A stretch of 64,000 bases of DNA from a phage. Location of the stretch: the sequence record PZ166176.1. One strand, written 5' to 3'. The notes under the pieces were generated by a model. It worked only from the letters and a program-made list of their open reading frames with translations. It was not told the origin of the DNA and made no database searches. Below are positions 1 to 64,000 of this stretch, piece after piece. The translations under genes were made by a program, and so were the position numbers. Positions within the stretch are counted from its first letter, which is position 1. Each line of letters starts with the position of its first letter.

Positions 1-68
1 GAGTTATCTTGCATGGCCTCAATACAAAACATTTATAAACTTTATGGTGGAACATTACAGGAGGAAAC

Positions 69-434
69 ATGTTAGTTGACGTTCAAATTATGCGCAATGA
101 AAGGATGGACCTCTTTGAAGCAGTAGAGAAACATCTGATTCGATGGGACTATGAATTTGTTCCTGCTGGATGTGGACCAGTAGAGCATTTAGCGGAAGAC
201 GACGATGTATACATGATCATTCGTCAAGTGTACCAGACAGACCAGTGTGAAGAAACTCCCGAACTGATTTTGTTTGAGTGTAAAGATCTTGCAAAATATT
301 TTGACTATGGCGGAAAAGAGGGTCATAATCTCTCCAGATACAATAAACGTCTACTTATCTTAGACTACATGCGAAACAACAAACACAAACTCATCGACGC
401 AGACGCAGTTTATGGCTACTGGTGGATGGACTAA
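69..434 (+). CDS. hypothetical early protein (121 aa)
   Basis: Intact ORF with AGGAGG SD about 8 nt upstream of the ATG; no family recognised. Confidence 0.6.
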   Translation: MLVDVQIMRNERMDLFEAVEKHLIRWDYEFVPAGCGPVEHLAEDDDVYMIIRQVYQTDQCEETPELILFECKDLAKYFDYGGKEGHNLSRYNKRLLILDYMRNNKHKLIDADAVYGYWWMD

Positions 435-447
435 CAAAGGAGAAATT

Positions 448-636
448 ATGGCACGTTTAGCAGATAACCCTGTATTCTACCCCGTTCTTGATCTTTATGA
501 TGAATTGACATATGTTGTGGAGCGGTATAACTACAATGAAGATCTTTTGGAGACAAACCTTAAAGTGGTCCTGATGAAAGCCTATCAGCAAGGGCAACGT
601 GAAATTTTGGAGAGTATGAAAAATGCGAATAACTGA
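448..636 (+). CDS. hypothetical early protein (62 aa)
   Basis: ATG at 448 preceded by AAAGGAG; the ORF-track start at 412 lies inside the upstream gene. Confidence 0.55.
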   Translation: MARLADNPVFYPVLDLYDELTYVVERYNYNEDLLETNLKVVLMKAYQQGQREILESMKNANN

Positions 637-1165
637 TGATTACGTATTCTTCTTTTCACATAAAGATGTGTTTAGTAATTGGTATATTGCACCCTTTACA
701 GAAACCGAACCAGGTTACAATCAAACATTTAATTGTGTCGAACAATACATGATGTGGCGTAAAGCTTTGCTTTTTAATGACCACAACACTGCACAGGCTA
801 TTCTGACTCATAGTTTGATACGGAAAGATGAGAAGATCCAAGCTTATTACAAACGTATGGGTAGGGCAGTGTCGGATTTTGATAACAACGTATGGGAAGA
901 GAACCGTGAGCGTATTGTTATGCGAGGTTTATGCTTGAAATATGTACAGAATCCAGATTTGTATGCAGACTTACACCTTTACCAATACAAAACGTTTGTT
1001 GAAGCAAGCCCCTACGATAAGGTTTACGGAATTGGAATGGGGATGTATGAACCAGGGGTGCTAAACCCTGCCACCTGGAAAGGGCAGAATCTTTTAGGCA
1101 AATATCATAACAAACTGATCGAAATACTTTTCCCAGACAAAATACCGCAAAGACGATATTTGTGA
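623..1165 (+). CDS. NADAR-domain (YbiA-like) protein, putative ADP-ribose processing enzyme
   Basis: 180 aa; motifs FFFSHKDVFSNWY, CVEQYMMWRKALLF, MGRAVSDFDNNVWEENRERIVMRGL, LKYVQNPDL, VEASPYDKVYGIGMG align with NADAR/DUF1768 (E. coli YbiA) blocks. Confidence 0.7.
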   Translation: MRITDDYVFFFSHKDVFSNWYIAPFTETEPGYNQTFNCVEQYMMWRKALLFNDHNTAQAILTHSLIRKDEKIQAYYKRMGRAVSDFDNNVWEENRERIVMRGLCLKYVQNPDLYADLHLYQYKTFVEASPYDKVYGIGMGMYEPGVLNPATWKGQNLLGKYHNKLIEILFPDKIPQRRYL

Positions 1166-1221
1166 TATTTTAACTTTTTTCATTTTTAGAACAAAGGTGT
1201 CACTTTGTAGCACAGAAATAA

Positions 1222-1258
1222 GGCTCCTACAGCACCGTAGAGAGCCTGTTATTTTGTC
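1222..1258 (+). terminator. rho-independent terminator after the NADAR gene
   Basis: GGCTCCTACAG-cacc-GTAGAGAGCC hairpin followed by a T-rich tract. Confidence 0.55.
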
Positions 1259-1414
1259 TTATACAAACACTTATCTTTTTCAGTTTGCATCACTAGGATT
1301 CGATCTGGGTGGGTTCCTGAAGGTCTACCAATAAGATTAAAGGTTATATCAAATTCCCACTATCTTTTATCTCAAAAATCCCTCAAATTATTTAAACTTT
1401 TTAAGAATTTACAA

Positions 1415-1590
1415 AAGTGAAAGTTGAAAACCAAAATTTAAAGTTTAGGAAAATTATCTTAAAATGTTAGATACAAAACAAAACTCAAAAGTCAAGGAAA
1501 ATTTTAAAAATTTTGCGCGCCCACAGTATTTAAAGTTTTTTTGCTTTTACAAAAATGAAAGTACAAAAGCAAAATTTAAAGTTTACAAAA
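1415..1590. repeat. pair of ~40 bp direct repeats
   Basis: aaagtgaaagttgaaaaccaaaatttaaagtttaggaaaatt (1415-1456) and aaaatgaaagtacaaaagcaaaatttaaagtttacaaaaatt (1553-1594); a third partial copy near 1500. Confidence 0.6.
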
Positions 1591-1605
1591 ATTTATGCAG
1601 GTGAG

Positions 1606-1711
1606 AATGAGAAGAGTTCTCATGTGGAAATGCAAATGATAATGATTCGCATTTAGGTTTATAAATGAGATTGATTCTTATTTGATAAGGTAAATGATAA
1701 TCATTCTCATT
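1606..1711. promoter_or_regulatory. three palindromic operator-like sites resembling Fur boxes
   Basis: atgagaagagttctcat (1606-1623), aatgataatgattcgcatt (1635-1653), aatgataatcattctcatt (1693-1711); compare Fur consensus GATAATGATAATCATTATC. Confidence 0.45.
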
Positions 1712-1938
1712 TAGAGAATGACGCGCAGGGGTGGTGTTTGTCTCGCGCTCCCGTGTCCCCTCGCCATGTAATAAGAATAACAGATCCAGCCAGGAAAGCA
1801 AGCGATTATTTTATCTTTACATTTCTTTACAAATATATAGCGCCCAGCCTACCGGCGATCAACCTTCCAACCAGCGCCCTGGTATGTTAGCCCCGCCTTT
1901 ACGCCGTGGGGTGGCGCTTCCTCTTCTGTATGTAAAAC

Positions 1939-1967
1939 AGTATAAGCCCGATCCCTGGGCTTGTCAA
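1939..1967 (-). promoter_or_regulatory. consensus sigma70 promoter on minus strand (TTGACA-N17-TATACT)
   Basis: Reverse complement of 1939-1967 reads TTGACAagcccagggatcgggctTATACT; fires leftward into the GC-rich ORF-free segment. Confidence 0.55.
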
Positions 1968-1969
1968 GA

Positions 1970-2236
1970 TTATTTTTTGTTTTCTTGCCAGGATAGGACA
2001 CCTAACCAAAAATACATATCGCCCCGCGCCCCTGGTGGTATCTTGCTTTCCCCGCCGCCACTGCAAGCCCATAGATAACCATTTGCGAACGTATCAAAAT
2101 GATCTATCTCTTCCACCTTATGATCGCCCAGGTTGAGAACGGTTTCAACCTTTAAGCCCGTTGCGCTTGCTACCTGGTGCACCGTGCCGCCTTGCCAGCC
2201 CAATGAGTGCATAAGGTGTAATGTAGTAGTTGTCAT
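1970..2236 (-). CDS. hypothetical protein (88 aa), doubtful
   Basis: Only ORF in the GC-rich island with a plausible SD (gaaaggg, 8 nt upstream); no family recognised; may be spurious. Confidence 0.3.
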   Translation of the reverse strand: MTTTTLHLMHSLGWQGGTVHQVASATGLKVETVLNLGDHKVEEIDHFDTFANGYLWACSGGGESKIPPGARGDMYFWLGVLSWQENKK

Positions 2237-2345
2237 GGTATCGCCCTTTCTTTGTTGTGCGCCCTGGTTGGCGCGGTAGAAAGATGATAGCCTTTTCCTT
2301 TATATATAGCAAGCAAAAAGAAAATAAAAAAAGATTGAAAAAGTG

Positions 2346-2374
2346 GTTGACGTTCCTCACCTGGTAGCGTAGTA
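2346..2374 (+). promoter_or_regulatory. sigma70-like promoter (TTGACG-N17-TAGTAT)
   Basis: ttgacgttcctcacctggtagcgtagtat upstream of ORF 2511. Confidence 0.4.
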
Positions 2375-2510
2375 TTCATCTTGTCGAGGGGGGCGCGGCA
2401 CAACGACAATAAAAAACAGGAGGGCGCAATGTAGGACGGGCAAAGGTGAGGATCTCCATAATCCACCGTCAACCAACAAAAAACATCATTCATCACCTGG
2501 AGTTAAAATC

Positions 2511-2708
2511 ATGGCAACATTGCACATAGTAGCGAAAGCAGGACAAATCAGCGTCGTGGTAAACGGTTTTACTGAGTTCAGTCATCCCCAGGATGATCAT
2601 GAAACGGTTTTATCTTTCATTGATTCACTGTTAGAAATGGGAGTAATTACAGAAGACCAGCACGCTACAAAATGCAAACGCGTTAATCAGATTGCAGGAA
2701 TAGAATAA
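2511..2708 (+). CDS. hypothetical early protein (65 aa)
   Basis: ORF with GGAG upstream of ATG. Confidence 0.55.
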   Translation: MATLHIVAKAGQISVVVNGFTEFSHPQDDHETVLSFIDSLLEMGVITEDQHATKCKRVNQIAGIE

Positions 2709-2714
2709 AAAGTA

Positions 2715-2778
2715 TTGACAACAACCAACAACCTGATAAGATGTATCACATAGGGCGGCGGAATGGTCCACCGCTCAC
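2715..2778 (+). promoter_or_regulatory. PeSL-like cassette: promoter plus 5' stem-loop
   Basis: TTGACA 2715-2720, -10 TAAGAT, then tagggcggcggaatggtccaccgc hairpin, SD, ATG at 2800. Confidence 0.7.
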
Positions 2779-2799
2779 AACAGAAGAGAGATTATAATC

Positions 2800-3072
2800 A
2801 TGGCATCATATAGCGCAACAATGATCGTAGCTGGCACCACTGGTAAACCTATGAGCGGTGGCGGATCTTTCGCAAATATCAACATTGACGGGCGTTTATC
2901 CCTGGACGCAGCGATCACCGTGGCGCGGGAAACATTTAAGAAAGAATGTAAATTCAATAAACAAGATTATCTCGGTTTTGCTATTGAAAAAACCGCGCGT
3001 TTTGTTGATTATAAAAGCCCAAAAATGGTTGATACTACACTAAAAGCGCAAGATGTAGCGTTTTTGCTTTAA
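2800..3072 (+). CDS. hypothetical early protein (90 aa)
   Basis: First ORF after cassette; SD agagag. Confidence 0.65.
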   Translation: MASYSATMIVAGTTGKPMSGGGSFANINIDGRLSLDAAITVARETFKKECKFNKQDYLGFAIEKTARFVDYKSPKMVDTTLKAQDVAFLL

Positions 3073-3075
3073 GGC

Positions 3076-3131
3076 TTGACATTAACGAATAATTTGTTAA
3101 TATGTTACATAAAGCGGGAATAGTTCCCGCT
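3076..3131 (+). promoter_or_regulatory. PeSL-like cassette
   Basis: TTGACA 3076-3081, taatat -10, hairpin gcgggaatagttcccgc 3114-3130. Confidence 0.65.
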
Positions 3132-3148
3132 ATTTGTAAGGTGGTAGA

Positions 3149-3406
3149 ATGTTTTACATCAAATTAAAAGGTCACGTGATCGCGTTCAAAGATAACGCTT
3201 TTTACAGATTAGCAAAATATGCGTTAATACATCCCCACTATGTTTATATAAGGGGGCGTGATGAAATAAATATCTTTGATCAAACAACATGCGAAAACAT
3301 CGAGATCCGCAAGGTTGGCGTACGTGATTATCGTACATCTTTCTACCCTTGCAAGGATTCAGCAAGTCTTTTCAAAGTATGCCAATTGTTGAAAAAAGGT
3401 GGTTAA
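3149..3406 (+). CDS. hypothetical early protein (85 aa)
   Basis: ORF after cassette, SD aaggtgg. Confidence 0.6.
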   Translation: MFYIKLKGHVIAFKDNAFYRLAKYALIHPHYVYIRGRDEINIFDQTTCENIEIRKVGVRDYRTSFYPCKDSASLFKVCQLLKKGG

Positions 3407-3407
3407 T

Positions 3408-3965
3408 ATGGGCCGCGAATATGTGATCCAGTCTTGGGTAAAACATGAAGCAGATGATCCGCGCATCATTCCCGATCATCTTATCGATGAATCCACGGGA
3501 TATAGCGGTGAGCAAATAGGTAACAGGTTAGCACGTAGTAACGGCAACGTAAAAGCGCGTTATGTGCGCCCTGGCTGGCTGGCAAATGGTAACGCTGATT
3601 TATCCAGTGCGGAAGATGCGAGCGACGGCGCGAAAGATAATCCTTTGTACAAAATTGATCCGGCTTTTCGTGTCCTGGATGAATACCCCAACAAGATAGC
3701 GGCGCTCGATCAGGCCCTGGAAAGTAAGCGCATCACCTGGACCGCTTACAACATGGCAAAAAACGTACTTGATGGTAAATTGATTCAAGCCGAAAGAAAA
3801 TTAGCCAAAATTGCAGCCATAGCCCAGGAGGAAGACGAGGAGACAACGGAAGAGGAAGAGTACGAAGAGATCCCGCCGTTGTTGTGTGTTGATGCTTTTC
3901 CTGATTATCAGCCGACAGAGGAAGAAAAAAGGATCGCACTAGAAAACTTTGAAAATAGTCTTTGA
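3408..3965 (+). CDS. hypothetical early protein with acidic C-terminal region
   Basis: ATG at 3408 with SD aaggtgg; the track GTG start at 3399 overlaps the SD; Glu-rich tail EEDEETTEEEEYEE. Confidence 0.6.
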   Translation: MGREYVIQSWVKHEADDPRIIPDHLIDESTGYSGEQIGNRLARSNGNVKARYVRPGWLANGNADLSSAEDASDGAKDNPLYKIDPAFRVLDEYPNKIAALDQALESKRITWTAYNMAKNVLDGKLIQAERKLAKIAAIAQEEDEETTEEEEYEEIPPLLCVDAFPDYQPTEEEKRIALENFENSL

Positions 3966-4020
3966 CATATCGCCGCCACTGGCATAATATTTACCACGTA
4001 GGGCGGCAATGGTGCCGCTC
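3962..4020 (+). promoter_or_regulatory. PeSL-like cassette
   Basis: TTGACA 3962-3967, cataat -10, hairpin gggcggcaatggtgccgctc 4001-4020. Confidence 0.7.
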
Positions 4021-4047
4021 ATAGTGAAATTATGCAAGAGGTTTACA

Positions 4048-4143
4048 ATGATTAATAAAGAAAATAGCTTGACGGTTGGAACGATTAACGCTATCATTTT
4101 CGCCGTTCCATTTTGGGTTGTAGTAGCGGCTATTATTTTCTAA
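4048..4143 (+). CDS. 31-aa hydrophobic micro-protein (predicted single transmembrane helix)
   Basis: MINKENSLTVGTINAIIFAVPFWVVVAAIIF; SD caagagg 7 nt upstream; below the track length cut-off. Confidence 0.45.
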   Translation: MINKENSLTVGTINAIIFAVPFWVVVAAIIF

Positions 4144-4153
4144 AAAAATATTC

Positions 4154-4214
4154 TTGACAACGTTTTTTAATCTGATAAGATGTATCACATAGGGCGGCGG
4201 AATACTTCCCCGCC
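4154..4214 (+). promoter_or_regulatory. PeSL-like cassette
   Basis: TTGACA 4154-4159; same promoter sequence as the 2715 copy; hairpin gggcggcggaatacttccccgcc. Confidence 0.7.
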
Positions 4215-4235
4215 AAAACAAAAAAGGGTAACACA

Positions 4236-4598
4236 ATGAGCAAGCAAATCAATACTATCATGTTTAATCTGGTATCTTTCCGCGACGATATGAAAAATTT
4301 ACCACGTGAAACGGTTGATATTCATGTTTCAGCTTATCGCGCCCTTATTGATATGTTACCGCTAAAACGTGATCAACATGCCGCTAATATGATGCTTAAC
4401 GCTATGCTTAAAAAGATGATTCAAACGGATCTCACCCTGGCATATGAGTATCAAGGGTGCTTATATGCAACTTACAACAAGGCGGTACCTGGTCTGGGAA
4501 GTACCGAAGAATTGCACGGCTTAAACCTGGATCAAAACACTTGGGATAGTATGCGCCGCGTTATGGTATGGGCCGAAAGCGGTAAAATTTACGAATAA
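4236..4598 (+). CDS. hypothetical early protein (120 aa)
   Basis: ORF after cassette. Confidence 0.65.
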   Translation: MSKQINTIMFNLVSFRDDMKNLPRETVDIHVSAYRALIDMLPLKRDQHAANMMLNAMLKKMIQTDLTLAYEYQGCLYATYNKAVPGLGSTEELHGLNLDQNTWDSMRRVMVWAESGKIYE

Positions 4599-4604
4599 AA
4601 ACGG

Positions 4605-4664
4605 TTGACACTGTTTAAACTTCTGGTATAGTTTACCACATAGGGCGGGAAGTGGTTTCCCGCC
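4605..4664 (+). promoter_or_regulatory. PeSL-like cassette
   Basis: TTGACA 4605-4610, TATAGT -10, hairpin tagggcgggaagtggtttcccgcc 4641-4664. Confidence 0.7.
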
Positions 4665-4668
4665 AACA

Positions 4669-5052
4669 ATGAAAAAGGTTATCATCATGGCTATTAATAT
4701 TAATGTTTCCGCTTATGCTACCCTGGCTGACACGGCTAAAATTGAATTATCCAGCATTGAGGTGGTGCATATTAGCGCCCGTCGCTGGTTTCAACAGTCC
4801 TACGGTAACACATATTTTTCTTTAATGGTTGACGTTGAGATCGGCGGTAAACTGATCGAGGTGGTTAACGTTCCGTTTCAATATGGTTATGGTGATCATT
4901 TTGATACCGTCGCCCTGGAAGAATTTAGCAAGGTTGTTAATATGGAAGGCAAAGAGTTTTCACGCGGCGCGTATCTTTCCCGTTTTTGCCGTGACAATGG
5001 GATCACTGTATACAGTCATGCAAGCGATGTAAAACGTAAAAAAGATTTATAA
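4669..5052 (+). CDS. hypothetical early protein (127 aa)
   Basis: ORF after cassette; an alternative ATG at 4687 has the better SD. Confidence 0.6.
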   Translation: MKKVIIMAININVSAYATLADTAKIELSSIEVVHISARRWFQQSYGNTYFSLMVDVEIGGKLIEVVNVPFQYGYGDHFDTVALEEFSKVVNMEGKEFSRGAYLSRFCRDNGITVYSHASDVKRKKDL

Positions 5053-5058
5053 AAAGCA

Positions 5059-5118
5059 TTGACAGCAGGAAGAAAAAGCGTAAAATGTTTTATATCGAGA
5101 GCGGGAATAGTTCCCGCC
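5059..5118 (+). promoter_or_regulatory. PeSL-like cassette
   Basis: TTGACA 5059-5064, taaaat -10, hairpin gcgggaatagttcccgc 5101-5117. Confidence 0.65.
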
Positions 5119-5141
5119 TCACTGAAAAAGAGAGAAAAATC

Positions 5142-5381
5142 ATGGCTAAATCTAAAATGTATAACGGTCACAAAAATAAAACTCACTGGAATGTAAGCCT
5201 TTGGATTAATAACGATGAATCATTATACCGTTTGGCCCAAGATTTTATTAACGCTAATGCTAATCGTAATGATGCGGCGCGGGATATGATGCTTTTTCTG
5301 GAACAAACTGGACAAGATAAAACGCCTGACGGTTTCAAATATAGCACTACTGCGATCCGCGCCGCGATGGTTGGAATGTAA
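5142..5381 (+). CDS. hypothetical early protein (79 aa)
   Basis: ATG 5142 with SD agagag; the track start at 5085 would read through the hairpin. Confidence 0.6.
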   Translation: MAKSKMYNGHKNKTHWNVSLWINNDESLYRLAQDFINANANRNDAARDMMLFLEQTGQDKTPDGFKYSTTAIRAAMVGM

Positions 5382-5390
5382 TAAAAACAG

Positions 5391-5450
5391 TTGACAACGT
5401 TTAAAATTAGTGTAAGATGTATCACATAGGGCGGGAAGTGGTTTCCCGCC
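5391..5450 (+). promoter_or_regulatory. PeSL-like cassette
   Basis: TTGACA 5391-5396, taagat -10, hairpin 5427-5450. Confidence 0.7.
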
Positions 5451-5472
5451 AACAACAGAGAGATTAAAGAGT

Positions 5473-5700
5473 ATGGCTATCAATATTGTTCGCGTATCCG
5501 GCACCGTTGGCACTTCCCAGGTTATTGCAGTTGTAACAAACAAAAAGATTAATGATGCATGTGAAAGCTTGAATAAGTGGGCTATTGCTAATTTTGGGGA
5601 ATATGCAAGCGTCGAGTACATCGAATCCTACCAGGTGCCAACCATCAGCCTAACCGATCTCAACGTTGATCGCCTGTTATGCCTGGATGAATTAATCTGA
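5473..5700 (+). CDS. hypothetical early protein (75 aa)
   Basis: ORF after cassette. Confidence 0.65.
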   Translation: MAINIVRVSGTVGTSQVIAVVTNKKINDACESLNKWAIANFGEYASVEYIESYQVPTISLTDLNVDRLLCLDELI

Positions 5701-5708
5701 AAAAGATT

Positions 5709-5767
5709 GTTGACACGGGAAAGAAAAAGAGTAAACTGTATTACGTAGGGCGGCAATGGTGCCGCTC
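5709..5767 (+). promoter_or_regulatory. PeSL-like cassette
   Basis: TTGACA 5709-5714, hairpin gtagggcggcaatggtgccgc. Confidence 0.7.
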
Positions 5768-5790
5768 ACAACAGAAGAGAGATTATTACG

Positions 5791-6003
5791 ATGGCTAATA
5801 TCCGCACACTGTTAAAAAATGCAAGTCAAGTTTTATTTTCAGATGACGAGTATTTCAATAAAGACATTACAGGCGTGAAGAATATCAAAGATGTAAAAAG
5901 TGTTATGGGTATATATTGCAATGTTAAACGTGTTGGAACGTTCGGTGATAAAGTATTGTACCAATCAGGTGATTACAATTTTACTTTGACGATTATTTCA
6001 TAA
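5791..6003 (+). CDS. hypothetical early protein (70 aa)
   Basis: ORF after cassette. Confidence 0.65.
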   Translation: MANIRTLLKNASQVLFSDDEYFNKDITGVKNIKDVKSVMGIYCNVKRVGTFGDKVLYQSGDYNFTLTIIS

Positions 6004-6007
6004 AACG

Positions 6008-6070
6008 CTTGCAATACTGCAAAAATAAAGTAAACTGTATTACATCAAGGCGGCGGAATGGTCCACCGCC
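6008..6070 (+). promoter_or_regulatory. PeSL-like cassette (variant -35 CTTGCA)
   Basis: hairpin aaggcggcggaatggtccaccgcc 6047-6070. Confidence 0.6.
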
Positions 6071-6094
6071 TAAGAAAGAGAAGAGGAAAATATC

Positions 6095-6262
6095 ATGATC
6101 ACTTTCGCTACCCGTGAAGCCGCTCGCAACGTTGCACGTAAAGTTAACGCCGCCAACCTGGGCGCTACTTTTAAAGCCCCGGTGAAAGATGAATCAGGCA
6201 AATGGATCTTCCCTGGTCTGCGTCACGCTGATAAGCTAGGCACTTTAAGCCTTAAAAAATAA
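6095..6262 (+). CDS. 55-aa basic small protein
   Basis: MITFATREAARNVARKVNAANLGATFKAPVKDESGKWIFPGLRHADKLGTLSLKK; SD aagagg; below the track cut-off. Confidence 0.5.
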   Translation: MITFATREAARNVARKVNAANLGATFKAPVKDESGKWIFPGLRHADKLGTLSLKK

Positions 6263-6264
6263 TC

Positions 6265-6303
6265 GTTGACTTTTCGTTATAGCGCCTTATAATGGGCGCT
6301 ATA
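6265..6303 (+). promoter_or_regulatory. promoter plus variant stem-loop
   Basis: TTGACT 6265-6270, hairpin tatagcgcc-ttataatg-ggcgctata. Confidence 0.5.
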
Positions 6304-6336
6304 GAGAAGAGAAACCACTACTAACAAGGAAACATC

Positions 6337-6558
6337 ATGATCACTTTCGCTATTGTCGCCGTTGTCGCTGGTCAAGTTTACGTAAATGAGACATTTACTA
6401 CAGAAGACAAGGCCGCAGGAGACATAACCGCCGTTTACAATGAGTGCAAGGCAGTAGAAAGGATGTTAGCGCCTTGTATGTTAATGAGTGAACGCCAGGA
6501 CGGGATAACAGTGTTTACTAACATTGAGACAGGGTACCAAATGGTAGTAACAAAATAA
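6337..6558 (+). CDS. hypothetical early protein (73 aa)
   Basis: ORF; shares N-terminal MITFA with the 6095 ORF. Confidence 0.6.
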   Translation: MITFAIVAVVAGQVYVNETFTTEDKAAGDITAVYNECKAVERMLAPCMLMSERQDGITVFTNIETGYQMVVTK

Positions 6559-6561
6559 AGC

Positions 6562-6619
6562 TTGACACGGATTTAATTTTCAGTAAACTGTTACACGTAG
6601 GGCGGGAATAGTTCCCGCT
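6562..6619 (+). promoter_or_regulatory. PeSL-like cassette
   Basis: TTGACA 6562-6567, hairpin gtagggcgggaatagttcccgc. Confidence 0.7.
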
Positions 6620-6636
6620 AAAAAGAGAGAAAGACC

Positions 6637-6990
6637 ATGAAAGCACAAAATGCAATTAAAGAGTACATCCTTGCCGCTATCGATTTTAATGATTACGGTA
6701 TTACAACCGAAAAAGAGAAGATCGCGGAATTGATGCGCCGTTTTAATTCCGAGTACTGGTACCCTGATAACCAATCACGTTTTAATTATAGTATTGTTAA
6801 AGCACTTGCATCATGGTTACAAGGTTTGCCATCAAATATCAATATCGCTTTCGAATATTGGGAAATTGATCGTTTGTTAACATCCTGGGGATACATTAAA
6901 GAGAATAGCAGCGATGATAAAATCCAACGAGAAAGGGAAAATTATTGGCTTTATATTGCAGGCGTGATCCTTGCTTGCTCTTATGAATGA
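6637..6990 (+). CDS. hypothetical early protein (117 aa)
   Basis: ORF after cassette. Confidence 0.65.
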   Translation: MKAQNAIKEYILAAIDFNDYGITTEKEKIAELMRRFNSEYWYPDNQSRFNYSIVKALASWLQGLPSNINIAFEYWEIDRLLTSWGYIKENSSDDKIQRERENYWLYIAGVILACSYE

Positions 6991-6996
6991 TAAACC

Positions 6997-7052
6997 TTGA
7001 CAATTTTACAAAACAGTTTAAATTAACAATATAGCGGCAATGGTGCCGCTCA
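6997..7052 (+). promoter_or_regulatory. PeSL-like cassette
   Basis: TTGACA 6997-7002, hairpin atagcggcaatggtgccgct. Confidence 0.65.
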
Positions 7053-7069
7053 TATGAAGAGGAAACAAA

Positions 7070-7216
7070 ATGAATACATCTAATCGCGCAGAAAAAATTC
7101 AATCTTCCAAGATCCGCAAGGCCTGGAACGAGGAAGTGATCCGCAAAGGCGACAAGCGCAATAAAACAAAGCGCGGGAAGAGTGACAAATATAATTGGAT
7201 GGATTTAGAGGATTAA
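7070..7216 (+). CDS. 48-aa lysine/arginine-rich small protein
   Basis: MNTSNRAEKIQSSKIRKAWNEEVIRKGDKRNKTKRGKSDKYNWMDLED; SD agaggaaac; followed by a terminator. Confidence 0.5.
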   Translation: MNTSNRAEKIQSSKIRKAWNEEVIRKGDKRNKTKRGKSDKYNWMDLED

Positions 7217-7223
7217 CATAACA

Positions 7224-7250
7224 AGGGCGCACCAAGCGCCCTTTCTTTTT
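7224..7250 (+). terminator. rho-independent terminator (GGGCGCACCAAGCGCCC family)
   Basis: agggcgcaccaagcgccct plus ttctttttt; the same hairpin recurs at 12701 and 13265. Confidence 0.7.
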
Positions 7251-7271
7251 ACATGTAGAGGATAAACAAAA

Positions 7272-7457
7272 ATGACTTTAAACGAGCTTAAAACAGCCTA
7301 CAGCACAACATTAAAAATAGCCGTGCGCTACCGTGACGAATACGGTTTTATTGCGCAGGGCGTGATCCTGGGCTTTTCTGACGATGGTTTGATCTATGTT
7401 GATGCACATCATAACAAGGTAAAACCTGAAAACGTCATTAGCATAAAATATCTTTAA
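7272..7457 (+). CDS. hypothetical early protein (61 aa)
   Basis: ORF with SD gaggat. Confidence 0.55.
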   Translation: MTLNELKTAYSTTLKIAVRYRDEYGFIAQGVILGFSDDGLIYVDAHHNKVKPENVISIKYL

Positions 7458-7463
7458 AAGTGG

Positions 7464-7523
7464 TTGACACCATAACTGGACCTGTTAAACTGTATTACAT
7501 CAGGCGGGGAATAGTTCTCCACC
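7464..7523 (+). promoter_or_regulatory. PeSL-like cassette (degenerate hairpin)
   Basis: TTGACA 7464-7469, hairpin caggcggggaatagttctccacc. Confidence 0.55.
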
Positions 7524-7542
7524 ATACAAAAAGGTAAATATT

Positions 7543-7749
7543 ATGATCACCGCAAAACAAGAGAAAATCATTATCGACGTTGCAGCCGTTGCCGCTATTG
7601 CTATTATTGGATCTTATTATGATACCCGTTTCCCGTCGGCTATGCATGAGGTCGCCGCCGTTGCATCAGTTGGCGTACTGTTTTACGTTGGTAAACGCTA
7701 TTTATCACCAATGATTAACAAGCTGACACCGTGGAAAAATAAAGGTTGA
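7543..7749 (+). CDS. hypothetical membrane protein (68 aa)
   Basis: Two hydrophobic stretches (AAVAAIAIIGSYY, AAVASVGVLFYVG). Confidence 0.6.
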   Translation: MITAKQEKIIIDVAAVAAIAIIGSYYDTRFPSAMHEVAAVASVGVLFYVGKRYLSPMINKLTPWKNKG

Positions 7750-7800
7750 TCCTGTTTTATATTGTGTTATAGTTATCGTGTAGGGCGGCAATGGTGCCGT
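7746..7800 (+). promoter_or_regulatory. PeSL-like cassette (variant -35 TTGATC)
   Basis: hairpin gtagggcggcaatggtgccg 7779-7800. Confidence 0.55.
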
Positions 7801-7820
7801 GCCCCTTTGAGGATGCAATC

Positions 7821-8105
7821 ATGAGTAAAGCTAACACCGTGCTAATGTTTTCCCTGATTAATGATCTCGCTTACTTGTCCAACATGACGCAGGAGGGTAA
7901 CACATTAACGGCAACATTCACCAATAAGCTTGACCGAGTGATCATCATCTCACTGAAAACAGTTAGTAAAGGCTTTTACTCGTTAGCTTATCATTGGATC
8001 ACCGATACCAATGAGACAAGCCAGGACTATAGCGCCCCTTTCCCTGAATCAATGGCACGGGAGATCATCGCCGCCGTTGTAAATGATGGTTTGTTTACTG
8101 AATAA
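7821..8105 (+). CDS. hypothetical early protein (94 aa)
   Basis: ATG 7821 with SD gaggatg; the track start at 7791 lies inside the hairpin. Confidence 0.6.
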   Translation: MSKANTVLMFSLINDLAYLSNMTQEGNTLTATFTNKLDRVIIISLKTVSKGFYSLAYHWITDTNETSQDYSAPFPESMAREIIAAVVNDGLFTE

Positions 8106-8123
8106 AATAATTTAGAAAAAGGC

Positions 8124-8180
8124 TTGCAATCATTTTGAGATAGTGTATATTTAATTCATAGGGCGGCGGGAATAGTTCCC
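8124..8180 (+). promoter_or_regulatory. PeSL-like cassette
   Basis: -35 TTGCAA, hairpin catagggcggcgggaatagttccc. Confidence 0.6.
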
Positions 8181-8203
8181 AAAGCAAACGAGAGGATTAC
8201 ACG

Positions 8204-8323
8204 ATGAGCAAGTACACAGTAGAATACACGGTAGAAAATCCGGCAGTATCCGAAGGTAAAAAGATGACATTTGCCATCAGTATAATCGCTTTCGTTGTCA
8301 CTATCTTATCAATCATGTTATAA
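8204..8323 (+). CDS. 39-aa micro-protein with C-terminal transmembrane helix
   Basis: MSKYTVEYTVENPAVSEGKKMTFAISIIAFVVTILSIML; SD agagga. Confidence 0.45.
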   Translation: MSKYTVEYTVENPAVSEGKKMTFAISIIAFVVTILSIML

Positions 8324-8333
8324 GGTGCACACC

Positions 8334-8495
8334 ATGAAAACAACAGACATTATCAAAGAGATCGCCCTTGCCGCTGGCGTTGAAGTCGAGGAAGTGATCG
8401 CGCTCAATCTTACAGAAAAAGATCTGCGCAACTATGAAGCGGAAAGCGTGAAAGCAAGCGGCGCGGTCCTGGTATATGATCCGGCTAACAAGTAA
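8334..8495 (+). CDS. hypothetical early protein (53 aa)
   Basis: ATG 8334 (MKTTDIIKEIAL...) after SD aaggtg; the track start at 8295 overlaps the upstream micro-ORF. Confidence 0.5.
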   Translation: MKTTDIIKEIALAAGVEVEEVIALNLTEKDLRNYEAESVKASGAVLVYDPANK

Positions 8496-8504
8496 GGGGA
8501 TAAC

Positions 8505-8615
8505 ATGAATCCGAAAGATATGCAAGCATGGAAAGGGTACGACGATCTAAGCGCCTTGCGCAATAAGTCAAGCCGTAACCTTAGACGGTTGGAAGCAAAG
8601 AAAAAGAAAAAATAG
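8505..8615 (+). CDS. 36-aa basic small protein
   Basis: MNPKDMQAWKGYDDLSALRNKSSRNLRRLEAKKKKK; SD aagggga. Confidence 0.4.
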   Translation: MNPKDMQAWKGYDDLSALRNKSSRNLRRLEAKKKKK

Positions 8616-8675
8616 TTTGACAAGTCCGCCTAGTCTGATAATATGTATCTTGTAGGGCGGCAATGGTGCCGCTCA
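8616..8675 (+). promoter_or_regulatory. PeSL-like cassette
   Basis: TTGACA 8616-8621, hairpin tgtagggcggcaatggtgccgctc. Confidence 0.7.
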
Positions 8676-8693
8676 CAAGAAGAGAGAAAAATC

Positions 8694-8978
8694 ATGAAAA
8701 TCACAAAAAGCCTAACTAATTATGCAGCACGTCGCGGATTATGTTTAACCGTTGAAAACTTAGGGAAAGAAGACTTTTTGTGTTTTTGGGAGCTTGAAAA
8801 TGATTGCGAGTGGATGTTTTCTTATTCTATCTGCGAAGATCAAAACGGTTGTTTGTTAACCTGGCGCGGTAATATCTATTTACCGGAAGAAATTAAAGAA
8901 GAGTTACCAGGTACGATCATGACAGAGAGACAGCTTAAGGAAATGATTAATTTTGTAGGGCAAAACATTAAAAAATAA
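8694..8978 (+). CDS. hypothetical early protein (94 aa)
   Basis: ATG 8694 with SD agagag; the track start at 8643 reads through the hairpin. Confidence 0.6.
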   Translation: MKITKSLTNYAARRGLCLTVENLGKEDFLCFWELENDCEWMFSYSICEDQNGCLLTWRGNIYLPEEIKEELPGTIMTERQLKEMINFVGQNIKK

Positions 8979-9040
8979 TTTGACAGCACGCAAACAACGT
9001 AGTAAAGTTTACCACATAGGGCGGCGGAATGGTCCACCGC
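8979..9040 (+). promoter_or_regulatory. PeSL-like cassette
   Basis: TTGACA 8979-8984, hairpin identical to the 2751 copy. Confidence 0.7.
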
Positions 9041-9063
9041 TCACAACAGAAGAGAAACAAATC

Positions 9064-9234
9064 ATGATCCCGACTATGTTTTATGTATCGCGCAAAGGTC
9101 ACAATATTTTTTGGTCTGAAGATTTAAACGAAGCTATGACGTTTGCCCGTGATCGTGTTGCTATCGGTGGCGTTAACATCACCGTAACCGATGAAAACGG
9201 CATTGAATACTATAACGGCGACGATGAAGAGTAA
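9064..9234 (+). CDS. hypothetical early protein (56 aa)
   Basis: ATG 9064 (MIPTMFYVSRKG...) with SD agagaaac. Confidence 0.55.
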   Translation: MIPTMFYVSRKGHNIFWSEDLNEAMTFARDRVAIGGVNITVTDENGIEYYNGDDEE

Positions 9235-9240
9235 TTAATG

Positions 9241-9263
9241 AGGCGGGGAGTATTCCCCGCCGT
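9241..9263 (+). other. stand-alone GC stem-loop with no promoter upstream
   Basis: gaggcggggagtattccccgccg immediately before the SD of ORF 9281. Confidence 0.5.
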
Positions 9264-9280
9264 CAATAAAGAGGTAAATC

Positions 9281-9550
9281 ATGAAAATATCATTGGACGT
9301 TGCAATCAAGGCCATCGAATCCGGTTACATCCTGGTAAAAGATGATAAGGCTAAAATAGTGCATCATGTTAACAAGGAAACAGGCGAAAGCATGATCACA
9401 TATAAAGCCGCCTATTTTCTCCAATCAGTAGCAGATCCGCGCGTACAACGCCAGGTTACGGCGGCTATTGCTAAAAAATTGTGTTCCTTGCAGGGTGCAA
9501 GTTTTAACGAGATCCCGCCGTGTTTTGAGTGGTCAAGCTTGAAAAAATAA
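9281..9550 (+). CDS. hypothetical early protein (89 aa)
   Basis: ORF with SD agaggt. Confidence 0.65.
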   Translation: MKISLDVAIKAIESGYILVKDDKAKIVHHVNKETGESMITYKAAYFLQSVADPRVQRQVTAAIAKKLCSLQGASFNEIPPCFEWSSLKK

Positions 9551-9551
9551 T

Positions 9552-9613
9552 TTGACAACAATTATAAATCGGGTAGAATGTATTTCGTAGGGCGGGGCAA
9601 TAAGGCAACGCCC
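9552..9613 (+). promoter_or_regulatory. PeSL-like cassette
   Basis: TTGACA 9552-9557, hairpin tagggcggggcaataaggcaacgccc. Confidence 0.65.
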
Positions 9614-9631
9614 ATTAATGAGGGTAGAATC

Positions 9632-9736
9632 ATGTTAGAGAAAATTTTCACGGTTGTAATAGTGGGCCTGGCGTTATCGGTTGGAGTGGTTGCAACTATG
9701 GCTAACATGATCCTATCTTCCCACGGTATCGGTTAA
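9632..9736 (+). CDS. 34-aa hydrophobic micro-protein
   Basis: MLEKIFTVVIVGLALSVGVVATMANMILSSHGIG; SD gagggtag. Confidence 0.45.
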   Translation: MLEKIFTVVIVGLALSVGVVATMANMILSSHGIG

Positions 9737-9737
9737 G

Positions 9738-9962
9738 GTGAAACAAATGATCACGAACAAAACAGGCAAAACGGAATTTTTACGCGGCTTACAAGTTGGT
9801 AAGCCTGAGATCTGGCATTGCACGAAGTCCGCGCATAATGAAATGAAAGATTTTACCGCTACTTTACAACGTGTTAAAATATCTATCACACAGAAAAAAG
9901 CCTTGTTAGTAGTAGAAAACGAGATCCCGCAAACTATTATTATTGTCGAGCGTACAGCATGA
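9738..9962 (+). CDS. hypothetical early protein (74 aa)
   Basis: ORF with SD aaggtgaaac. Confidence 0.6.
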   Translation: MKQMITNKTGKTEFLRGLQVGKPEIWHCTKSAHNEMKDFTATLQRVKISITQKKALLVVENEIPQTIIIVERTA

Positions 9963-10345
9963 AAACAGAAATCATTATTGAAATCATCAACGGCTATAAA
10001 GAAGCCTTTATTTTTGCTGAATCAGCAAGGGATCATGAAGGTAATTTTATTGATAACTTAGACGATTATGATTTTTCTCCTAGCGCAGATCAACGGATCG
10101 CCCAGGATGTAACAGCCTTTATTAATGCTAATCTTGCCGCTATCTCTGAGGCAATGAGCGACGGCGCAACAGCCAACCAGATCGGGAATGATTTACATTT
10201 TACCCGTAACGGTCACGGCGTAGGCTTTTGGGATCGCCCTGAAATATACACCACTAACACAGCCAACCGCCTAACCAATGCAGCTAAGTTTATGCCGAAC
10301 GTGTCGGCTTACATTGGTGAAGATAATTTGATTTATATTGAATAA
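9959..10345 (+). CDS. hypothetical early protein (128 aa)
   Basis: Start overlaps the upstream stop (ATGA coupling). Confidence 0.65.
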   Translation: MKTEIIIEIINGYKEAFIFAESARDHEGNFIDNLDDYDFSPSADQRIAQDVTAFINANLAAISEAMSDGATANQIGNDLHFTRNGHGVGFWDRPEIYTTNTANRLTNAAKFMPNVSAYIGEDNLIYIE

Positions 10346-10351
10346 AAAGTA

Positions 10352-10410
10352 TTGACACAGATCGCCAGTGTGCTAATATTTACCACGTAGGGCGGCAATG
10401 GTGCCGCTCC
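10352..10410 (+). promoter_or_regulatory. PeSL-like cassette
   Basis: TTGACA 10352-10357, -10 taatat, hairpin gtagggcggcaatggtgccgctc. Confidence 0.7.
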
Positions 10411-10428
10411 CCGAAAAAGGTAAACATT

Positions 10429-10620
10429 ATGAAAACCATCTCCTACCTGGAATCGAATAACATGTTTTTTGCGCCCGTTGATGAAATCATCGAAGCATTA
10501 AACAACGAGGAAGGGATCAAAGGTTTATCTTATAGCCAACTTTTAGGAATGGTTGCAGCAAATGAAGAGCTTGCTTACTATGTTGAAAATTTTGATGAAG
10601 CTGTAATCTTTACAAAATAA
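10429..10620 (+). CDS. hypothetical early protein (63 aa)
   Basis: ORF after cassette. Confidence 0.65.
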   Translation: MKTISYLESNNMFFAPVDEIIEALNNEEGIKGLSYSQLLGMVAANEELAYYVENFDEAVIFTK

Positions 10621-10622
10621 TC

Positions 10623-10680
10623 CTTGATCTAATCTCTTAGATAACTTATATTTAATGCGTAGGGCGGCAATGGTGCCGCC
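10623..10680 (+). promoter_or_regulatory. PeSL-like cassette (variant -35 CTTGAT)
   Basis: hairpin gtagggcggcaatggtgccgcc. Confidence 0.55.
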
Positions 10681-10698
10681 GATAATGAGGAAAGTAAA

Positions 10699-10998
10699 AT
10701 GGAAACTATCGCTATTATTACCGTAGAAAAACTGGTTGTTGGTGATGTATTCGCGTTAATGGTGCCTAACAGTAGCAAGCTGGGCGCTTATGAAGTGATG
10801 GATCATAAAAATGAATCATTTGGCGACGGTTGCACAATGGCGGTAAAATCTTTAAAGGATGGAATCATCCGTCAAGCTAATTGGCACAAAGGAAATCAAG
10901 TCGGATTAATATCAGCTAATTTCTTGCCAGAAGAGCAAACGTTAGACCAACTATCAGGCGGTAAGACGTTAGCCGAACTACTGGAAACAGCGATCTAA
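10699..10998 (+). CDS. hypothetical early protein (99 aa)
   Basis: ORF with SD gaggaaag. Confidence 0.65.
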   Translation: METIAIITVEKLVVGDVFALMVPNSSKLGAYEVMDHKNESFGDGCTMAVKSLKDGIIRQANWHKGNQVGLISANFLPEEQTLDQLSGGKTLAELLETAI

Positions 10999-11042
10999 TC
11001 AACAAAGGGGCGGCAACGCCCCACATCAGAAAGGAAAAGATT

Positions 11043-11279
11043 ATGAGTATTGCAACAGTATTAACCGCCGTTAAAACCGCTGAATCATCCGGCTTGCATG
11101 TTGAGCTTATAGATCAACCAGGTGGCGATCTCCTTGTCCAGGTTTACCCGCCGAAAGTAGGGGATGATCATTATTGGTGCTATTCCGATACGTTCGAACA
11201 AGTAGACACGAAAGCGATCACGGCTTTTATTTTAAAAGCTATTGAAGAAAATAATTTTCATTATAACATCAATCAATAA
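11043..11279 (+). CDS. hypothetical early protein (78 aa)
   Basis: ORF; preceded by a promoter-less hairpin ggggcggcaacgcccc. Confidence 0.6.
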   Translation: MSIATVLTAVKTAESSGLHVELIDQPGGDLLVQVYPPKVGDDHYWCYSDTFEQVDTKAITAFILKAIEENNFHYNINQ

Positions 11280-11334
11280 ACCATAAGCGCGGCGGTAACG
11301 CCCCATTAAACGCAATAGGAAGAGGCTAGAAAGC

Positions 11335-11619
11335 ATGAAAAAGATGATCGCAGTAGTTGCCCTGGTTGTTGGTATTAACGCGCCTGTAATGGCGAAAGAG
11401 TTGCCAGAATCCATCACGTTAACCGATATTAACGCAGTGAACCGGATCGGCGTTAATTATCGCCTATGCCTTGCCGCTAAAACTTTCCAGGACGGCACAA
11501 CAGAGTACTACGGATTCGAGGGTATCCGCTGCGGTGAGCTTGCACGCGACCTTAAGGAAGATCCAGACCTTGAGGCCATACCGATGACCGTAAACGGTAA
11601 AGCTTACGTAAGCCGCTAA
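11335..11619 (+). CDS. secreted small protein with predicted signal peptide (94 aa)
   Basis: N-terminus MKKMIAVVALVVGINAPVMA is signal-peptide-like; SD aggaagagg. Confidence 0.6.
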   Translation: MKKMIAVVALVVGINAPVMAKELPESITLTDINAVNRIGVNYRLCLAAKTFQDGTTEYYGFEGIRCGELARDLKEDPDLEAIPMTVNGKAYVSR

Positions 11620-11621
11620 CC

Positions 11622-11756
11622 ATGAGAAAGGTAATCATCACAATGGGGATCGTAGTAGCAACGCTGGCGCTTATCCCTTTCATGGTTGAACATGTGCTGA
11701 TTAATGTTGTCCTGGTAGTCAGTGACCTATTGGAAACGGTTGGCAACTGGTTTTAA
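11622..11756 (+). CDS. 44-aa hydrophobic micro-protein
   Basis: MRKVIITMGIVVATLALIPFMVEHVLINVVLVVSDLLETVGNWF; followed by a terminator. Confidence 0.45.
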   Translation: MRKVIITMGIVVATLALIPFMVEHVLINVVLVVSDLLETVGNWF

Positions 11757-11765
11757 GATAAATAA

Positions 11766-11793
11766 ACAGGGCTTGTTTTTGTCCTGTTTTTTG
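11766..11793 (+). terminator. rho-independent terminator
   Basis: acagggcttgtttttgtcctgt plus tttttt. Confidence 0.7.
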
Positions 11794-11932
11794 TTATACT
11801 TATTGAACGGGCGGCACCTGGGAGCAGGGGGAAGATAATCACCGGACGACCCCGCTATATATTGATAGCTAACATCTATCAAACAACAAAACATCAAAGA
11901 GATAAACTATCAAATCTTTACAATCCTACCTA

Positions 11933-11991
11933 TTGACACCGGATCACGCTTACATTATCATTTATCACGTAGGGCGGGAATGTTTCCCGCC
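11933..11991 (+). promoter_or_regulatory. PeSL-like cassette
   Basis: TTGACA 11933-11938, hairpin gtagggcgggaatgtttcccgcc. Confidence 0.7.
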
Positions 11992-12009
11992 TGATTTAGG
12001 AGTTATATC

Positions 12010-12243
12010 ATGATCGAACAAATTAAAAGCACTAAACCAAATGTTAACGGTAATGTTTCTCACTTTATCGGGGATAATGAAAGAGGTACACCGTACGCCG
12101 CCGTAACCGTTCAACCGAACGGGGATTATTGGTTTACCGTGTACGGATCTTACTCTTTTGGACGTTCGGCACATGATAAGATCTTGCAAGTGGTTAAGCC
12201 TACTGGGAAGAATATCACAGCAGAAAAATTTTATAAAAAATAG
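12010..12243 (+). CDS. hypothetical early protein (77 aa)
   Basis: ORF after cassette, SD ttaggag. Confidence 0.65.
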   Translation: MIEQIKSTKPNVNGNVSHFIGDNERGTPYAAVTVQPNGDYWFTVYGSYSFGRSAHDKILQVVKPTGKNITAEKFYKK

Positions 12244-12303
12244 CTTGCTTTATTTCTCCTGTTAACTTATAGTTATTGCGTAGGGCGAGCAATACAGCAA
12301 GCC
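12244..12303 (+). promoter_or_regulatory. PeSL-like cassette (variant)
   Basis: -35 CTTGCT, hairpin gtagggcgagcaatacagcaagccc. Confidence 0.5.
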
Positions 12304-12321
12304 CACAAAGAGGAAAAGAAG

Positions 12322-12690
12322 ATGAGCAAATCAGCAATTAAAGCACTTGAAAAAGCACAAGAAGTGATCGCAACGTCAACCACTGGCGCAAAGGTTAATC
12401 TCGTTGGTTATCTGGCAGATGAAACTATCCGTAAAAATTGGCGTAATGCTGATTTACTGGCTTGCTTATTGATTAATAGTGTCGCTAATGCTTTCCAGTG
12501 TGAAACAGCCGAGAGCCTGGAGGAAAACTTGTTTGATAATATGGATCAAGCCATTGAAACCTATATACAGTCAAACCTGGATAGCTGGAACAGTAAAACA
12601 TGGCCCGACAATTTACGCGATACAACTGATCAACTGATCCGCCTTGCCGTGATGGTTGAACGCGATAACGTTTACAACAGCACAAAGTAA
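12322..12690 (+). CDS. hypothetical early protein (122 aa)
   Basis: ORF with SD agaggaaaag. Confidence 0.65.
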   Translation: MSKSAIKALEKAQEVIATSTTGAKVNLVGYLADETIRKNWRNADLLACLLINSVANAFQCETAESLEENLFDNMDQAIETYIQSNLDSWNSKTWPDNLRDTTDQLIRLAVMVERDNVYNSTK

Positions 12691-12700
12691 GATTATACAA

Positions 12701-12722
12701 GGGCGCACCAAGCGCCCTTTAA
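12701..12722 (+). terminator. terminator hairpin (GGGCGCACCAAGCGCCC family)
   Basis: gggcgcaccaagcgccc plus ttt; weak T tract. Confidence 0.55.
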
Positions 12723-12747
12723 CGTAAAGAAATGTAAATAATGCGCT

Positions 12748-12782
12748 ATCCCCTATTGACAGGGGATCGGCGTTATATTATA
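12748..12782 (+). promoter_or_regulatory. promoter with -35 hexamer inside a hairpin loop
   Basis: atcccctaTTGACAggggat with -10 tatatt downstream. Confidence 0.45.
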
Positions 12783-12829
12783 TTTAACTCACTGGCAGCA
12801 AACAACAAAACGAAACAAAGGATAACACT

Positions 12830-13249
12830 ATGAACATTAAATCAAATAATCCAGCTTACTCCTTCGATAACGCTTTTTGTCACGGTAGCGCCGCCAAAGG
12901 CTTCGAAATCGATGGTAAATTGGTTATCGTGAACGTTGACGGGGAAGAGGTTGCAGTGTATCCGGTAAACGATGTTAAAAGCCGTTTACAATGCCGCATG
13001 GATGTTACCGCATATCAGCTTGATCCGATCCGTGTAGTTGCCCTGGTATTAGAGGAAGAGATCAAAGCAATGCATCACAGTAATAAGTTTATTGGTGACG
13101 CGCAGGATAATATGAACGTTTGCCGCCATAAAGTTAATGAAGCACTGAAAGAATGCGGTTTTAAGGATCTGATGATCAAACGTGATGAAAAATTCCGCTT
13201 TCGTAATGACCTGGCAAACCGGATCTACTCAATCTATGAAGCGTTATAA
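12830..13249 (+). CDS. hypothetical early protein (139 aa)
   Basis: ORF with SD aaaggat; terminator downstream. Confidence 0.65.
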   Translation: MNIKSNNPAYSFDNAFCHGSAAKGFEIDGKLVIVNVDGEEVAVYPVNDVKSRLQCRMDVTAYQLDPIRVVALVLEEEIKAMHHSNKFIGDAQDNMNVCRHKVNEALKECGFKDLMIKRDEKFRFRNDLANRIYSIYEAL

Positions 13250-13264
13250 TTGACAACAAAACAA

Positions 13265-13291
13265 GGGGCGCACCAAGCGCCCTTTCTTTTT
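13265..13291 (+). terminator. rho-independent terminator (GGGCGCACCAAGCGCCC family)
   Basis: gggcgcaccaagcgccc plus tttcttttt. Confidence 0.7.
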
Positions 13292-13498
13292 GCCCGAACA
13301 ATGTTGATAGCTTTCGCCTATGAAAAACCGACACAGAACAAAATTGAATAAATCGCGGTATCGAGCTAATCAACCATTAAACGAATAACCATACCTCCCA
13401 GGGTAACAGGCTGTTAGAGAGCCATTTATAGCGGTTAAAATCGATCAACAACCAACAACAAACCATCAAAAACACCCTTTTACCTCCTTTCTAGTGCA

Positions 13499-13516
13499 AT
13501 GATAACCATTATCATC
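13499..13516. promoter_or_regulatory. Fur-box-like palindrome
   Basis: aatgataaccattatcat. Confidence 0.4.
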
Positions 13517-14056
13517 TATCCATGTTTATCTATGCAATATAAGTGCATAACTATAATGTTGATAATAGTTCGCAACAACTAACTAACCAACAACCTAAAA
13601 CAATAAGCAAACTAATCATAATCAAAGGAATAATAGCAAGATGATTGATAACGACAAACAATCAAACCATGATGAATACTAAGCAAGATAACGATAACAC
13701 GACAAAACAACCAACTAACGAACAATAACAAACGAAACCATTAAAATAATAACTATTGCCATAATAGTGACTGAATGAAATCATTACAAAACGAATCATT
13801 CCCAGGATCATCATTAGCACGCTATGCCGGACACATAGCGAGCTAATAATAAGCCAACTACACCCCAACAATCATAACCATCGGTGATGGTTATTTCTTG
13901 TTACTGCGTAGCTTGCAATGATTGCAAGCGTAATGACGCTTACACTCATTGCGCTGGCTTATTATTAGCATTATATGTAATTACCAAGATCATAACATTA
14001 GCGCAATAACAATAATCATTGTAATGGTTACAATATGAAATCATTAGCATGGCAAT

Positions 14057-14212
14057 AATTATTGGGGGCAATGGGAGGATGATTATCATCATTCCGATAC
14101 ATTGCACACTATGCACATAATAGAATAAAAGTCAATAATTTTGGGGGCGAATACTATCGCGTAGCGATATGTTGAGCACTAAGAAAAGAGATAAACCTTA
14201 ATCATGGGGGCG
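14057..14212. repeat. three direct repeats of a TGGGGGC core
   Basis: attattgggggcaatggg (14057), aattttgggggcgaatac (14135), aatcatgggggcgtaaat (14198); a second direct repeat ATGTTGAGCA at 14165 and 14248. Confidence 0.5.
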
Positions 14213-14330
14213 TAAATATCCGAGGATTGCCAACGGCGATCCGGTAGGATGTTGAGCATCTTCTCTTAAACGTAAATAAAATCAGAAAATTCTTGATTTA
14301 TTATGGTTTTTATGTTAATAAATGTTTAAA

Positions 14331-14349
14331 TAATAATCATTCTCATATG
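14331..14349. promoter_or_regulatory. Fur-box-like palindrome
   Basis: taataatcattctcatatg. Confidence 0.4.
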
Positions 14350-14420
14350 AATAATAGTCTGCTTGTCATGAGCGGGATTAATTGACATTGTTCCGTCATA
14401 TGATGAAGTTGCCAAGCCAT

Positions 14421-14451
14421 TGATAAATAAGTGTTTGTGTGATTTATAATC
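14421..14451 (+). promoter_or_regulatory. sigma70-like promoter (TTGATA-N18-TATAAT)
   Basis: ttgataaataagtgtttgtgtgatttataat; candidate promoter for the block starting at 14868. Confidence 0.4.
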
Positions 14452-14507
14452 AAGTGGCCCACCTTGTCGCTATGTTGGCATGAGCCTTGCATAAGTCATT
14501 GAATACG

Positions 14508-14526
14508 AATGATAATTATTCTCATT
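14508..14526. promoter_or_regulatory. Fur-box-like palindrome
   Basis: aatgataattattctcatt, about 55 nt downstream of the candidate promoter. Confidence 0.45.
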
Positions 14527-14867
14527 CGCATGATATTTGGGAATTGTCGCTGCGTGGACCTGACGGCCCGAAAATTCGCGTTAAGCACTTCTTACGTATG
14601 CGCCATGATTTTTGCCATATCATATTGATTCTATTAGATATTCTTGCCGTGATTGCCATGAAACAGGGTGTCCCGAAATAATCTCTCCCCGTAGATATTT
14701 TGGGTTACTTTTTATACAAGAGTGGGGTGTCAAAAATAATCGGTATATATGGGATAATTGATAGGGAATACCAATGATAAATGAATTGTAATTGTCGAGG
14801 ATTGATCGTAGGATGTTGGTGATTGATGATTGCCATGAAAGATGGCTAACGATGAGAGGAGATTATC

Positions 14868-15242
14868 ATGCAAGAGAGTAAAAATGTTCCGTTGAGTAGT
14901 GCAACATTGCTTCGCTTCTATAAAGCATGGATTGCTAACTACCCTGCAATGAATCGCACAACGAGTGGCTTATGTGGTTGTCTGGTAGATTATGTAGATG
15001 ATTTTGTTGGTGAGACAACTAGAGAAGAAGATAGAAGATGGCGGGATAGTTTGTTAGACCGTTTGAAATATGAAATGAGGAAACAATTTACATGTGCAGG
15101 GCTGGACTACAATCTTCCGTTCAATGCAGATTGCATGGATTACCTTTCAGAGTGTATAAACTTGGCGTGTCATACCAACACGTTACGTCTTCAATGGGTG
15201 AAAGATCGTATTGAAGATGCAAATAATGCTTGCATTGAATAA
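14868..15242 (+). CDS. member A of a five-copy paralogous early family (GLC...PF...WVK motif)
   Basis: 124 aa; FYKAWI...GLCGCL...LPFN...RLQWVKD; paralogs at 18770, 22108, 24953, 26258. Confidence 0.7.
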   Translation: MQESKNVPLSSATLLRFYKAWIANYPAMNRTTSGLCGCLVDYVDDFVGETTREEDRRWRDSLLDRLKYEMRKQFTCAGLDYNLPFNADCMDYLSECINLACHTNTLRLQWVKDRIEDANNACIE

Positions 15243-15301
15243 AAATGTCTGTATGATAGTTTGCATACCGCGCATAACAAACAGCTAATGAGGAGATTGG
15301 A

Positions 15302-15550
15302 ATGCATAACATGAAACGCATGAAAGTTCGTATAGAAGATCCGTGTGGGTATGAGGGATTAGAAGGTGCAACATTCCCACTCATCCTTGATGCTAAACTG
15401 GGTGACAAGGGGCTTGCCTATGTGCGATTCTCAACTATGATGCAAGTGGAAGGCTGGTGGTGGGATGAGGAAGATACGAAAGAAGGTCATGATTATAGTT
15501 TCTTCTCTCATGAGTATACGATTGTAGAGGAGACGAGTGATGATCTGTAA
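15302..15550 (+). CDS. small paralog family 2, member 1 (82 aa)
   Basis: KVRIEDPCGYEGL...FPLILDA...VEGWWWDEED..EG.DY.FF..EY.IV; paralogs at 15540 and 19480. Confidence 0.65.
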   Translation: MHNMKRMKVRIEDPCGYEGLEGATFPLILDAKLGDKGLAYVRFSTMMQVEGWWWDEEDTKEGHDYSFFSHEYTIVEETSDDL

Positions 15551-15758
15551 AATTCGTATTGAGCATAATTGTGGTTACTTAGGATTGCTTCATGTAGATT
15601 TTCCTGTTATATTGGATGCACATATTGGTTATGGCAGAAATGCATACGTGCAATTCACAACGATGAGCCATGTGCAAGGTTGGAAATGGGAAGAAGGGGA
15701 TACTGTTGAAGGAGGTGAGTATGTTTTCCTTCGTGATGAATATGAAATTGTCTATTAA
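15540..15758 (+). CDS. small paralog family 2, member 2 (72 aa)
   Basis: MICKIRIEHNCGYLGL...FPVILDA...VQGWKWEEGD..EG.EYVFL.DEYEIV. Confidence 0.65.
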   Translation: MICKIRIEHNCGYLGLLHVDFPVILDAHIGYGRNAYVQFTTMSHVQGWKWEEGDTVEGGEYVFLRDEYEIVY

Positions 15759-15761
15759 AGG

Positions 15762-16010
15762 TTGTGTGCAATGATCACACCACAACAGAATGAAGCAGCA
15801 ATGGATCTTCTTGATAGTTTGTATTTCGATAATTGGTACTCTGAATGTGAATGGATGAATATGCAAACTCTGAAAGAGAAGACAGAAGCGTTGATTACAG
15901 TAGATCAATTTCTTGCAGAGACGGAAAGAATGAATTATGATATGGCATCTCGCGCACGCCGCGCTTCCATCTTTAATAAAATGGTGGCATTATGGGGAGG
16001 TAGAAAATGA
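15762..16010 (+). CDS. hypothetical early protein (82 aa)
   Basis: ORF with SD. Confidence 0.6.
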   Translation: MCAMITPQQNEAAMDLLDSLYFDNWYSECEWMNMQTLKEKTEALITVDQFLAETERMNYDMASRARRASIFNKMVALWGGRK

Positions 16011-16474
16011 GCGAAAAACCAGTGAGAGCTTCCACAATATTGGAAGCATACCTGCAATGCGTTGTAGATTACGTCAAGAGAAACTCCAGCCTACTGGACG
16101 TCTACCGTGCAGATGATGGCGATGTTGGTATTGTCTATGTGAAACACACTTTATCCGCGCGTAATGAGGTTTTCCGTGCAAGTATGTTAGGGTGTGATCG
16201 TGTTCGTGTGAACTATTTGGACCCGAATTATCGCCATGCTCTTGAAGATATTGAAGATTATCTTCCTCGCTGCCCGACAGGTAATGCAAAAGTGGCAGAA
16301 GAAGCCCCACAAGGTGTTGATTATCGTGTAGCCTTGTGGAAAAAGGCACGTCAACTACAAGTGCTGAATGAAATGAAAGAAGAGATTGAAAAAGAACTGA
16401 AAGAAGATTTTGGTATGCTTCCAAAAGACGCTTTGAAATGGTATGATGAACTAGGAGGAGAAAGTTATGAATAA
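16007..16474 (+). CDS. hypothetical early protein (155 aa)
   Basis: Start overlaps the upstream stop. Confidence 0.65.
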   Translation: MSEKPVRASTILEAYLQCVVDYVKRNSSLLDVYRADDGDVGIVYVKHTLSARNEVFRASMLGCDRVRVNYLDPNYRHALEDIEDYLPRCPTGNAKVAEEAPQGVDYRVALWKKARQLQVLNEMKEEIEKELKEDFGMLPKDALKWYDELGGESYE

Positions 16475-16661
16475 AGGAACTACTGTATATTTAGTAACAA
16501 AGAATACCCCAGGCTGGAGCCAATGCAGCACTGTCCCTTACAAGATCTGTGCAACATTAGAACTAGCACAACGTGCAGAAGCAGAAGTGGATGCCATGCA
16601 ATACAGCTATGGTGAGATCATTCCTTTTACTCTTGAACAAGAAGGAGCACATCATGTTTAA
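16467..16661 (+). CDS. hypothetical early protein (64 aa)
   Basis: Overlap-coupled ORF. Confidence 0.55.
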   Translation: MNKGTTVYLVTKNTPGWSQCSTVPYKICATLELAQRAEAEVDAMQYSYGEIIPFTLEQEGAHHV

Positions 16662-17109
16662 AGTAGGGTTTACTTATAAATTCAAAAGCGTTGCTGACCA
16701 AGGAGATATGGCAACACATGACAAAGCAAATATTGCTGTTTGCCAAGCGATTGGAAACGAAGTTTTCAAAGTTATGAATACAGATGATAAGTATGGTCAT
16801 GTTCTTGAGTTTTATATCAATGGTACCCTCTATACAGCAGGTGTTACCCCAGGGTTTAATTCGTATACTTATTTGATTGATAACGAAGAATTTAAATATT
16901 TTGAAGAAGTAAAGGAGGAAACAATGGGTAAAGCAGAACCACAATGGCATGTTGTGATTGTAGGATCAGAGTGTGTAGATGTTTGTTCTAGTTTTGAAAA
17001 AGCTTCTGAAGTCGCTACAAAAGCTAAGAAGGATTATCCGTCGAAGACGGTTGAGATTTACGCTCGTGTTGCAGTAGCAAACGCCACAATCACTATTGAT
17101 AAGGAGTAA
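16654..17109 (+). CDS. tandem MFK-family protein 1 (151 aa)
   Basis: ATG 16654 with SD gaaggag; N-terminus MFKVGFTYKF shared with the two downstream genes. Confidence 0.65.
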   Translation: MFKVGFTYKFKSVADQGDMATHDKANIAVCQAIGNEVFKVMNTDDKYGHVLEFYINGTLYTAGVTPGFNSYTYLIDNEEFKYFEEVKEETMGKAEPQWHVVIVGSECVDVCSSFEKASEVATKAKKDYPSKTVEIYARVAVANATITIDKE

Positions 17110-17114
17110 AGCCA

Positions 17115-17570
17115 ATGTTCAAAGAAGGTCATGTCTACCGTTTCCAGGACGAAGATTATATGCGATTATATTCTACCTTTGATAACAGTATGGCTGCTAT
17201 CATTGGAGAGAATTTTTTCGAAGTGTTGAGCACTGATGCAAATGGTAATATCTTGTCAATTGTTGTGATAGGGAGAGACGGTGTTATCACTGCTAGTGAT
17301 GGGGATCGTTACATAATCAATTCTGCTCATATAGATTATTTTGTTGACGGTGGTATTCGTGGTGGTCGTGGAAAACCCCAAGAAGAACCTGTTGATACAA
17401 CAAAAGAAGAGTGGTATGTTGTAATGACTGATGACACCTGTATTTCTGGATTTGAAAGTTATGAAGAAGCTTTGAAAGAAGCAGCAGAGCATAAAATGGC
17501 TAATCCTACAGAAGAGGTTGAAGTTTATAAACGTTTGGTTGTTGCTACCATCGGCGTATCTTTTGTTTAA
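17115..17570 (+). CDS. tandem MFK-family protein 2 (151 aa)
   Basis: MFKEGHVYRF...; C-terminal W(H/Y)VV...V(E)VY block similar to gene 1. Confidence 0.65.
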   Translation: MFKEGHVYRFQDEDYMRLYSTFDNSMAAIIGENFFEVLSTDANGNILSIVVIGRDGVITASDGDRYIINSAHIDYFVDGGIRGGRGKPQEEPVDTTKEEWYVVMTDDTCISGFESYEEALKEAAEHKMANPTEEVEVYKRLVVATIGVSFV

Positions 17571-17581
17571 AAGGAGCTATT

Positions 17582-18019
17582 ATGTTCAAAGTTAATGCTG
17601 TTTACTGTTTCAAAAGTAAAGCTGCATGTGAAGCTTTCTCTATGATCTCTGATGAAAATTTCAAAATGGCAGCTTTGATTGAAGGGTCTTGTTTCCGCGT
17701 CGAAGATGTTAGTGAATCAGGGTCTGTTTGCTCATTGACTTTATTGGACAGCGGGGATATTATTGAAGCTGGACAGTATCCGTTCAGGAGTTGGGAGATA
17801 TTGTTAGCTCGCGGAGAGCGTAACTTTTTTATGTGCGTGTCTGCGGGGGAAGTTGTGAAAGAAACTAAGGATGTTTCTGTTTACAATTCTGAATTTATAA
17901 GTTATAGTGAGTATCAACATTTGGAAGGCATTGTTGGTCACTTGTTATCTCTGATTGACATTGAATGTGACCTGCCTGAATCATTGAAAGAAGAGTTGAA
18001 AGCATTAGATCTGTTATAA
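17582..18019 (+). CDS. tandem MFK-family protein 3 (145 aa)
   Basis: MFKVNAVYCF...; SD aaaggag. Confidence 0.65.
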   Translation: MFKVNAVYCFKSKAACEAFSMISDENFKMAALIEGSCFRVEDVSESGSVCSLTLLDSGDIIEAGQYPFRSWEILLARGERNFFMCVSAGEVVKETKDVSVYNSEFISYSEYQHLEGIVGHLLSLIDIECDLPESLKEELKALDLL

Positions 18020-18046
18020 TGTTTCGCACAACGAAAGGAGAATAAG

Positions 18047-18346
18047 ATGAATCTGACTGAACAGTTACGCCGTATTGCAAAAGAAGCTTCCTTCAACTTC
18101 CCTGTTGAAGAAGTGATCGAGACTTGTTTTGCTGAAGCACGAGCGGGAAACTCTTCAAGGAATTTCACGCCATCCGATTTTGGTTTGGATAATTCTCCTA
18201 CTCACCCAGGGGAAATCTACAATCAGGTGAAATGGATGGATGAAGCAGTAGCAATTCTTCGTGAGCGTGGGCTTATTGTTTATAAAGAAATGGATCTGAA
18301 CGGGGCATACGAGTGGATCACTATTGATTGGTCCGAGGTGAAATGA
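18047..18346 (+). CDS. hypothetical early protein (99 aa)
   Basis: SD aaaggagaat. Confidence 0.65.
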   Translation: MNLTEQLRRIAKEASFNFPVEEVIETCFAEARAGNSSRNFTPSDFGLDNSPTHPGEIYNQVKWMDEAVAILRERGLIVYKEMDLNGAYEWITIDWSEVK

Positions 18347-18579
18347 TGAAAGGTAACAAGATGAAAGTTAATCAAGTGCCGAGCGCATACACTTTATGGC
18401 TTGCGCGAGCGTTACACCAGACGATCAAAGACCCTAAGAAGCCAATGAAGAGTGGGAAGAAGTTTATGTCTAAGGGCAAAACAACCTTTGGCTTCACTCG
18501 TATGTCTGTCAAGATGAAAAGGCTGGGGTACAAGCCAAACTACGCTCGTTACCCTTCTGAATACAACTGGTTTGACTAA
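18343..18579 (+). CDS. hypothetical basic protein (78 aa)
   Basis: ATG 18343 with SD gaggtgaa; Lys-rich. Confidence 0.55.
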   Translation: MMKGNKMKVNQVPSAYTLWLARALHQTIKDPKKPMKSGKKFMSKGKTTFGFTRMSVKMKRLGYKPNYARYPSEYNWFD

Positions 18580-18592
18580 AAGGAGAAAGATT

Positions 18593-18769
18593 ATGGCTAC
18601 TTTTCAACAATTGAAAGATGTTTCACGTTTAGTAAGAAAAATCCGAGAAGCAGACGCTGCTGTGCGGAATGCATTAACGCCAGCAGAGCGTGAAGATCTT
18701 GAAGAGGAGGTGAAAACAGCCGAGAATGCTTTTGCTGTGTATCTTTCAACACTGTACACAGGAGGTTAA
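18593..18769 (+). CDS. hypothetical early protein (58 aa)
   Basis: ATG 18593 with SD aaaggagaaag. Confidence 0.55.
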   Translation: MATFQQLKDVSRLVRKIREADAAVRNALTPAEREDLEEEVKTAENAFAVYLSTLYTGG

Positions 18770-19084
18770 ATGTCAGAAGAACTTAAAGAGTTTTATCAGG
18801 CATATCATAACTGGCTGTTAGCTGGTGCTCCAGATAATAATCCTTTCTGGCATGATAAAGGATTATGTAGTTGCCTCTACCTTTGGACTGGTGGTTACGA
18901 TGATCTAAATTATGAAATGCAAATGCAATTTCGAGAAGCAGGGTTGTCTGAAGAATACCCGTTTGATGACGGAGACTGGTTTAAATATGATTTTGCACAA
19001 AGAAACGGGCTATTGCATTTGAATGCTGCCCGTATAAAATGGGTAAAAGATCATGCTACACAGGAGGATGTGCAATGCCAATAG
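18770..19084 (+). CDS. member B of the five-copy paralogous early family
   Basis: FYQAYHNWLLAGAP...GLCSCL...YPFD...RIKWVKD. Confidence 0.7.
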   Translation: MSEELKEFYQAYHNWLLAGAPDNNPFWHDKGLCSCLYLWTGGYDDLNYEMQMQFREAGLSEEYPFDDGDWFKYDFAQRNGLLHLNAARIKWVKDHATQEDVQCQ

Positions 19085-19275
19085 TGTTTAGTTTCTTGAT
19101 AATTGTTATGGTTGTTCTTTTCGCGGCATGGCTTTGGGATTTTGACCCAGGAGCAGCGCAGCAAAGAGCTACAGACTGGAAAGAACAATGTATTGTGCTC
19201 AAACATGAACGAAATGCGGAGAAATTTCTTGACCTAGAGTGTGATCGCCTTGTAAGATACAAGCAAGATAAATAA
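19075..19275 (+). CDS. small membrane-anchored protein (66 aa)
   Basis: ATG 19075 with SD caggagg; N-terminal transmembrane helix PIVFSFLIIVMVVLFAAWLW. Confidence 0.55.
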   Translation: MPIVFSFLIIVMVVLFAAWLWDFDPGAAQQRATDWKEQCIVLKHERNAEKFLDLECDRLVRYKQDK

Positions 19276-19289
19276 CCTTGAGGTGCAAA

Positions 19290-19478
19290 ATGGTAATAGA
19301 GATTAAACTTGAATATGCTGGGGCTGTTGCCCTGATCGCACAAACGCTTGGAGCAAAGATTGAAGAAGTGTATATCAATGCCTGGAGCGTAGAGATTGAT
19401 GTTCCTATGGACAACATCGCTAATCGCTTGCTGGTGGCAGAGTGTGAACGCACCAACATAATCTACAAAGGAGCATAA
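19290..19478 (+). CDS. hypothetical early protein (62 aa)
   Basis: ATG 19290 with SD gaggtgcaaa. Confidence 0.55.
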   Translation: MVIEIKLEYAGAVALIAQTLGAKIEEVYINAWSVEIDVPMDNIANRLLVAECERTNIIYKGA

Positions 19479-19479
19479 T

Positions 19480-19701
19480 ATGAAAATTAGAGTTTGCGAT
19501 GTATTGGGTTATGTTGGTTTTGAGAATGTTCAGATTCCTTTTGTTGTTGAAGCACATCTTGTTAGTGATGATATGACAACATTCTTTGTTACGATAGAAG
19601 AAATGTCCAAAGTTGAGGGATGGGAGTGGTTTGAAGAAGATGTTTGGGAAGGTTGTGATTACGTATTTTTCTCTGATGAAGTGAATGTTCTTTCGGAGTA
19701 G
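19480..19701 (+). CDS. small paralog family 2, member 3 (73 aa)
   Basis: MKIRVCDVLGYVGF...VEGWEWFEEDVWEGCDYVFFSDEV. Confidence 0.65.
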   Translation: MKIRVCDVLGYVGFENVQIPFVVEAHLVSDDMTTFFVTIEEMSKVEGWEWFEEDVWEGCDYVFFSDEVNVLSE

Positions 19702-19703
19702 GT

Positions 19704-19910
19704 ATGTCTTGTTTTACAAAAGCAGTGTCCATATGTAAGAAACAGTATGAAAGTGATTACGGAATATTTAATATTCCAGCAGATCATACGGAGTATTGTT
19801 CATGTGGTGGCAGGATGAAGAAAACAGTGATTTATGCGGATAGTGGAGACGAACTTGTTCCGGTTATGGTTTGCAAAGCTTGTCATTCTGTTAAAACATT
19901 AAAAGCGTAA
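19704..19910 (+). CDS. small Cys-rich protein, possible zinc ribbon (68 aa)
   Basis: C..C at the N-terminus, CSCGG and CKAC pairs. Confidence 0.55.
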   Translation: MSCFTKAVSICKKQYESDYGIFNIPADHTEYCSCGGRMKKTVIYADSGDELVPVMVCKACHSVKTLKA

Positions 19911-20005
19911 GGAGTCGGGACACCCGACGATTGGAGCTAAAAATTTTGCGTACAACCCTTTCCGCCCAACAGGGGCGCGTCGGGTAAATAAAGAGGAGAG
20001 TTTAT

Positions 20006-20404
20006 ATGAAAAAGATCATCGTAGGTTTCTTGTTACTCATTGCATCACTTGGAACAGCAAATGCGTCTCAAGTTTATGAGTGTGTGTCAGATGTGGTTGT
20101 TAAAAATCTGAAAGGTGAAGTGATTTCTGGTCCTAAGAAAATGGCTTCTGTTGTCATTAATAAAGATAACTCCTTTATCCTTAAAAATTCAGGTGGTGCT
20201 TTGATGAGTGGCATTCTGCAATACACAGGAGAAAAAAGTAAAGATGGTAGTGCTATGTACGGTTCACAACAGTTTATTGGCACTACTGAAGTAGTAATGA
20301 TGCGCACAGAGTATCGAGACACTTTGGCTTGGTTTGCATTTCTAAAAAATGATAAAACAATAACAAATGTTCTTACTCTAGAAGCTGATTGTACGCAACG
20401 ATAA
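20006..20404 (+). CDS. secreted or periplasmic protein with signal peptide (132 aa)
   Basis: MKKIIVGFLLLIASLGTANA signal-peptide-like; SD agaggagag. Confidence 0.65.
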   Translation: MKKIIVGFLLLIASLGTANASQVYECVSDVVVKNLKGEVISGPKKMASVVINKDNSFILKNSGGALMSGILQYTGEKSKDGSAMYGSQQFIGTTEVVMMRTEYRDTLAWFAFLKNDKTITNVLTLEADCTQR

Positions 20405-20414
20405 GGGGGTATTT

Positions 20415-20870
20415 GTGACTAAAGTGCGACATTATGCTGTAAACTGCAACGATGCTTGGCGTTTGTGTCCTGATGATCCGACAGAAGGCACGTTTGTAAG
20501 ATATGAGGATTATAAAGAGTTATCGGATGCTGTGATCGCATTGTTAACTGATATCCGTTCACGTTATCCAGGACAAGATTTCACTTGCCCTCACATCAAA
20601 CTTCTTGCCCTTCTGGTAGAAGGGGAGGAACAAGTAGAAGATGGATTCAAGCGTGTAGAGTATCAAGGTGAAACTTTAGAGGTTCCTGAATTTGTTAATT
20701 ATATTGCAACAGATTCGAATGGCGAGCGTTATGGTTACAGTCATAAACCGGAGATTCCAGATTTCGCTTATGCGTGGCGTATTCCTTATCAAGTTTTTAA
20801 TGCTGCGGATTACTGGTATTTAGGAGAAGGAGATAGCCGTAATTGGCGTGACTCCTTGGCTCAGGTTTAA
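20415..20870 (+). CDS. hypothetical early protein (151 aa)
   Basis: GTG start after SD aagggggt. Confidence 0.6.
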   Translation: MTKVRHYAVNCNDAWRLCPDDPTEGTFVRYEDYKELSDAVIALLTDIRSRYPGQDFTCPHIKLLALLVEGEEQVEDGFKRVEYQGETLEVPEFVNYIATDSNGERYGYSHKPEIPDFAYAWRIPYQVFNAADYWYLGEGDSRNWRDSLAQV

Positions 20871-20874
20871 TACT

Positions 20875-21138
20875 ATGAAAGAGACATTGCCAGCAGCATA
20901 CCGTTTGAATGATGAACGTATTTGGGAGTGGACCGACGTTTCTTGTTTTTACCCTGAAATAGTTCAATATTGGCGAGCGAAAGGGTGTGTTGTAGTTATC
21001 AACCCTTGTGGACCAGTAGATGAAGATTGTTTGTATCTCAATGGAAAGTGGCACAGTTATTGTCGCTGGCCTTTTGAGTGGATGTGTAAAGAAGATCTCC
21101 CAGAAGGTTGGGAGTATCCAAAAGCAAATAGGAGATAA
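20875..21138 (+). CDS. hypothetical Cys/Trp-rich protein (87 aa)
   Basis: ORF; start uncertain (ATG 20875 or GTG 20848). Confidence 0.5.
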   Translation: MKETLPAAYRLNDERIWEWTDVSCFYPEIVQYWRAKGCVVVINPCGPVDEDCLYLNGKWHSYCRWPFEWMCKEDLPEGWEYPKANRR

Positions 21139-21139
21139 T

Positions 21140-21502
21140 ATGTCTAAAGATTTTGTTGAAGTGTTTGTCAAAGACGAAGAAACTGGTTTAGGCACAGGTT
21201 TCATTTGCGAAGAAACCTTTAAGCGTGAACAAGAAAAAGCTATTCTTATGCACCGCTATGATCACGCATTAGAACAATGGAAAAATGCAGAACAAAAATG
21301 CAAAAACCTTTACGCAGAAAATAGAAAACTACAAGATCAAATGGAGTTGTTAGCTATCAGTTTACGATCTCTCATTTTGGCTGTAGAAGATGGTTTTAAA
21401 AATCCAGATGGTTTTCCTGTGAGCGATATTGAGCATGATTTGTATCTTGCTCGTGGTGCTTACTTTTATGTTAAACAGAAGCCTGTAGAAGGAGAGAAAT
21501 GA
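21140..21502 (+). CDS. hypothetical early protein (120 aa)
   Basis: ATG 21140 with SD aataggag; possible coiled-coil. Confidence 0.6.
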   Translation: MSKDFVEVFVKDEETGLGTGFICEETFKREQEKAILMHRYDHALEQWKNAEQKCKNLYAENRKLQDQMELLAISLRSLILAVEDGFKNPDGFPVSDIEHDLYLARGAYFYVKQKPVEGEK

Positions 21503-21678
21503 TGGAAGAAAAACTGGAACGTATTATCGAGTTAGCCATGTCTATTGGCTACGACGATTGTTTTCTCCAAACTATTGGAGAAACACAGGACGATTACGAC
21601 TCTTGGGTGAAAGAGTTGGAAGAACTCAAAACTTCCTTGATTGCTGACTTTGCTGAAGCAGAGGAGGATGAATAATGT
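21502..21678 (+). CDS. 58-aa acidic small protein
   Basis: MMEEKLERIIELAMSIGYDD...; ATGA overlaps at both ends; below the track cut-off. Confidence 0.5.
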
Positions 21679-21902
21679 CGGATTATAACTGGTATGAACT
21701 TGAAGCTGTTTGTCAGTTTTATGATTCAATAGTTCTACGTGATCCAATCTGTCAAGAATTGAGTCGCCGTGCAAGTGCATTGGCAATCAATGTTAAAGTG
21801 CACGATTGGAACGCAGATCTGGAAAAAGAATTGGAATTCCTTTTGGAAACAACCCGTGTCTTCCATAAAGTGTTCCCTGAATGGTTTGAGATGGAGGAAT
21901 AA
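21675..21902 (+). CDS. hypothetical early protein (75 aa)
   Basis: Overlap-coupled ORF. Confidence 0.6.
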   Translation: MSDYNWYELEAVCQFYDSIVLRDPICQELSRRASALAINVKVHDWNADLEKELEFLLETTRVFHKVFPEWFEMEE

Positions 21903-21904
21903 GC

Positions 21905-22117
21905 ATGTGGATTGTCCGTCTTAAGTATGATGGCAAGTTTCCGTGGGAGAAAGATGTTTGTGCCTGTGATTCAGCAGCACATGCCAAAGCAGCGGGTCAG
22001 GCAGTAGTTGACATGTATAACAACACTTCCGTTGATCCAGAAATGGCAGGTGTTACAATGAGCATGTTCACTTACTATTCTTTTGAGGTTTACTATCATG
22101 AAGGAGAGTGGAAATGA
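21905..22117 (+). CDS. hypothetical early protein (70 aa)
   Basis: SD ggaggaataag. Confidence 0.6.
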   Translation: MWIVRLKYDGKFPWEKDVCACDSAAHAKAAGQAVVDMYNNTSVDPEMAGVTMSMFTYYSFEVYYHEGEWK

Positions 22118-22434
22118 GCGAAGAACTATTAACATTTTACCGCACGTATTTGGCATGGTTGGAAGCTGGTGCTCCTGAAGGTGAACCGTTCACCCGTCGC
22201 ACAGGCTTGTGCTCAAACCTCTATGATTTTTACGACATGGGAGAAAGCGAACGATACGAACATGTACTGGATGAAATGCATGAGCAGTTCTACCTCAAAG
22301 ATTTGGTTATGGTGTTGCCTTTCAACAGTAATTTTGGAAAGTACACCTTAGAAGCGGAAAAAAGCCGTTGTCATTTGAATGTGGATCGTGTGAACTGGGT
22401 AAAAGAACGTGTAGCAGAAGAAATAATTGGTTGA
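22108..22434 (+). CDS. member C of the five-copy paralogous early family
   Basis: FYRTYLAWLEAGAP...GLCSNL...LPFN...RVNWVKE. Confidence 0.7.
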   Translation: MEMSEELLTFYRTYLAWLEAGAPEGEPFTRRTGLCSNLYDFYDMGESERYEHVLDEMHEQFYLKDLVMVLPFNSNFGKYTLEAEKSRCHLNVDRVNWVKERVAEEIIG

Positions 22435-22461
22435 CAGAAGGATCTGTCTTTGTCATAATCA
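22431..22461 (+). promoter_or_regulatory. internal sigma70-like promoter (TTGACAGAAG...)
   Basis: ttgacagaaggatctgtctttgtcataat. Confidence 0.45.
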
Positions 22462-22488
22462 TCTCATCGAAACAGAGAGGAGAAAATC

Positions 22489-22902
22489 ATGAAAAAGTTT
22501 ATTTGCACCCGTTCCACTAACAGTGATATCCTTGTAGGTAAGGTTATCAAAGGAGAACTCTTCCATGCAAACGGTAAGAAATATATTCTGCTGAAAGATT
22601 CTTTCAACGGGGAATATCCGCGCTGCACTTTCTTCAATTACAACACTCCATTTGCTTTAGAAGGAGATGCTTGGGAATGGGCTGAACTCAATCCTTGTTG
22701 TGAGGAAGAAGAATCTATGTTCTTAGGTTTAAACGTTTACCGTGTAGATTACACCATGTGCGGAGCGGAACATTCTGTTCGCGTAGAAGCCGAATCCAAA
22801 CTACAAGCACCTTTCAAGGCAGGATTGACTTTGGGTCATTGTTTGGCAAACATTGAAGATGTTGTGATCCAAAGGGTTGTTTTAGAGAAAGAGGCTATTT
22901 GA
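22489..22902 (+). CDS. hypothetical early protein (137 aa)
   Basis: SD agagaggag. Confidence 0.65.
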   Translation: MKKFICTRSTNSDILVGKVIKGELFHANGKKYILLKDSFNGEYPRCTFFNYNTPFALEGDAWEWAELNPCCEEEESMFLGLNVYRVDYTMCGAEHSVRVEAESKLQAPFKAGLTLGHCLANIEDVVIQRVVLEKEAI

Positions 22903-22931
22903 CAGAAGACGGCACAATATTTAAAATATAA
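22902..22931 (+). promoter_or_regulatory. internal sigma70-like promoter (TTGACAGAAG-N-TAAAAT)
   Basis: ttgacagaagacggcacaatatttaaaat; shares TTGACAGAAG with the 22431 promoter. Confidence 0.45.
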
Positions 22932-22955
22932 AGATTAACCACAAAGGAGATAGAT

Positions 22956-23255
22956 ATGCAAGTTGAAGACCTAATCAAAATTTTGAATCAAGCCAAAGAG
23001 AAAGGGGCTATTAAGGATTGGAAACGTGAAACAAGTGAAGACTTATCTCACTGTTGCCGAGAGTTTTACATCGAAGGTATTGCTGACGATCATTATACTA
23101 TTGAATGGTATATTAACTTAATGACTCTTAAACACGGTTCATTTGAGGTTTGGTTTGATGACATTGATGTAAATGGTTTTCATCCTGGCTATAAAATCGC
23201 TATGCAGTTATCTTATCGTAGAGAAGTTGTAGCACATTTGGGTTTACATAACTAA
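22956..23255 (+). CDS. hypothetical early protein (99 aa)
   Basis: SD acaaaggag. Confidence 0.65.
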   Translation: MQVEDLIKILNQAKEKGAIKDWKRETSEDLSHCCREFYIEGIADDHYTIEWYINLMTLKHGSFEVWFDDIDVNGFHPGYKIAMQLSYRREVVAHLGLHN

Positions 23256-23265
23256 GGAGAAAAGA

Positions 23266-23589
23266 ATGCAAGCAGTTGTTAACGAAGCTATTATGAACTT
23301 ATCCTTCTTGTTAGCTGGTTTAGGAGGTGTCCTCATAGGTTTGGCTCTTATCTGGTGTATTCGTCGATTAATCGGGTACCGACAAAAAGGTGTTTCATGT
23401 TTTGTATCTTACAATTTTACAACTGCTTACAGCAATGAGGTGGGGTCTGGTAACGCTCAAGCATTTTTACCAACATATCCTCCTACAGTGGAAGATATTC
23501 GAAACTTGGAAGTAGAACTTATGGAACTAAGTGATAATTATACATCTCTCGTTATTCAAAATATTTTTCGACTAAAACAGGAGTCGTGA
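23266..23589 (+). CDS. membrane protein (107 aa)
   Basis: Hydrophobic helix LSFLLAGLGGVLIGLALIWCI. Confidence 0.6.
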   Translation: MQAVVNEAIMNLSFLLAGLGGVLIGLALIWCIRRLIGYRQKGVSCFVSYNFTTAYSNEVGSGNAQAFLPTYPPTVEDIRNLEVELMELSDNYTSLVIQNIFRLKQES

Positions 23590-23802
23590 ATGAAGGCACA
23601 TTACCCTCATCCCTTTGATCCTAAAAACAAAGCCGTAATTCTTCGTCAGTGGCAACGGGTTTGTCGTACTAAATGTCCAATCAATAGCCCACACAATGTA
23701 AACAAGGACTATCTTGGGACATTTGTTGAATACACTTACATAGACAAAAACAAGCGTAAACAACATGTCGAGGAATACTGCTTAAGAGTAGAATGGCTGT
23801 AA
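23590..23802 (+). CDS. hypothetical early protein (70 aa)
   Basis: Overlap-coupled ORF. Confidence 0.6.
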   Translation: MKAHYPHPFDPKNKAVILRQWQRVCRTKCPINSPHNVNKDYLGTFVEYTYIDKNKRKQHVEEYCLRVEWL

Positions 23803-23814
23803 ATAATAAATACC

Positions 23815-23845
23815 TTGACAAGTGTTTATTCGTTTTGTAAAGTGA
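23815..23845 (+). promoter_or_regulatory. sigma70-like promoter upstream of the recombinase gene
   Basis: ttgacaagtgtttattcgttttgtaaagt. Confidence 0.45.
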
Positions 23846-23872
23846 GAATACAGCAATAGTTTAGGAGTGGTT

Positions 23873-24544
23873 ATGAAAAAGTTTGTTGTTTACAGTCGTC
23901 TTTCTAAACAGAAAAAAGGTGAGGCACAATATGGTATGGAGAGCCAAGAGAACGATATTCGTTACTTCTTAGACTCTGTGCCTGATGCTGAAGTTATTGG
24001 TCAATTTTCTGAATACTATTCGGGTAAGGGCGATTGGAAGCAACGTAAGGAACTGGTCAAAGCGGTTGAAATGTGTAAAGCTACCGGAGCAACTTTATTG
24101 GTAGCTAAAGTTGACCGCTTGGGTCGTAACAACGCCTCCGTAGCAACTCTTCTAGAAATGATCGATGTTAAGATAGCCATTATGCCAGACGCAGATAAAA
24201 TGGTTATACAGCTTCTGTCTGTTCTGGCTGAACAAGAAGTTAGAGGTATTGCTGATCGTATTAAAAAGGGTCTTGCTGTAGCAAAAAGCAAAGGTGTTTT
24301 ATTAGGTAGTGCTAATCCTAAAACTGCCGCTGCACGTAGAAAAGGAAAAATGGAATACAACTCTGTTAAAGCAGACGCTTTTGCAGAGACATTCCGTGAA
24401 CGTTTGGAGATCCTTAGAGATTTAAATACACCTTACAAAACTATTGCTGAAAAATTCAATAGTAAGAAAATAGCAACAGCACGTGGTGGTAAATGGGATG
24501 CTAAAACTGTTTCTCGTTTGTGTGCCAGACTTAACATTAAATAG
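23873..24544 (+). CDS. serine recombinase (resolvase/invertase catalytic domain)
   Basis: VYSRLSKQ (catalytic Ser region), LLVAKVDRLGRN, LLSVLAEQEVRGIADRIKKGLAVAKSKG resemble the Gin/Hin/TnpR catalytic domain; C-terminal GGKWDAKTVSRL resembles the recombinase domain of large serine recombinases. Confidence 0.75.
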   Translation: MKKFVVYSRLSKQKKGEAQYGMESQENDIRYFLDSVPDAEVIGQFSEYYSGKGDWKQRKELVKAVEMCKATGATLLVAKVDRLGRNNASVATLLEMIDVKIAIMPDADKMVIQLLSVLAEQEVRGIADRIKKGLAVAKSKGVLLGSANPKTAAARRKGKMEYNSVKADAFAETFRERLEILRDLNTPYKTIAEKFNSKKIATARGGKWDAKTVSRLCARLNIK

Positions 24545-24552
24545 GAGAGGAT

Positions 24553-24975
24553 ATGAAACAAGAAAATGAATCTGTAGATCACTTAATCATGCTGTCAGCC
24601 CTTTTTGCAGGATGGGACGTATTTTTTGAAAATTTGTTCAATTCTGCTACAGATGGTTCCGATTTTATGCGCCAATTTAAACAACGAACTGTTGAGGACT
24701 ATACCTTCTATTCAGGTCTGATTGAAAAAGGTTACGAAGATACAAATACAACACTCACCATTAAAGTTTTAGATGTGATGTTTAGTGTTATAGATGCTAT
24801 CGACGAAAGTCTTCCGATCCTAGACAATTGTAATACGAAAGTTTATGTTTACAAAATAGCTCGTGCTTATGTGTCTGCAAACAGTTGTCTTCTTTCCACC
24901 CAGATTGCCGTGAACAATCTTGCCAACTTGTTTGATGAAGGAGAAACTTTTTATGACAATCGATTTGAAGTGTAA
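24553..24975 (+). CDS. hypothetical early protein (140 aa)
   Basis: SD ataggagagg. Confidence 0.65.
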   Translation: MKQENESVDHLIMLSALFAGWDVFFENLFNSATDGSDFMRQFKQRTVEDYTFYSGLIEKGYEDTNTTLTIKVLDVMFSVIDAIDESLPILDNCNTKVYVYKIARAYVSANSCLLSTQIAVNNLANLFDEGETFYDNRFEV

Positions 24976-25318
24976 GAGGATTCTTTTAGATTTCTATAAT
25001 AATTGGTTAGAACACCTCCGTCTCTTTCCAAGAGAAAGTGGTTACGCTGATGTTGGCTTATGCCGAGGTCTGCGTATGTATATAAGTGATGAATTTCGGG
25101 CAGAGCATTCTTTAGCATATTCTGTTTATGGTATGCAATTAGCCAGTTTTGAAAACGCTGGCTTAGATACAACTTTCCCATTTAACACAGCAAAATCTTT
25201 TGAGCAAGAGTGTAAGGAAAAACGTTGCATGTTTAATGAAAAACGTGTACAGTGGGTTAAGGATCAAGTTAAACAACTGGAACAAGAGTTGGATTTCTTC
25301 TATGATGAGGCAGAATAA
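24953..25318 (+). CDS. member D of the five-copy paralogous early family
   Basis: ATG 24953 with SD gaaggag; LDFYNNWLEH...GLCRGL...FPFN...RVQWVKD. Confidence 0.65.
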   Translation: MTIDLKCKRILLDFYNNWLEHLRLFPRESGYADVGLCRGLRMYISDEFRAEHSLAYSVYGMQLASFENAGLDTTFPFNTAKSFEQECKEKRCMFNEKRVQWVKDQVKQLEQELDFFYDEAE

Positions 25319-25590
25319 TGGATAGACAAACCTTAAAAACAATGGCAGATGCCACTAATTCCCCGTACTTTGAAAAAGTAAGTAAATTGGTAGCTCAAGC
25401 CGCAGAGGAAGGATATTATAACATAAACATCCACAACCCAAGTCTTATACTAGAAATGCCAAGTGATAAGAAGATACAAGAGAGTATCTGTGAAGGTATT
25501 GTTAGTTACTGGCGCGAGCGTGGGTGTGGTGCAAACATGGCTTTAGACAGTGCAAACATTGTAAGATATATAAATATTTCTTGGGGGTGA
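25318..25590 (+). CDS. hypothetical early protein (90 aa)
   Basis: Overlap-coupled ORF. Confidence 0.6.
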   Translation: MDRQTLKTMADATNSPYFEKVSKLVAQAAEEGYYNINIHNPSLILEMPSDKKIQESICEGIVSYWRERGCGANMALDSANIVRYINISWG

Positions 25591-25594
25591 TTTT

Positions 25595-26206
25595 ATGATT
25601 CAATGCACTCATATCCAAATTACTTGGAGAGATGAACTTTACCATTTGGGGCAATTTACTGTAGGGGAAACATACCCTATCATTAAACATAATCCTAACA
25701 TCGCAAACTTTGACAGGATGGTTCTTGTTGAGGACGATCTAGGTCAAACTTATTCTTTAGATCTAAAATATCCGTTTTCTTACGGCTACGATTGGATCGT
25801 TACTTTTGAAGACGCGGAGGAAAATAAAACAATGAACGAAAAAAATTCTTGGTATTATCGTTGTGAACTGCCGCCAGTAGGTGAAAAGGTTATCTTTGTT
25901 CCTGATTTGGAAAGATATTCTTGGGACAGTTCTTATTCTATTCCTAAAGAAGGAACAGAAGTTGAAGTTATTGCACATCGCACAACTTCGCATGGTAACG
26001 ATGTAGCAGTTGTTTTCTGGGATGATGAAGGCGCTGCTTGTGCAGGTGGCTTTGTTGCAGGTAATTTTGAACCCCTGCCAGATCCTTTGAAGGAGGCAAT
26101 TTTAGGCGTAGCTTCTTTTGGACTCTCTTACACATCTGCACAAGAGATTGTAGAAGGTATTTTAAACGGTACCGTTCCAAACGAAATTTTTAAACAGATT
26201 AAATAA
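25595..26206 (+). CDS. hypothetical early protein (203 aa)
   Basis: SD ttgggggtga. Confidence 0.65.
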   Translation: MIQCTHIQITWRDELYHLGQFTVGETYPIIKHNPNIANFDRMVLVEDDLGQTYSLDLKYPFSYGYDWIVTFEDAEENKTMNEKNSWYYRCELPPVGEKVIFVPDLERYSWDSSYSIPKEGTEVEVIAHRTTSHGNDVAVVFWDDEGAACAGGFVAGNFEPLPDPLKEAILGVASFGLSYTSAQEIVEGILNGTVPNEIFKQIK

Positions 26207-26257
26207 TAGTTGCACCCCGTTCTGCGGGGTGTTATTGTATATGTAAAGGAGGCGCTA

Positions 26258-26596
26258 ATGTATTACACTGAAGACTACATACTGTATAACTTTTTTAAAG
26301 GCTGGTTGAAATGGGCTGAACAAGCTCCTGTCGGAGATTGTGTTTTTCCTTGGGATTCTCGTCAAGGTTTGTGTCGTTGTTTGGAAGATTGGCTTATAAC
26401 CACAAACTACAATTCAGAAACTAAGAAATCTACATCAAATCGATTAAAAATGTTGTTTGAAGAAGATGGTTTAGATCCAATTTATCCTTTCGGTGAGGAA
26501 AGTTTCCACAATGGTCTTTTCCTTGGCACTCAACATTATGATAAAGATCGTGTAGATTGGGTAAAAGAAAAGGTAGCACAGTATGAATGGGGTTAA
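26258..26596 (+). CDS. member E of the five-copy paralogous early family
   Basis: ATG 26258 with SD aaaggaggcg; FFKGWLKWAEQAP...GLCRCL...YPFG...RVDWVKE; hairpin caccccgttctgcggggtg upstream. Confidence 0.65.
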   Translation: MYYTEDYILYNFFKGWLKWAEQAPVGDCVFPWDSRQGLCRCLEDWLITTNYNSETKKSTSNRLKMLFEEDGLDPIYPFGEESFHNGLFLGTQHYDKDRVDWVKEKVAQYEWG

Positions 26597-26786
26597 GAAT
26601 TATCACCGCTGGTTAGAAAGCTATCTTAAGAAATGTGAACTTGGTGTTCCAGGTTATACTTACGACACGGACGAGATCCTTGATGAAATGGAAGTTTGGT
26701 TTAAAGAGCCTCGTGAACTATTGGAAAACATTCTAATGGCTTGGGATGGTACGGCACAAAGCATTGAAGGAGGTAGAAATGAGTAA
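26583..26786 (+). CDS. hypothetical early protein (67 aa)
   Basis: Overlap-coupled ORF. Confidence 0.55.
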   Translation: MNGVKNYHRWLESYLKKCELGVPGYTYDTDEILDEMEVWFKEPRELLENILMAWDGTAQSIEGGRNE

Positions 26787-26913
26787 GAAATTGTTTAATA
26801 TTCGTGAGAACCGTGATGGATCGTTCTCTGTAGTCAATGAGTTTAACGTTTCGGTTGGGACTTTTATTACTAAACGTCAAGCAGAACAAGTAAGAGATAC
26901 TTTAAACAAGTAA
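26779..26913 (+). CDS. 44-aa small protein
   Basis: MSKKLFNIRENRDGSFSVVNEF...; SD gaaggaggtag. Confidence 0.45.
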   Translation: MSKKLFNIRENRDGSFSVVNEFNVSVGTFITKRQAEQVRDTLNK

Positions 26914-26930
26914 ATTTTTAAGGGGGACTT

Positions 26931-27350
26931 ATGTTAGGTAAGATCAAAGCCTTTTTCAAACGTATTATCGAAGGAAGTCCAACAGAAGGTGCATTAGGAA
27001 GATCCCTAACAGGAGAACCACTTGCCATAATTTCTATCAGTCGGCATGGTGGATATTCCATTCGACAAACACCTTTAGGTATAAAAGGTAGTATGCTTTC
27101 TTGGACAATATCTCAAGTTGGTGATAACAGGCTTGCAGCTATAGCGTTACTTCGTGGGGAGTATGACTACTGTTTATCAGCATCTTCTAAAAAGCACCTC
27201 ATAGAGCACATTAGAGACAGAGTAGAAAGAGAAGGCGGATACTTCTTCGAAACTAAGAGAAACGAACAAGGAACTCTTGACTTCACTAAGGTTTACTGGG
27301 ACAATCATACTCGTCAAACTGTTGAACAACTTCTGGAGGAAAGATGTTAA
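26931..27350 (+). CDS. hypothetical early protein (139 aa)
   Basis: SD ttaaggggga. Confidence 0.65.
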   Translation: MLGKIKAFFKRIIEGSPTEGALGRSLTGEPLAIISISRHGGYSIRQTPLGIKGSMLSWTISQVGDNRLAAIALLRGEYDYCLSASSKKHLIEHIRDRVEREGGYFFETKRNEQGTLDFTKVYWDNHTRQTVEQLLEERC

Positions 27351-27553
27351 AAGCTTTTGCTGTATACTCTACTGTAGGATTCTTTTATTGGATTATAGTT
27401 GTTGTTGGATGTTGGTTGGGTTCTTCTGTTGTGATGGGAGAATGGTTAACATACAATGTATTTGAATGGGATGTAGTTTGTAGATCATTACTTGTTATAT
27501 GGACTGCTATTGTTTGTTGGATAACTGTTAGTCTAACATTAGATCTATATTGA
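27344..27553 (+). CDS. small membrane protein (69 aa)
   Basis: Two hydrophobic helices, Trp-rich. Confidence 0.6.
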   Translation: MLKAFAVYSTVGFFYWIIVVVGCWLGSSVVMGEWLTYNVFEWDVVCRSLLVIWTAIVCWITVSLTLDLY

Positions 27554-27720
27554 TTAATAGATGGTAGATAGATGATCATAGTTTATCTACCTTCACTTAC
27601 GTTTCATACCTCACTATCGTGAGTAACATGAAACATTATTATATAGAAATCTACTACTCGCTATCGCTCGTAAACATATGTTTAGGGTACCATATTTTTT
27701 TGAAAAAGTCAATGCTGATT

Positions 27721-27810
27721 CACCTATCAATTATCTGTTTAAGATAAGTCTTACCTATCAATCTAAGTCTTAATTAGTATTGCACCTATAGTAAGACTAT
27801 TCCTATAGTT
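27721..27810. repeat. four iteron-like direct repeats (CCTATCAAT/CCTATAGT core)
   Basis: cacctatcaat (27721), tacctatcaat (27752), gcacctatagt (27782), ttcctatagtt (27801). Confidence 0.5.
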
Positions 27811-27845
27811 ATTAACCCTCTTCTTCTGTAGAATGTAATTAGATC

Positions 27846-27876
27846 CTTGACAAACTCACAAAACTTGTGTTACATT
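27846..27876 (+). promoter_or_regulatory. sigma70-like promoter
   Basis: ttgacaaactcacaaaacttgtgttacatt. Confidence 0.4.
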
Positions 27877-27913
27877 GTGTCTCACAGGTGAATAATACCG
27901 AACAGGAGGAAGA

Positions 27914-28129
27914 ATGAGTTCCAATTTTCTATACAAAGCAAAAGATTCACGAGATGGAGAGAACCATTGGTGGTTGATCACAGAAGATGGTGTTATCATC
28001 CTACCGTGGGACGGAGAGACGAAAGTTCAAATATTAGAGAAAGTAAAAGGTGTTAGTTTTAATGTTAGTCATGACATAACAACTTTCAAAGCTTTTGCTA
28101 TGAATCCTAATCTTGTTGCTGAATGGTAA
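27914..28129 (+). CDS. hypothetical early protein (71 aa)
   Basis: SD aacaggaggaag. Confidence 0.65.
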   Translation: MSSNFLYKAKDSRDGENHWWLITEDGVIILPWDGETKVQILEKVKGVSFNVSHDITTFKAFAMNPNLVAEW

Positions 28130-28142
28130 TCCAGGAGAAAAT

Positions 28143-28361
28143 ATGACTAAAATGTATGCAGCCGTTGATAAGCTGGATGGGTCTGATTCTGTTTTTATTT
28201 TGAATAAAATGGGTGTCTTAGTTTATGCCCGAACTTCTCAAAACATAGAACACCAAGTGGAAGCAGCACAAATTTTAGAGCAAATAACCCCTCCATACCT
28301 ATACTCAAATGTTGAGCGTTTTAACGATGCACTTGGTTTGACGTTAATAGCGGAATGGTAA
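28143..28361 (+). CDS. hypothetical early protein (72 aa)
   Basis: ATG 28143 with SD ccaggag. Confidence 0.6.
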   Translation: MTKMYAAVDKLDGSDSVFILNKMGVLVYARTSQNIEHQVEAAQILEQITPPYLYSNVERFNDALGLTLIAEW

Positions 28362-28561
28362 TAATGGCGAAAATGTTGGAAATTGATAATGTCGTAACAA
28401 TCACTACGTCCATACCTTGCCATCCTATGCCTTGCCCCTATTGTGGTGGTGCAGGATATGTTATGGCGGATGTAGGTCAAATTTACGAGTGTAACCCGTG
28501 CAAAACCACAGGTTATATCGAAATAGAATCAGAGGAGAAACACTATGAGCCAAAACGCTAA
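28355..28561 (+). CDS. small zinc-ribbon-like protein (68 aa)
   Basis: CPYCGG...CNPCKTTG pairs. Confidence 0.6.
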   Translation: MVIMAKMLEIDNVVTITTSIPCHPMPCPYCGGAGYVMADVGQIYECNPCKTTGYIEIESEEKHYEPKR

Positions 28562-28994
28562 AGAAAAAGAAGTAATCACGGTAATCCGTCAGATGGAAGG
28601 TGCCGAAAACAATGCTTTTGTTACTAAGATTCTTCTTAATATCTTTGAAGATATTATTTTAAACAATCCTGGTCATAAAGATTATCAGTATGATGTTATG
28701 ATGGGTGCTTTGCTTGAGATTAACAAAAACACTTTTGCTGAATATGAGCAACACATGCTTTTACCAGAGGAAGATCAGGATTATTTGTTATCTGGTGCTT
28801 TAAGTGCACAAGAAAATTTCTACCACGTTCTTAATATGGCTTATGCAGATGAACTTGCTGTTTCCCTTGAAGAGCGTATTCAAATGGTTCGTGATGTGAT
28901 GAATGAACAAATCCAAGAAGTTGAAGACTTGGTGGCAGAACCTTTAGCAGAAATTCGTGCAGCTATTGAAAAACAAAAAGGAACTCAATCATGA
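28545..28994 (+). CDS. hypothetical early protein (149 aa)
   Basis: Overlap-coupled ORF. Confidence 0.65.
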   Translation: MSQNAKEKEVITVIRQMEGAENNAFVTKILLNIFEDIILNNPGHKDYQYDVMMGALLEINKNTFAEYEQHMLLPEEDQDYLLSGALSAQENFYHVLNMAYADELAVSLEERIQMVRDVMNEQIQEVEDLVAEPLAEIRAAIEKQKGTQS

Positions 28995-29158
28995 TGCAAG
29001 TAGGTGATGTGGTTTGTCTTAAAGGTGCAAACAAACAAATGACAGTAATAGAAAGTTATGGTGAATCTTGTAAAGTAACTTGGTTCGATGAAAACGGGGA
29101 ATTGCAACACGCCATATTCGATCAAAAAGCTTTGAGGAAGGTTGAAGAAAAAGAATGA
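28991..29158 (+). CDS. 55-aa small protein, DUF2158/YodC-like
   Basis: MMQVGDVVCLKGANKQMTVIES...CKVTWFDENGEL fits my recollection of the GDVV-LKSGGP-MTV pattern of that family; below the track cut-off. Confidence 0.45.
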   Translation: MMQVGDVVCLKGANKQMTVIESYGESCKVTWFDENGELQHAIFDQKALRKVEEKE

Positions 29159-29418
29159 GACATCCGCCAATATTTTTCTGTTTTGTCGATCTTGAAAACG
29201 AGTCTTTAATCGTTGATAGTGAGGGTTACTTCACTTATTGGGAATCCGAGCACGAAACTATAAGTGTAGTGAAAGAAATTATGCAAACCAATCCAAATCT
29301 ACCAGCGCATAAGTACGGTATTGCAAAAGTGTTTGTTACTAAAACAGAGTACACAAAAGAGCGAAGCACTTTGTACCATAATATTGAAGTGATTCACTAT
29401 TTCAAAGATGTTATTTAG
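29155..29418 (+). CDS. hypothetical early protein (87 aa)
   Basis: Overlap-coupled ORF. Confidence 0.6.
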   Translation: MRHPPIFFCFVDLENESLIVDSEGYFTYWESEHETISVVKEIMQTNPNLPAHKYGIAKVFVTKTEYTKERSTLYHNIEVIHYFKDVI

Positions 29419-29426
29419 GAGGTTAT

Positions 29427-30035
29427 ATGGAAGAGAAGATTTGGGATGGTAAAGATCCTTTAGAAGTTGGACACGTAGCGCGTGTCAAAAAATCTACTAC
29501 AGGTCCTGGTTTTTCTGGTTTGTATCATATACCAGAAGAAGGTCAGCACGTTACAATTTTGGCTCGTGACAAACAAAACGGAGCAACGCCTGTGTGGATT
29601 GTTCGTTGGTATGACAAAGATCTTAACATTTGCTTGTCACCTATTATGGCTCATTTGCTGGAAGCCCCTTGCTCTGAAGAAGCTCTAATTTTTGTTTCAG
29701 CTTTTCAGAAAGCCACAGGTTTAACATTAGATGCAAAAGATGTGCAAAAAGCATTTGACATTATTCAGGAAGACAACGATACTACATCTAACGACGAACT
29801 GGTTGAAGTTACAATCTTATCTTCAGCAGATATCCGAGAGATTGATAATTGTGATTTTCCAATCACATTTAAAATGTCGCAGAAAGACATACAGTCATCT
29901 GGAAGTTGTTTTGGTATACCTCGTTGGTTTTTTGATTCTATCAAAAATTCTACTACAGAGGGATCAGACTATGATCAAGATGACATGCTTTGGTTCTTAA
30001 AAAACCGAGAGATTGTTCTCTCACCACTTAAATAA
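29427..30035 (+). CDS. hypothetical early protein (202 aa)
   Basis: SD ttaggagg. Confidence 0.65.
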   Translation: MEEKIWDGKDPLEVGHVARVKKSTTGPGFSGLYHIPEEGQHVTILARDKQNGATPVWIVRWYDKDLNICLSPIMAHLLEAPCSEEALIFVSAFQKATGLTLDAKDVQKAFDIIQEDNDTTSNDELVEVTILSSADIREIDNCDFPITFKMSQKDIQSSGSCFGIPRWFFDSIKNSTTEGSDYDQDDMLWFLKNREIVLSPLK

Positions 30036-30044
30036 GGAGAAATA

Positions 30045-30146
30045 ATGGTTTCATTTATCGTAGGTGTAGTTGTAGGCTATCTTATTAACAAATATCAAGA
30101 CGTTATCACGGCAAAAGTAAAAGACATTTTAGACTCATCTAAATAA
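30045..30146 (+). CDS. 33-aa hydrophobic micro-protein
   Basis: MVSFIVGVVVGYLINKYQDVITAKVKDILDSSK; SD aaggagaaat. Confidence 0.45.
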   Translation: MVSFIVGVVVGYLINKYQDVITAKVKDILDSSK

Positions 30147-30198
30147 TCTATCAAAGCTGCATCTTCAATAGGTGCAGCCTTTTAAAAGGAGATATGGC

Positions 30199-30372
30199 AT
30201 GACTAAACGCACTGATTTTAAATGTATGCATTGTGGGAAATCTTTTGGGGATCATCAAGCTCGCACATTCAACTGTCCACGTAAAGGTCGCGGAAATTTT
30301 AAAGGTTTTAATCCCGCACATGTTTATTCTCCAGATTACGATAAGCCAGAAGAAGAAAAATTTGTTATTTAA
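30199..30372 (+). CDS. small Cys/His protein, putative zinc finger (57 aa)
   Basis: ATG 30199 with SD aaaaggag; CMHCG...H...NCPRKG. Confidence 0.55.
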   Translation: MTKRTDFKCMHCGKSFGDHQARTFNCPRKGRGNFKGFNPAHVYSPDYDKPEEEKFVI

Positions 30373-30384
30373 TAAGGAGGTCAT

Positions 30385-30666
30385 ATGGAACTCGTTCAAG
30401 AATTGTATAATGCTTTAGGAGCAAAAGGAAAAGATTGGCCCGAACATGCGCTTATTGCTATAAGAGACTCCGATGGTGAGATTAAGTTTTCAAGCGTAAG
30501 TAAAGAGCACATCGTAGAAACAAAACTGGGTATTTACATGCGTGGAACTTATTGCTTATTCAACACCAGAATGGTAGAAGCTCCTGTTATTGAAGATGGG
30601 ACAAAAGATTGCCCCACAATCGTAACAAAAGCTGAATATGAGAAGTTTTTCTACGCTAAGGCTTGA
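30385..30666 (+). CDS. hypothetical early protein (93 aa)
   Basis: SD ataaggaggtc. Confidence 0.65.
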   Translation: MELVQELYNALGAKGKDWPEHALIAIRDSDGEIKFSSVSKEHIVETKLGIYMRGTYCLFNTRMVEAPVIEDGTKDCPTIVTKAEYEKFFYAKA

Positions 30667-30710
30667 CACAGAAACAATACTATAGGATAGTGATCCTATC
30701 GTAGCAATAG

Positions 30711-30733
30711 AACCCGCTTCGGCGGGTTTTTTC
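30711..30733 (+). terminator. rho-independent terminator
   Basis: aacccgcttcggcgggtt plus tttttc. Confidence 0.75.
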
Positions 30734-30757
30734 ATATCTGTAGCAATAGGAGGTCGT

Positions 30758-30988
30758 GTGTTAAATAAAATCGAAGAAGGTTGTATGGCATTTTTGGTAG
30801 ATAACCCGTTTCCCTTTATGGTTAAGGTCCATGTAGGAGAGTATTTAGGTTACGACGAATGGGATTGTAGTATCAATAGTGAAATGCACCACTACCAACC
30901 AACAATACTTAAGACGGATCAAATGGCGCGTATTACAGTAGAGGATGAATTGATCATTGAGTTATACGAGAGAGCACTACACAAGTAA
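30758..30988 (+). CDS. hypothetical protein (76 aa), last plus-strand gene
   Basis: GTG start after SD aggagg. Confidence 0.55.
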   Translation: MLNKIEEGCMAFLVDNPFPFMVKVHVGEYLGYDEWDCSINSEMHHYQPTILKTDQMARITVEDELIIELYERALHK

Positions 30989-31031
30989 GCTAGAACCCAC
31001 CTAAATCGAACAGAGACGCTCTAAAATAGAA

Positions 31032-31060
31032 AAGGCACCCACTTGGGTGCCTTTGTTTTA
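31032..31060. terminator. bidirectional terminator at the convergence of plus and minus transcription
   Basis: aaggcacccacttgggtgcctt with T/A runs on both sides. Confidence 0.7.
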
Positions 31061-31330
31061 TTCTTCGTTAGATTGCGTCTCAGACGCGTTAAATTCGATT
31101 TCAGTACAACTTGCTAGGTAACTTATATTTTGCATCACTACAACTACAGGTGTTTGAAGTTTATCTTCTAACCCCGCAGCCACTTGAGCCAAGGCATTAT
31201 CAATATTTGATTTCCTAACGCCTGTTCCATGTCCTGTTGCCAAGTAAAGATTACCTTCCCCTTTTTGTGTAGCATTGGCAAAGTAGTAAACGTAATGTGC
31301 AAGGTAGTAATCACGGATTTCTTCAGTCAT
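31058..31330 (-). CDS. hypothetical protein (90 aa)
   Basis: SD aggagaat upstream on minus. Confidence 0.6.
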   Translation of the reverse strand: MTEEIRDYYLAHYVYYFANATQKGEGNLYLATGHGTGVRKSNIDNALAQVAAGLEDKLQTPVVVVMQNISYLASCTEIEFNASETQSNEE

Positions 31331-31337
31331 TTTATTC

Positions 31338-31366
31338 TCCTAATAAGAAAGGGGCCGAAGCCCCTT
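31338..31366 (-). terminator. UUCG-tetraloop GC hairpin with T-rich tail (terminator or attenuator after Sir2)
   Basis: Minus strand reads GGGGCTTCGGCCCC then tttcttatt. Confidence 0.5.
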
Positions 31367-31373
31367 GAGTGGT

Positions 31374-32189
31374 TTATTTGTTTAAGTGGTCTTCGACCAT
31401 TTTAATGAAACCTTCATTGCTGAAGGCTGTTGCAGCTTTTTCTCGGTAAACAAAAACTCCACGATCTTCATAGAGAAGTGTTTCTTCGTAATTAACTCCA
31501 GGGTTAACTACAACCATTTTTGTACCCATACTAAGTGCAGGAAATAATTCCCAATTAAAATTGATAACTTGGTTTGAACACCCTACTACTACAACCAAAT
31601 CTTGCATGGTCAAAGTATCGAACAAGTGAGCCATATCTGCATACAAAGGTGCAGCCTCACCAAAAAATACAACATTAGGCTTCACCCAGTTATAATCATC
31701 TATGTTTATACTATTGTAACCAATATCTACCAGTGTTTTGTAATCTCCAGGATGCATACGGTAAACTACTTCAGGAAGATATCCGTGCACGTGAATAACA
31801 GAATCTCTGTCTACACCTGCTCGCTCTAGTAGATCATCAACGTTTGTTGTCAAGTTTACTACTTGGTTAGGATATTCTTTAAACCATTTTGCTATTTGAA
31901 TATGTGCAGCATTAGGCTGTACATCTTTAAGTTCAACACGTCTTTTGTTATAAAATTCGTGTGTTTTGGCATACAAATCCATACCGTTCTCGTCTACACC
32001 ACCGACCACTGGAAGATCTGGAGATGTTCTAACACGATAACCTGCCTGGAAAGCTCCAATATCGCAGACCTCTTCTAAATCATATTCTTCCCATAAGGCA
32101 CGACCACTATCGGTGTCTGTTCGGAATGTTCTAATCCCACTATCTGCACTTAAACCTGCACCGCTTACAAAAATCACTCGTCTTGGCAT
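31374..32189 (-). CDS. Sir2-family protein (CobB-like NAD-dependent deacylase or NADase)
   Basis: VIFVSGAGLSADSGIRTFR, ALWEE, NLTTNVDDLLERAG, VIHVHG match sirtuin/CobB motifs; the Cys4 zinc-ribbon module appears absent. Confidence 0.8.
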   Translation of the reverse strand: MPRRVIFVSGAGLSADSGIRTFRTDTDSGRALWEEYDLEEVCDIGAFQAGYRVRTSPDLPVVGGVDENGMDLYAKTHEFYNKRRVELKDVQPNAAHIQIAKWFKEYPNQVVNLTTNVDDLLERAGVDRDSVIHVHGYLPEVVYRMHPGDYKTLVDIGYNSINIDDYNWVKPNVVFFGEAAPLYADMAHLFDTLTMQDLVVVVGCSNQVINFNWELFPALSMGTKMVVVNPGVNYEETLLYEDRGVFVYREKAATAFSNEGFIKMVEDHLNK

Positions 32190-32677
32190 TCTTCCTCCTC
32201 ATAATCATCATAATCTTCGTCATCCAAATCGTACACTTCGTCTTGAGAATAACTCACTTCAAAGTAAATATCAAACTCCGCAAACAAACGTAGAATGTTG
32301 GACATGCTATAATAATTATCGTAGGCAGATTCAGCTTCATAGTAAACATAAAGCAAATGGTTAGCCTTATCATCTTCCAAATATTTCCCGTCTGCATACG
32401 CATAGTCTGCATATGCTTTACCTGCATCTTCCACAAGAGAACGATCAAGCAGAGTAGGAAATGGTTTCTCTTTTTCTTTTAGTTTGCTCACCAACCAGTG
32501 TGCAATATTATGCCAATCTGCATCCTCTCCGCTGAAGCAGCTTGCGACTTCGCCAAACTTGGCATCTCCTAAGTCCCCGCTGATAGTGATCATGGTTGAA
32601 CTATTGTAACCACAAGTTTCGCAATTTGAACAACTGTTGTGCACATGAATTTCTACTTGAAACATATTTCCTCCCAT
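32174..32677 (-). CDS. hypothetical protein with strongly acidic C-terminal tail (167 aa)
   Basis: Tail VYDLDDEDYDDYEEEECQDE. Confidence 0.6.
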   Translation of the reverse strand: MGGNMFQVEIHVHNSCSNCETCGYNSSTMITISGDLGDAKFGEVASCFSGEDADWHNIAHWLVSKLKEKEKPFPTLLDRSLVEDAGKAYADYAYADGKYLEDDKANHLLYVYYEAESAYDNYYSMSNILRLFAEFDIYFEVSYSQDEVYDLDDEDYDDYEEEECQDE

Positions 32678-32723
32678 AAAAGAAAAGCCCCCTGAAACAG
32701 GAGGCTTTGTTCAGATGCTGGCA

Positions 32724-33377
32724 CTATACCAGACTTTGTAGGTATTTGTCAAGGGCTTCTTGATCGCCTTGACAAACATAGCAACGGAAGTCTTGAGCCG
32801 AAGGTTGTTTATTTTCATCCCAGTCCCAATAAACATTACCCTTATAACGTGAACCAGGAAACTCAAAAGAGGCTGTATGTGTAATGTATCCTGGGCCACC
32901 AGTGAAATCACAGAATGAGAATTGGGGGTATGCCGCCTTTACTGCCTCAATAAACCAAGCTTTACGATCTAAAGCTTCATTGATGCTATACGCATGTCTC
33001 TCCATTTCTTCCCACGTTTTCCAGACACTTCTCTCATCAGGAGAAAAGACAAGCCATTCTGGAAGGTATAGAGTGTCATAGTAATCATCATATTCGATCT
33101 CGGAGGCGCACGAAGCTGACTCCTCCAGTTTTGAGTAATCAAAAGCAGAATATACCCACCAACCATCTTCCAGTAACGCTTTGATAGGGACGAAGCCTTT
33201 ATCAGCATATTGATCGAATTGTTTGACACGGTGGCTTGTGCAGTCTTCAAACTCACATTCTAAACGATATGCACCTTTTCGACGAGCCTCAAGACCGTGT
33301 GTACTGAAAATAACAACACTTCCTTCACCATCATTACGATCTACTTGATAAGCAACCACTGGTTTTGAATTTGACAT
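32724..33377 (-). CDS. hypothetical protein (217 aa)
   Basis: ORF with SD. Confidence 0.65.
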   Translation of the reverse strand: MSNSKPVVAYQVDRNDGEGSVVIFSTHGLEARRKGAYRLECEFEDCTSHRVKQFDQYADKGFVPIKALLEDGWWVYSAFDYSKLEESASCASEIEYDDYYDTLYLPEWLVFSPDERSVWKTWEEMERHAYSINEALDRKAWFIEAVKAAYPQFSFCDFTGGPGYITHTASFEFPGSRYKGNVYWDWDENKQPSAQDFRCYVCQGDQEALDKYLQSLV

Positions 33378-34060
33378 TATTTCTCCTTATCTAGAAGATT
33401 GTTAGACAAAAACACTGCACGAGCAAAACCACGTGCGGTTAGTGATCTAAGTTGTTTTGTTTTTGCACTAGCTCCACCTAAGCTTTTCCAACCCCAGAAG
33501 CAGCCTATATGATCTACTGGTTTCTTCACTGGTTGAACAAAACCATTGCCGTGCCAAATACAAGTTTTCTTTGTATACCCATCACGGGTAGGCATTTTAG
33601 GATGAAAGCTTCCTTCCTCTTCAAACAAATACCCACCATACTCATAAGGATCAAAGTAAAAATCGGGTTTACGCCATAAGGTTGAAAGTTTACCTACTGG
33701 GTTCTCAATCATCCAAGGAACATTATATTTGTTACCCAAAGCTTCCACTACACGAATATTAGCTAAAGCTTCATCCAATTCCTCTGTGCTGCGTTCGTGT
33801 TTGCTACCACTACCTGCTAACATAGTGCAAGGTGGAAATCCAAAAATAATATCGGGTTTAGGTATCCCATGATCTTCAGGGTTGAATGTAGAATCTATCC
33901 AGGCATTCACATAGGTTATGTTTGGGTGCTCCATCCTAACCTCGTATTTACCGTGATCCCCTTCATCAGCGTTTACACAAAAACACTTGTGACCTGCTTC
34001 GGCATAACGTAACACCATGATCCCAGATCCGTCAAACATAGACAAAACTGTTTTACTCAT
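33377..34060 (-). CDS. putative DNA (cytosine-5) methyltransferase, compact
   Basis: ATG at 34060 with SD ggagggg; motif I FDGSG, motif IV GFPPC, motif VI ENPVG; no obvious target-recognition domain. Confidence 0.55.
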   Translation of the reverse strand: MSKTVLSMFDGSGIMVLRYAEAGHKCFCVNADEGDHGKYEVRMEHPNITYVNAWIDSTFNPEDHGIPKPDIIFGFPPCTMLAGSGSKHERSTEELDEALANIRVVEALGNKYNVPWMIENPVGKLSTLWRKPDFYFDPYEYGGYLFEEEGSFHPKMPTRDGYTKKTCIWHGNGFVQPVKKPVDHIGCFWGWKSLGGASAKTKQLRSLTARGFARAVFLSNNLLDKEK

Positions 34061-34466
34061 TACCCCTCCATTCAAGACAAGCCATAACTTTACGCCAATC
34101 ACTTTCTGTAAGAAAAATCTCGTTTGCTTTCTTCCACAAATCTAAATCGTGAAGGGTTGGAATACGATATGTTAGTTCACAGAATCTATGCTCTTCTTCT
34201 GTAATATAACCAAAATGCAGAGCCACATCGTGAAACCAACACCAACCATGCATCTCTCGAACAACATGGTCATGTTGAGACATTATTTTATGCCGTAAAC
34301 CTAACCAACAAGGAACAGATACTTTAGTAGTCTTTAATCTGTGATCAACAGTATTAGAGTATTCAATAATAGCTGTCAGTTTCAATCGTGCTTTTTCTAA
34401 ATCCTCATGCGTCACTTTGAAATAACTTTCTGAAAGATATCCACACATATTAATAACCTCCTTCAA
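34053..34466 (-). CDS. hypothetical protein (137 aa)
   Basis: Overlap-coupled ORF. Confidence 0.6.
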   Translation of the reverse strand: MKEVINMCGYLSESYFKVTHEDLEKARLKLTAIIEYSNTVDHRLKTTKVSVPCWLGLRHKIMSQHDHVVREMHGWCWFHDVALHFGYITEEEHRFCELTYRIPTLHDLDLWKKANEIFLTESDWRKVMACLEWRGNE

Positions 34467-35391
34467 AAGGCTTTACTACATGTTGATTAGCTTTAAAACG
34501 TTCAACATAGTCGTTTTCGCCCATGTTTTCATATAGCTTAATAACAACATAAAAGTTTTCCCAAGCATATTCCCTAAACCAACCACTAGTGATGGACGTG
34601 CAGACTTTAGATAAAGCCATTATAAAACTTTGCTTAGGGGTTGGACCTCCGATCTCTCCACCGAAAGGAATTTGTGAACGTTCCAAAGCCAAAACACACG
34701 CTTCTTCATAAACACCTAACAGGCGCACATGTTTTGGTTGAGCAAAAAACTTTTCTTTGCTGGTCATAACTTCACTTCCATCTTTCATATAAGATTTATA
34801 TGCCGGAGCATCCATTACCGCGATTGCTTCATGGATAGAATCATGATCATAAACATACGGAACCTCATCACCTTTAAAAAAGTCTTTACTTTTTACGTTT
34901 AAGTTCGGATGAGAGTAAGTGTATGTTTCTTTCTCACGCAACTCATAAATACTCTTAAGATTTTCTGGGATCTTTGCGCCCAGTGACCGCATGAAATGAA
35001 TATCTTTCATAGTTTTAAAGAAGTGAGGACTATCCTTTTTAAAACGATGACTCATTTTAAGAAGGTAGAGCACATCTAAAGGAGCAACAACATGTCCAGC
35101 GTAAGTTCGACGAACATCATCAGAATCTTCACAATAACTAATCAAAGCTTCTGTGCTATCTCCTTGAGAAGCAATATCGTATTCCAAATGTGCACCAGCT
35201 ATCATTTTGACATGGCCTTTGTTTCCTTTACGTTCTACAAGTTCAACAAACTCATCTTGAGAGAACATTTTTGATAATTCTTCCCACTCTTGTTCTGTAC
35301 ACAGGTAATCTAAATCTACACAAGGGCGATACAAGTCTTTTCCCATATCCATAGCATGAATTTGTAATGCACGGCTACCAATTAACACCAT
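34450..35391 (-). CDS. hypothetical protein, possible minimal nucleotidyltransferase fold (313 aa)
   Basis: N-terminal LIGSRALQ...CVDLDYL resembles a GS...DxD nucleotidyltransferase motif; weak. Confidence 0.6.
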   Translation of the reverse strand: MVLIGSRALQIHAMDMGKDLYRPCVDLDYLCTEQEWEELSKMFSQDEFVELVERKGNKGHVKMIAGAHLEYDIASQGDSTEALISYCEDSDDVRRTYAGHVVAPLDVLYLLKMSHRFKKDSPHFFKTMKDIHFMRSLGAKIPENLKSIYELREKETYTYSHPNLNVKSKDFFKGDEVPYVYDHDSIHEAIAVMDAPAYKSYMKDGSEVMTSKEKFFAQPKHVRLLGVYEEACVLALERSQIPFGGEIGGPTPKQSFIMALSKVCTSITSGWFREYAWENFYVVIKLYENMGENDYVERFKANQHVVKPFEGGY

Positions 35392-35421
35392 AATATTTCT
35401 CCTCTATTGGTTGATAGGTTA

Positions 35422-35474
35422 AGTTTATCAAGCTTCCAGATTCCTGTCAATAAAAAACCCGCCGAAGCGGGTTA
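35422..35474 (-). promoter_or_regulatory. minus-strand terminator plus promoter unit
   Basis: Minus strand: aacccgcttcggcgggtt plus ttttttatt, then TTGACA-N17-TAAACT. Confidence 0.55.
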
Positions 35475-35481
35475 TTATTTA

Positions 35482-35754
35482 CTAACACATTGAGGAAGAA
35501 GAGATCCAAACACCTCTTGTGGTTAAACCATTTTCATCCAACTCTACACCATAATCTTCACAAATGAAATCAATATAGTGATCTGCGGCTGGCGTTCCTG
35601 TAGGGTAATAAGTTTCTCCGTTACCGTAGTCACCTATCCAAGCTTGTTCCTGAAACTGTTCACAAAGTTCTTCAATCTCCTTACGAAACTTTCTTTGTGC
35701 TTGTTCCATCTCTTTAACTTTCTTTTTTATCAGCAGTTCGCCTTCAGACTCCAC
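35482..35754 (-). CDS. small paralog with C-terminal W-x-SS-x-C motif, member 1
   Basis: Ends GVWISSSSMC; coiled-coil-like N-terminus. Confidence 0.6.
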   Translation of the reverse strand: MESEGELLIKKKVKEMEQAQRKFRKEIEELCEQFQEQAWIGDYGNGETYYPTGTPAADHYIDFICEDYGVELDENGLTTRGVWISSSSMC

Positions 35755-35763
35755 AATCTCTCC

Positions 35764-35982
35764 TTAACAGCTACTACTGTGCCAAACGCCTTGAGAATTA
35801 ACGACGAAACCATCATCACCTTCACCATAACAAGAAGAGGATTGCCAATCTTCAAAACAGATTGCGTCATTTTCTAAACTAAGACCAAAACCAGCATCTT
35901 CAGCTTCTTTTGTAAGTTCGTCCACTAAAGCCATAATAGCTTGGGCTTTTTCAGTTAATTCTTCAACATTACGATCACTCAT
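35764..35982 (-). CDS. small paralog with C-terminal W-x-SS-x-C motif, member 2
   Basis: Ends GVWHSSSC; internal ATG (MSDRNVEEL...) taken as start. Confidence 0.55.
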   Translation of the reverse strand: MSDRNVEELTEKAQAIMALVDELTKEAEDAGFGLSLENDAICFEDWQSSSCYGEGDDGFVVNSQGVWHSSSC

Positions 35983-36296
35983 TAGTATTTCTCCTCTGGT
36001 TGGAAAACTGAACGACAAGCCCACATACTAGCTTCTTTTAAATGTTTAATAGCACAACGGATTTGATCAATACGTTCGTATGTAAGATCTAATTCTTTTT
36101 CTGTGCCGTCAAAAGACCCATGATATGCTTCACAATACTCTTCCTCTAAAGCTTTGAAGATTAAACCTAAACGCTCTTCTGCATCTTTAATAGCGTTAAC
36201 CTTGCCAATCTTATCGTCAGTATGCGCCTTATAACCTTTGATATCTTCGATTCCCACTTTACCTCCTATTAACAACTTAAAGAAGATGGATGCCAA
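35982..36296 (-). CDS. hypothetical protein (104 aa)
   Basis: ORF. Confidence 0.6.
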   Translation of the reverse strand: MASIFFKLLIGGKVGIEDIKGYKAHTDDKIGKVNAIKDAEERLGLIFKALEEEYCEAYHGSFDGTEKELDLTYERIDQIRCAIKHLKEASMWACRSVFQPEEKY

Positions 36297-36466
36297 TTTG
36301 TTCCAGTATTCTCATTTTCATCTTCTGGATCATAATAGCCACCCATCCCATATTCAGGGGAGAAACGGAAACCTTTACCAGTCTCATCTGCTAACTGCTC
36401 TGCTTCCGCTAAAGCCTCATAAGCTGCTTTTACGGCTTCTTCTACTGTTTTAAACTTGGTCGTCAT
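36269..36466 (-). CDS. small paralog with C-terminal W-x-SS-x-C motif, member 3
   Basis: Ends NWHPSSLSC. Confidence 0.55.
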   Translation of the reverse strand: MTTKFKTVEEAVKAAYEALAEAEQLADETGKGFRFSPEYGMGGYYDPEDENENTGTNWHPSSLSC

Positions 36467-36740
36467 AAAATTTCTCCTCTCCTAAAGACATGTTGACATG
36501 AAATGCACGATATGTAAATTCGTTGTCCGTTGTGTTTGAATAAAACTCAAATTGAACAACACCGTCTTGAGAAGACAGATACATGCCAATTTGAACTGTT
36601 CCTTCTGGTACCAGGTAAGCATACTCTGGACGTAGTGTTACATTGTAAAAATAAAGTTCCCCAACACCCATTTCATCCCAAGCTTCCCAAGCGGTAACGA
36701 AGTTACTTTCAAAACTTGTTACTGATCCGAACTCTGCCAT
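36450..36740 (-). CDS. hypothetical protein (96 aa)
   Basis: ORF. Confidence 0.6.
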   Translation of the reverse strand: MAEFGSVTSFESNFVTAWEAWDEMGVGELYFYNVTLRPEYAYLVPEGTVQIGMYLSSQDGVVQFEFYSNTTDNEFTYRAFHVNMSLGEEKFYDDQV

Positions 36741-37231
36741 AAAACCTCCTCAATCTTGTAGTTTGACTCCATCTCCAACACATTTCCACGAACGTCTCTC
36801 CGAAGAAAGGCATAAGCTTTATTAGGTATTGTAGACTCATATTTAACCATATCTGGTACAGCAAAAGATACTACTACTCCTGCTGGGCTTCTGTCAAGAG
36901 CCTTATTAATATTTCTAAGGATATCGTTAGCCAAGATTTCTGCCAATTCTCCAAGAACGGTTTCGGTTATATCTTTATATCCCATTAAGTATTTGTTGAT
37001 ATCTTTCATCTCTGTATTGTTCAGAGTATAATCCAAAGGATAGAAATTCAAAGCGGAGTCACTTTTATGTGTCCACATGAAATGCACCCGATCCGAGCAG
37101 AATCGTAACCCTCTTTGAAGAATATCTTCTACAACAGGCAGAATTTCTTTTGTCACATCATTAACCATGTTGTAATCTAAGATTTCTGCCAAGTTTGTTC
37201 TTTGTTCACCACGTTTACGTTTAGGAATCAC
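36719..37231 (-). CDS. hypothetical protein (170 aa)
   Basis: ORF. Confidence 0.6.
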   Translation of the reverse strand: MIPKRKRGEQRTNLAEILDYNMVNDVTKEILPVVEDILQRGLRFCSDRVHFMWTHKSDSALNFYPLDYTLNNTEMKDINKYLMGYKDITETVLGELAEILANDILRNINKALDRSPAGVVVSFAVPDMVKYESTIPNKAYAFLRRDVRGNVLEMESNYKIEEVLWQSSDQ

Positions 37232-37802
37232 TTGTTATTGCCCTCATTACCAAAGGTCGTAGAAAATCGTAAATCTCTTGTTTTGTTTTCCCACGAATGT
37301 TTAAACAAGGAACATTATTGGCTTTAGCTATCTTCCAAGCCGTAGCTGTTCCACCTTTTGCATCTCCATGTTTATCAGTATTAGCACAAGCCAACAAGAA
37401 ACATGATGGAGCAGGATTCTCCAAATCTCTACCTAACACTTGATGCACATTACGTTGGTGCAATTTTCTAGCACCCTGCTTAAGCTTTTCATAGGCTGGG
37501 TGAACATCTTTGATCCATTGCACAGAAATAGCATAGTTCATTGTATCTGGTTTTGCAAGAACAATAACATCCCCTGGAATCTGATTACCTTTGAAATTTT
37601 CCCAAGGAACATAAATCTCCTTGTTAGTAGGATTTTCAGACTCTTGGACACCTGTTTCAAAAGCAGAATCACTACCCTCTGCCTTCCCAGACCTTAATTT
37701 AAACCCAAGGTTTGAAAGCCATTTCCCTATGCCTACCATCAAAGCCCACTCTTCTTCGGATATGTCTCTACTTCCAACTCCCGTATAGAACAGTTCTGCC
37801 AT
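37221..37802 (-). CDS. possible SLOG/DprA-LOG-like Rossmann-fold protein
   Basis: ATG at 37802 with SD gaggtga; motifs YTGVGSRD and RSGKAEGSDSAFETG resemble the GxGxR / SGGAxGxD signature; weak. Confidence 0.4.
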   Translation of the reverse strand: MAELFYTGVGSRDISEEEWALMVGIGKWLSNLGFKLRSGKAEGSDSAFETGVQESENPTNKEIYVPWENFKGNQIPGDVIVLAKPDTMNYAISVQWIKDVHPAYEKLKQGARKLHQRNVHQVLGRDLENPAPSCFLLACANTDKHGDAKGGTATAWKIAKANNVPCLNIRGKTKQEIYDFLRPLVMRAITSDS

Positions 37803-37809
37803 AATCACC

Positions 37810-38118
37810 TCAACAAGTAATTTCAAAAGGTGTATAGGGTTCCGTATTTCTCATGATCCAAGGACTGCTAGGATTGCTCGGATCATAAGGGCCAAAAGGT
37901 TTTATGGTAGGTTGTGTTTCTTTCTTCTGAATCTCTTCAAAAATACGACGAAGTTCAGAATATTCTTGATCCACCATAAGATTCGGTGCATCTGATTCTA
38001 CAGCTTGCAGGTTATCTTCCTTAAGAACAATCTCACGAACAAGATTAACATCTTCTGTTTCTAAGATAACTTCTTTACGGATATTGCCTACACTTTGAAT
38101 AATTGTAATCTTATACAT
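37810..38118 (-). CDS. hypothetical protein (102 aa)
   Basis: ORF. Confidence 0.6.
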   Translation of the reverse strand: MYKITIIQSVGNIRKEVILETEDVNLVREIVLKEDNLQAVESDAPNLMVDQEYSELRRIFEEIQKKETQPTIKPFGPYDPSNPSSPWIMRNTEPYTPFEITC

Positions 38119-38861
38119 TAATCCTCCTCAAGAGTTGAATAAAATTGAAGACCACCGTCCATATCGAAATAAGCAAATGTTAAGTTATTATTGAACACAG
38201 ATCCAGTATCCATATAAACACGATTCGCATTGATAATAGGTGTTTTTACATAAGAGTGTCCATGAAACACATAATCCACACCCATCACAACAGGAAGTTT
38301 CATTCCCTCTTTAGCACAATCCACCATATCTCTGTCCCACATAAGTGCTTCAGCAAAACGGTTTTCCTGTGTTTTTGTCATCTTCGAAGTGTATTCTGGA
38401 ATATCTGTTACAGGGAGATATTCCAAAGAAGACGGATACCCACCATGAATAAACGCAAGTTTCATGCCTCTGTAGTTAACAATGAGAACAACAGGTAAAT
38501 CTTCTGTCATCATTGCTAAGGCTGTAGCTCCTTCTTCACCACATTCTTCAAGGACCGTATATCCTCCATTTTGATACCAACACTCGAAGTAGCTACGATC
38601 TCCTTCCAGCATACCTTTAATCATCATGTCTTCATGATTTCCACGAATAGCGTAGCGATTGTGTTTACGAGTAAATTCTAAAACACAACGAAAGTTTTGC
38701 TTTCCACGGTCAGTAAGATCTCCTAGAGATACAACCACATCTGTATCTCGGATACCTAACTTTGCCTTTCCTTTTTCATACAAATTATAACAACCGTGTA
38801 GATCTCCAATTATAAAAAGATCTTGATCGCTTTTAACAGTAATTTCTCTGTGTATGATCAC
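38118..38861 (-). CDS. Ser/Thr protein phosphatase (calcineurin-like metallophosphoesterase)
   Basis: GDLHG, GDLTDRG, GNHE, GH motifs in canonical order. Confidence 0.8.
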   Translation of the reverse strand: MIIHREITVKSDQDLFIIGDLHGCYNLYEKGKAKLGIRDTDVVVSLGDLTDRGKQNFRCVLEFTRKHNRYAIRGNHEDMMIKGMLEGDRSYFECWYQNGGYTVLEECGEEGATALAMMTEDLPVVLIVNYRGMKLAFIHGGYPSSLEYLPVTDIPEYTSKMTKTQENRFAEALMWDRDMVDCAKEGMKLPVVMGVDYVFHGHSYVKTPIINANRVYMDTGSVFNNNLTFAYFDMDGGLQFYSTLEED

Positions 38862-39187
38862 TTATCCTCCTCAAAATCTAAGAAAATAAAAATATTCACC
38901 TTTCCTTCAATCTCTTGTTCTAAAACAAGATCGGCAAATTCTGCATAAGCTTTCTCTTCAACTTTTTCAATATGTTCTGCGGCATCTTTAAAAGGCGTAT
39001 CCCCATCCACCTTTACTAATAAGAAAAGAGATCGCATTTCGACGCTTTTACTGTTACGAGGAAGGAAATCTACAGCTTCAACAATTCTCCAACCCAAATA
39101 GCCAGGGGTTTTATGAATCTCCCCTAAATACTTTTCTAAGATTTTACGACCCTCGTCGATAAGGGCTTGTTCTGTAGTAATTTCCAT
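38858..39187 (-). CDS. hypothetical protein (109 aa)
   Basis: ORF. Confidence 0.6.
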   Translation of the reverse strand: MEITTEQALIDEGRKILEKYLGEIHKTPGYLGWRIVEAVDFLPRNSKSVEMRSLFLLVKVDGDTPFKDAAEHIEKVEEKAYAEFADLVLEQEIEGKVNIFIFLDFEEDK

Positions 39188-39197
39188 TCCTTCCTCC

Positions 39198-39788
39198 TCA
39201 AATTATTAACGAAACCGCATGACTAAATCTTGGTTCAGATATAACCTCTGCTACAGTCACATATGTATCGTGCAGCCAAAAAGATTCTACTCTACAAACA
39301 CAAATACCGTTGATAATGAAATCTATACAGGCTTTATTATTTTCGCACACTTGTTGACTATAAACAACTCCTAAAGAGTCATAAAGTGATCTCACTGTTG
39401 CTACCATTTCATCTGTTTCGTCTTCCTGTGAAACAAAGAAAACGAATACAGACAAGTTATTAGCGAAAGTATTGCTATTCTCTACTTCAACCGACTTACA
39501 AGGTAAAAAGGAGTAATATTTACCGTTAGGTATCAATTTCGCCTCAACCTGGTTAAGTACGCTTTGAGATGGTTTTGTTACATAAAAAAGATTTTCTGTT
39601 GGGTTTTCAACATTACTCCTTACTATGCAACGAGTGGGGTTCGAAGGATCAAAAACATGATCGAAATCGACACACACAGGTAAGTTAACAACTTTAAACT
39701 TTTTGCTAAGAATGCTTACTGCTGTAAAAATCAAACCAGCATTTATTTTGCCAGTGAAAGTTGAACGCATAACTACTCCTCGGATCAT
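39198..39788 (-). CDS. hypothetical protein (196 aa)
   Basis: ORF. Confidence 0.6.
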   Translation of the reverse strand: MIRGVVMRSTFTGKINAGLIFTAVSILSKKFKVVNLPVCVDFDHVFDPSNPTRCIVRSNVENPTENLFYVTKPSQSVLNQVEAKLIPNGKYYSFLPCKSVEVENSNTFANNLSVFVFFVSQEDETDEMVATVRSLYDSLGVVYSQQVCENNKACIDFIINGICVCRVESFWLHDTYVTVAEVISEPRFSHAVSLII

Positions 39789-39979
39789 TCTACCAAAGAG
39801 AATTCCGCCTCTTCCAGGTAGATTACAGACCTTGTTGCATGATATTTAACGCTCCAGAAATTACCTTCGCGCCGTAAAAGTATCTCATTCACATCAAGAT
39901 TGCTTAGAAAAACCATATAACTTAAAGCTTGTTGACGCGTTGAGAATTGTTTCTCTAAAAGTTCTTCTCCGCTCTGCAT
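39785..39979 (-). CDS. hypothetical protein (64 aa)
   Basis: ORF. Confidence 0.55.
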   Translation of the reverse strand: MQSGEELLEKQFSTRQQALSYMVFLSNLDVNEILLRREGNFWSVKYHATRSVIYLEEAEFSLVE

Positions 39980-40024
39980 AATCCCTCCTTAAAATACTCC
40001 CTCCGAAAAGGGAGTATAAGTATA

Positions 40025-40228
40025 TCACGTAGTTGTTATGTTGTCTTCTTGGATACTAGAATCCACTTCTGCAAACATATCTTCTGCACTGTAATTATTT
40101 CCAGTCCAGCGTGATAAAAGGATAGCACCAATCTCTTTTGCATGAGATTCGGACTCTGCATAAACGTTAGTCCCAGTGTCACCTTTTTTCTTTTCATGTG
40201 CATAAATGCAGTAATAATTGTAAGCCAT
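40025..40228 (-). CDS. hypothetical protein (67 aa)
   Basis: ORF. Confidence 0.55.
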   Translation of the reverse strand: MAYNYYCIYAHEKKKGDTGTNVYAESESHAKEIGAILLSRWTGNNYSAEDMFAEVDSSIQEDNITTT

Positions 40229-40464
40229 TAATCTTCCCAGTCATTGCCCTCGGTAGAGTGAACTAAAGCTCGCACGATACCACCGTAATCTACTGCCTGA
40301 TTTGCAGCATGTTCGGCATAAACTTCAATGGCTTTTTTGAAGAAAAGAGCAGTAGCTGCTTCAATATTATCCATTTCGCCATCTACGTCAGTAGAAAGTG
40401 AAAGGTTGAGGCTTTCATCTACTTCATCAAAATCAATAGCCACTGTCATAATTAGTTTACCCAT
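40228..40464 (-). CDS. hypothetical acidic protein (78 aa)
   Basis: ORF. Confidence 0.55.
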   Translation of the reverse strand: MGKLIMTVAIDFDEVDESLNLSLSTDVDGEMDNIEAATALFFKKAIEVYAEHAANQAVDYGGIVRALVHSTEGNDWED

Positions 40465-40476
40465 AGTTCACACTCC

Positions 40477-40986
40477 TTAAACAAAATAAAATGGTTGAGA
40501 GAGGCCCAAACGATTCTTTGGGTCGTATACATACCAAGCGTATGCTGTCTTATCTGTTCCACCTGCAACAAACGAAGGCCGTTCTGAAAGGACTATAAGG
40601 TTTGTTGGTGGATTCTTTTGATGGAACTCTCGTCGTTTCTTTGACTCCAAGAAGCCCAACCGAAGAAGATAAATACAAACATCCGCCTCTTTTAAGCTCT
40701 TTTCCAAGAACTCCATTGCTAACTTAAATGGAGGATTTGTGATTATAATGTCGGGACGATTTTCCCATTCATGACTAAAATAATCTTTACCTTCTTCAAG
40801 TTCGCAATATTCTGAACCTTCAGGAAAATGGCGATAAATCGCTTCAGCTTCACCTCTGCAAGGTTCTGCAAAAACCCAACCTTCTTCCTTTAGATTTTTG
40901 AAATCTATAACACTAAACAAACTATTGATTGCTTTTTGCGGTGTCGGATAATAATCGCTCGTTGGGCGATCATAATCTAATGCCAT
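40477..40986 (-). CDS. putative phage Dam-type DNA N6-adenine methyltransferase
   Basis: YYPTP, EPCRGE, DIIITNPPF (motif IV NPPF), ERPSF; size typical of the small phage Dam family. Confidence 0.6.
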   Translation of the reverse strand: MALDYDRPTSDYYPTPQKAINSLFSVIDFKNLKEEGWVFAEPCRGEAEAIYRHFPEGSEYCELEEGKDYFSHEWENRPDIIITNPPFKLAMEFLEKSLKEADVCIYLLRLGFLESKKRREFHQKNPPTNLIVLSERPSFVAGGTDKTAYAWYVYDPKNRLGLSQPFYFV

Positions 40987-41404
40987 CTAAAATCTCCTCT
41001 TTTGTAATATTATCCAACTCTTTAAAGGATGAAATCTCGTTTAATAATCCTATTTGATCAGCTTCTAGAGGATAAGTGTTTTTATCTGTTTTTCTAGACA
41101 GAATATCTTCAACAAACTTATCAATAGCCAAAGAAGAATCATAAAATTTTAAAAGTTGGTAATCCATAGGAGATATTTTGTCATCTCTTAGAAATATTTC
41201 TAACATGTTTTCAGGAGTGTCATGGTTTAGTTTATGTTCACCAAAAATATTAACTTCATAAACATCTTTGCCAAACCAACGTTTCTTCTTTTCAACAGTA
41301 TAGGTTTTTGCCACCAGACCATCTAAACAGTTTCTTGCCCTCTTACATGTTTGACGGTAAGAGTGGATAGCGCCTTCAACAAACTTAGCAGGAACTTGTA
41401 ACAT
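40970..41404 (-). CDS. hypothetical protein (144 aa)
   Basis: ORF. Confidence 0.6.
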   Translation of the reverse strand: MLQVPAKFVEGAIHSYRQTCKRARNCLDGLVAKTYTVEKKKRWFGKDVYEVNIFGEHKLNHDTPENMLEIFLRDDKISPMDYQLLKFYDSSLAIDKFVEDILSRKTDKNTYPLEADQIGLLNEISSFKELDNITKEEILDGIRL

Positions 41405-41427
41405 TATTAATCTCCTATGTTTAAGAA

Positions 41428-41445
41428 ATGCCCCCGAAGGGGCAG
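41428..41445 (-). other. UUCG-tetraloop GC hairpin between genes
   Basis: Minus strand reads GCCCCTTCGGGGGC. Confidence 0.45.
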
Positions 41446-41449
41446 TTTG

Positions 41450-42142
41450 TTAAATAGCGGTTCCTTCGAAATCCGCCACATTTACGAGATTAATATTTTC
41501 AGATTTAGAAGTCAAGTTGTTTTCTGCAACAGATTTTTCTTCAGTATCCGCCTCGTTACCTGCCACGTTACGAGGTTCTTCTTCACCGTAGGGATTACCG
41601 AATTTCAAAAGATTGATCAATTCTTCTTTGGAGAAGTTTTCTAAATCATCATCTGTTAATTCAATAATCTCGTCTTGTTCTTCAATAAATGTTTCACCAC
41701 CAGAAAAAGCATCTCGCTTTTTAGCTACTTCCATAGCCTGTTCTGGTGTTGCCCCTGCATCAAGAGCAGCTAAAGCAAAATCTGACCCACTCCCTACTGC
41801 ATAATATTCTTCATCAATCGGGTATGCACGTGTTGGGTTGTTACCTTCGTGCAGGAAAATACGTCCGTCTGGATGAACAACAAGTGCAATAAACTCTTCA
41901 TCTTCTTTATCTGGATCAGAGTGAATCATCAAACCAGGGACAGCATCACGTGCTGCTTCGCACTGTAGATTTTGTTCAAACCATTGAAAGAAAGAAAGCA
42001 CGGAGGTCAGACGACCAGCACCACCTACAAGGTAATCTCCAATTTTTCGGACCTTTTTGAAATTAATAGAATCTACACGCCCACCAAAAGTTACCTTACC
42101 GTCACTCAAAATCTTATTTTTGGTTGCAATAATTGTCGTCAC
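41450..42142 (-). CDS. HslV-like N-terminal-Thr peptidase with acidic C-terminal extension
   Basis: MTTIIATKNK (Thr2), KKVRKIGDYLVGGAG, AVGSGSDFALAALDAG match HslV blocks; about 60 extra acidic residues. Confidence 0.7.
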   Translation of the reverse strand: MTTIIATKNKILSDGKVTFGGRVDSINFKKVRKIGDYLVGGAGRLTSVLSFFQWFEQNLQCEAARDAVPGLMIHSDPDKEDEEFIALVVHPDGRIFLHEGNNPTRAYPIDEEYYAVGSGSDFALAALDAGATPEQAMEVAKKRDAFSGGETFIEEQDEIIELTDDDLENFSKEELINLLKFGNPYGEEEPRNVAGNEADTEEKSVAENNLTSKSENINLVNVADFEGTAI

Positions 42143-42645
42143 TATTCTTCCTCCTCTGTTAATGTTTTAAGAACCGCTTTCCCGCCATTCACATATTTGC
42201 AGATGTATTCTATCGCACGTAGTGTCTCTTTGTCAACAAAAATTTGATCAGACGTTGCGAGCGGGTTATTAAGAAGATCACTGCAATCACGAACAAGCAG
42301 TGCTTTCTTATTAAACAAATTACTTAAGAACAGTAACTTCGCCTCTTCTTCTGTTATGTGCAGAAGGCTAGGATCGGAGCCAGCTATTCCTATTATACAA
42401 TCAAACAAGCTTTCTTTACTATCAGAAAGTTCTTGAAAATGGTTTAAAAGCCAATCTTCTCCTAGACACCAACATTTAAACATTTCCAGTTTATCTCGGA
42501 GGGTCATATTCTCTAAAGTAAGAGCAATCTCTTTTTCAATATGGTTTACACAAATTTGACGAAATTCGTTAGGTTTTACGAGTCCCGTTTGATAGCACTC
42601 ATCTATACCGCTTCTTCCGATAGCTATTGTTGCTACACCCATCAA
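42142..42645 (-). CDS. hypothetical protein (167 aa)
   Basis: ORF. Confidence 0.6.
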   Translation of the reverse strand: MMGVATIAIGRSGIDECYQTGLVKPNEFRQICVNHIEKEIALTLENMTLRDKLEMFKCWCLGEDWLLNHFQELSDSKESLFDCIIGIAGSDPSLLHITEEEAKLLFLSNLFNKKALLVRDCSDLLNNPLATSDQIFVDKETLRAIEYICKYVNGGKAVLKTLTEEEE

Positions 42646-42677
42646 TCCTCCTTATAAATGGCTTCCCTGCCACATTA

Positions 42678-43436
42678 TTAAATAAACACTTCAGTAATCA
42701 GTTTAGACAAACGTCCACGTTTATTATCGTCCGTTGTCAGTTCAACATATCCAATAAAATCTACAATTGGCTCACGAACACCTTCTTCATTCTCTGGATA
42801 TAAAAGTTCCAAAATTTGATGCAGACCATTGCTACGTTTTTTAATTGCATATGTCTGGCGAACATCGCCTAATACAATAACATGCGTATTAATACCTGCA
42901 CGTTCAATAAGAAGTTTAAGTGTTTCTGTTGACATAAGTTGTGCTTCGTCAATAATGACGATTGTATTATCCAGGGTGGCCCCCAACAAATAGTTAGGAA
43001 TATTCAATTCGATCTTACCTGATCCAATATCGTTTTCCAATTTGTTGGCTGTCATGAATTGCTGGAAAATACGTTTTGTAGATTCATAGTGTGCTGCTAG
43101 TTTATCTGTTTTATCCCCAGACAAGAAACCAATCTGGTCATCTCCGACTTCAGTAGGGTTCTTGATAAAAAGTAGTTTACGGAAGTCTCCTGAACGAAGC
43201 ATCTGCAAAGCTTTCCATAAAGCAACAGAGGTTTTACCAGTCCCTGCCGGAGCATTTACAACAGTCAGATCATTCCAAATCATGCTTTGAACAATCTTAT
43301 TTTGGTCCCCTTCAGGCATAAATTCATCTAAACGGTAATCGTCATTACCTACCGCTTTTGCTGCATAACGGCTTTCAATCTTTGCTGAATTAGCCAGTTT
43401 CTGCCGTTGTGTTTTAGCTGCGGTTTTATTTCCCAT
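42678..43436 (-). CDS. phoH: PhoH-like ATPase
   Basis: Walker A NAPAGTGKT, Walker B VIIDEAQ; ATG at 43436 with SD aaaggag downstream of the hairpin. Confidence 0.8.
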   Translation of the reverse strand: MGNKTAAKTQRQKLANSAKIESRYAAKAVGNDDYRLDEFMPEGDQNKIVQSMIWNDLTVVNAPAGTGKTSVALWKALQMLRSGDFRKLLFIKNPTEVGDDQIGFLSGDKTDKLAAHYESTKRIFQQFMTANKLENDIGSGKIELNIPNYLLGATLDNTIVIIDEAQLMSTETLKLLIERAGINTHVIVLGDVRQTYAIKKRSNGLHQILELLYPENEEGVREPIVDFIGYVELTTDDNKRGRLSKLITEVFI

Positions 43437-43451
43437 AGTAGCACTCCTTTT

Positions 43452-43472
43452 AGAAGGGGCCGAAGCCCCTTT
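43452..43472 (-). other. UUCG-tetraloop GC hairpin between lysozyme and phoH
   Basis: Minus strand reads GGGGCTTCGGCCCC with no U tract after it. Confidence 0.45.
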
Positions 43473-43473
43473 A

Positions 43474-43974
43474 TTAGTTGTAAGCATCTAAAGTTCCAGA
43501 AGTCAGAACTTTAATTACTCGTTCAGCACGGTTTGGCGTCTGGCTATACCATCGGCTTTTACGCATGTTTTTACCTGCTTGAGTATAATATGCATTGCTG
43601 ATTAAAGTCAAGCTATTTTGAAACCCTTCAGCACCTTTTAACCCCAACTGGAAAACCATGTTAATTATTCCCAATTTACGAGTATCACTAACCTTATCAT
43701 AGATTGGTGATAAGATAGTACTGTTTTTTATGTCTCTCTTCACTTTTGCAACATCGTCAGCAAAGATTTGACGGGCTTCTTTTTCCGTGATAACTCCATT
43801 AGTCTTACGACCAAGAAGATTATCTAAGATTTGAATAGCCTTTGCTTTATCTTTTATTTTAGTCAGAAGGTGTCCTATGCCGACTGTCCAATAACCAAGA
43901 TGGTCTTGATAAACAGTAAGCTTCAGTCCTTCATCGACTCGTAGCATATCAAACTCATCTACTACTTTAGCCAT
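43474..43974 (-). CDS. e: T4-type lysozyme (endolysin)
   Basis: MLRVDEGLKLTVYQDHLGYWTVGIGHLLTK, GRKTNGVITEKEA, INMVFQLG, KSRWYSQTPNRAERVIKVLTSGTLDAY parallel T4 lysozyme. Confidence 0.9.
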   Translation of the reverse strand: MAKVVDEFDMLRVDEGLKLTVYQDHLGYWTVGIGHLLTKIKDKAKAIQILDNLLGRKTNGVITEKEARQIFADDVAKVKRDIKNSTILSPIYDKVSDTRKLGIINMVFQLGLKGAEGFQNSLTLISNAYYTQAGKNMRKSRWYSQTPNRAERVIKVLTSGTLDAYN

Positions 43975-43981
43975 TTACTTC

Positions 43982-44131
43982 CTATTCGTCGTCTCCTACT
44001 CCGTGATCCAACTCGTTAAACAACAGATGTTCTGGAGAAGTTTCACGTTTTGGTTTCGTTTTCTTTATGTTGGACTTCAGCTCATTTGCCAAAGCACGAG
44101 AAAAGATCTTACGTTTCTGTTTACTTTTCAT
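43982..44131 (-). CDS. 49-aa basic small protein
   Basis: MKSKQKRKIFSRALANELKSNIKKTKPKRE...; SD gcggag. Confidence 0.4.
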   Translation of the reverse strand: MKSKQKRKIFSRALANELKSNIKKTKPKRETSPEHLLFNELDHGVGDDE

Positions 44132-44136
44132 AATTG

Positions 44137-44397
44137 TTACTCCGCAATTTGAGCCATGAGATCACGCAGTTCGGTAAAACCGCCTACGTATGTTACCTCC
44201 CCGTTCACTTCGGACAGAATTTGTGGAAATGTGCGTGGAGGAACTCCGGTAAGATCAACAACTGTTTTAGTCATTGATTCTAAATCATAGTCTTGATCAA
44301 GACTTAAATATTCAAACTGTTTATTGCGCATGGTTAATAGTTGTTTTGACATTTCACAAAATTGACAGTTAGGTTTACCAAAAATTACAAATTCCAT
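44137..44397 (-). CDS. glutaredoxin-like protein
   Basis: 86 aa, CQFC active-site motif near the N-terminus; sits with nrdAB. Confidence 0.7.
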   Translation of the reverse strand: MEFVIFGKPNCQFCEMSKQLLTMRNKQFEYLSLDQDYDLESMTKTVVDLTGVPPRTFPQILSEVNGEVTYVGGFTELRDLMAQIAE

Positions 44398-45239
44398 TAC
44401 CTCTCCTTATTAAGTAATACTGCTAAAGACTGTTCAATACCTTTATTTAAATCTGATTTTGTAAGATAGTGACTGGTTACTAGTTGTGACTTCACCGGAC
44501 GTGCTGCTGGAGCATTATAGGTTGAAGCTGATACCGCCGATATCTTAACAGGTTCTGGCATCTGTGTCAAGATCTTTTCCGCAAACTCCGCCCAAGAAAT
44601 AAGATGGCTTCCTGCAAAATGGTAAGTCTTAACAGACCTTGACCAACCTGTTTTTAATACTTCAAAAATAGCTTCTGCTAAATCTGGAGCATATGTTGGA
44701 CAAGAGAACTGATCAGCAACAATAATAAAATCACGTTGTCCATCATTATAGCGAGACAACATGGTTTTTAGAAAGTTATTTCCAAATTCGCTATATACCG
44801 AGGCTGTTCGAATAATATATGCATTTGGGTTAACTCCTCGCACCATTTTTTCACCAAGTTCTTTCGTATACCCATAATTGTTTATTGGGTTAGGTGTAGT
44901 ATCTTCAAAAATAGGATGAGAATAATTAAAAATATAGTCTGTGGAAATATGCACAAAATCGATTTTAAGTTTGCTGCACACTGCCGCAATATTTGCAGGT
45001 CCATACGCATTAACAGCCAAAGCAGTAGCAAAATCATGTTCTGCTTTATCTACAGCCGTATAAGCGGCGCAATTAATAACCCCATCTACATAATCTTCAA
45101 CAATAGCGTTTCGCACAGCTTCAAAATTTGTAATATCTACACGTTCTTTAGGATAAATTAAAGATACATTTGAAGGAACCACTTTACGTAAAGCTTGTCC
45201 CAGTTGTCCATTACCACCCAATACCAGATATGTTAGCAT
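44397..45239 (-). CDS. rmlD: dTDP-4-dehydrorhamnose reductase (RmlD)
   Basis: GGNGQLG, AAYTAVDKAE, STDYIF, YGYTK, GNNFLKTML, ADQFSCPT, ARPVKSQL align with E. coli RmlD blocks. Confidence 0.8.
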   Translation of the reverse strand: MLTYLVLGGNGQLGQALRKVVPSNVSLIYPKERVDITNFEAVRNAIVEDYVDGVINCAAYTAVDKAEHDFATALAVNAYGPANIAAVCSKLKIDFVHISTDYIFNYSHPIFEDTTPNPINNYGYTKELGEKMVRGVNPNAYIIRTASVYSEFGNNFLKTMLSRYNDGQRDFIIVADQFSCPTYAPDLAEAIFEVLKTGWSRSVKTYHFAGSHLISWAEFAEKILTQMPEPVKISAVSASTYNAPAARPVKSQLVTSHYLTKSDLNKGIEQSLAVLLNKER

Positions 45240-45799
45240 ACACCCTCGCTACGTAACTGTTGAAAAGATTTAGCCATTGCATCTTTTGTTGATAAAATAG
45301 GTTTAAAACCTTCGTCAAAAATCATATCGAAGCCCCAATCAATCCCTATATCAGGATCATCCCAACGTAAACTTTGTTCACTAGAAGGGTCGTATGGAGT
45401 TGTGCATTTGTATTCAAAGATCGCATCCATACTCAAAACTATGAAACCATGTGCCAAACCAGGAGGAAGCCAAAACTGCGTATGGTGTCGTGCACGAAGA
45501 ACAACACCGTCCCAAGCACCGTAAGTTGGGCTATCTTTACGTAAATCTACAGCGAAATCCAATACTTCCCCACTTACACAACGAACAAGCTTACCTTGCG
45601 GATTATTTGTTTGAAAATGCATTCCTCGCAAAACACCGAAGTTTGATTTAGACATATTATCTTGAACGAAAGTTTGTTTACCAATGATATCTTCGTATTT
45701 TTGTTCATTGTATGTTTCTAAAAAGAAACCACGATCATCTTTATAAACGTCTGGTTTGATAATTACCGCACCTTCAATTTTTGTTTTTTCTACTTTCAT
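45233..45799 (-). CDS. rmlC: dTDP-4-dehydrorhamnose 3,5-epimerase (RmlC)
   Basis: DDRGFFLET, RGMHFQ, QGKLVRCVSGEVLDFAVDLRKDSPTYG, PPGLAHGF, RWDDPDIGIDW align with RmlC. Confidence 0.85.
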   Translation of the reverse strand: MKVEKTKIEGAVIIKPDVYKDDRGFFLETYNEQKYEDIIGKQTFVQDNMSKSNFGVLRGMHFQTNNPQGKLVRCVSGEVLDFAVDLRKDSPTYGAWDGVVLRARHHTQFWLPPGLAHGFIVLSMDAIFEYKCTTPYDPSSEQSLRWDDPDIGIDWGFDMIFDEGFKPILSTKDAMAKSFQQLRSEGVC

Positions 45800-45808
45800 T
45801 TTCTCTCC

Positions 45809-46135
45809 TTACCAGACGTGTTGAGAAATAATAGTTTCCGTTTTAATATTATATTTTTCAAGTAGCTCTGCATAGGCTTCTTTTGCATTCTCATTCAATT
45901 GCTCAAGATCTACAGCTATGCTTCCTTCTCCGCCTTCTAAATCAAGGCCGTATATGCAATAAGACTCATCCGCATCGTAGAAAGGAGAGATGCGGCTTAA
46001 GTCCAGACCTTCTTGTAAGAACCAGTTAAAATCTCCATCAAATTCTTCTTCAATTCTAGGATCTTCTCCTACAGCCTCTTCCCACTTATTAAAAGGTGCA
46101 CCCTGTAACATACGCCATTCGATATCAATACCCAT
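45809..46135 (-). CDS. hypothetical acidic protein (108 aa)
   Basis: SD gaggag. Confidence 0.6.
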   Translation of the reverse strand: MGIDIEWRMLQGAPFNKWEEAVGEDPRIEEEFDGDFNWFLQEGLDLSRISPFYDADESYCIYGLDLEGGEGSIAVDLEQLNENAKEAYAELLEKYNIKTETIISQHVW

Positions 46136-46289
46136 TTTTCATCTCCTCCTCTTCTTGAGCAGCTTTAATAATTGCTTCATAAATATCGTAAGCAATGCCT
46201 CCACAACATCTAGCTTCGAAAGCTATTGCTTCTGCAATGTGATCTGTTAATTCTCGTGGAATGCGGACATACTCTTTTTCACTCTCCAT
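46125..46289 (-). CDS. 54-aa small protein
   Basis: MESEKEYVRIPRELTDHIAEAIAFEARCCGG...; overlap-coupled on both sides. Confidence 0.4.
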   Translation of the reverse strand: MESEKEYVRIPRELTDHIAEAIAFEARCCGGIAYDIYEAIIKAAQEEEEMKNGY

Positions 46290-46431
46290 CTTCTACCTCC
46301 AACCCTTCTTTTTCAAAGACTACTACTCGTCCCTCACCATGACAATTCAGGCAAGGAAATGTTACCATAATTTCCACTTCCATCTGTCCAGTCCCACCGC
46401 ACACAGGACAAAAAATAAGTTTTTCAGCCAT
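46279..46431 (-). CDS. 50-aa zinc-ribbon small protein
   Basis: MAEKLIFCPVCGGTGQMEVEIMVTFPCLNCHGEGRVVVFEKEG; TAATG overlap with the upstream gene. Confidence 0.5.
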   Translation of the reverse strand: MAEKLIFCPVCGGTGQMEVEIMVTFPCLNCHGEGRVVVFEKEGLEVEDGE

Positions 46432-46640
46432 TATTCCTCCTTAATTATTTCAAACTTGGCAACACCATTTACAATAATATGACCACAAGACATAACTCCT
46501 AGCCAAGGATCGCCGTTTTTCTTCCGGCGTTTACCGAATACATCACAAAAACCATTCTTCATTTCGGAGGCTTCATAAGAAGCCCCTTTGTCAAAAACGT
46601 CTTTGAATGTGTCGATTATACCAACACATCTCAAAATCAT
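46431..46640 (-). CDS. hypothetical protein (69 aa)
   Basis: ORF coupled to nrdB. Confidence 0.55.
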   Translation of the reverse strand: MILRCVGIIDTFKDVFDKGASYEASEMKNGFCDVFGKRRKKNGDPWLGVMSCGHIIVNGVAKFEIIKEE

Positions 46641-47725
46641 TAGAAGTCAAGCTCCTCATCATCAGAGAGATCTTTGTTAGCTGAATTCAATTTGTAATTA
46701 GTTAACTGAATCTCTTGGGCTGCTGACTGAATCAAATCAGGATTCAACCATTTTTCCATCCAAGCTAAAGGACTATGTTTAGGTGCTTTAAACTTGGCTT
46801 TCATTTTCAATCGACGATAAATAGGAGCAGCATTGAAATAAACCCACTGTTTAGACAATTCGGCGTTAAGACCTACAATAAAACGACCTTCACTAAACAG
46901 GTAGTCACACCACTGTTCCTCTTGTTCAACAACAGTGTCGAGGATCAAAGTCAACTCTTCAATATTGTCTTCGTAAATTTTACGCCAAATTGGGTCATGC
47001 ATCAATGCATCAATTACAGCATAATCCATCTTAACATGCAAGATTTCATCTAGCATAATTTTCTGGATCAGTTTACAAGCCCCAACAAACAGTTGTTGTT
47101 CTGCCATAGCAAAAGTAGCAGAGAAGGAAGATATAAACTGAATACCTTCTAATCCAATCAGGGCTACCATCCCTTTAAGAATCAGCAATCGAAGTTCATC
47201 GTTAGCTTCAATCAATCCTAGAGCATACTTATGACCAGCTTCTTCCAACTGACCCATGATATCAGCAATGATACCCATACGATTGAAAATTTTATCATTA
47301 ATCATAATCTGATTGATGACTTCAATTGGATCTGGAGTACATTGACGGATTATTTCAGAATACGTTAACGCATGGAGAACTTCCATTTCACTCTGCTTCA
47401 TCATCATAGCACAGGCTTCATTGTTACTCAAGAATGGAGAGAACAAAGTGATGATTGATTTTGCAAGAGAATCATTTTCCCATTGGAACGATAAGTTTTT
47501 AATCATAACATCGTAGTTGTTTTTAGAACAAGCTACGAAATCTTTACGTGTCTGATCCAGATTAACTTCGTTTTCATCCCAATCTTGTGCTTTTTGAAGC
47601 TTGTAGAGTTTGTGCATTTCTGGGTAAGTTACGTTAACAGAATCAAAGATCCCTAATTGCTCCCCCAAAAATACTGGATATTTTCCTGTTTTGTAAACTT
47701 CATTGTGTAAATTAATTGCTGCCAT
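46640..47725 (-). CDS. nrdB: ribonucleotide reductase class Ia small subunit (NrdB)
   Basis: 361 aa, ferritin-like family; C-terminal acidic tail DDEELDF typical of the R2 tail; SD ggagga. Confidence 0.85.
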   Translation of the reverse strand: MAAINLHNEVYKTGKYPVFLGEQLGIFDSVNVTYPEMHKLYKLQKAQDWDENEVNLDQTRKDFVACSKNNYDVMIKNLSFQWENDSLAKSIITLFSPFLSNNEACAMMMKQSEMEVLHALTYSEIIRQCTPDPIEVINQIMINDKIFNRMGIIADIMGQLEEAGHKYALGLIEANDELRLLILKGMVALIGLEGIQFISSFSATFAMAEQQLFVGACKLIQKIMLDEILHVKMDYAVIDALMHDPIWRKIYEDNIEELTLILDTVVEQEEQWCDYLFSEGRFIVGLNAELSKQWVYFNAAPIYRRLKMKAKFKAPKHSPLAWMEKWLNPDLIQSAAQEIQLTNYKLNSANKDLSDDEELDF

Positions 47726-48050
47726 TTAAATCCTCCACTATTTCACAAAAACCTCTTAAGCTTAAAATATCTTCTTCCTCAAAATCATTGCTCCGGTAGA
47801 AAGCTTCCAGTGCTTCCCATACGCTTCTACCAAGTATAACAGTCACTGTTTCTTCACTTCTTGCCCTTGTTATTGCGTAAGCCGTGGCTTCTGGATAAAA
47901 AGATTCCCAAATCTGCATGTTAGCTATTTCAAGACCGCCAAGATAATGGTGGCACCAAGTAGGGGTAAAATCTTCAGGGCGAATCAACAGAGGCTTAAAC
48001 CCAGGTCGGTAGATTGGGGTTACTCCAGGTAAAACTATAAGTGTGCTCAT
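47712..48050 (-). CDS. hypothetical protein between nrdA and nrdB (113 aa)
   Basis: ATG at 48050 with SD gaggagg; the track start at 48119 would overlap the nrdA 3' end and the hairpin. Confidence 0.55.
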   Translation of the reverse strand: MSTLIVLPGVTPIYRPGFKPLLIRPEDFTPTWCHHYLGGLEIANMQIWESFYPEATAYAITRARSEETVTVILGRSVWEALEAFYRSNDFEEEDILSLRGFCEIVEDLNGSN

Positions 48051-48059
48051 AATCCTCCT

Positions 48060-48085
48060 CAATAAAAAGGGGCTGAAGCCCCTAG
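48060..48085 (-). terminator. GC hairpin with U-run after nrdA (terminator or attenuator)
   Basis: Minus strand reads GGGGCTTCAGCCCC then tttttatt. Confidence 0.5.
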
Positions 48086-48090
48086 TTTCA

Positions 48091-50331
48091 TCACATTTTG
48101 CAAGCTTCACAACCACCATCAGAATCTTCTTGTGCTAAAGAGTCTGCTGATTTTGTTCTACTATTAAGGTAATACAATGACTTGCCACCCAGTCTGGCAA
48201 AATTCAGAATAAACTGCATCTCAGCTTTCACTGATAAACGTCCACCTACCAATTTAGAATAATCTAGCCAAGAATCACAAGAAATTCCTTGGTCCGTGAA
48301 TTTGGTAAAGATACCATACATTTCTGCAAGATCTTTAGCCGGAGTATCCCAGGCGGATTGGTAGAACATTTTCAGTTTTTCGTAGTCTGGAACAATAAAT
48401 AATACACTACCTTTCTGACTTTGTTTATACATGATAGTATCACGAACAGGATACAGAGAGTTAGTAGTATTGCTTACCAAACTGCTGGACTCATTAGGTG
48501 CAATAGCAGCCAAGACACTGTTACGGATACCACCTTGTTCAATGATTTCAGCACGTAAGCCTTCCCAGTCCATTTTAAGATCAAAATTACCGATACTATC
48601 TACTGTTTTAGCATAAGTGTCAATTGGTAGCCAACCTTGAGGCCATTTGGTCTTATCGATCCACTCTGCATTACCTTTTTCCTTAGCCAGACGCAGAGAG
48701 GCTTTTGCCAACCAAAAGTAATGACGTTCTGCAAGTTCATGCATTAATTTTTTAGCATAAGCATCTGAATAATTTACAAAATTACTTGCCAAGTAATGCG
48801 CTAAGTTTGTAATGCCTACACCAATAGATCTACGTGCTTTAGCAGTTATTTCGTTATGTTTAAATGGATAATCCATTGTTTCAATAACGTTGTCAATTGT
48901 CAATACAGTGTAGTATGCAACATCCTCATATTCTTCAGGTAAGACACGACCAGCCACAATAGAAGATAAGAAGCATAAAGCCAATTCTTGATCTTCTGTA
49001 TTCTCACCAGTAAAGAGATCCGGCATACTGTGGAAAGCTTTAGTTGGTAAGAAGATCTCTTGACACAGGTTTGATTGATACACCGTATCCAGGAAAGGTG
49101 TATGGTTGTTAACGTTGTCAGCAAAGAACATGTAAATACGTCCTGTTTCTGCACGTTGAACAATAATCTCTGTCAGAAGATCACGAGCCTTAACAAATTT
49201 TTTCTTAATGCGACGACGGCTTACTTTGTCATAAACTGCATCAAACTCTTCTTCACTTTTATACAAAGCTTCATAAAGTTCAGGAGCATCATCACAACTA
49301 ACTAACATCCAATCTTCGTTTTTTGCTGCTCGACGCAAGAACGAACGGTTAACAACAATAGAATAATCCAGTTTGTCTACTCGTTTATCTATAGGTGTTG
49401 TTGGATTCTTCAGTCGAATCAGATCGTCGAAGTCTGGTTCAAGTATGGTAAAGGTAACTGTAGCACTACCTCCACGACTTGCTTGCTTCGAAGCTCCAAC
49501 ACTATCTTCCATCCATTTCAGATACGGAAGAAGACCACCATGAATAATACGATTATTCTTAACACCTTGACCTGTGGCACGAGTTTGAAGATTAACACCA
49601 ATACCTGCGTTATTCAACGTATACTCATGAGCTAAGTAATTAGCAATGGCTAAAGACTCTGCCGTATCGTCTGCACGGAATAAACAACAAGACGCACTTC
49701 CTTTGATTGGAGTTCGTAGAGTTGTCAGATACGGCGATGGCAGATTAATCTTAAGATCGCTAACATAAGTATAAAGTTTTTTAATATCTTCTATACGGCG
49801 TTCTTTTGGTTGGATCTCCATAACCTTCATTGCGATACCAATGAAAAGAAACTGTGGAGACTCATGCACCACATCGTTTACTGCATCTCGAATAAGATAT
49901 TTATCTACCATCTGGCGTAAAACAGAATAACCATAAGTTAGATTTTTATTATGCTTTACAATCTTACCGATTTCTTTGATCTCTTCATCAGTATAATCCA
50001 TTTTAGCCCAATGTCCACGTTCTACCATATCATGATAAAAGGTATTCAGTGAAGGGATACTGTGGTATCCCCCATGAGCCTGTTTGTAAATCATACCCAG
50101 AAGAAGTCTTCCTGCCATATCACTGTAAGCTTGTGTTTTCTTGTCAATACACGCTGCAATCATTGCTTTATGCAGATCACGTGTAGACACACCGTCATAA
50201 CACCGCTTCACAGCTTCTAATTCAATTTCAGACCAGTTTAGTTTACCTGCTGCAAATTCAGACCACTTGCGAAGTTTTTCTGGATTAAACTCCTCTGTCT
50301 TACCATTAGATTTAGTTACAAAACGAATCAA
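48091..50331 (-). CDS. nrdA: ribonucleotide reductase class Ia large subunit (NrdA)
   Basis: 746 aa; N-terminal ATP-cone region, SASCCLFRAD-type block, C-terminal CEACKM redox pair; TTG start after GGGAGGAG. Confidence 0.9.
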   Translation of the reverse strand: MIRFVTKSNGKTEEFNPEKLRKWSEFAAGKLNWSEIELEAVKRCYDGVSTRDLHKAMIAACIDKKTQAYSDMAGRLLLGMIYKQAHGGYHSIPSLNTFYHDMVERGHWAKMDYTDEEIKEIGKIVKHNKNLTYGYSVLRQMVDKYLIRDAVNDVVHESPQFLFIGIAMKVMEIQPKERRIEDIKKLYTYVSDLKINLPSPYLTTLRTPIKGSASCCLFRADDTAESLAIANYLAHEYTLNNAGIGVNLQTRATGQGVKNNRIIHGGLLPYLKWMEDSVGASKQASRGGSATVTFTILEPDFDDLIRLKNPTTPIDKRVDKLDYSIVVNRSFLRRAAKNEDWMLVSCDDAPELYEALYKSEEEFDAVYDKVSRRRIKKKFVKARDLLTEIIVQRAETGRIYMFFADNVNNHTPFLDTVYQSNLCQEIFLPTKAFHSMPDLFTGENTEDQELALCFLSSIVAGRVLPEEYEDVAYYTVLTIDNVIETMDYPFKHNEITAKARRSIGVGITNLAHYLASNFVNYSDAYAKKLMHELAERHYFWLAKASLRLAKEKGNAEWIDKTKWPQGWLPIDTYAKTVDSIGNFDLKMDWEGLRAEIIEQGGIRNSVLAAIAPNESSSLVSNTTNSLYPVRDTIMYKQSQKGSVLFIVPDYEKLKMFYQSAWDTPAKDLAEMYGIFTKFTDQGISCDSWLDYSKLVGGRLSVKAEMQFILNFARLGGKSLYYLNSRTKSADSLAQEDSDGGCEACKM

Positions 50332-50347
50332 CTTCTCCTCCCTATTA

Positions 50348-50590
50348 TTAATGCATATTCAAAACATCTACATCATAACCGAACTTCATTTCATTAAAAA
50401 GTCCATTAGCATATAGAAAACCTTCAAAATGAGTTATGTCATCAAACCCTTTTGCTTTTGCTCGACGGTCTGCTTCTTGTCTTTTAGGAGATAAACGTTT
50501 TGAAGTGTCTAGAATTACAGTTACATTACAACCAACAGTTTCATCAAAATAGACTTCGATTTCACAGCCTTCATATTTATTATCAGTCAT
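50348..50590 (-). CDS. hypothetical protein (80 aa)
   Basis: ATG at 50590 with SD gagaggg. Confidence 0.55.
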   Translation of the reverse strand: MTDNKYEGCEIEVYFDETVGCNVTVILDTSKRLSPKRQEADRRAKAKGFDDITHFEGFLYANGLFNEMKFGYDVDVLNMH

Positions 50591-50598
50591 TGTCCCTC

Positions 50599-51008
50599 TC
50601 ATTGATTAGTATCATCTGCTTTCGCAGGATCATAAGAGTTACCGAAATCATCCATCTTAATATGTGACGCACCCCAACCTGTAAATTCTTCATCACCAAA
50701 ATGAAAAATATCATTTTCTTGATAGATTCGTTTAAAACCACAATTAGGTGAAACAGGGAAAGTGAAAAGTGTTGTATTTGCAAACACTACTCGCTTACCG
50801 TTATTGCTTCGGATATTCACATTACGCTCAACAGAATAGTGTGAATCTTCAGCCATACCCAGCATTACAAGCGACGCTCTAATAACAGCACTTTGTTTCT
50901 CGTGTGGGATATTGCCATTGTGTTTATTTGATTCTAGTTTCCAGATAGGGGTAGACATTACAGTAGACATGCTTACGGTAGCCCAAGTTGTAGTATTTAC
51001 TAATGACA
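50599..51008 (-). CDS. hypothetical protein (136 aa)
   Basis: ATG at 51008 with SD aaggagaaaa. Confidence 0.6.
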
Positions 51009-51030
51009 TATTTTCTCCTTCATTTTGAAT

Positions 51031-51091
51031 GGGAGGACTCACCTCCTCCCAGTATTGTGCTATATTATACTAAAACTAATACTAAAGTCAA
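51031..51091 (-). promoter_or_regulatory. minus-strand promoter plus 5' stem-loop (PeSL-like architecture)
   Basis: Minus strand: TTGACT-N16-TATAAT then gggaggaggtgagtcctccc hairpin, SD, ATG. Confidence 0.5.
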
Positions 51092-51107
51092 TAACTATTT
51101 AAACAGA

Positions 51108-52106
51108 TCACCATTTAGTATGATTTGTTAAAAGTTGACGATGTTGAATCCAGCCTTTGAAATTGCCAGACCAAAACTTACCATTACGATCTACATGGGT
51201 AATACCTGGTTCCCAAGAGTTAAAATCCCAAGGAGCATTGATAAACAAATCTTCAAAACAGTTCTCTCCATATTGTTCGTATGTTTCTTGAATTGGAGTG
51301 GCCTGATGTTCAAACGGAGAAGCATGAACCTTGCGCCCAGTCAGCAAGCGACCATAAATATCTAAAGCTTTATCTTTAGTTGCATTTAAACGACGATAGC
51401 TAACCTGTGCACAACATGAAGCTGAAATAGCTTTGGCTTCTTCCAAAGTAAGCACAACAACTTCTCCAGATTCATCTTGAACGTAGTATCCACCAAAAAC
51501 AAAATGATCGTCACCTTCTGTGCCAATATTATCGTAGAAATGGTCTACATAAGGTGTGTGCCATTGCCCTGGTTTCAGCACTTCTGGTGTAGATCCTTCA
51601 TACTCTTTGTGCATCTCTTTAGCCAAAGCTTCGATAGTAGGATCGGCTTCTTTGTCATCACGTAGCCACCAGAAATTTTCATATTCTGTTGCTGTCAGAA
51701 CTGTTTTAATTCGTTGGAAAGGTTCCAGAAGACGGTTTGCAACTTGTTTGTGGTACCCTGCCAAAGAGAATTCTTCTGCAAAACGTGCTGCACTAAGCGC
51801 GGCAAGATCCCACCACTCTTGAGCAGTATAACCTGCATCAATAAGAGCGTCATGATCAACACCTTTATCCTGCATACCAGGTTGGTTAGCCCCAAAACGA
51901 TAAGGACGAGCAGGTTGATTTCGCACCATTTCAATCAGTGTTTTAACAGGTATAGCACGGCTAGAAGCAGCATTACGACTAAACAGGCGGTGAGTCATCA
52001 ATTCTGAATGAATAATACGTGGATATTCTAGTTCAAAAGTTACAATCTCTTTTCCGTCTTCAGTGATGGAATGCGCAATAATACTAGCCGAAATCTGTTT
52101 TGTCAT
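51108..52106 (-). CDS. ThyX-like flavin-dependent thymidylate synthase family protein
   Basis: SELMTHRLFSRNAASSRAIP fits the ThyX RHR-x7-S-x-R signature except Thr replaces the first Arg; 332 aa is long for ThyX. Confidence 0.5.
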   Translation of the reverse strand: MTKQISASIIAHSITEDGKEIVTFELEYPRIIHSELMTHRLFSRNAASSRAIPVKTLIEMVRNQPARPYRFGANQPGMQDKGVDHDALIDAGYTAQEWWDLAALSAARFAEEFSLAGYHKQVANRLLEPFQRIKTVLTATEYENFWWLRDDKEADPTIEALAKEMHKEYEGSTPEVLKPGQWHTPYVDHFYDNIGTEGDDHFVFGGYYVQDESGEVVVLTLEEAKAISASCCAQVSYRRLNATKDKALDIYGRLLTGRKVHASPFEHQATPIQETYEQYGENCFEDLFINAPWDFNSWEPGITHVDRNGKFWSGNFKGWIQHRQLLTNHTKW

Positions 52107-52115
52107 TTTTTCTCC

Positions 52116-52724
52116 TTAGTTTTTAAAATTGTTCAAAGTGTTAAAAACATCCAAACATGTTAGCCACTGATCTTCTAAACCTGTGATCACAACATTTGGT
52201 TTTTTCTTTAGTTCTTCTAGATGGTTATCTTTATAAGGCGTATTAAAATATATTTTAACCACTTCATCTGGAAAATATAGTAGGTTATCAGCCCTGTCAT
52301 CTATTGCTATATCACAAGGCAATAAGTATTTTTCTTTCGTAGCAAAAAAGCCGTTACCAGATCCTTTGCTAAAATCAATCGTATCTAACGTTCTTAAAAC
52401 ATGCTTATGTTTAGAACTTAAGTGACCACCTTTTGTCACACTTGCGATCAAAAGATTGCTACCTTTCCTTGAAACATACTTTAAGAAATCTGGCATACCT
52501 GGAACAAAACCCATTGTATCATAGAGATGAGGATTATCCAGAAATCCGTAAGGATCTATATTGAACTCCTCCCTGAAACCAGGAAAGTAGTTGGTAAGAT
52601 CATAGTCTGCATTTTTTGTGAATGTGTCTATCTTAACACCAAGTCCACTAATCTTATTCAACCATTCTAACCAAGCAACATCTAATGGAGCCACAACTAA
52701 ATCCCAATCACATACTATCTGCAT
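52116..52724 (-). CDS. HAD-superfamily phosphatase, putative 5'(3')-deoxyribonucleotidase
   Basis: N-terminal VCDWDLV (DxDxV motif I), distal IDDR; context in a nucleotide-metabolism cluster. Confidence 0.45.
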   Translation of the reverse strand: MQIVCDWDLVVAPLDVAWLEWLNKISGLGVKIDTFTKNADYDLTNYFPGFREEFNIDPYGFLDNPHLYDTMGFVPGMPDFLKYVSRKGSNLLIASVTKGGHLSSKHKHVLRTLDTIDFSKGSGNGFFATKEKYLLPCDIAIDDRADNLLYFPDEVVKIYFNTPYKDNHLEELKKKPNVVITGLEDQWLTCLDVFNTLNNFKN

Positions 52725-52760
52725 AAAACCTCCTCTCTCTTTTAGTATAGTTATCTTATA

Positions 52761-53336
52761 CTAACTTTCAATTTCCTGCAATAGGATTTTGACTATTTGT
52801 TTACGGCGTTTTGCTACTGTGCTTTCAGGTTCTATTTTACGCTTCTTCAGCCACGCTTTATCTTTCTTAGCTCTACACAAAGCTATCGCTTCTTTTTCAG
52901 CTTTTGCTTCTTCAAAAGATATGCCTTGCTTGTCTGCATAAGCAAGAATAGAGTTGCACAATTTACAAACCATTCGCAAATCTTCTTCTTTCACATAGAT
53001 CAAACGGAAAACAAAAAGGGGAATATCCTCAAAACATTGAAGTTGTTTTGCTGCGTGAATATGATCCACTTGGAAGTCTTTCATTCCTCCTCTGTGTCCA
53101 CATATTTCGCACTCACAATTCCAAACTTGTTTTGGTTTTCCAGTTTTCTTGTCTATCATTACATTGCCGTCTTTATCTACACGATCAACTTTAAAACGCC
53201 TTGCATTGATAACCTTAATTTTATTAGGGTGTCTCATCCATGCTTTTCTAAAACATCCCCTAAGATAAGTATAAAATTCAGCTTGTGTTTTCCAGGGTGT
53301 TCCTTCACCCCACATTATTTTTGGTTCACCTGCCAA
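52761..53336 (-). CDS. HNH endonuclease (putative homing endonuclease)
   Basis: CECEICG...QVDHIHAAK...CKLCN arrangement typical of HNH; TTG start. Confidence 0.55.
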   Translation of the reverse strand: MAGEPKIMWGEGTPWKTQAEFYTYLRGCFRKAWMRHPNKIKVINARRFKVDRVDKDGNVMIDKKTGKPKQVWNCECEICGHRGGMKDFQVDHIHAAKQLQCFEDIPLFVFRLIYVKEEDLRMVCKLCNSILAYADKQGISFEEAKAEKEAIALCRAKKDKAWLKKRKIEPESTVAKRRKQIVKILLQEIES

Positions 53337-53382
53337 TATTGCTCACCTTTTTAGCTGTATATTCCCCTGGTGGGATATTATG

Positions 53383-53416
53383 TTTAAAAAACAAAAGGCG
53401 GTCTAACCCCGCCTTG
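53383..53416 (-). terminator. rho-independent terminator (minus strand)
   Basis: Minus strand: aaggcggggttagaccgcctt plus ttttgtttttt. Confidence 0.65.
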
Positions 53417-53503
53417 CACATTGTTTCTGGAATAGTCAAAGTTAGTAAAAGTTTATCACCTTTTCGGTTGAATATTTTATAAACTTCTCCTGCTCCATAT
53501 TGT

Positions 53504-53905
53504 TTAGTATTGCTCGCCACTAATACGTTCCTTAAGTTGTTTAATAGCTTCGATTGCATCTACATAAGAAGAGTTATACATGTGTTTCAGTGCTACTCGT
53601 ATTAAAGGATCTTTTGTGAAGAAATCAATAAGAAGCATAGCTTGATCATGTTTAGCTGCATTTGTCATAGATGGATAATTTTCACGAACCATATACGTGT
53701 TATTTTGCATAAGGGTTCTTTCTAGTTCAATACAATGAATAGCTTTATCTAGGTTAATCTGACGTTCACCTTTAATACGTGTTGCGTATTTTGCCAATTT
53801 GCAAAAACAAGGTGTGCCACCAACCAAATAAGCTAGTTCAATAGGTTGCATTGCCATTTTTGTGTAGTGATCACCGTCAACCTGATTATCAAAAGCATTA
53901 GACAT
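53504..53905 (-). CDS. conserved phage protein, DUF3310-like
   Basis: VDGDHY...QPIE near the N-terminus matches my recollection of the DUF3310 GxHY motif; unverified. Confidence 0.45.
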   Translation of the reverse strand: MSNAFDNQVDGDHYTKMAMQPIELAYLVGGTPCFCKLAKYATRIKGERQINLDKAIHCIELERTLMQNNTYMVRENYPSMTNAAKHDQAMLLIDFFTKDPLIRVALKHMYNSSYVDAIEAIKQLKERISGEQY

Positions 53906-54170
53906 AATTTTCCTCCTGAATTCCTACTGCACCTTCTTCTGGGTAGTCTGCATAATAAGCTACCCTACCTTGATAGATAATATCACCATCGTCATTATAA
54001 ATTGCTGTATCTTCTTGGATTGTTATTTCAACGTCAAGAAGATCTGGATCTTTATTGATGGTATAGTTCAAACCTAACATTTCAAACAGTTCGAAAATTT
54101 CGTTACCTGTTAATGTAATGCTCATATTTCCTCCTTTTATTGTGGTTAGCAGAGTATACACTAATATCAA
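53898..54170 (-). CDS. hypothetical protein (90 aa)
   Basis: SD aaaggagg; promoter upstream. Confidence 0.6.
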   Translation of the reverse strand: MILVYTLLTTIKGGNMSITLTGNEIFELFEMLGLNYTINKDPDLLDVEITIQEDTAIYNDDGDIIYQGRVAYYADYPEEGAVGIQEENYV

Positions 54171-54205
54171 ATTTTTGTCAATAAAAAAGGGAGCAATAAG
54201 CTCCC
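54153..54205 (-). promoter_or_regulatory. minus-strand terminator plus promoter unit
   Basis: Minus strand: gggagcttattgctccc plus ttttttatt, then TTGACA-N17-TATACT. Confidence 0.55.
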
Positions 54206-54211
54206 TGATTA

Positions 54212-55171
54212 TTAGATTCCAATGATAGTTGCTGCTCGTTTATCCTTGGATCTGGTGTTTGCTCTACTACGTGACAAACCTCCGCAAGATTCACAACGAA
54301 TGATATCGAAAGAACTTACCGCAGTGTGGTATTGTTTACCAGTAACAACGTGAACGTGATCACTGCCACAACGAGAACAACGGACCTTCTCATCTGGGTA
54401 ATAAGCGGATAAGTTAGGATGCTGTGGAATCCACGGAAGGATTTTCATATATAAATCACGGAGTGAAACAACATCACCATCATTGTAAATCTGCATACGT
54501 TCAAAAGCATCACGATCACCTTCACAACATGCTTTCCATAAAGGGAACCCCTCGTTATCCAGTTTTTCACTTTCTGTTTCGAAATATGCTCCCATTTCTT
54601 TAAGGGAGTTGGAAGGAAGTGCAAATTGTTTCTTAGCTGCCTTCAATGTATCAACAACTACATAATTAGAAGGAGGAGCCATATCGTGATATGCAAATCG
54701 TTGGTTAATGTATGCACGGTCAAACTTATATCCGTTGTGTGCCACAACTACATCTGCCTCATTCAGAAGGTTCCAAAGATCTTGGCAAAGCTCCCAATCA
54801 TCTGTATGATCAATATCAAAAAGAGGATAAGAAGACAAGTTCTTACCTTCCACTTCACCAGTATACAGGTCAGCAGAAGAGTAAGATAACAAATAACCCC
54901 TACGAATTACTTGATCTGGAGAAATGAAGGCTTTGAATCGACGGAAAGTATATGCAATCTCTGGTGCAGTTTCAACATCAATAATTTTAATAACTGGTTG
55001 TTTCTTTTTAACTGGCTCTTGTTTACTTGCTCCAAATCGTGCAAGGAAATCGTTCACTGTGCTTTTTCTTGTTGGACTACCTAAAACAATTGCTGCAATA
55101 TTACGAGAAGACATACCCTCTGCACTCATACTAAGGATATCTGCTTTCTGCTCTTCTGTTAATCTGCTCAC
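54212..55171 (-). CDS. DEDD-family 3'-5' exonuclease with N-terminal HTH and C-terminal zinc ribbon
   Basis: IIDVETAPE, AHNGYKFD, YNDGDVVSL (DEDDh-like); N-terminal LSMSAEGMSSRNIAAIV helix-turn-helix; CSRCG...CESCGG. Confidence 0.6.
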   Translation of the reverse strand: MSRLTEEQKADILSMSAEGMSSRNIAAIVLGSPTRKSTVNDFLARFGASKQEPVKKKQPVIKIIDVETAPEIAYTFRRFKAFISPDQVIRRGYLLSYSSADLYTGEVEGKNLSSYPLFDIDHTDDWELCQDLWNLLNEADVVVAHNGYKFDRAYINQRFAYHDMAPPSNYVVVDTLKAAKKQFALPSNSLKEMGAYFETESEKLDNEGFPLWKACCEGDRDAFERMQIYNDGDVVSLRDLYMKILPWIPQHPNLSAYYPDEKVRCSRCGSDHVHVVTGKQYHTAVSSFDIIRCESCGGLSRSRANTRSKDKRAATIIGI

Positions 55172-56283
55172 TCTGCCTCCTGTTGTGAGATGTATGATTG
55201 AAGCATACTCTCAAATGTTGTATCGTCATTATCCCAGCGTTTCATGTATACCAACTGGAAAATTGTTTCTATCCATTCATCTGTTGTCATATGGACTTCT
55301 TCTCCATCCCAAGAAGTAAAATTAACACCATCTGGGAACCACGAGTAGTAAGTATCTTTAACTGTTTGGAAAAGTTCTGCTTGAGTTTTACAAGCTGAAA
55401 GAAGATTAAAACAAGTAATATCTCCGAACTTAATATCAAAATCTTGATAAGGTCGGATACTATCTGTTTTATCTCCCATTAGCATCTGATATGCTAACCA
55501 GTAACTGCCCCAACCTTTAACTTCTTTCTTTTTACCTTTATCTACAATCCATATATCGCCAATAGACTCGTCAATAAGAATTATATCTGGATTTTTAAAT
55601 ACTCCATCCTCTTTGTAGAAATTAAAAAGGATACTAGGAGTATGTAAACTATCTTTATCTATAGACACTACGATATAAGAAAATTTACCCGTCCTTTTAT
55701 AATCTTTATAACCTTGGAAACCATACTTCTCTAACTCATCGTCAGCCTCTATTACAGTAACAACATCACCATTGTGGAACTCCACAAGATAATCTTTGGT
55801 TTCTGAAAGCTGAAGTGGTTTGATATCTAATCGTTCAGATTTATATTCTACAGGCATTTTGAAGGCGTGTCTGAAAGTTTTTCCTACGCCAATAACTCCG
55901 CAATATTTTTCTAAACGTAGATGTTTTAGAATACCTAAGACTTTTGTTTTAGCTGCTTGGAAGGTGTGTCCGATATCTTCTGGCGGGTATTGCTTATCAA
56001 TGATTTCGAACTCTTCCTTTGTGAAGGGACGTTTGTTTTTGGAGGCTCTTTCTGCATTTGTATCTCCTAGCCAACCTCCAATTTTAGTCTTGCTTTTACC
56101 CCAAAACTCTGTCTTATTTTTAAATTCCTTTTGAGCACCTGAAGGGATGTGCTTCGCAATGATTGTTCTTTTCTCTAATGCAGACGCTGCTTGGAAAGCG
56201 ATCTGATCATAATCAATTGCAGCTATTGTTTCTTCGTTGACATATAAATGAAGATCTTCAGGTTTAATTAAAATATAACCGCT
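55168..56283 (-). CDS. rnh: T4 RNase H-like 5'-3' exonuclease (FEN family), start codon unresolved
   Basis: Frame is open from 56298; upstream part TIAAIDYDQIAFQAASAL parallels T4 RNase H ICLIDFSQIALSTAL; EADDELEKYG and LMGDKTDSI match FEN motifs; no ATG/GTG/TTG before 55857. Confidence 0.6.
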   Translation of the reverse strand, partial: SGYILIKPEDLHLYVNEETIAAIDYDQIAFQAASALEKRTIIAKHIPSGAQKEFKNKTEFWGKSKTKIGGWLGDTNAERASKNKRPFTKEEFEIIDKQYPPEDIGHTFQAAKTKVLGILKHLRLEKYCGVIGVGKTFRHAFKMPVEYKSERLDIKPLQLSETKDYLVEFHNGDVVTVIEADDELEKYGFQGYKDYKRTGKFSYIVVSIDKDSLHTPSILFNFYKEDGVFKNPDIILIDESIGDIWIVDKGKKKEVKGWGSYWLAYQMLMGDKTDSIRPYQDFDIKFGDITCFNLLSACKTQAELFQTVKDTYYSWFPDGVNFTSWDGEEVHMTTDEWIETIFQLVYMKRWDNDDTTFESMLQSYISQQEAE

Positions 56284-56298
56284 AATATTTCCCCCTAA

Positions 56299-56508
56299 TT
56301 ATTCATCGTCATCCTCTGTTGAGAATGTTTTAGTATACGGACATTGACGACTTTTCGGGATTGCTATAACTTCATCTTGGTTAGCGTTAGAATAGTAGCA
56401 ATATTTTGTGTTGCCATTAACTTCAGAATCAGACAAGATTAAAGTAATTTGACCTGCTGCTACTGTGAAACTAAAAGCTAAAAGAACGACTGTCAGAATC
56501 TTTTTCAT
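56299..56508 (-). CDS. small secreted protein with signal peptide (69 aa)
   Basis: MKKILTVVLLAFSFTVAAG signal-peptide-like; acidic C-terminus. Confidence 0.6.
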   Translation of the reverse strand: MKKILTVVLLAFSFTVAAGQITLILSDSEVNGNTKYCYYSNANQDEVIAIPKSRQCPYTKTFSTEDDDE

Positions 56509-56518
56509 AACGCCTCCT

Positions 56519-56548
56519 AAAAAGCCTACCTCATTAAGTAGGTAGGCA
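56519..56548 (-). terminator. rho-independent terminator (minus strand)
   Basis: Minus strand: gcctacctacttaatgaggtaggc plus ttttt. Confidence 0.6.
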
Positions 56549-56580
56549 TAATATCATAACTAATCCCGCAAGTCAAGAAC

Positions 56581-57459
56581 TTATTTAAGGATTGTTGCTT
56601 TGGTTAAATCTTCCATCAGACCTCGAATCTCATTGAAGCACAGAAGGACTGAAGCTTCAATACTACCTTCTTCGTCTGCAAAATATTTCGGAAAACGTAG
56701 TTTAGAAAGTTTAAACTCTTTATCCACTACAAAATCTACAACACCATCATATTCAAGACCGATTGCAACCACATCTTTACCATCTTCTTTTAGTTCGACA
56801 GCTTTAGACTCGTATAGGGATTCTTTACTCCAAACAACAACGCCCTCGCTATCCTCCATTTTGATATAATTTCCGAGAGTAATACGATCTGCTTCGTGAT
56901 TCTCCAGCAATTCACCAAAACCTTTTACAATAGCTTCTTCGTGCACACTAAAACCTACCGAAGGGAAAGTCCCCAGAACGGAACGGAGGAAAGAAGTAAT
57001 CTCTTCTGCAACCTTTTTACTTCCATTAAGAACATAAAGAAGATTCGTAGTTTTATCTAAGACAACATAGTTAAAGAAATCTTCAGGTTCTGTTTCAGGC
57101 AATAGTGCAAATTCAATATCTTCCTTCATTGCTTTGACTACTTCTTTATCGACATAAAACTCTTTACCTTCGCTCTCCATGTCCTGACGCATTTCTTCTA
57201 GACGTTCATTCAGAATACGTTTAACTTTCTTTTTATCTACCTTCTTCACAGATTGACCTACATTAAGTAGTTCAAGATCTGAAAACTCTTTTACAAATTT
57301 AGAGTCATCTTCGAAACGAACAAGACCGATAGTATGTGACTGGGAGCCTTCTGCTGTTACAAATTCCAGAGGAATATCTGTAATGCTGTTAAGGGATGCT
57401 ACAGAAGCATTGTCACCAACAACCATAGGCAGAGCGGATTTAAAAGATTTTACAAACAT
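56581..57459 (-). CDS. hypothetical protein, possibly RdgC-like (292 aa)
   Basis: Size and N-terminus loosely resemble RdgC; weak. Confidence 0.55.
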   Translation of the reverse strand: MFVKSFKSALPMVVGDNASVASLNSITDIPLEFVTAEGSQSHTIGLVRFEDDSKFVKEFSDLELLNVGQSVKKVDKKKVKRILNERLEEMRQDMESEGKEFYVDKEVVKAMKEDIEFALLPETEPEDFFNYVVLDKTTNLLYVLNGSKKVAEEITSFLRSVLGTFPSVGFSVHEEAIVKGFGELLENHEADRITLGNYIKMEDSEGVVVWSKESLYESKAVELKEDGKDVVAIGLEYDGVVDFVVDKEFKLSKLRFPKYFADEEGSIEASVLLCFNEIRGLMEDLTKATILK

Positions 57460-57515
57460 GTTTCCTCCTATTTAATACATCTCACATTACCGCCCGTAAA
57501 GGGCGGCTTACAACA

Positions 57516-58241
57516 TTACTTATTAATAATACCTGCAATATTAGGTTTGACAAAGGTCGATGGTTTCATGATCTTACCTTTATCATCAAAGAACACATAC
57601 ACTTTCTGTTTTTCATTATAAACAGCATGAACACCAGTGTATGCCCCTTCTGGACGATTGGCATTTCGTTCTTCAATTGCAGCGCATTCTTGTGCAATGG
57701 CTGAATCGATATCTGAAGTTTTCCAAGTTTTCAGCAACTGTTGTTTAGTTGGATACTTGGAATCATTACTTTTCAATACCTCTTTAATAACTTTCTTTTC
57801 TGGATATTTTGAACGGATTAGAGTGTCACGAGACATACGCATAATACCAGCAGCCATTAGTGCCATTTGAACTGGCTCTGTAAATGTTTGTTCCAAAGCA
57901 TCAAAATCAGTATATACAGTTGGAGTAAAAACATCGCCTACAGCATAGTCCAAGAAATTCATCGTATGTTCTTCACCAAAGAACATGTAAGTAAGATAAC
58001 TGGATACTACAAAAATATCCGCTGCTGCATCCAAGAGTTCTACATGATCGTTTACTTTCGCGGCTGTTTCATACTCTTTAAGCTCTTCACGAACGAACCC
58101 GATTTGGGACATAAATAGCTCTTGAGTGAATTCAGGTTGTTCACCACCTCGTGCTTTGGCATTCCAATCAATCACGTGCTTTGCTGCATTTTTGAAAAAT
58201 TCAGTATCGAATTTAATATCTTTAAAAAAATTCTCGATCAT
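57516..58241 (-). CDS. protein with MazG/HisE-like NTP pyrophosphohydrolase N-terminal domain
   Basis: REELKEYETA and VELLDAAADIFVV resemble the paired-glutamate helices of all-alpha NTP-PPases; weak. Confidence 0.4.
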   Translation of the reverse strand: MIENFFKDIKFDTEFFKNAAKHVIDWNAKARGGEQPEFTQELFMSQIGFVREELKEYETAAKVNDHVELLDAAADIFVVSSYLTYMFFGEEHTMNFLDYAVGDVFTPTVYTDFDALEQTFTEPVQMALMAAGIMRMSRDTLIRSKYPEKKVIKEVLKSNDSKYPTKQQLLKTWKTSDIDSAIAQECAAIEERNANRPEGAYTGVHAVYNEKQKVYVFFDDKGKIMKPSTFVKPNIAGIINK

Positions 58242-58250
58242 TATAACTCC

Positions 58251-58433
58251 TTATTTAAAATAGCTTTCTAGAAAGTTGCTAATATTTACTACAGTCTCAC
58301 CCATGTAAATTCCTGCGAAACCGAAAACAAGCATACGTGGAATATTGAAATACCATTTATCCGCCGGAAAAGATGCCAGAATTACAATAGCAATGGCTAT
58401 CAACATCATAAGAATTGTTGCTAAAATTATCAT
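58251..58433 (-). CDS. small membrane protein (60 aa)
   Basis: MIILATILMMLIAIAIVILASF...; SD ggagg; abuts the upstream ORF. Confidence 0.5.
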   Translation of the reverse strand: MIILATILMMLIAIAIVILASFPADKWYFNIPRMLVFGFAGIYMGETVVNISNFLESYFK

Positions 58434-58624
58434 AAAAATGCCTCCAGGTATTTTGCACAATGATAAGCTAAGAAACAAGAAACTACCGCATACCCAACTC
58501 CAGACATACATGAATCAATCGCAATACATACGGTTCTTTTCTTTGAATTCTTAGGAAAGCTTTCCGAAGCATTCATACAATAAAAAGAAAGCACACTGAA
58601 AACGATTAAAATGGCTAAGAACAT
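58430..58624 (-). CDS. small membrane protein (64 aa)
   Basis: MFLAILIVFSVLSFY...; SD taaggagg. Confidence 0.55.
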   Translation of the reverse strand: MFLAILIVFSVLSFYCMNASESFPKNSKKRTVCIAIDSCMSGVGYAVVSCFLAYHCAKYLEAFL

Positions 58625-58633
58625 TTTTCCTCC

Positions 58634-59761
58634 TTATTCTGCTGGTTCCCAAGTGCCTGGGATCATTTCTCGAATACGAACACCAACAGGTTTTGTTGGA
58701 ATACCTTCATCTGAAAATTCTTCATACTCTATTTCAACAAACTGGTTAATCAAGGTAGAAGCATTCTCTGCTTTACGATAATTGATAGTCTCATGAGCAT
58801 CTTTACGCATTAAGAATTCGACTACTTTACCATTTTCCATCTCACCTGTCAACACTCCATCGCCATTTTTATCACTTTTTGAATTTGTTACTTTAACTTC
58901 AAGGGTATGGCGAGGCTTACGTTTAATAACGTCATAAGAACGTTTATCAAATTCGTAAACTCCGTGAGCATTACGATATACTACACCTTCAGCTTTCTCA
59001 AGTAAAGCTTTTTCATAGAAAGCATCAAACTGTTCTTGGTTTTCAATAAACTCTGTATGAACTACACAAATAAGCTCGTCAAGACCATAATCTTCAACTA
59101 CTGCCTTAAGAGCAGCAAGAACATCAACACGTTTTTCAAACGGTAGATCTGGAACTGGAATATCGTATACGTAATAGTTCAGCAAAGGTGTATTTGCATT
59201 ATGCTTCTTCCAGGCACTGTTAATTTGTTGTAGACTAAGGACACCTAACCCAGCAAACACTTCACCATCAAGAGGATGACCAACAACTTCACTAATAAAG
59301 TTTGGAATACCTTTCCAATGAGGTGGCAGGTTGTACACTTCCCCAGCTTTTGATAAACACTCCCCTTTCATGTTAATCATAGAACGCAACCCGTTCAGTT
59401 TGTACTGTGCATAACCAGGGAACACAACCCTTTCAGGATAATCTTTATAATCCTGGCATTTCATTGGTGTGGAAGGAACATGGTTTTCAGCTTCTTCTTT
59501 TGTTTTATAATAGCCATTCTTTAACTGTTTTGTCCATTTGGCAAAAGCTTCAAGTTCAGCTTGTTCTTCCGGTGTTGTTTCATTGGAACGACCAATGTTT
59601 TTTGCTTCTGCTGTATAAGATTTTTCTGTGATTTTTCCACCTACTCTTCCATGAGCTACAGTAACAACTGCACCATCTGTATACACTGTCCACTGTTTAA
59701 GTTTTCCTTTTGAATCTTTACCATACAGCGTTTGATTTGTTTGTTGCATTAGTCCTCCCAT
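58634..59761 (-). CDS. ATP-dependent nucleic-acid ligase (DNA/RNA ligase superfamily)
   Basis: Motif I KLNGLR (KxNGxR variant), motif III LDGEVF, motif IV EGVVYR, motif V DVIKRK. Confidence 0.6.
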   Translation of the reverse strand: MGGLMQQTNQTLYGKDSKGKLKQWTVYTDGAVVTVAHGRVGGKITEKSYTAEAKNIGRSNETTPEEQAELEAFAKWTKQLKNGYYKTKEEAENHVPSTPMKCQDYKDYPERVVFPGYAQYKLNGLRSMINMKGECLSKAGEVYNLPPHWKGIPNFISEVVGHPLDGEVFAGLGVLSLQQINSAWKKHNANTPLLNYYVYDIPVPDLPFEKRVDVLAALKAVVEDYGLDELICVVHTEFIENQEQFDAFYEKALLEKAEGVVYRNAHGVYEFDKRSYDVIKRKPRHTLEVKVTNSKSDKNGDGVLTGEMENGKVVEFLMRKDAHETINYRKAENASTLINQFVEIEYEEFSDEGIPTKPVGVRIREMIPGTWEPAE

Positions 59762-59970
59762 TTAAAAACTGAAATTTTCAATCTGTTACACACTTCATCC
59801 AAATCTGCGTCGAGTAACGTTGTAGATGTTGCCAACATGTAATCAATGCTTGTGAAACCTTGCCCTTTGGCATAGTCAAACATATCTTCATACATATCTT
59901 CAAGATCACCGTCATCAAAAGTAGCTAGAAAATCCTCGTCTCCGCTACGAACATAAAATGCAGTACTCAT
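59749..59970 (-). CDS. hypothetical acidic protein (73 aa)
   Basis: ORF. Confidence 0.55.
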   Translation of the reverse strand: MSTAFYVRSGDEDFLATFDDGDLEDMYEDMFDYAKGQGFTSIDYMLATSTTLLDADLDEVCNRLKISVFKWED

Positions 59971-60155
59971 TCTTCTTCATCCCAAGATTCAAAAGCACAA
60001 CAATCATCGGTTTCTATAATACCAACACGTCCGCAGGTATTGCAAGTGATTTTATCCCCGTAGAATAAATAATTTTTATCACCCTCTGTGTTTACAGTTA
60101 TGTCATTACTACCACAAGGGCAAGTCAGCCAACCAACAACGATATCTTTTTTCAT
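59967..60155 (-). CDS. zinc-ribbon small protein (62 aa)
   Basis: CPCG...CNTCG. Confidence 0.55.
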   Translation of the reverse strand: MKKDIVVGWLTCPCGSNDITVNTEGDKNYLFYGDKITCNTCGRVGIIETDDCCAFESWDEEE

Positions 60156-60164
60156 AATCCCTCC

Positions 60165-60491
60165 TTAAGCGTTAAGTTCGTTGTTGAGTTCGTAAATCTC
60201 TTCTTGAAGAGCATCAATCTCTTCCTCCAAACGGGAGATCTCTTCTTTTAGATATACCATTTCGGATTCTTTCTCTTCTAATTCATTTTCAAATTTTACT
60301 TTATTAGCCTCATTTTCATAATTCAGTTCAGCGTAATCATCACGCATTTGTTCAATAAGATGAATCAGAGACAAGATGTAATTGTCTCCCGTTTCATCAC
60401 GCCACTCTTCACCGTGACGGAGAACGGTAATTCGTCCAGTATCTTCATCTAAAATTGTCTCATATTTACGATCATCTGTATAAATCTGCAT
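60165..60491 (-). CDS. coiled-coil protein (108 aa)
   Basis: C-terminal heptad-like EEISRLEEEIDALQEEIYELNNEL. Confidence 0.6.
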   Translation of the reverse strand: MQIYTDDRKYETILDEDTGRITVLRHGEEWRDETGDNYILSLIHLIEQMRDDYAELNYENEANKVKFENELEEKESEMVYLKEEISRLEEEIDALQEEIYELNNELNA

Positions 60492-60500
60492 TATTTCTCC

Positions 60501-60905
60501 TTATTGAAGTTTAAGTGAACCACGAAGACGTTTCTCTTGCTGATCACGGATATATTGTGGAACCTCGTGAATTGAATCATTACCGTGCCTATTTTCAACA
60601 ACTAAAGAGATAACTTGATAACCAAACTCTTCAGCAAGAGCTAAATAAGGTTTAAGTTCTTTCTCTGTGGTTGAAGTATTAGAAACAATAATCTTGTTAA
60701 GATTAGATGCCATAGCATCACGAACAATACCCTGACACCATGCGTGTGCTTTACCTACATTTTCTGGCTTCCAATCGTAAACACCACTCTCTGTGTAATG
60801 ATATTGATCTGCCTCACAGATAGGCCAATAACCTTCAGAAATAATTTCTGCTACTGTAGATTTACCAGCACCTGAAACGCCACGTAAAATGATAAGTTGT
60901 TTCAT
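60501..60905 (-). CDS. P-loop kinase, putative polynucleotide 5'-kinase
   Basis: Walker A GVSGAGKST at the N-terminus; small size like the Pnk kinase domain; adjacent to ligase and phosphoesterase. Confidence 0.6.
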   Translation of the reverse strand: MKQLIILRGVSGAGKSTVAEIISEGYWPICEADQYHYTESGVYDWKPENVGKAHAWCQGIVRDAMASNLNKIIVSNTSTTEKELKPYLALAEEFGYQVISLVVENRHGNDSIHEVPQYIRDQQEKRLRGSLKLQ

Positions 60906-61838
60906 TTATCCTCCAAAAAAGTTTTCGATTTTTTCACGTCGTTCTTGCTGATTTAAAGCAGCCCATTGAATCTTCGTAAAATTATTTTGAATCCATTCTA
61001 ACAAAGCGTAATATTCTTCGTCAACCATTTGTTTGGCATTTTTTGGATTATCCCAAATCAGATCCCACTTTTTATCTCCACCGCGCATAAGAAACTTCTT
61101 AGTAAGATAGTGTGGTGATTTAATTTTTAAAAGTAAGTTGAACGGATAGTTTGTTTCACGAACTACAAACCCTTCGTGTTTACAATGTTTAGACATTTCA
61201 ACAACATCTGAAAACTTAACCATTGGATGAACTTCAGGACGCTTAAATTTGGTGACAGAAGCAATTCCATCAAGAGCACCTTCAGGTAACATAAAACTTG
61301 TCCCATCAGGATTTTGAATTCTGGCACCAATTAAGTATGCACCTGGTTCTTCTTCGACAATATGCGGATCAGAAGGATCACAGATTTCAAAAAGGAAAGT
61401 TGCTTTTGCACTCTCTGTCCATTTGATGAAATGTTCTATGTCATCACACTCTGAAACAATATGATTCTTTGCAATACTTGCAAAATCTGATTCAAGGCTT
61501 CCTGTTGTCGATACAATAAGTTGACCTTTATATACACCTACAGAGGCCATAAAACCATTTATTTTACGAACCACATCTACAAGTTCATCCGCTGGTAGAT
61601 CTGTGCCATTCTCAAAACGATTAAAAATCTTAGTGAAAGGCCAAATAACAACATTGTCATCAGCATCAACAACGATTCCGCGACATTCTAGAAGACGAGA
61701 ATCAATGCTCCATAAGTTATCCCAGAAAACTTTGTTCTTATACTTAAGAACAGATAGACCAGAATACTCTCCTTCTTTATATGTTTTCTTATGAACTAAA
61801 CCTTTTTCAACCAAATCGTCGCAATTAAATTTAGCCAC
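60906..61838 (-). CDS. RNA ligase (Rnl2-like nucleotidyltransferase)
   Basis: Motif I RKINGFMA (compare T4 Rnl2 KIHGTN), motif IV EGFVVRE, motif V LLLKIK. Confidence 0.6.
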   Translation of the reverse strand: MAKFNCDDLVEKGLVHKKTYKEGEYSGLSVLKYKNKVFWDNLWSIDSRLLECRGIVVDADDNVVIWPFTKIFNRFENGTDLPADELVDVVRKINGFMASVGVYKGQLIVSTTGSLESDFASIAKNHIVSECDDIEHFIKWTESAKATFLFEICDPSDPHIVEEEPGAYLIGARIQNPDGTSFMLPEGALDGIASVTKFKRPEVHPMVKFSDVVEMSKHCKHEGFVVRETNYPFNLLLKIKSPHYLTKKFLMRGGDKKWDLIWDNPKNAKQMVDEEYYALLEWIQNNFTKIQWAALNQQERREKIENFFGG

Positions 61839-61839
61839 A

Positions 61840-62391
61840 TTATTCTCCTTTGATTATTTTGTGATGGTCTACAGTCACGATATCTCGTTTACTCATCATA
61901 GAAATTATCTCATCAAAATGCAAGATTTTTCCGTGTGCATCCCAACCCACATCTAACATTTTACCATAAGCTTCATCAGGGAAAGATCCGTGGGAATGCC
62001 CGTGTAGCATGATTGATCCACGACCTTGTTTATTCCAGGAGGCCATAGGGTAATGGCTTAAGACGAAGAACAGCTTCTGATATTTCACTTCGTCATAATA
62101 CACCACTTCTCCATACTCTGCAAGCACTTCTCGGTGTTTGCTGTAGTCATGGTTCCCAACACAGTAGGTGATATCTCCTTGAAGACGGGAAGCAATTTTA
62201 CGGGTATCTTCTTCAGTTCCGAAACAGAAGTCGCCCAAATGCCACATCTTAACACCAGGAGTAGTAGCACATTTGTTCCATGCTTCGATCAAGGCTTCTG
62301 TCATGTGGTCCATATCTTCCCACGGACGATATTCAGGAGCAAACTCTCGAATACGTTTATGCATAAAATGCAAATCGCTTGTAATAAACAT
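61840..62391 (-). CDS. calcineurin-like metallophosphoesterase (candidate RNA end-healing phosphatase)
   Basis: SDLHFMH, LGDFCFG, VGNHD, LHGHSHG motifs. Confidence 0.7.
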   Translation of the reverse strand: MFITSDLHFMHKRIREFAPEYRPWEDMDHMTEALIEAWNKCATTPGVKMWHLGDFCFGTEEDTRKIASRLQGDITYCVGNHDYSKHREVLAEYGEVVYYDEVKYQKLFFVLSHYPMASWNKQGRGSIMLHGHSHGSFPDEAYGKMLDVGWDAHGKILHFDEIISMMSKRDIVTVDHHKIIKGE

Positions 62392-62747
62392 TAGTATAAT
62401 CCCTCGCTAAATAATTCATGGTCGTGACCATTACGCTCATGGTCGATCTGGTCAGCATTTTCCGCGATGATGTAAGCATCCGCACGACTCCACCAATTGT
62501 AATACTGATCGATAAAGCCTTGATTATCTGGTGTGCACAAAGTTTTGTTGATTACACCTGCTTCTTTCAACACGTTTAACTGTGCATATAGTACAGGATT
62601 TGCATGTCGAACACAAGGAATAATTAATTCTTCACCATTATTCAAAATATACTTATTTGCAGCACAGACGATAACACGTTGCGCATAATGACCCTCACCC
62701 ATCCAGGTAAGAGGTTGGTAACAAATGTTGTTTTCAATACCACTCAT
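62391..62747 (-). CDS. hypothetical protein (118 aa)
   Basis: ORF. Confidence 0.6.
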   Translation of the reverse strand: MSGIENNICYQPLTWMGEGHYAQRVIVCAANKYILNNGEELIIPCVRHANPVLYAQLNVLKEAGVINKTLCTPDNQGFIDQYYNWWSRADAYIIAENADQIDHERNGHDHELFSEGLY

Positions 62748-62754
62748 TGTTTCC

Positions 62755-62898
62755 TAATCCTCCTCTCTTAAATTATCCTCGAAAAAACTAGTATCTGGAA
62801 GTAAAAGATCATTGCTTGTGTCGGGCCAATCCTCTTCTTCTCTGTAGATAAAGTAACCTTCGTCCTCTTCTTGTTCCGACCAAACCGAATGATGCATG
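62755..62898 (-). CDS. roughly 47-aa acidic small protein
   Basis: MHHSVWSEQEEDEGYFIYREEEDWPDT...; SD aaggagaga. Confidence 0.35.
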
Positions 62899-62906
62899 TT
62901 CTCTCC

Positions 62907-63251
62907 TTAGTAGTGCACACGAATCATTTTAATACCATAACGCTGCATGAATTCTTTTGCAAGCATGAATTTATCCCCAGCGGCGGGATTAGAAGTATGC
63001 ACGAAAATGGTAGGTGAACCAAAGCAAGGTTTACCAAACGCCAGAAGTTCTTCCAGGTGCAGGAAAACATCATACCCATCTTGGTCTGACTCCATACCTA
63101 AATCATTGTCAAAAGACCACTCGGTTACTCTTCGATACAGTTTAGCAGGATCATTGAGAAAGGCCATAGCTTCTTGTGACGTTTTAAACCAAATTGCATC
63201 TTCCTGTCCATAGTCGGCTGGGTTCCGCATATCATCTATCCAAACTTTCAT
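62907..63251 (-). CDS. hypothetical protein (114 aa)
   Basis: N-terminal MKVWIDDMRNP; no family assigned. Confidence 0.6.
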   Translation of the reverse strand: MKVWIDDMRNPADYGQEDAIWFKTSQEAMAFLNDPAKLYRRVTEWSFDNDLGMESDQDGYDVFLHLEELLAFGKPCFGSPTIFVHTSNPAAGDKFMLAKEFMQRYGIKMIRVHY

Positions 63252-63261
63252 ATAACCTCCT

Positions 63262-63732
63262 TTAAGCTGGCATGATCAAAAAAGAACTTTCCACTTCAAA
63301 ATGCCAATCATCAACAAGTCCTGATTCCCAATCCTTCTCTTCATGGAAAGAGCAAATCCAACGGTACATACCTGGCGGTGTATTCTCAACATCTTCTGGC
63401 AACCCATAATCCAAAGCTGTCTTACCGTTCTCTGTAAAACCAGGGTGGAGATTAGGAGCTTTCAGTACAGAAACCATACCTCCAACATCCACAGCTACGA
63501 TCCACTCTGTCATGTATGGACTGTCATATTGAGGCTCATCATAACCTACCTCAACAGCCTCTGTGCGTAAGATGATAATAGGCTGCTCTGTGATTGGGGC
63601 TTTGACAATATACCCGTGGTCCTCAAAAAGATCGATAACCTCGAACTCATCACCGTTTTCGATACCATAGCTCTTATTCAAAGAGATAAACTTCGGGTTA
63701 TCATCGTAAGCTTTAGTTACTTTAATTTTCAT
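63262..63732 (-). CDS. hypothetical protein (156 aa)
   Basis: ORF. Confidence 0.6.
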   Translation of the reverse strand: MKIKVTKAYDDNPKFISLNKSYGIENGDEFEVIDLFEDHGYIVKAPITEQPIIILRTEAVEVGYDEPQYDSPYMTEWIVAVDVGGMVSVLKAPNLHPGFTENGKTALDYGLPEDVENTPPGMYRWICSFHEEKDWESGLVDDWHFEVESSFLIMPA

Positions 63733-63935
63733 TTTTCCTCCTTCACTTTAACCTCAAATTCTACAGGCTTGCCCTCAATGTAAAAACACTGATACTCTGA
63801 CTTATCATCCTCATCACGAGGCCAAGTTACCAAGGAGTTATAGCAATCTTCTGGTGCTTTGAAGATGGTTTTAGTCTCCACAGTAACATTCCCATTAAGT
63901 GTTGCCAATACCACCCACCCAGCTATAGGGATCAT
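63729..63935 (-). CDS. hypothetical protein (68 aa)
   Basis: ATG at 63935 with SD ggaggcact. Confidence 0.55.
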   Translation of the reverse strand: MIPIAGWVVLATLNGNVTVETKTIFKAPEDCYNSLVTWPRDEDDKSEYQCFYIEGKPVEFEVKVKEEK

Positions 63936-64000
63936 AGTGCCTCCACTTTCCACGTTTTACCCTTATCAACCAAGGTCTTTGCTACAGCATACTCCTTCCC

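Follow-up and report, generated by a model that had tools for sequence, protein, structure and literature searches.

Initiation at AUU was reportedly described in T4, likewise an E. coli phage, by Nivinskas et al. in 1992. The codon is said to lie within T4 gene 26 and to give a second, shorter product, whereas in the phage flap nuclease (FEN) gene analysed here AUU would be the sole start of the full-length protein. In E. coli itself, infC and pcnB are the only genes with confirmed non-canonical starts, and initiation from AUA, AUC or AUU runs at 1-2% of the AUG level, an N-terminal Met having been found for AUC (bioRxiv 10.1101/063800). In a reporter, AUU output was 6-8 times below that of AUG (PMC3592434), and non-canonical starts are inhibited by excess IF3 (PMC2268962). 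The AUU of infC stands 3 nt after the thrS stop and is used by reinitiation and by de novo initiation in about equal shares (PMC3592434); since the infC product is IF3 itself, this AUU forms an autoregulatory loop. For pcnB, which encodes poly(A) polymerase I, the inefficient AUU start is credited with limiting the translation of an enzyme whose excess does harm (Binns & Masters 2002, as related in PMC3592434), and the GTC start of Streptomyces sigR is repressed by IF3 in the experiments described in PMC5472188.

The FEN gene lies on the minus strand of a 64,000-nt stretch of phage DNA (record PZ166176.1), the whole of which is referred to here as the window. Reading this strand codon by codon, we found the frame open from the stop codon of an upstream 69-aa gene (TAA, 56301-56299) to a TGA at 55170-55168. 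Its first ATG is at 55857, and the 147 sense codons ahead of it (56298..55858) include no in-frame ATG, GTG or TTG; both the length of this open stretch and its lack of canonical codons had been claimed in the original prediction, and both were confirmed. The same 376-codon open frame is present in 65 GenBank phage genomes at an identity of at least 99%. That the N-terminal part has no canonical codon at all is lineage-specific and unremarkable by itself: relatives hold 1-6 of them within the equivalent 143 codons, at positions that shift between codon 6 and codon 143. By sequence comparison, the conserved feature is the missing canonical codon at the real start.

The proposed full-length flap endonuclease/5'-3' exonuclease CDS spans 55168..56286 on the minus strand (372 codons plus TGA) and begins with ATT (AUU) at 56284..56286. 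A Shine-Dalgarno (SD) sequence, AGGGGGA (56290..56296, minus strand), precedes it, with AAAT (4 nt) between the G-run and the ATT. ATT codons near a G-run had already been named as candidate initiators, which is correct, but their positions and the proposed spacing of 10-25 nt are not: the in-frame ATTs are at 56286, 56274 and 56268, and the first follows the G-run (56295-56291) after 4 nt. This spacing is at the short end for E. coli genes, yet it is the norm in this phage. AGGAGG-to-ATG distances in the window show a sharp peak, with 19 of 40 cases at 4 nt, and ORFs of at least 50 aa follow in all. When the window was scanned for a strong SD followed by ATT, ATC or ATA (ATH) and a long ORF, the FEN gene alone was without a canonical codon nearby; a genome-wide habit of ATH starts was rejected on this result. 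RNA structure around the start was indistinguishable from that of shuffled controls (z = -0.51).

No ATG, GTG or TTG of the open frame precedes the codon for Asp25 (56212..56214, minus strand; motif IDYDQ), the first invariant acidic residue, which is encoded 119 codons upstream of the annotated Met. A conserved N-terminal region had been predicted ahead of 55857, and the motif TIAAIDYDQIAFQAASAL was indeed found there, with Asp25 at 56214-56212. Asp25 is invariant in both of our alignments (58 and 15 sequences), and the conserved acidic residues D25, E180, D182, D183, D210, D212, D272 and D275 are invariant in the 58 homologues. The structural model predicts a PIN-like alpha/beta nuclease fold, superimposable on solved FEN and 5'-3' exonuclease members, in which a strand formed by residues 16-25 ends at D25 and four strands lie within residues 16-137. 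Sequence and model together suggest a carboxylate cluster as for two-metal catalysis, with one member at the end of the first beta-strand. PHROG 107 ('exonuclease') was matched at E 1.4e-55, and PF02739 was matched by 16 of the 58 homologues (best E 1.7e-6), the window protein itself staying below threshold; when the window protein was scanned against Pfam, whole and as separate N- and C-terminal parts, no meaningful match emerged. Searching the PDB by sequence alone gave nothing significant: phmmer returned no match and a profile search returned only T5 FEN, at E 0.64. The phage protein has the conserved acidic residues of the family in common with T5 D15, T4 RNase H and E. coli ExoIX, but it is approximately 100 residues longer, carries insertions and is 12-16% identical to them. 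On residue conservation and the model, the gene is an intact 372-codon member of the FEN superfamily (PF02739/PF01367) in a phAPEC8-like phage, with the activity being predicted.

We compared the start region across related phages, as the original prediction had proposed, using 45 loci with 33 distinct sequences and protein identity down to 56%. The codon at the start position is ATT in 16, ATC in 14 and ATA in 3 of the 33 distinct sequences, and never ATG, GTG or TTG; AGGAGG or AGGGGG stands 4-5 nt before it, so that a strong SD is present in every one of them. The third base of this codon changed at least six times on a neighbour-joining tree and never to G. Were all targets equiprobable, this would occur by chance with a probability of roughly (2/3)^6 = 0.09, and the statistical case for active avoidance of ATG is modest. 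The triplet before the ATH codon varies freely (AAT, ACT, ATT, GTT, AGT, AAC, AGG, AAG, AAA, TTT, ATC) and is an in-frame TAA in four lineages (L015, L032, L033 and L035). Codon 2, in turn, is Ser through AGC, TCT or TCA, and codon 3 is Gly through all four GGN; as they are kept by synonymous changes across non-adjacent codon families, these codons are translated. Substitutions at codon positions 1/2/3 number 135/44/327 in codons 2-20 and 1185/819/2662 in codons 2-143. This third-position excess marks clear purifying selection on the 143 codons upstream of Met144, and by the substitution pattern the coding constraint begins exactly at the ATH codon.

Homologues from Vequintavirinae have a canonical start at the same aligned position (X-G-Y-P), namely ATG in CR3, TTG in rV5-like phages and GTG in phiTE, each with an SD 4-6 nt before it. 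Comparative sequence analysis shows where the start lies and that it is conserved, and of the alternatives raised in the original prediction it is rare-codon initiation that gains support, specifically at ATT 56286-56284. Initiation at a later near-cognate codon still ahead of Asp25 (ATT 56274, ATT 56268, ATA 56226 or ATT 56217) is improbable. Such in-frame ATH codons are present and Ile is conserved at positions 5 and 7, but the candidates lie at least 16 nt from the SD, against the 4-5 nt usual in this phage, the Ser and Gly codons are maintained through synonymous changes, and the canonical starts of Vequintavirinae align to the first ATH. A sequencing or assembly error that removed a canonical start or shifted the frame, another of the alternatives, has nothing in its favour except the oddity itself and is of negligible probability: the same arrangement recurs in 45 independent loci. 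An identical or homologous start region was read in 65 Phapecoctavirus genomes, each sequenced independently, and the region recurs in isolates of Justusliebigvirus and in >20 contigs of separate metagenomic samples, so that the error is refuted.

Database annotations present a different picture of this gene. Among 12 GenBank/RefSeq records of Phapecoctavirus and Justusliebigvirus that we inspected, 11 give a shortened protein (229, 344 or about 363 aa) without the catalytic Asp25, and several of the truncated annotations place spurious small ORFs in the gap. The usual GenBank start is the ATG of the internal Met144 (55855..55857, minus strand), giving a 229-aa product, while phi92-like phages are annotated with 344 aa from a GTG. 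Were these calls correct, the upstream frame would be a decaying remnant, which is highly improbable given that its 143 codons are under purifying selection and hold Asp25 and the four modelled strands, all of which a product from Met144 would lack. Met144 is probably not a start: the preceding 'acacgccttcaaa' contains no SD, and the residue is replaced by Leu in five lineages (L022-L026). The suggestion that the gene is expressed as two pieces, or that the protein begins at Met-55857, fails on the same observations, the loss of Asp25 and the four strands included. In addition, the place of the first canonical codon differs widely among lineages, anywhere from codon 6 to codon 144, and the phi92 record itself remarks, 'No RBS identified; weak Prodigal statistics'. 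The RefSeq record of Escherichia phage ESCO13 (NC_047770.1, CDS 45700..46818, 99% identity) annotates 372 aa from this ATT together with an RBS feature, and the ATT start passes without comment in the ESCO13 genome paper (PMC5374246). A literature search on this start (phAPEC8, phi92, Stephanstirmvirinae; ATT/AUU starts in phages) found nothing specific.

Upstream of FEN and in the same orientation lies the 69-aa gene (56299..56508, minus strand; PHROG 4641), which has a signal-peptide-like N terminus, starts with AGGAGG, 4 nt and ATG, and has its TAA stop ending 12 nt before the ATT. In phi92, the annotation of its homologue includes a SignalP signal peptide. A sigma-70-like promoter (56576-56548, minus strand) upstream of this small gene and a terminator-like hairpin (56547-56524, minus strand) are both consensus matches only, though phage ASO2A has a terminator annotation there too; on these matches, 56524..56576 is likely the 5' boundary of a transcription unit comprising the small gene, FEN and a DnaQ-like 3'-5' exonuclease. 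The exonuclease gene (54212..55171, minus strand) has a GTG start that overlaps the FEN stop (GTGA), and in related contigs PF13482 is carried by neighbour genes.

In the window, the small gene and the FEN ORF share a frame with the TAA alone between them, and a public protein collection contains a 444-aa fusion protein (P0005), which could suggest that the nuclease is joined to the upstream ORF by stop-codon readthrough or frameshift. We regard such recoding as having next to no chance of being correct. P0005 owes its existence solely to a TAG read as Q: the corresponding DNA, locus L016, carries TAG and does not translate to P0005. Nor is the shared frame conserved, since phi92-like phages have the upstream gene in another frame; in L026 that gene is unrelated, two in-frame stops (TAG, TAA) separate the ORFs in the four lineages with TAA before the ATH codon, and a signal peptide on a replication nuclease is biologically senseless. 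One metagenome pipeline joined FEN to its neighbour through a TAG-as-Gln reading.

Initiation at the same ATT may fall mostly to ribosomes that come straight from termination at the small gene rather than to free 30S subunits. FEN output would then stand in a fixed, small proportion to the translation of the upstream gene. We consider such reinitiation coupling possible though not the likelier course; it is compatible with the best explanation given below. Every lineage has the upstream stop 9-20 nt ahead of its ATH codon, often overlapping the SD (TAGGAGG), and the proximity persists in L026, whose upstream gene encodes a methyltransferase and not a small secreted protein; infC, about half of whose initiation is by reinitiation, offers a parallel. 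However, genes in this phage are tightly packed and as a rule separated by short gaps, so that the proximity may be without meaning, and gene calling placed nothing upstream within about 300 nt in L020. Being IF3-sensitive itself and dependent on an SD (PMC2268962), reinitiation would gain nothing obvious from a non-canonical codon.

The explanation we favour, with a probability of roughly 85%, is that FEN translation begins at AUU 56286-56284, that this codon would be read by initiator fMet-tRNA on a ribosome positioned by the strong SD 4 nt upstream, and that synthesis would run at a low, IF3-sensitive set-point. Low output and IF3 repression of the phage gene are what we infer by analogy, from E. 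coli reporter studies of AUU, AUC and AUA only. As near-cognate starts these codons are discriminated against by IF3 and give about 1-15% of AUG output, which would account for the low set-point. As with pcnB, the weak start most likely keeps a potentially harmful nuclease scarce, here in a polycistronic mRNA. Both genes have an AUU start, the lowered expression of the phage gene being proposed; pcnB, however, is a host chromosomal gene, whereas FEN is a polycistronic phage replication gene in which the trait is kept across a whole phage clade. A phage initiator-like tRNA that reads AUH was considered and is unsupported. No tRNA genes were found in the window; phAPEC8 has 11 just past the point where the window ends, among them one tRNA-Ile(GAT) and two whose anticodon is CAT, and by eye all 11 have a paired 1-72 end and in none is the GGG/CCC anticodon stem of initiator tRNA present.

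Nuclease synthesis may also be sensitive to IF3 activity, as in infC. The phage gene resembles infC in its conserved AUU and SD a few nt past an upstream stop and in a codon class that IF3 discriminates against (PMC3592434, PMC2268962), but the infC codon serves an autoregulatory loop while the phage codon drifts among AUU, AUC and AUA. The phage product is a DNA nuclease, and any dependence on IF3 would therefore be one-way sensing. With sigR, the gene would share a non-canonical start as an IF3-based translational control point; the codon, organism and gene class differ, and the sigR case is experimental whereas ours is deduced. If relaxed IF3 proofreading is needed for AUU, AUC and AUA to be read, nuclease synthesis may follow the host initiation machinery, and the AUH start could act as a regulatory sensor tying synthesis of this flap/Okazaki-fragment nuclease to the host initiation state, for example through an IF3-to-ribosome ratio falling after host shut-off or through coupling to upstream-gene translation. 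We hold this last proposal to be speculative and rather unlikely. If true, it would be the first infC-like start-codon control in a phage, lasting through the whole history of Stephanstirmvirinae and their uncultured relatives.

Regardless of the sensor proposal, a probable AUH start in the flap nuclease of an E. coli phage has been kept across the related phage group and missed by most annotations, and it would add a new, deeply conserved natural case of the infC/pcnB type of weak start. Gene finders limited to ATG, GTG and TTG overlook such genes systematically. Phapecoctavirus and Justusliebigvirus phages are used in therapy cocktails and are included in the BASEL collection, so for functional screens it is important that the gene model be right. 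Here AUU, AUC and AUA replace one another and AUG, GUG and UUG are never seen, which provides a system for studying the selection of weak starts, suited also to asking whether the IF3 level matters during infection. Homologues from Felixounavirus align to the C-terminal half alone, which hinted at a comparable problem in that group, but the gene of phage momo is annotated as an ordinary full-length gene.

The minus-strand frame opens after a TAA at 56301-56299 and closes with the TGA at 55170-55168. Its first ATG lies at 55857 (Met144), and the 147 sense codons before that ATG (56298..55858) include neither GTG nor TTG. Codon reading thus confirmed the open frame described in the original prediction. 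In-frame ATT codons occur at 56286, 56274 and 56268. Candidate ATT codons had been placed 10-25 nt after a G stretch; the G-run is actually at 56295-56291, and the spacer to the first ATT is only 4 nt (AAAT). We propose, with a probability of about 0.85, that the 372-aa flap endonuclease (FEN) starts at this ATT (56286-56284). Five independent lines of sequence evidence converge on this candidate start, namely ribosome-binding geometry, conservation, the onset of coding constraint, homologous starts and the lack of an alternative.

The FEN start reads AGGGGG, 4 nt, then ATT. Throughout the window, AGGAGG-to-ATG spacings cluster sharply at 4 nt, the value in 19 of 40 occurrences, all with an ORF of 50 aa or longer behind them, and the upstream 69-aa gene itself begins with AGGAGG, CGTT and ATG. 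The start regions of related phages, a comparison suggested with the original prediction, were gathered from GenBank isolates, IMG/VR, Logan/ENA assemblies and JGI metagenomes, giving 45 loci with 33 distinct sequences and protein identity down to 56%. All 33 carry AGGAGG or AGGGGG followed 4-5 nt on by ATT (16), ATC (14) or ATA (3), together ATH, and none has ATG, GTG or TTG at this position. The third base of the start codon has changed at least six times on a neighbour-joining tree, never to G. The preceding triplet is unconstrained (AAT, ACT, ATT, GTT, AGT, AAC, AGG, AAG, AAA, TTT, ATC), and in four lineages (loci L015, L032, L033 and L035) an in-frame TAA stands directly before ATH, so translation does not start further upstream. 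The codon after ATH encodes Ser (AGC, TCT or TCA) and the next Gly, with all four GGN codons used. Substitutions at codon positions 1, 2 and 3 number 135, 44 and 327 in codons 2-20 and 1185, 819 and 2662 in codons 2-143, a pattern comparable to that of the C-terminal part (1187, 848 and 4152). Vequintavirinae homologues, which are more distant, start at the same aligned position (X-G-Y-P...), with ATG in CR3, TTG in the rV5-like CarlMeissner and, by our reading, GTG in phiTE, a Shine-Dalgarno sequence (SD) lying 4-6 nt before each. The first canonical in-frame codon shifts among lineages (codon 6, 10, 12, 16, 21, 29, 36 or 143/144); Met144 lacks an SD and is replaced by Leu in L022-L026. In the interval -6 to +30 around ATH, most lineages are free of ATG, GTG and TTG in all three frames. 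The evidence thus supports the rare-codon option of the original prediction, specifically ATT 56286-56284.

Its other two options are rejected. Within the genus Phapecoctavirus (phAPEC8-like phages of the Stephanstirmvirinae), 65 GenBank genomes match the region at 99% identity or more, which rules out a sequencing error. Expression as two pieces, like decay into a pseudogene, is excluded by the structural argument below and by the purifying selection that acts on the N-terminal region. Readthrough from the upstream gene is rejected as well: that gene is in frame in the window but out of frame in phi92-like phages, two stops separate it from ATH in four lineages, and a methyltransferase gene replaces it in L026. 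A 444-aa 'fusion' of the small upstream ORF and the FEN ORF (public protein P0005) is a gene-calling artefact in which a TAG in the DNA appears as Gln in the protein; its DNA (L016:1501-2835, Logan contig SRR30397360_28145) was reported as 'translates_to_query: no'. A TAG-recoded genetic code was evidently applied in calling this contig; under code 11 the start-less FEN ORF lowers coding density, which may have favoured that choice. A search for a phage-encoded initiator tRNA for AUH yielded no support, and nothing conspicuous was found in RNA structure around the FEN start.

The RNase H/FEN family assignment proved correct. Residues 10-367 hit PHROG 107 'exonuclease' with E 1.4e-55, and the first 143 residues suffice for a hit to it (E 5e-7). 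Pfam and PDB sequence searches with the window protein itself gave no match; PF02739 (5'-3' exonuclease N-terminal domain) is matched by 16 of 58 homologues. AlphaFold, given 58 homologues, yields a model of very high confidence (pLDDT 96.2, pTM 0.90), whose structural comparisons scored 16.0 with a plastid 5'-3' exonuclease, 14.4 with M. smegmatis FenA, 13.9 with E. coli ExoIX, 13.7 with T5 5'-exonuclease, 13.2 with T4 RNase H and about 10-11.5 with Exo1, FEN-1, XPG and GEN1, in agreement with Foldseek. Eight acidic residues are invariant: D25, E180, D182, D183, D210, D212, D272 and D275. Since D25 and the model strands 16-25, 39-46, 93-100 and 127-137 precede Met144, a product starting there (229 aa) would lack one invariant acidic residue and four strands of the model.

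The great majority of public records carry the wrong FEN gene model. Among eight Phapecoctavirus records inspected, seven give a shortened protein: six start at Met144 (229 aa, 'putative exonuclease' or 'RNaseH') and phiWec179 at a TTG, codon 12. Four Justusliebigvirus (phi92-like) records place the start at codon 29, a GTG (344 aa), losing the IDYDQ motif, and the phi92 record itself remarks 'No RBS identified; weak Prodigal statistics'. Klebsiella phage FKP3 is also filed under Justusliebigvirus; there the N-terminal region of the gene bears opposite-strand ORFs only, and the phage's protein entry (P0029) is the 229-aa form. The sole exception is RefSeq NC_047770.1 (ESCO13), whose CDS 45700..46818 (372 codons) begins at exactly this ATT with an adjoining RBS feature; the ESCO13 genome announcement does not mention the ATT start. 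Because the real start was missed, several GenBank records contain spurious small ORFs within the N-terminal 143 codons (441 nt, window 55858-56298; corresponding regions of L001, L003 and L050), such as phAPEC8 G377_gp266 (123 nt), two CDS in WPEC4 and opposite-strand CDS in FKP3.

The sequence comparison shows where the start lies and that it is conserved; how it works is inferred from earlier knowledge. The initiator anticodon pairs with the first two bases of AUU, AUC and AUA but not with the third. Initiation at these codons reaches ~1-2% of that at AUG, with N-terminal Met shown for AUC (bioRxiv 10.1101/063800), AUU output was 6-8 times below AUG in another reporter (PMC3592434), and such codons are selectively rejected by IF3 (PMC2268962). 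With a strong SD in front of an AUH codon, nuclease output from a polycistronic mRNA would be low and fixed; this mRNA probably runs from a promoter-like site (56576-56548) through the small gene and FEN to the overlapping DnaQ-like exonuclease gene. Interchange among AUH codons without the three efficient codons is what would be expected if a weak, IF3-discriminated start is the selected property; the statistics on the six third-base changes are suggestive only. Selection of a weak start to limit FEN expression has, in our estimate, an even chance of being right, and an IF3-sensing regulatory switch seems unlikely. FEN output may also depend on termination of the upstream gene, whose stop lies 9-20 nt from ATH, as it does at thrS-infC (PMC3592434), or on IF3 levels during infection. 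AUU initiation is an already known kind of phenomenon, the confirmed non-canonical cases in E. coli being infC and pcnB only (bioRxiv 10.1101/063800), and the correct FEN model already exists in one RefSeq record; our literature searches found no paper noting the FEN ATT start. New here is the finding that AUH initiation at a phage replication nuclease is ancient and conserved across the clade, with each of the three Ile codons in use.

The TAA at 56301-56299 is the stop of the co-oriented upstream gene (56508..56299, minus strand; 69 aa, signal-peptide-like N terminus, two Cys), which most relatives keep upstream of FEN (PHROG 4641; SignalP-positive in the phi92 record). Its place beside replication and recombination genes is odd. 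Directly after rdgC lies a strong terminator-like hairpin (GCCTACCT...AGGTAGGC plus TTTTT), immediately preceded by a sigma-70 promoter match (10/12, extended -10 TG). These consensus matches (56524-56576, minus strand) suggest a terminator-promoter junction heading the small-gene/FEN/DnaQ-like exonuclease unit.

An 11-tRNA cluster (L028:7144-9149; phAPEC8 record 59143-61148), which would fall just past window position 64000, includes two CAT-anticodon tRNAs and tRNA-Ile(GAT), so the phage supplies its own AUH decoders. The acceptor stem of the first CAT tRNA resembles that of AUA-reading tRNA-Ile2 (ileX), the second CAT tRNA carries a pseudo-tRNA flag, and none of the 11 appeared initiator-like by eye.

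Two more sites in the window with a strong SD and ATT/ATA head long ORFs (53908 and 42145, minus strand); a canonical start follows immediately at each, and both are ordinary starts with 6-7 nt spacing rather than additional ATH starts. In one metagenomic lineage (L024:560-570; L039 and L041, about 392-404), the SD (AGGAGGATGTTATT) is directly adjoined by an ATG that is out of frame and lies 5 nt upstream of the in-frame ATT; this spacing is probably too short for use, but the ATG could still rival or tune initiation at the ATT. In Pectobacterium phage phiTE (NC_020201.1, L007:377-420), the annotated exonuclease ATG has no SD, and AGGAGG, 5 nt and GTG-GGA-TAC-CCT, homologous to the CR3/rV5 starts, lie 10 codons downstream; this GTG looks like the real start.
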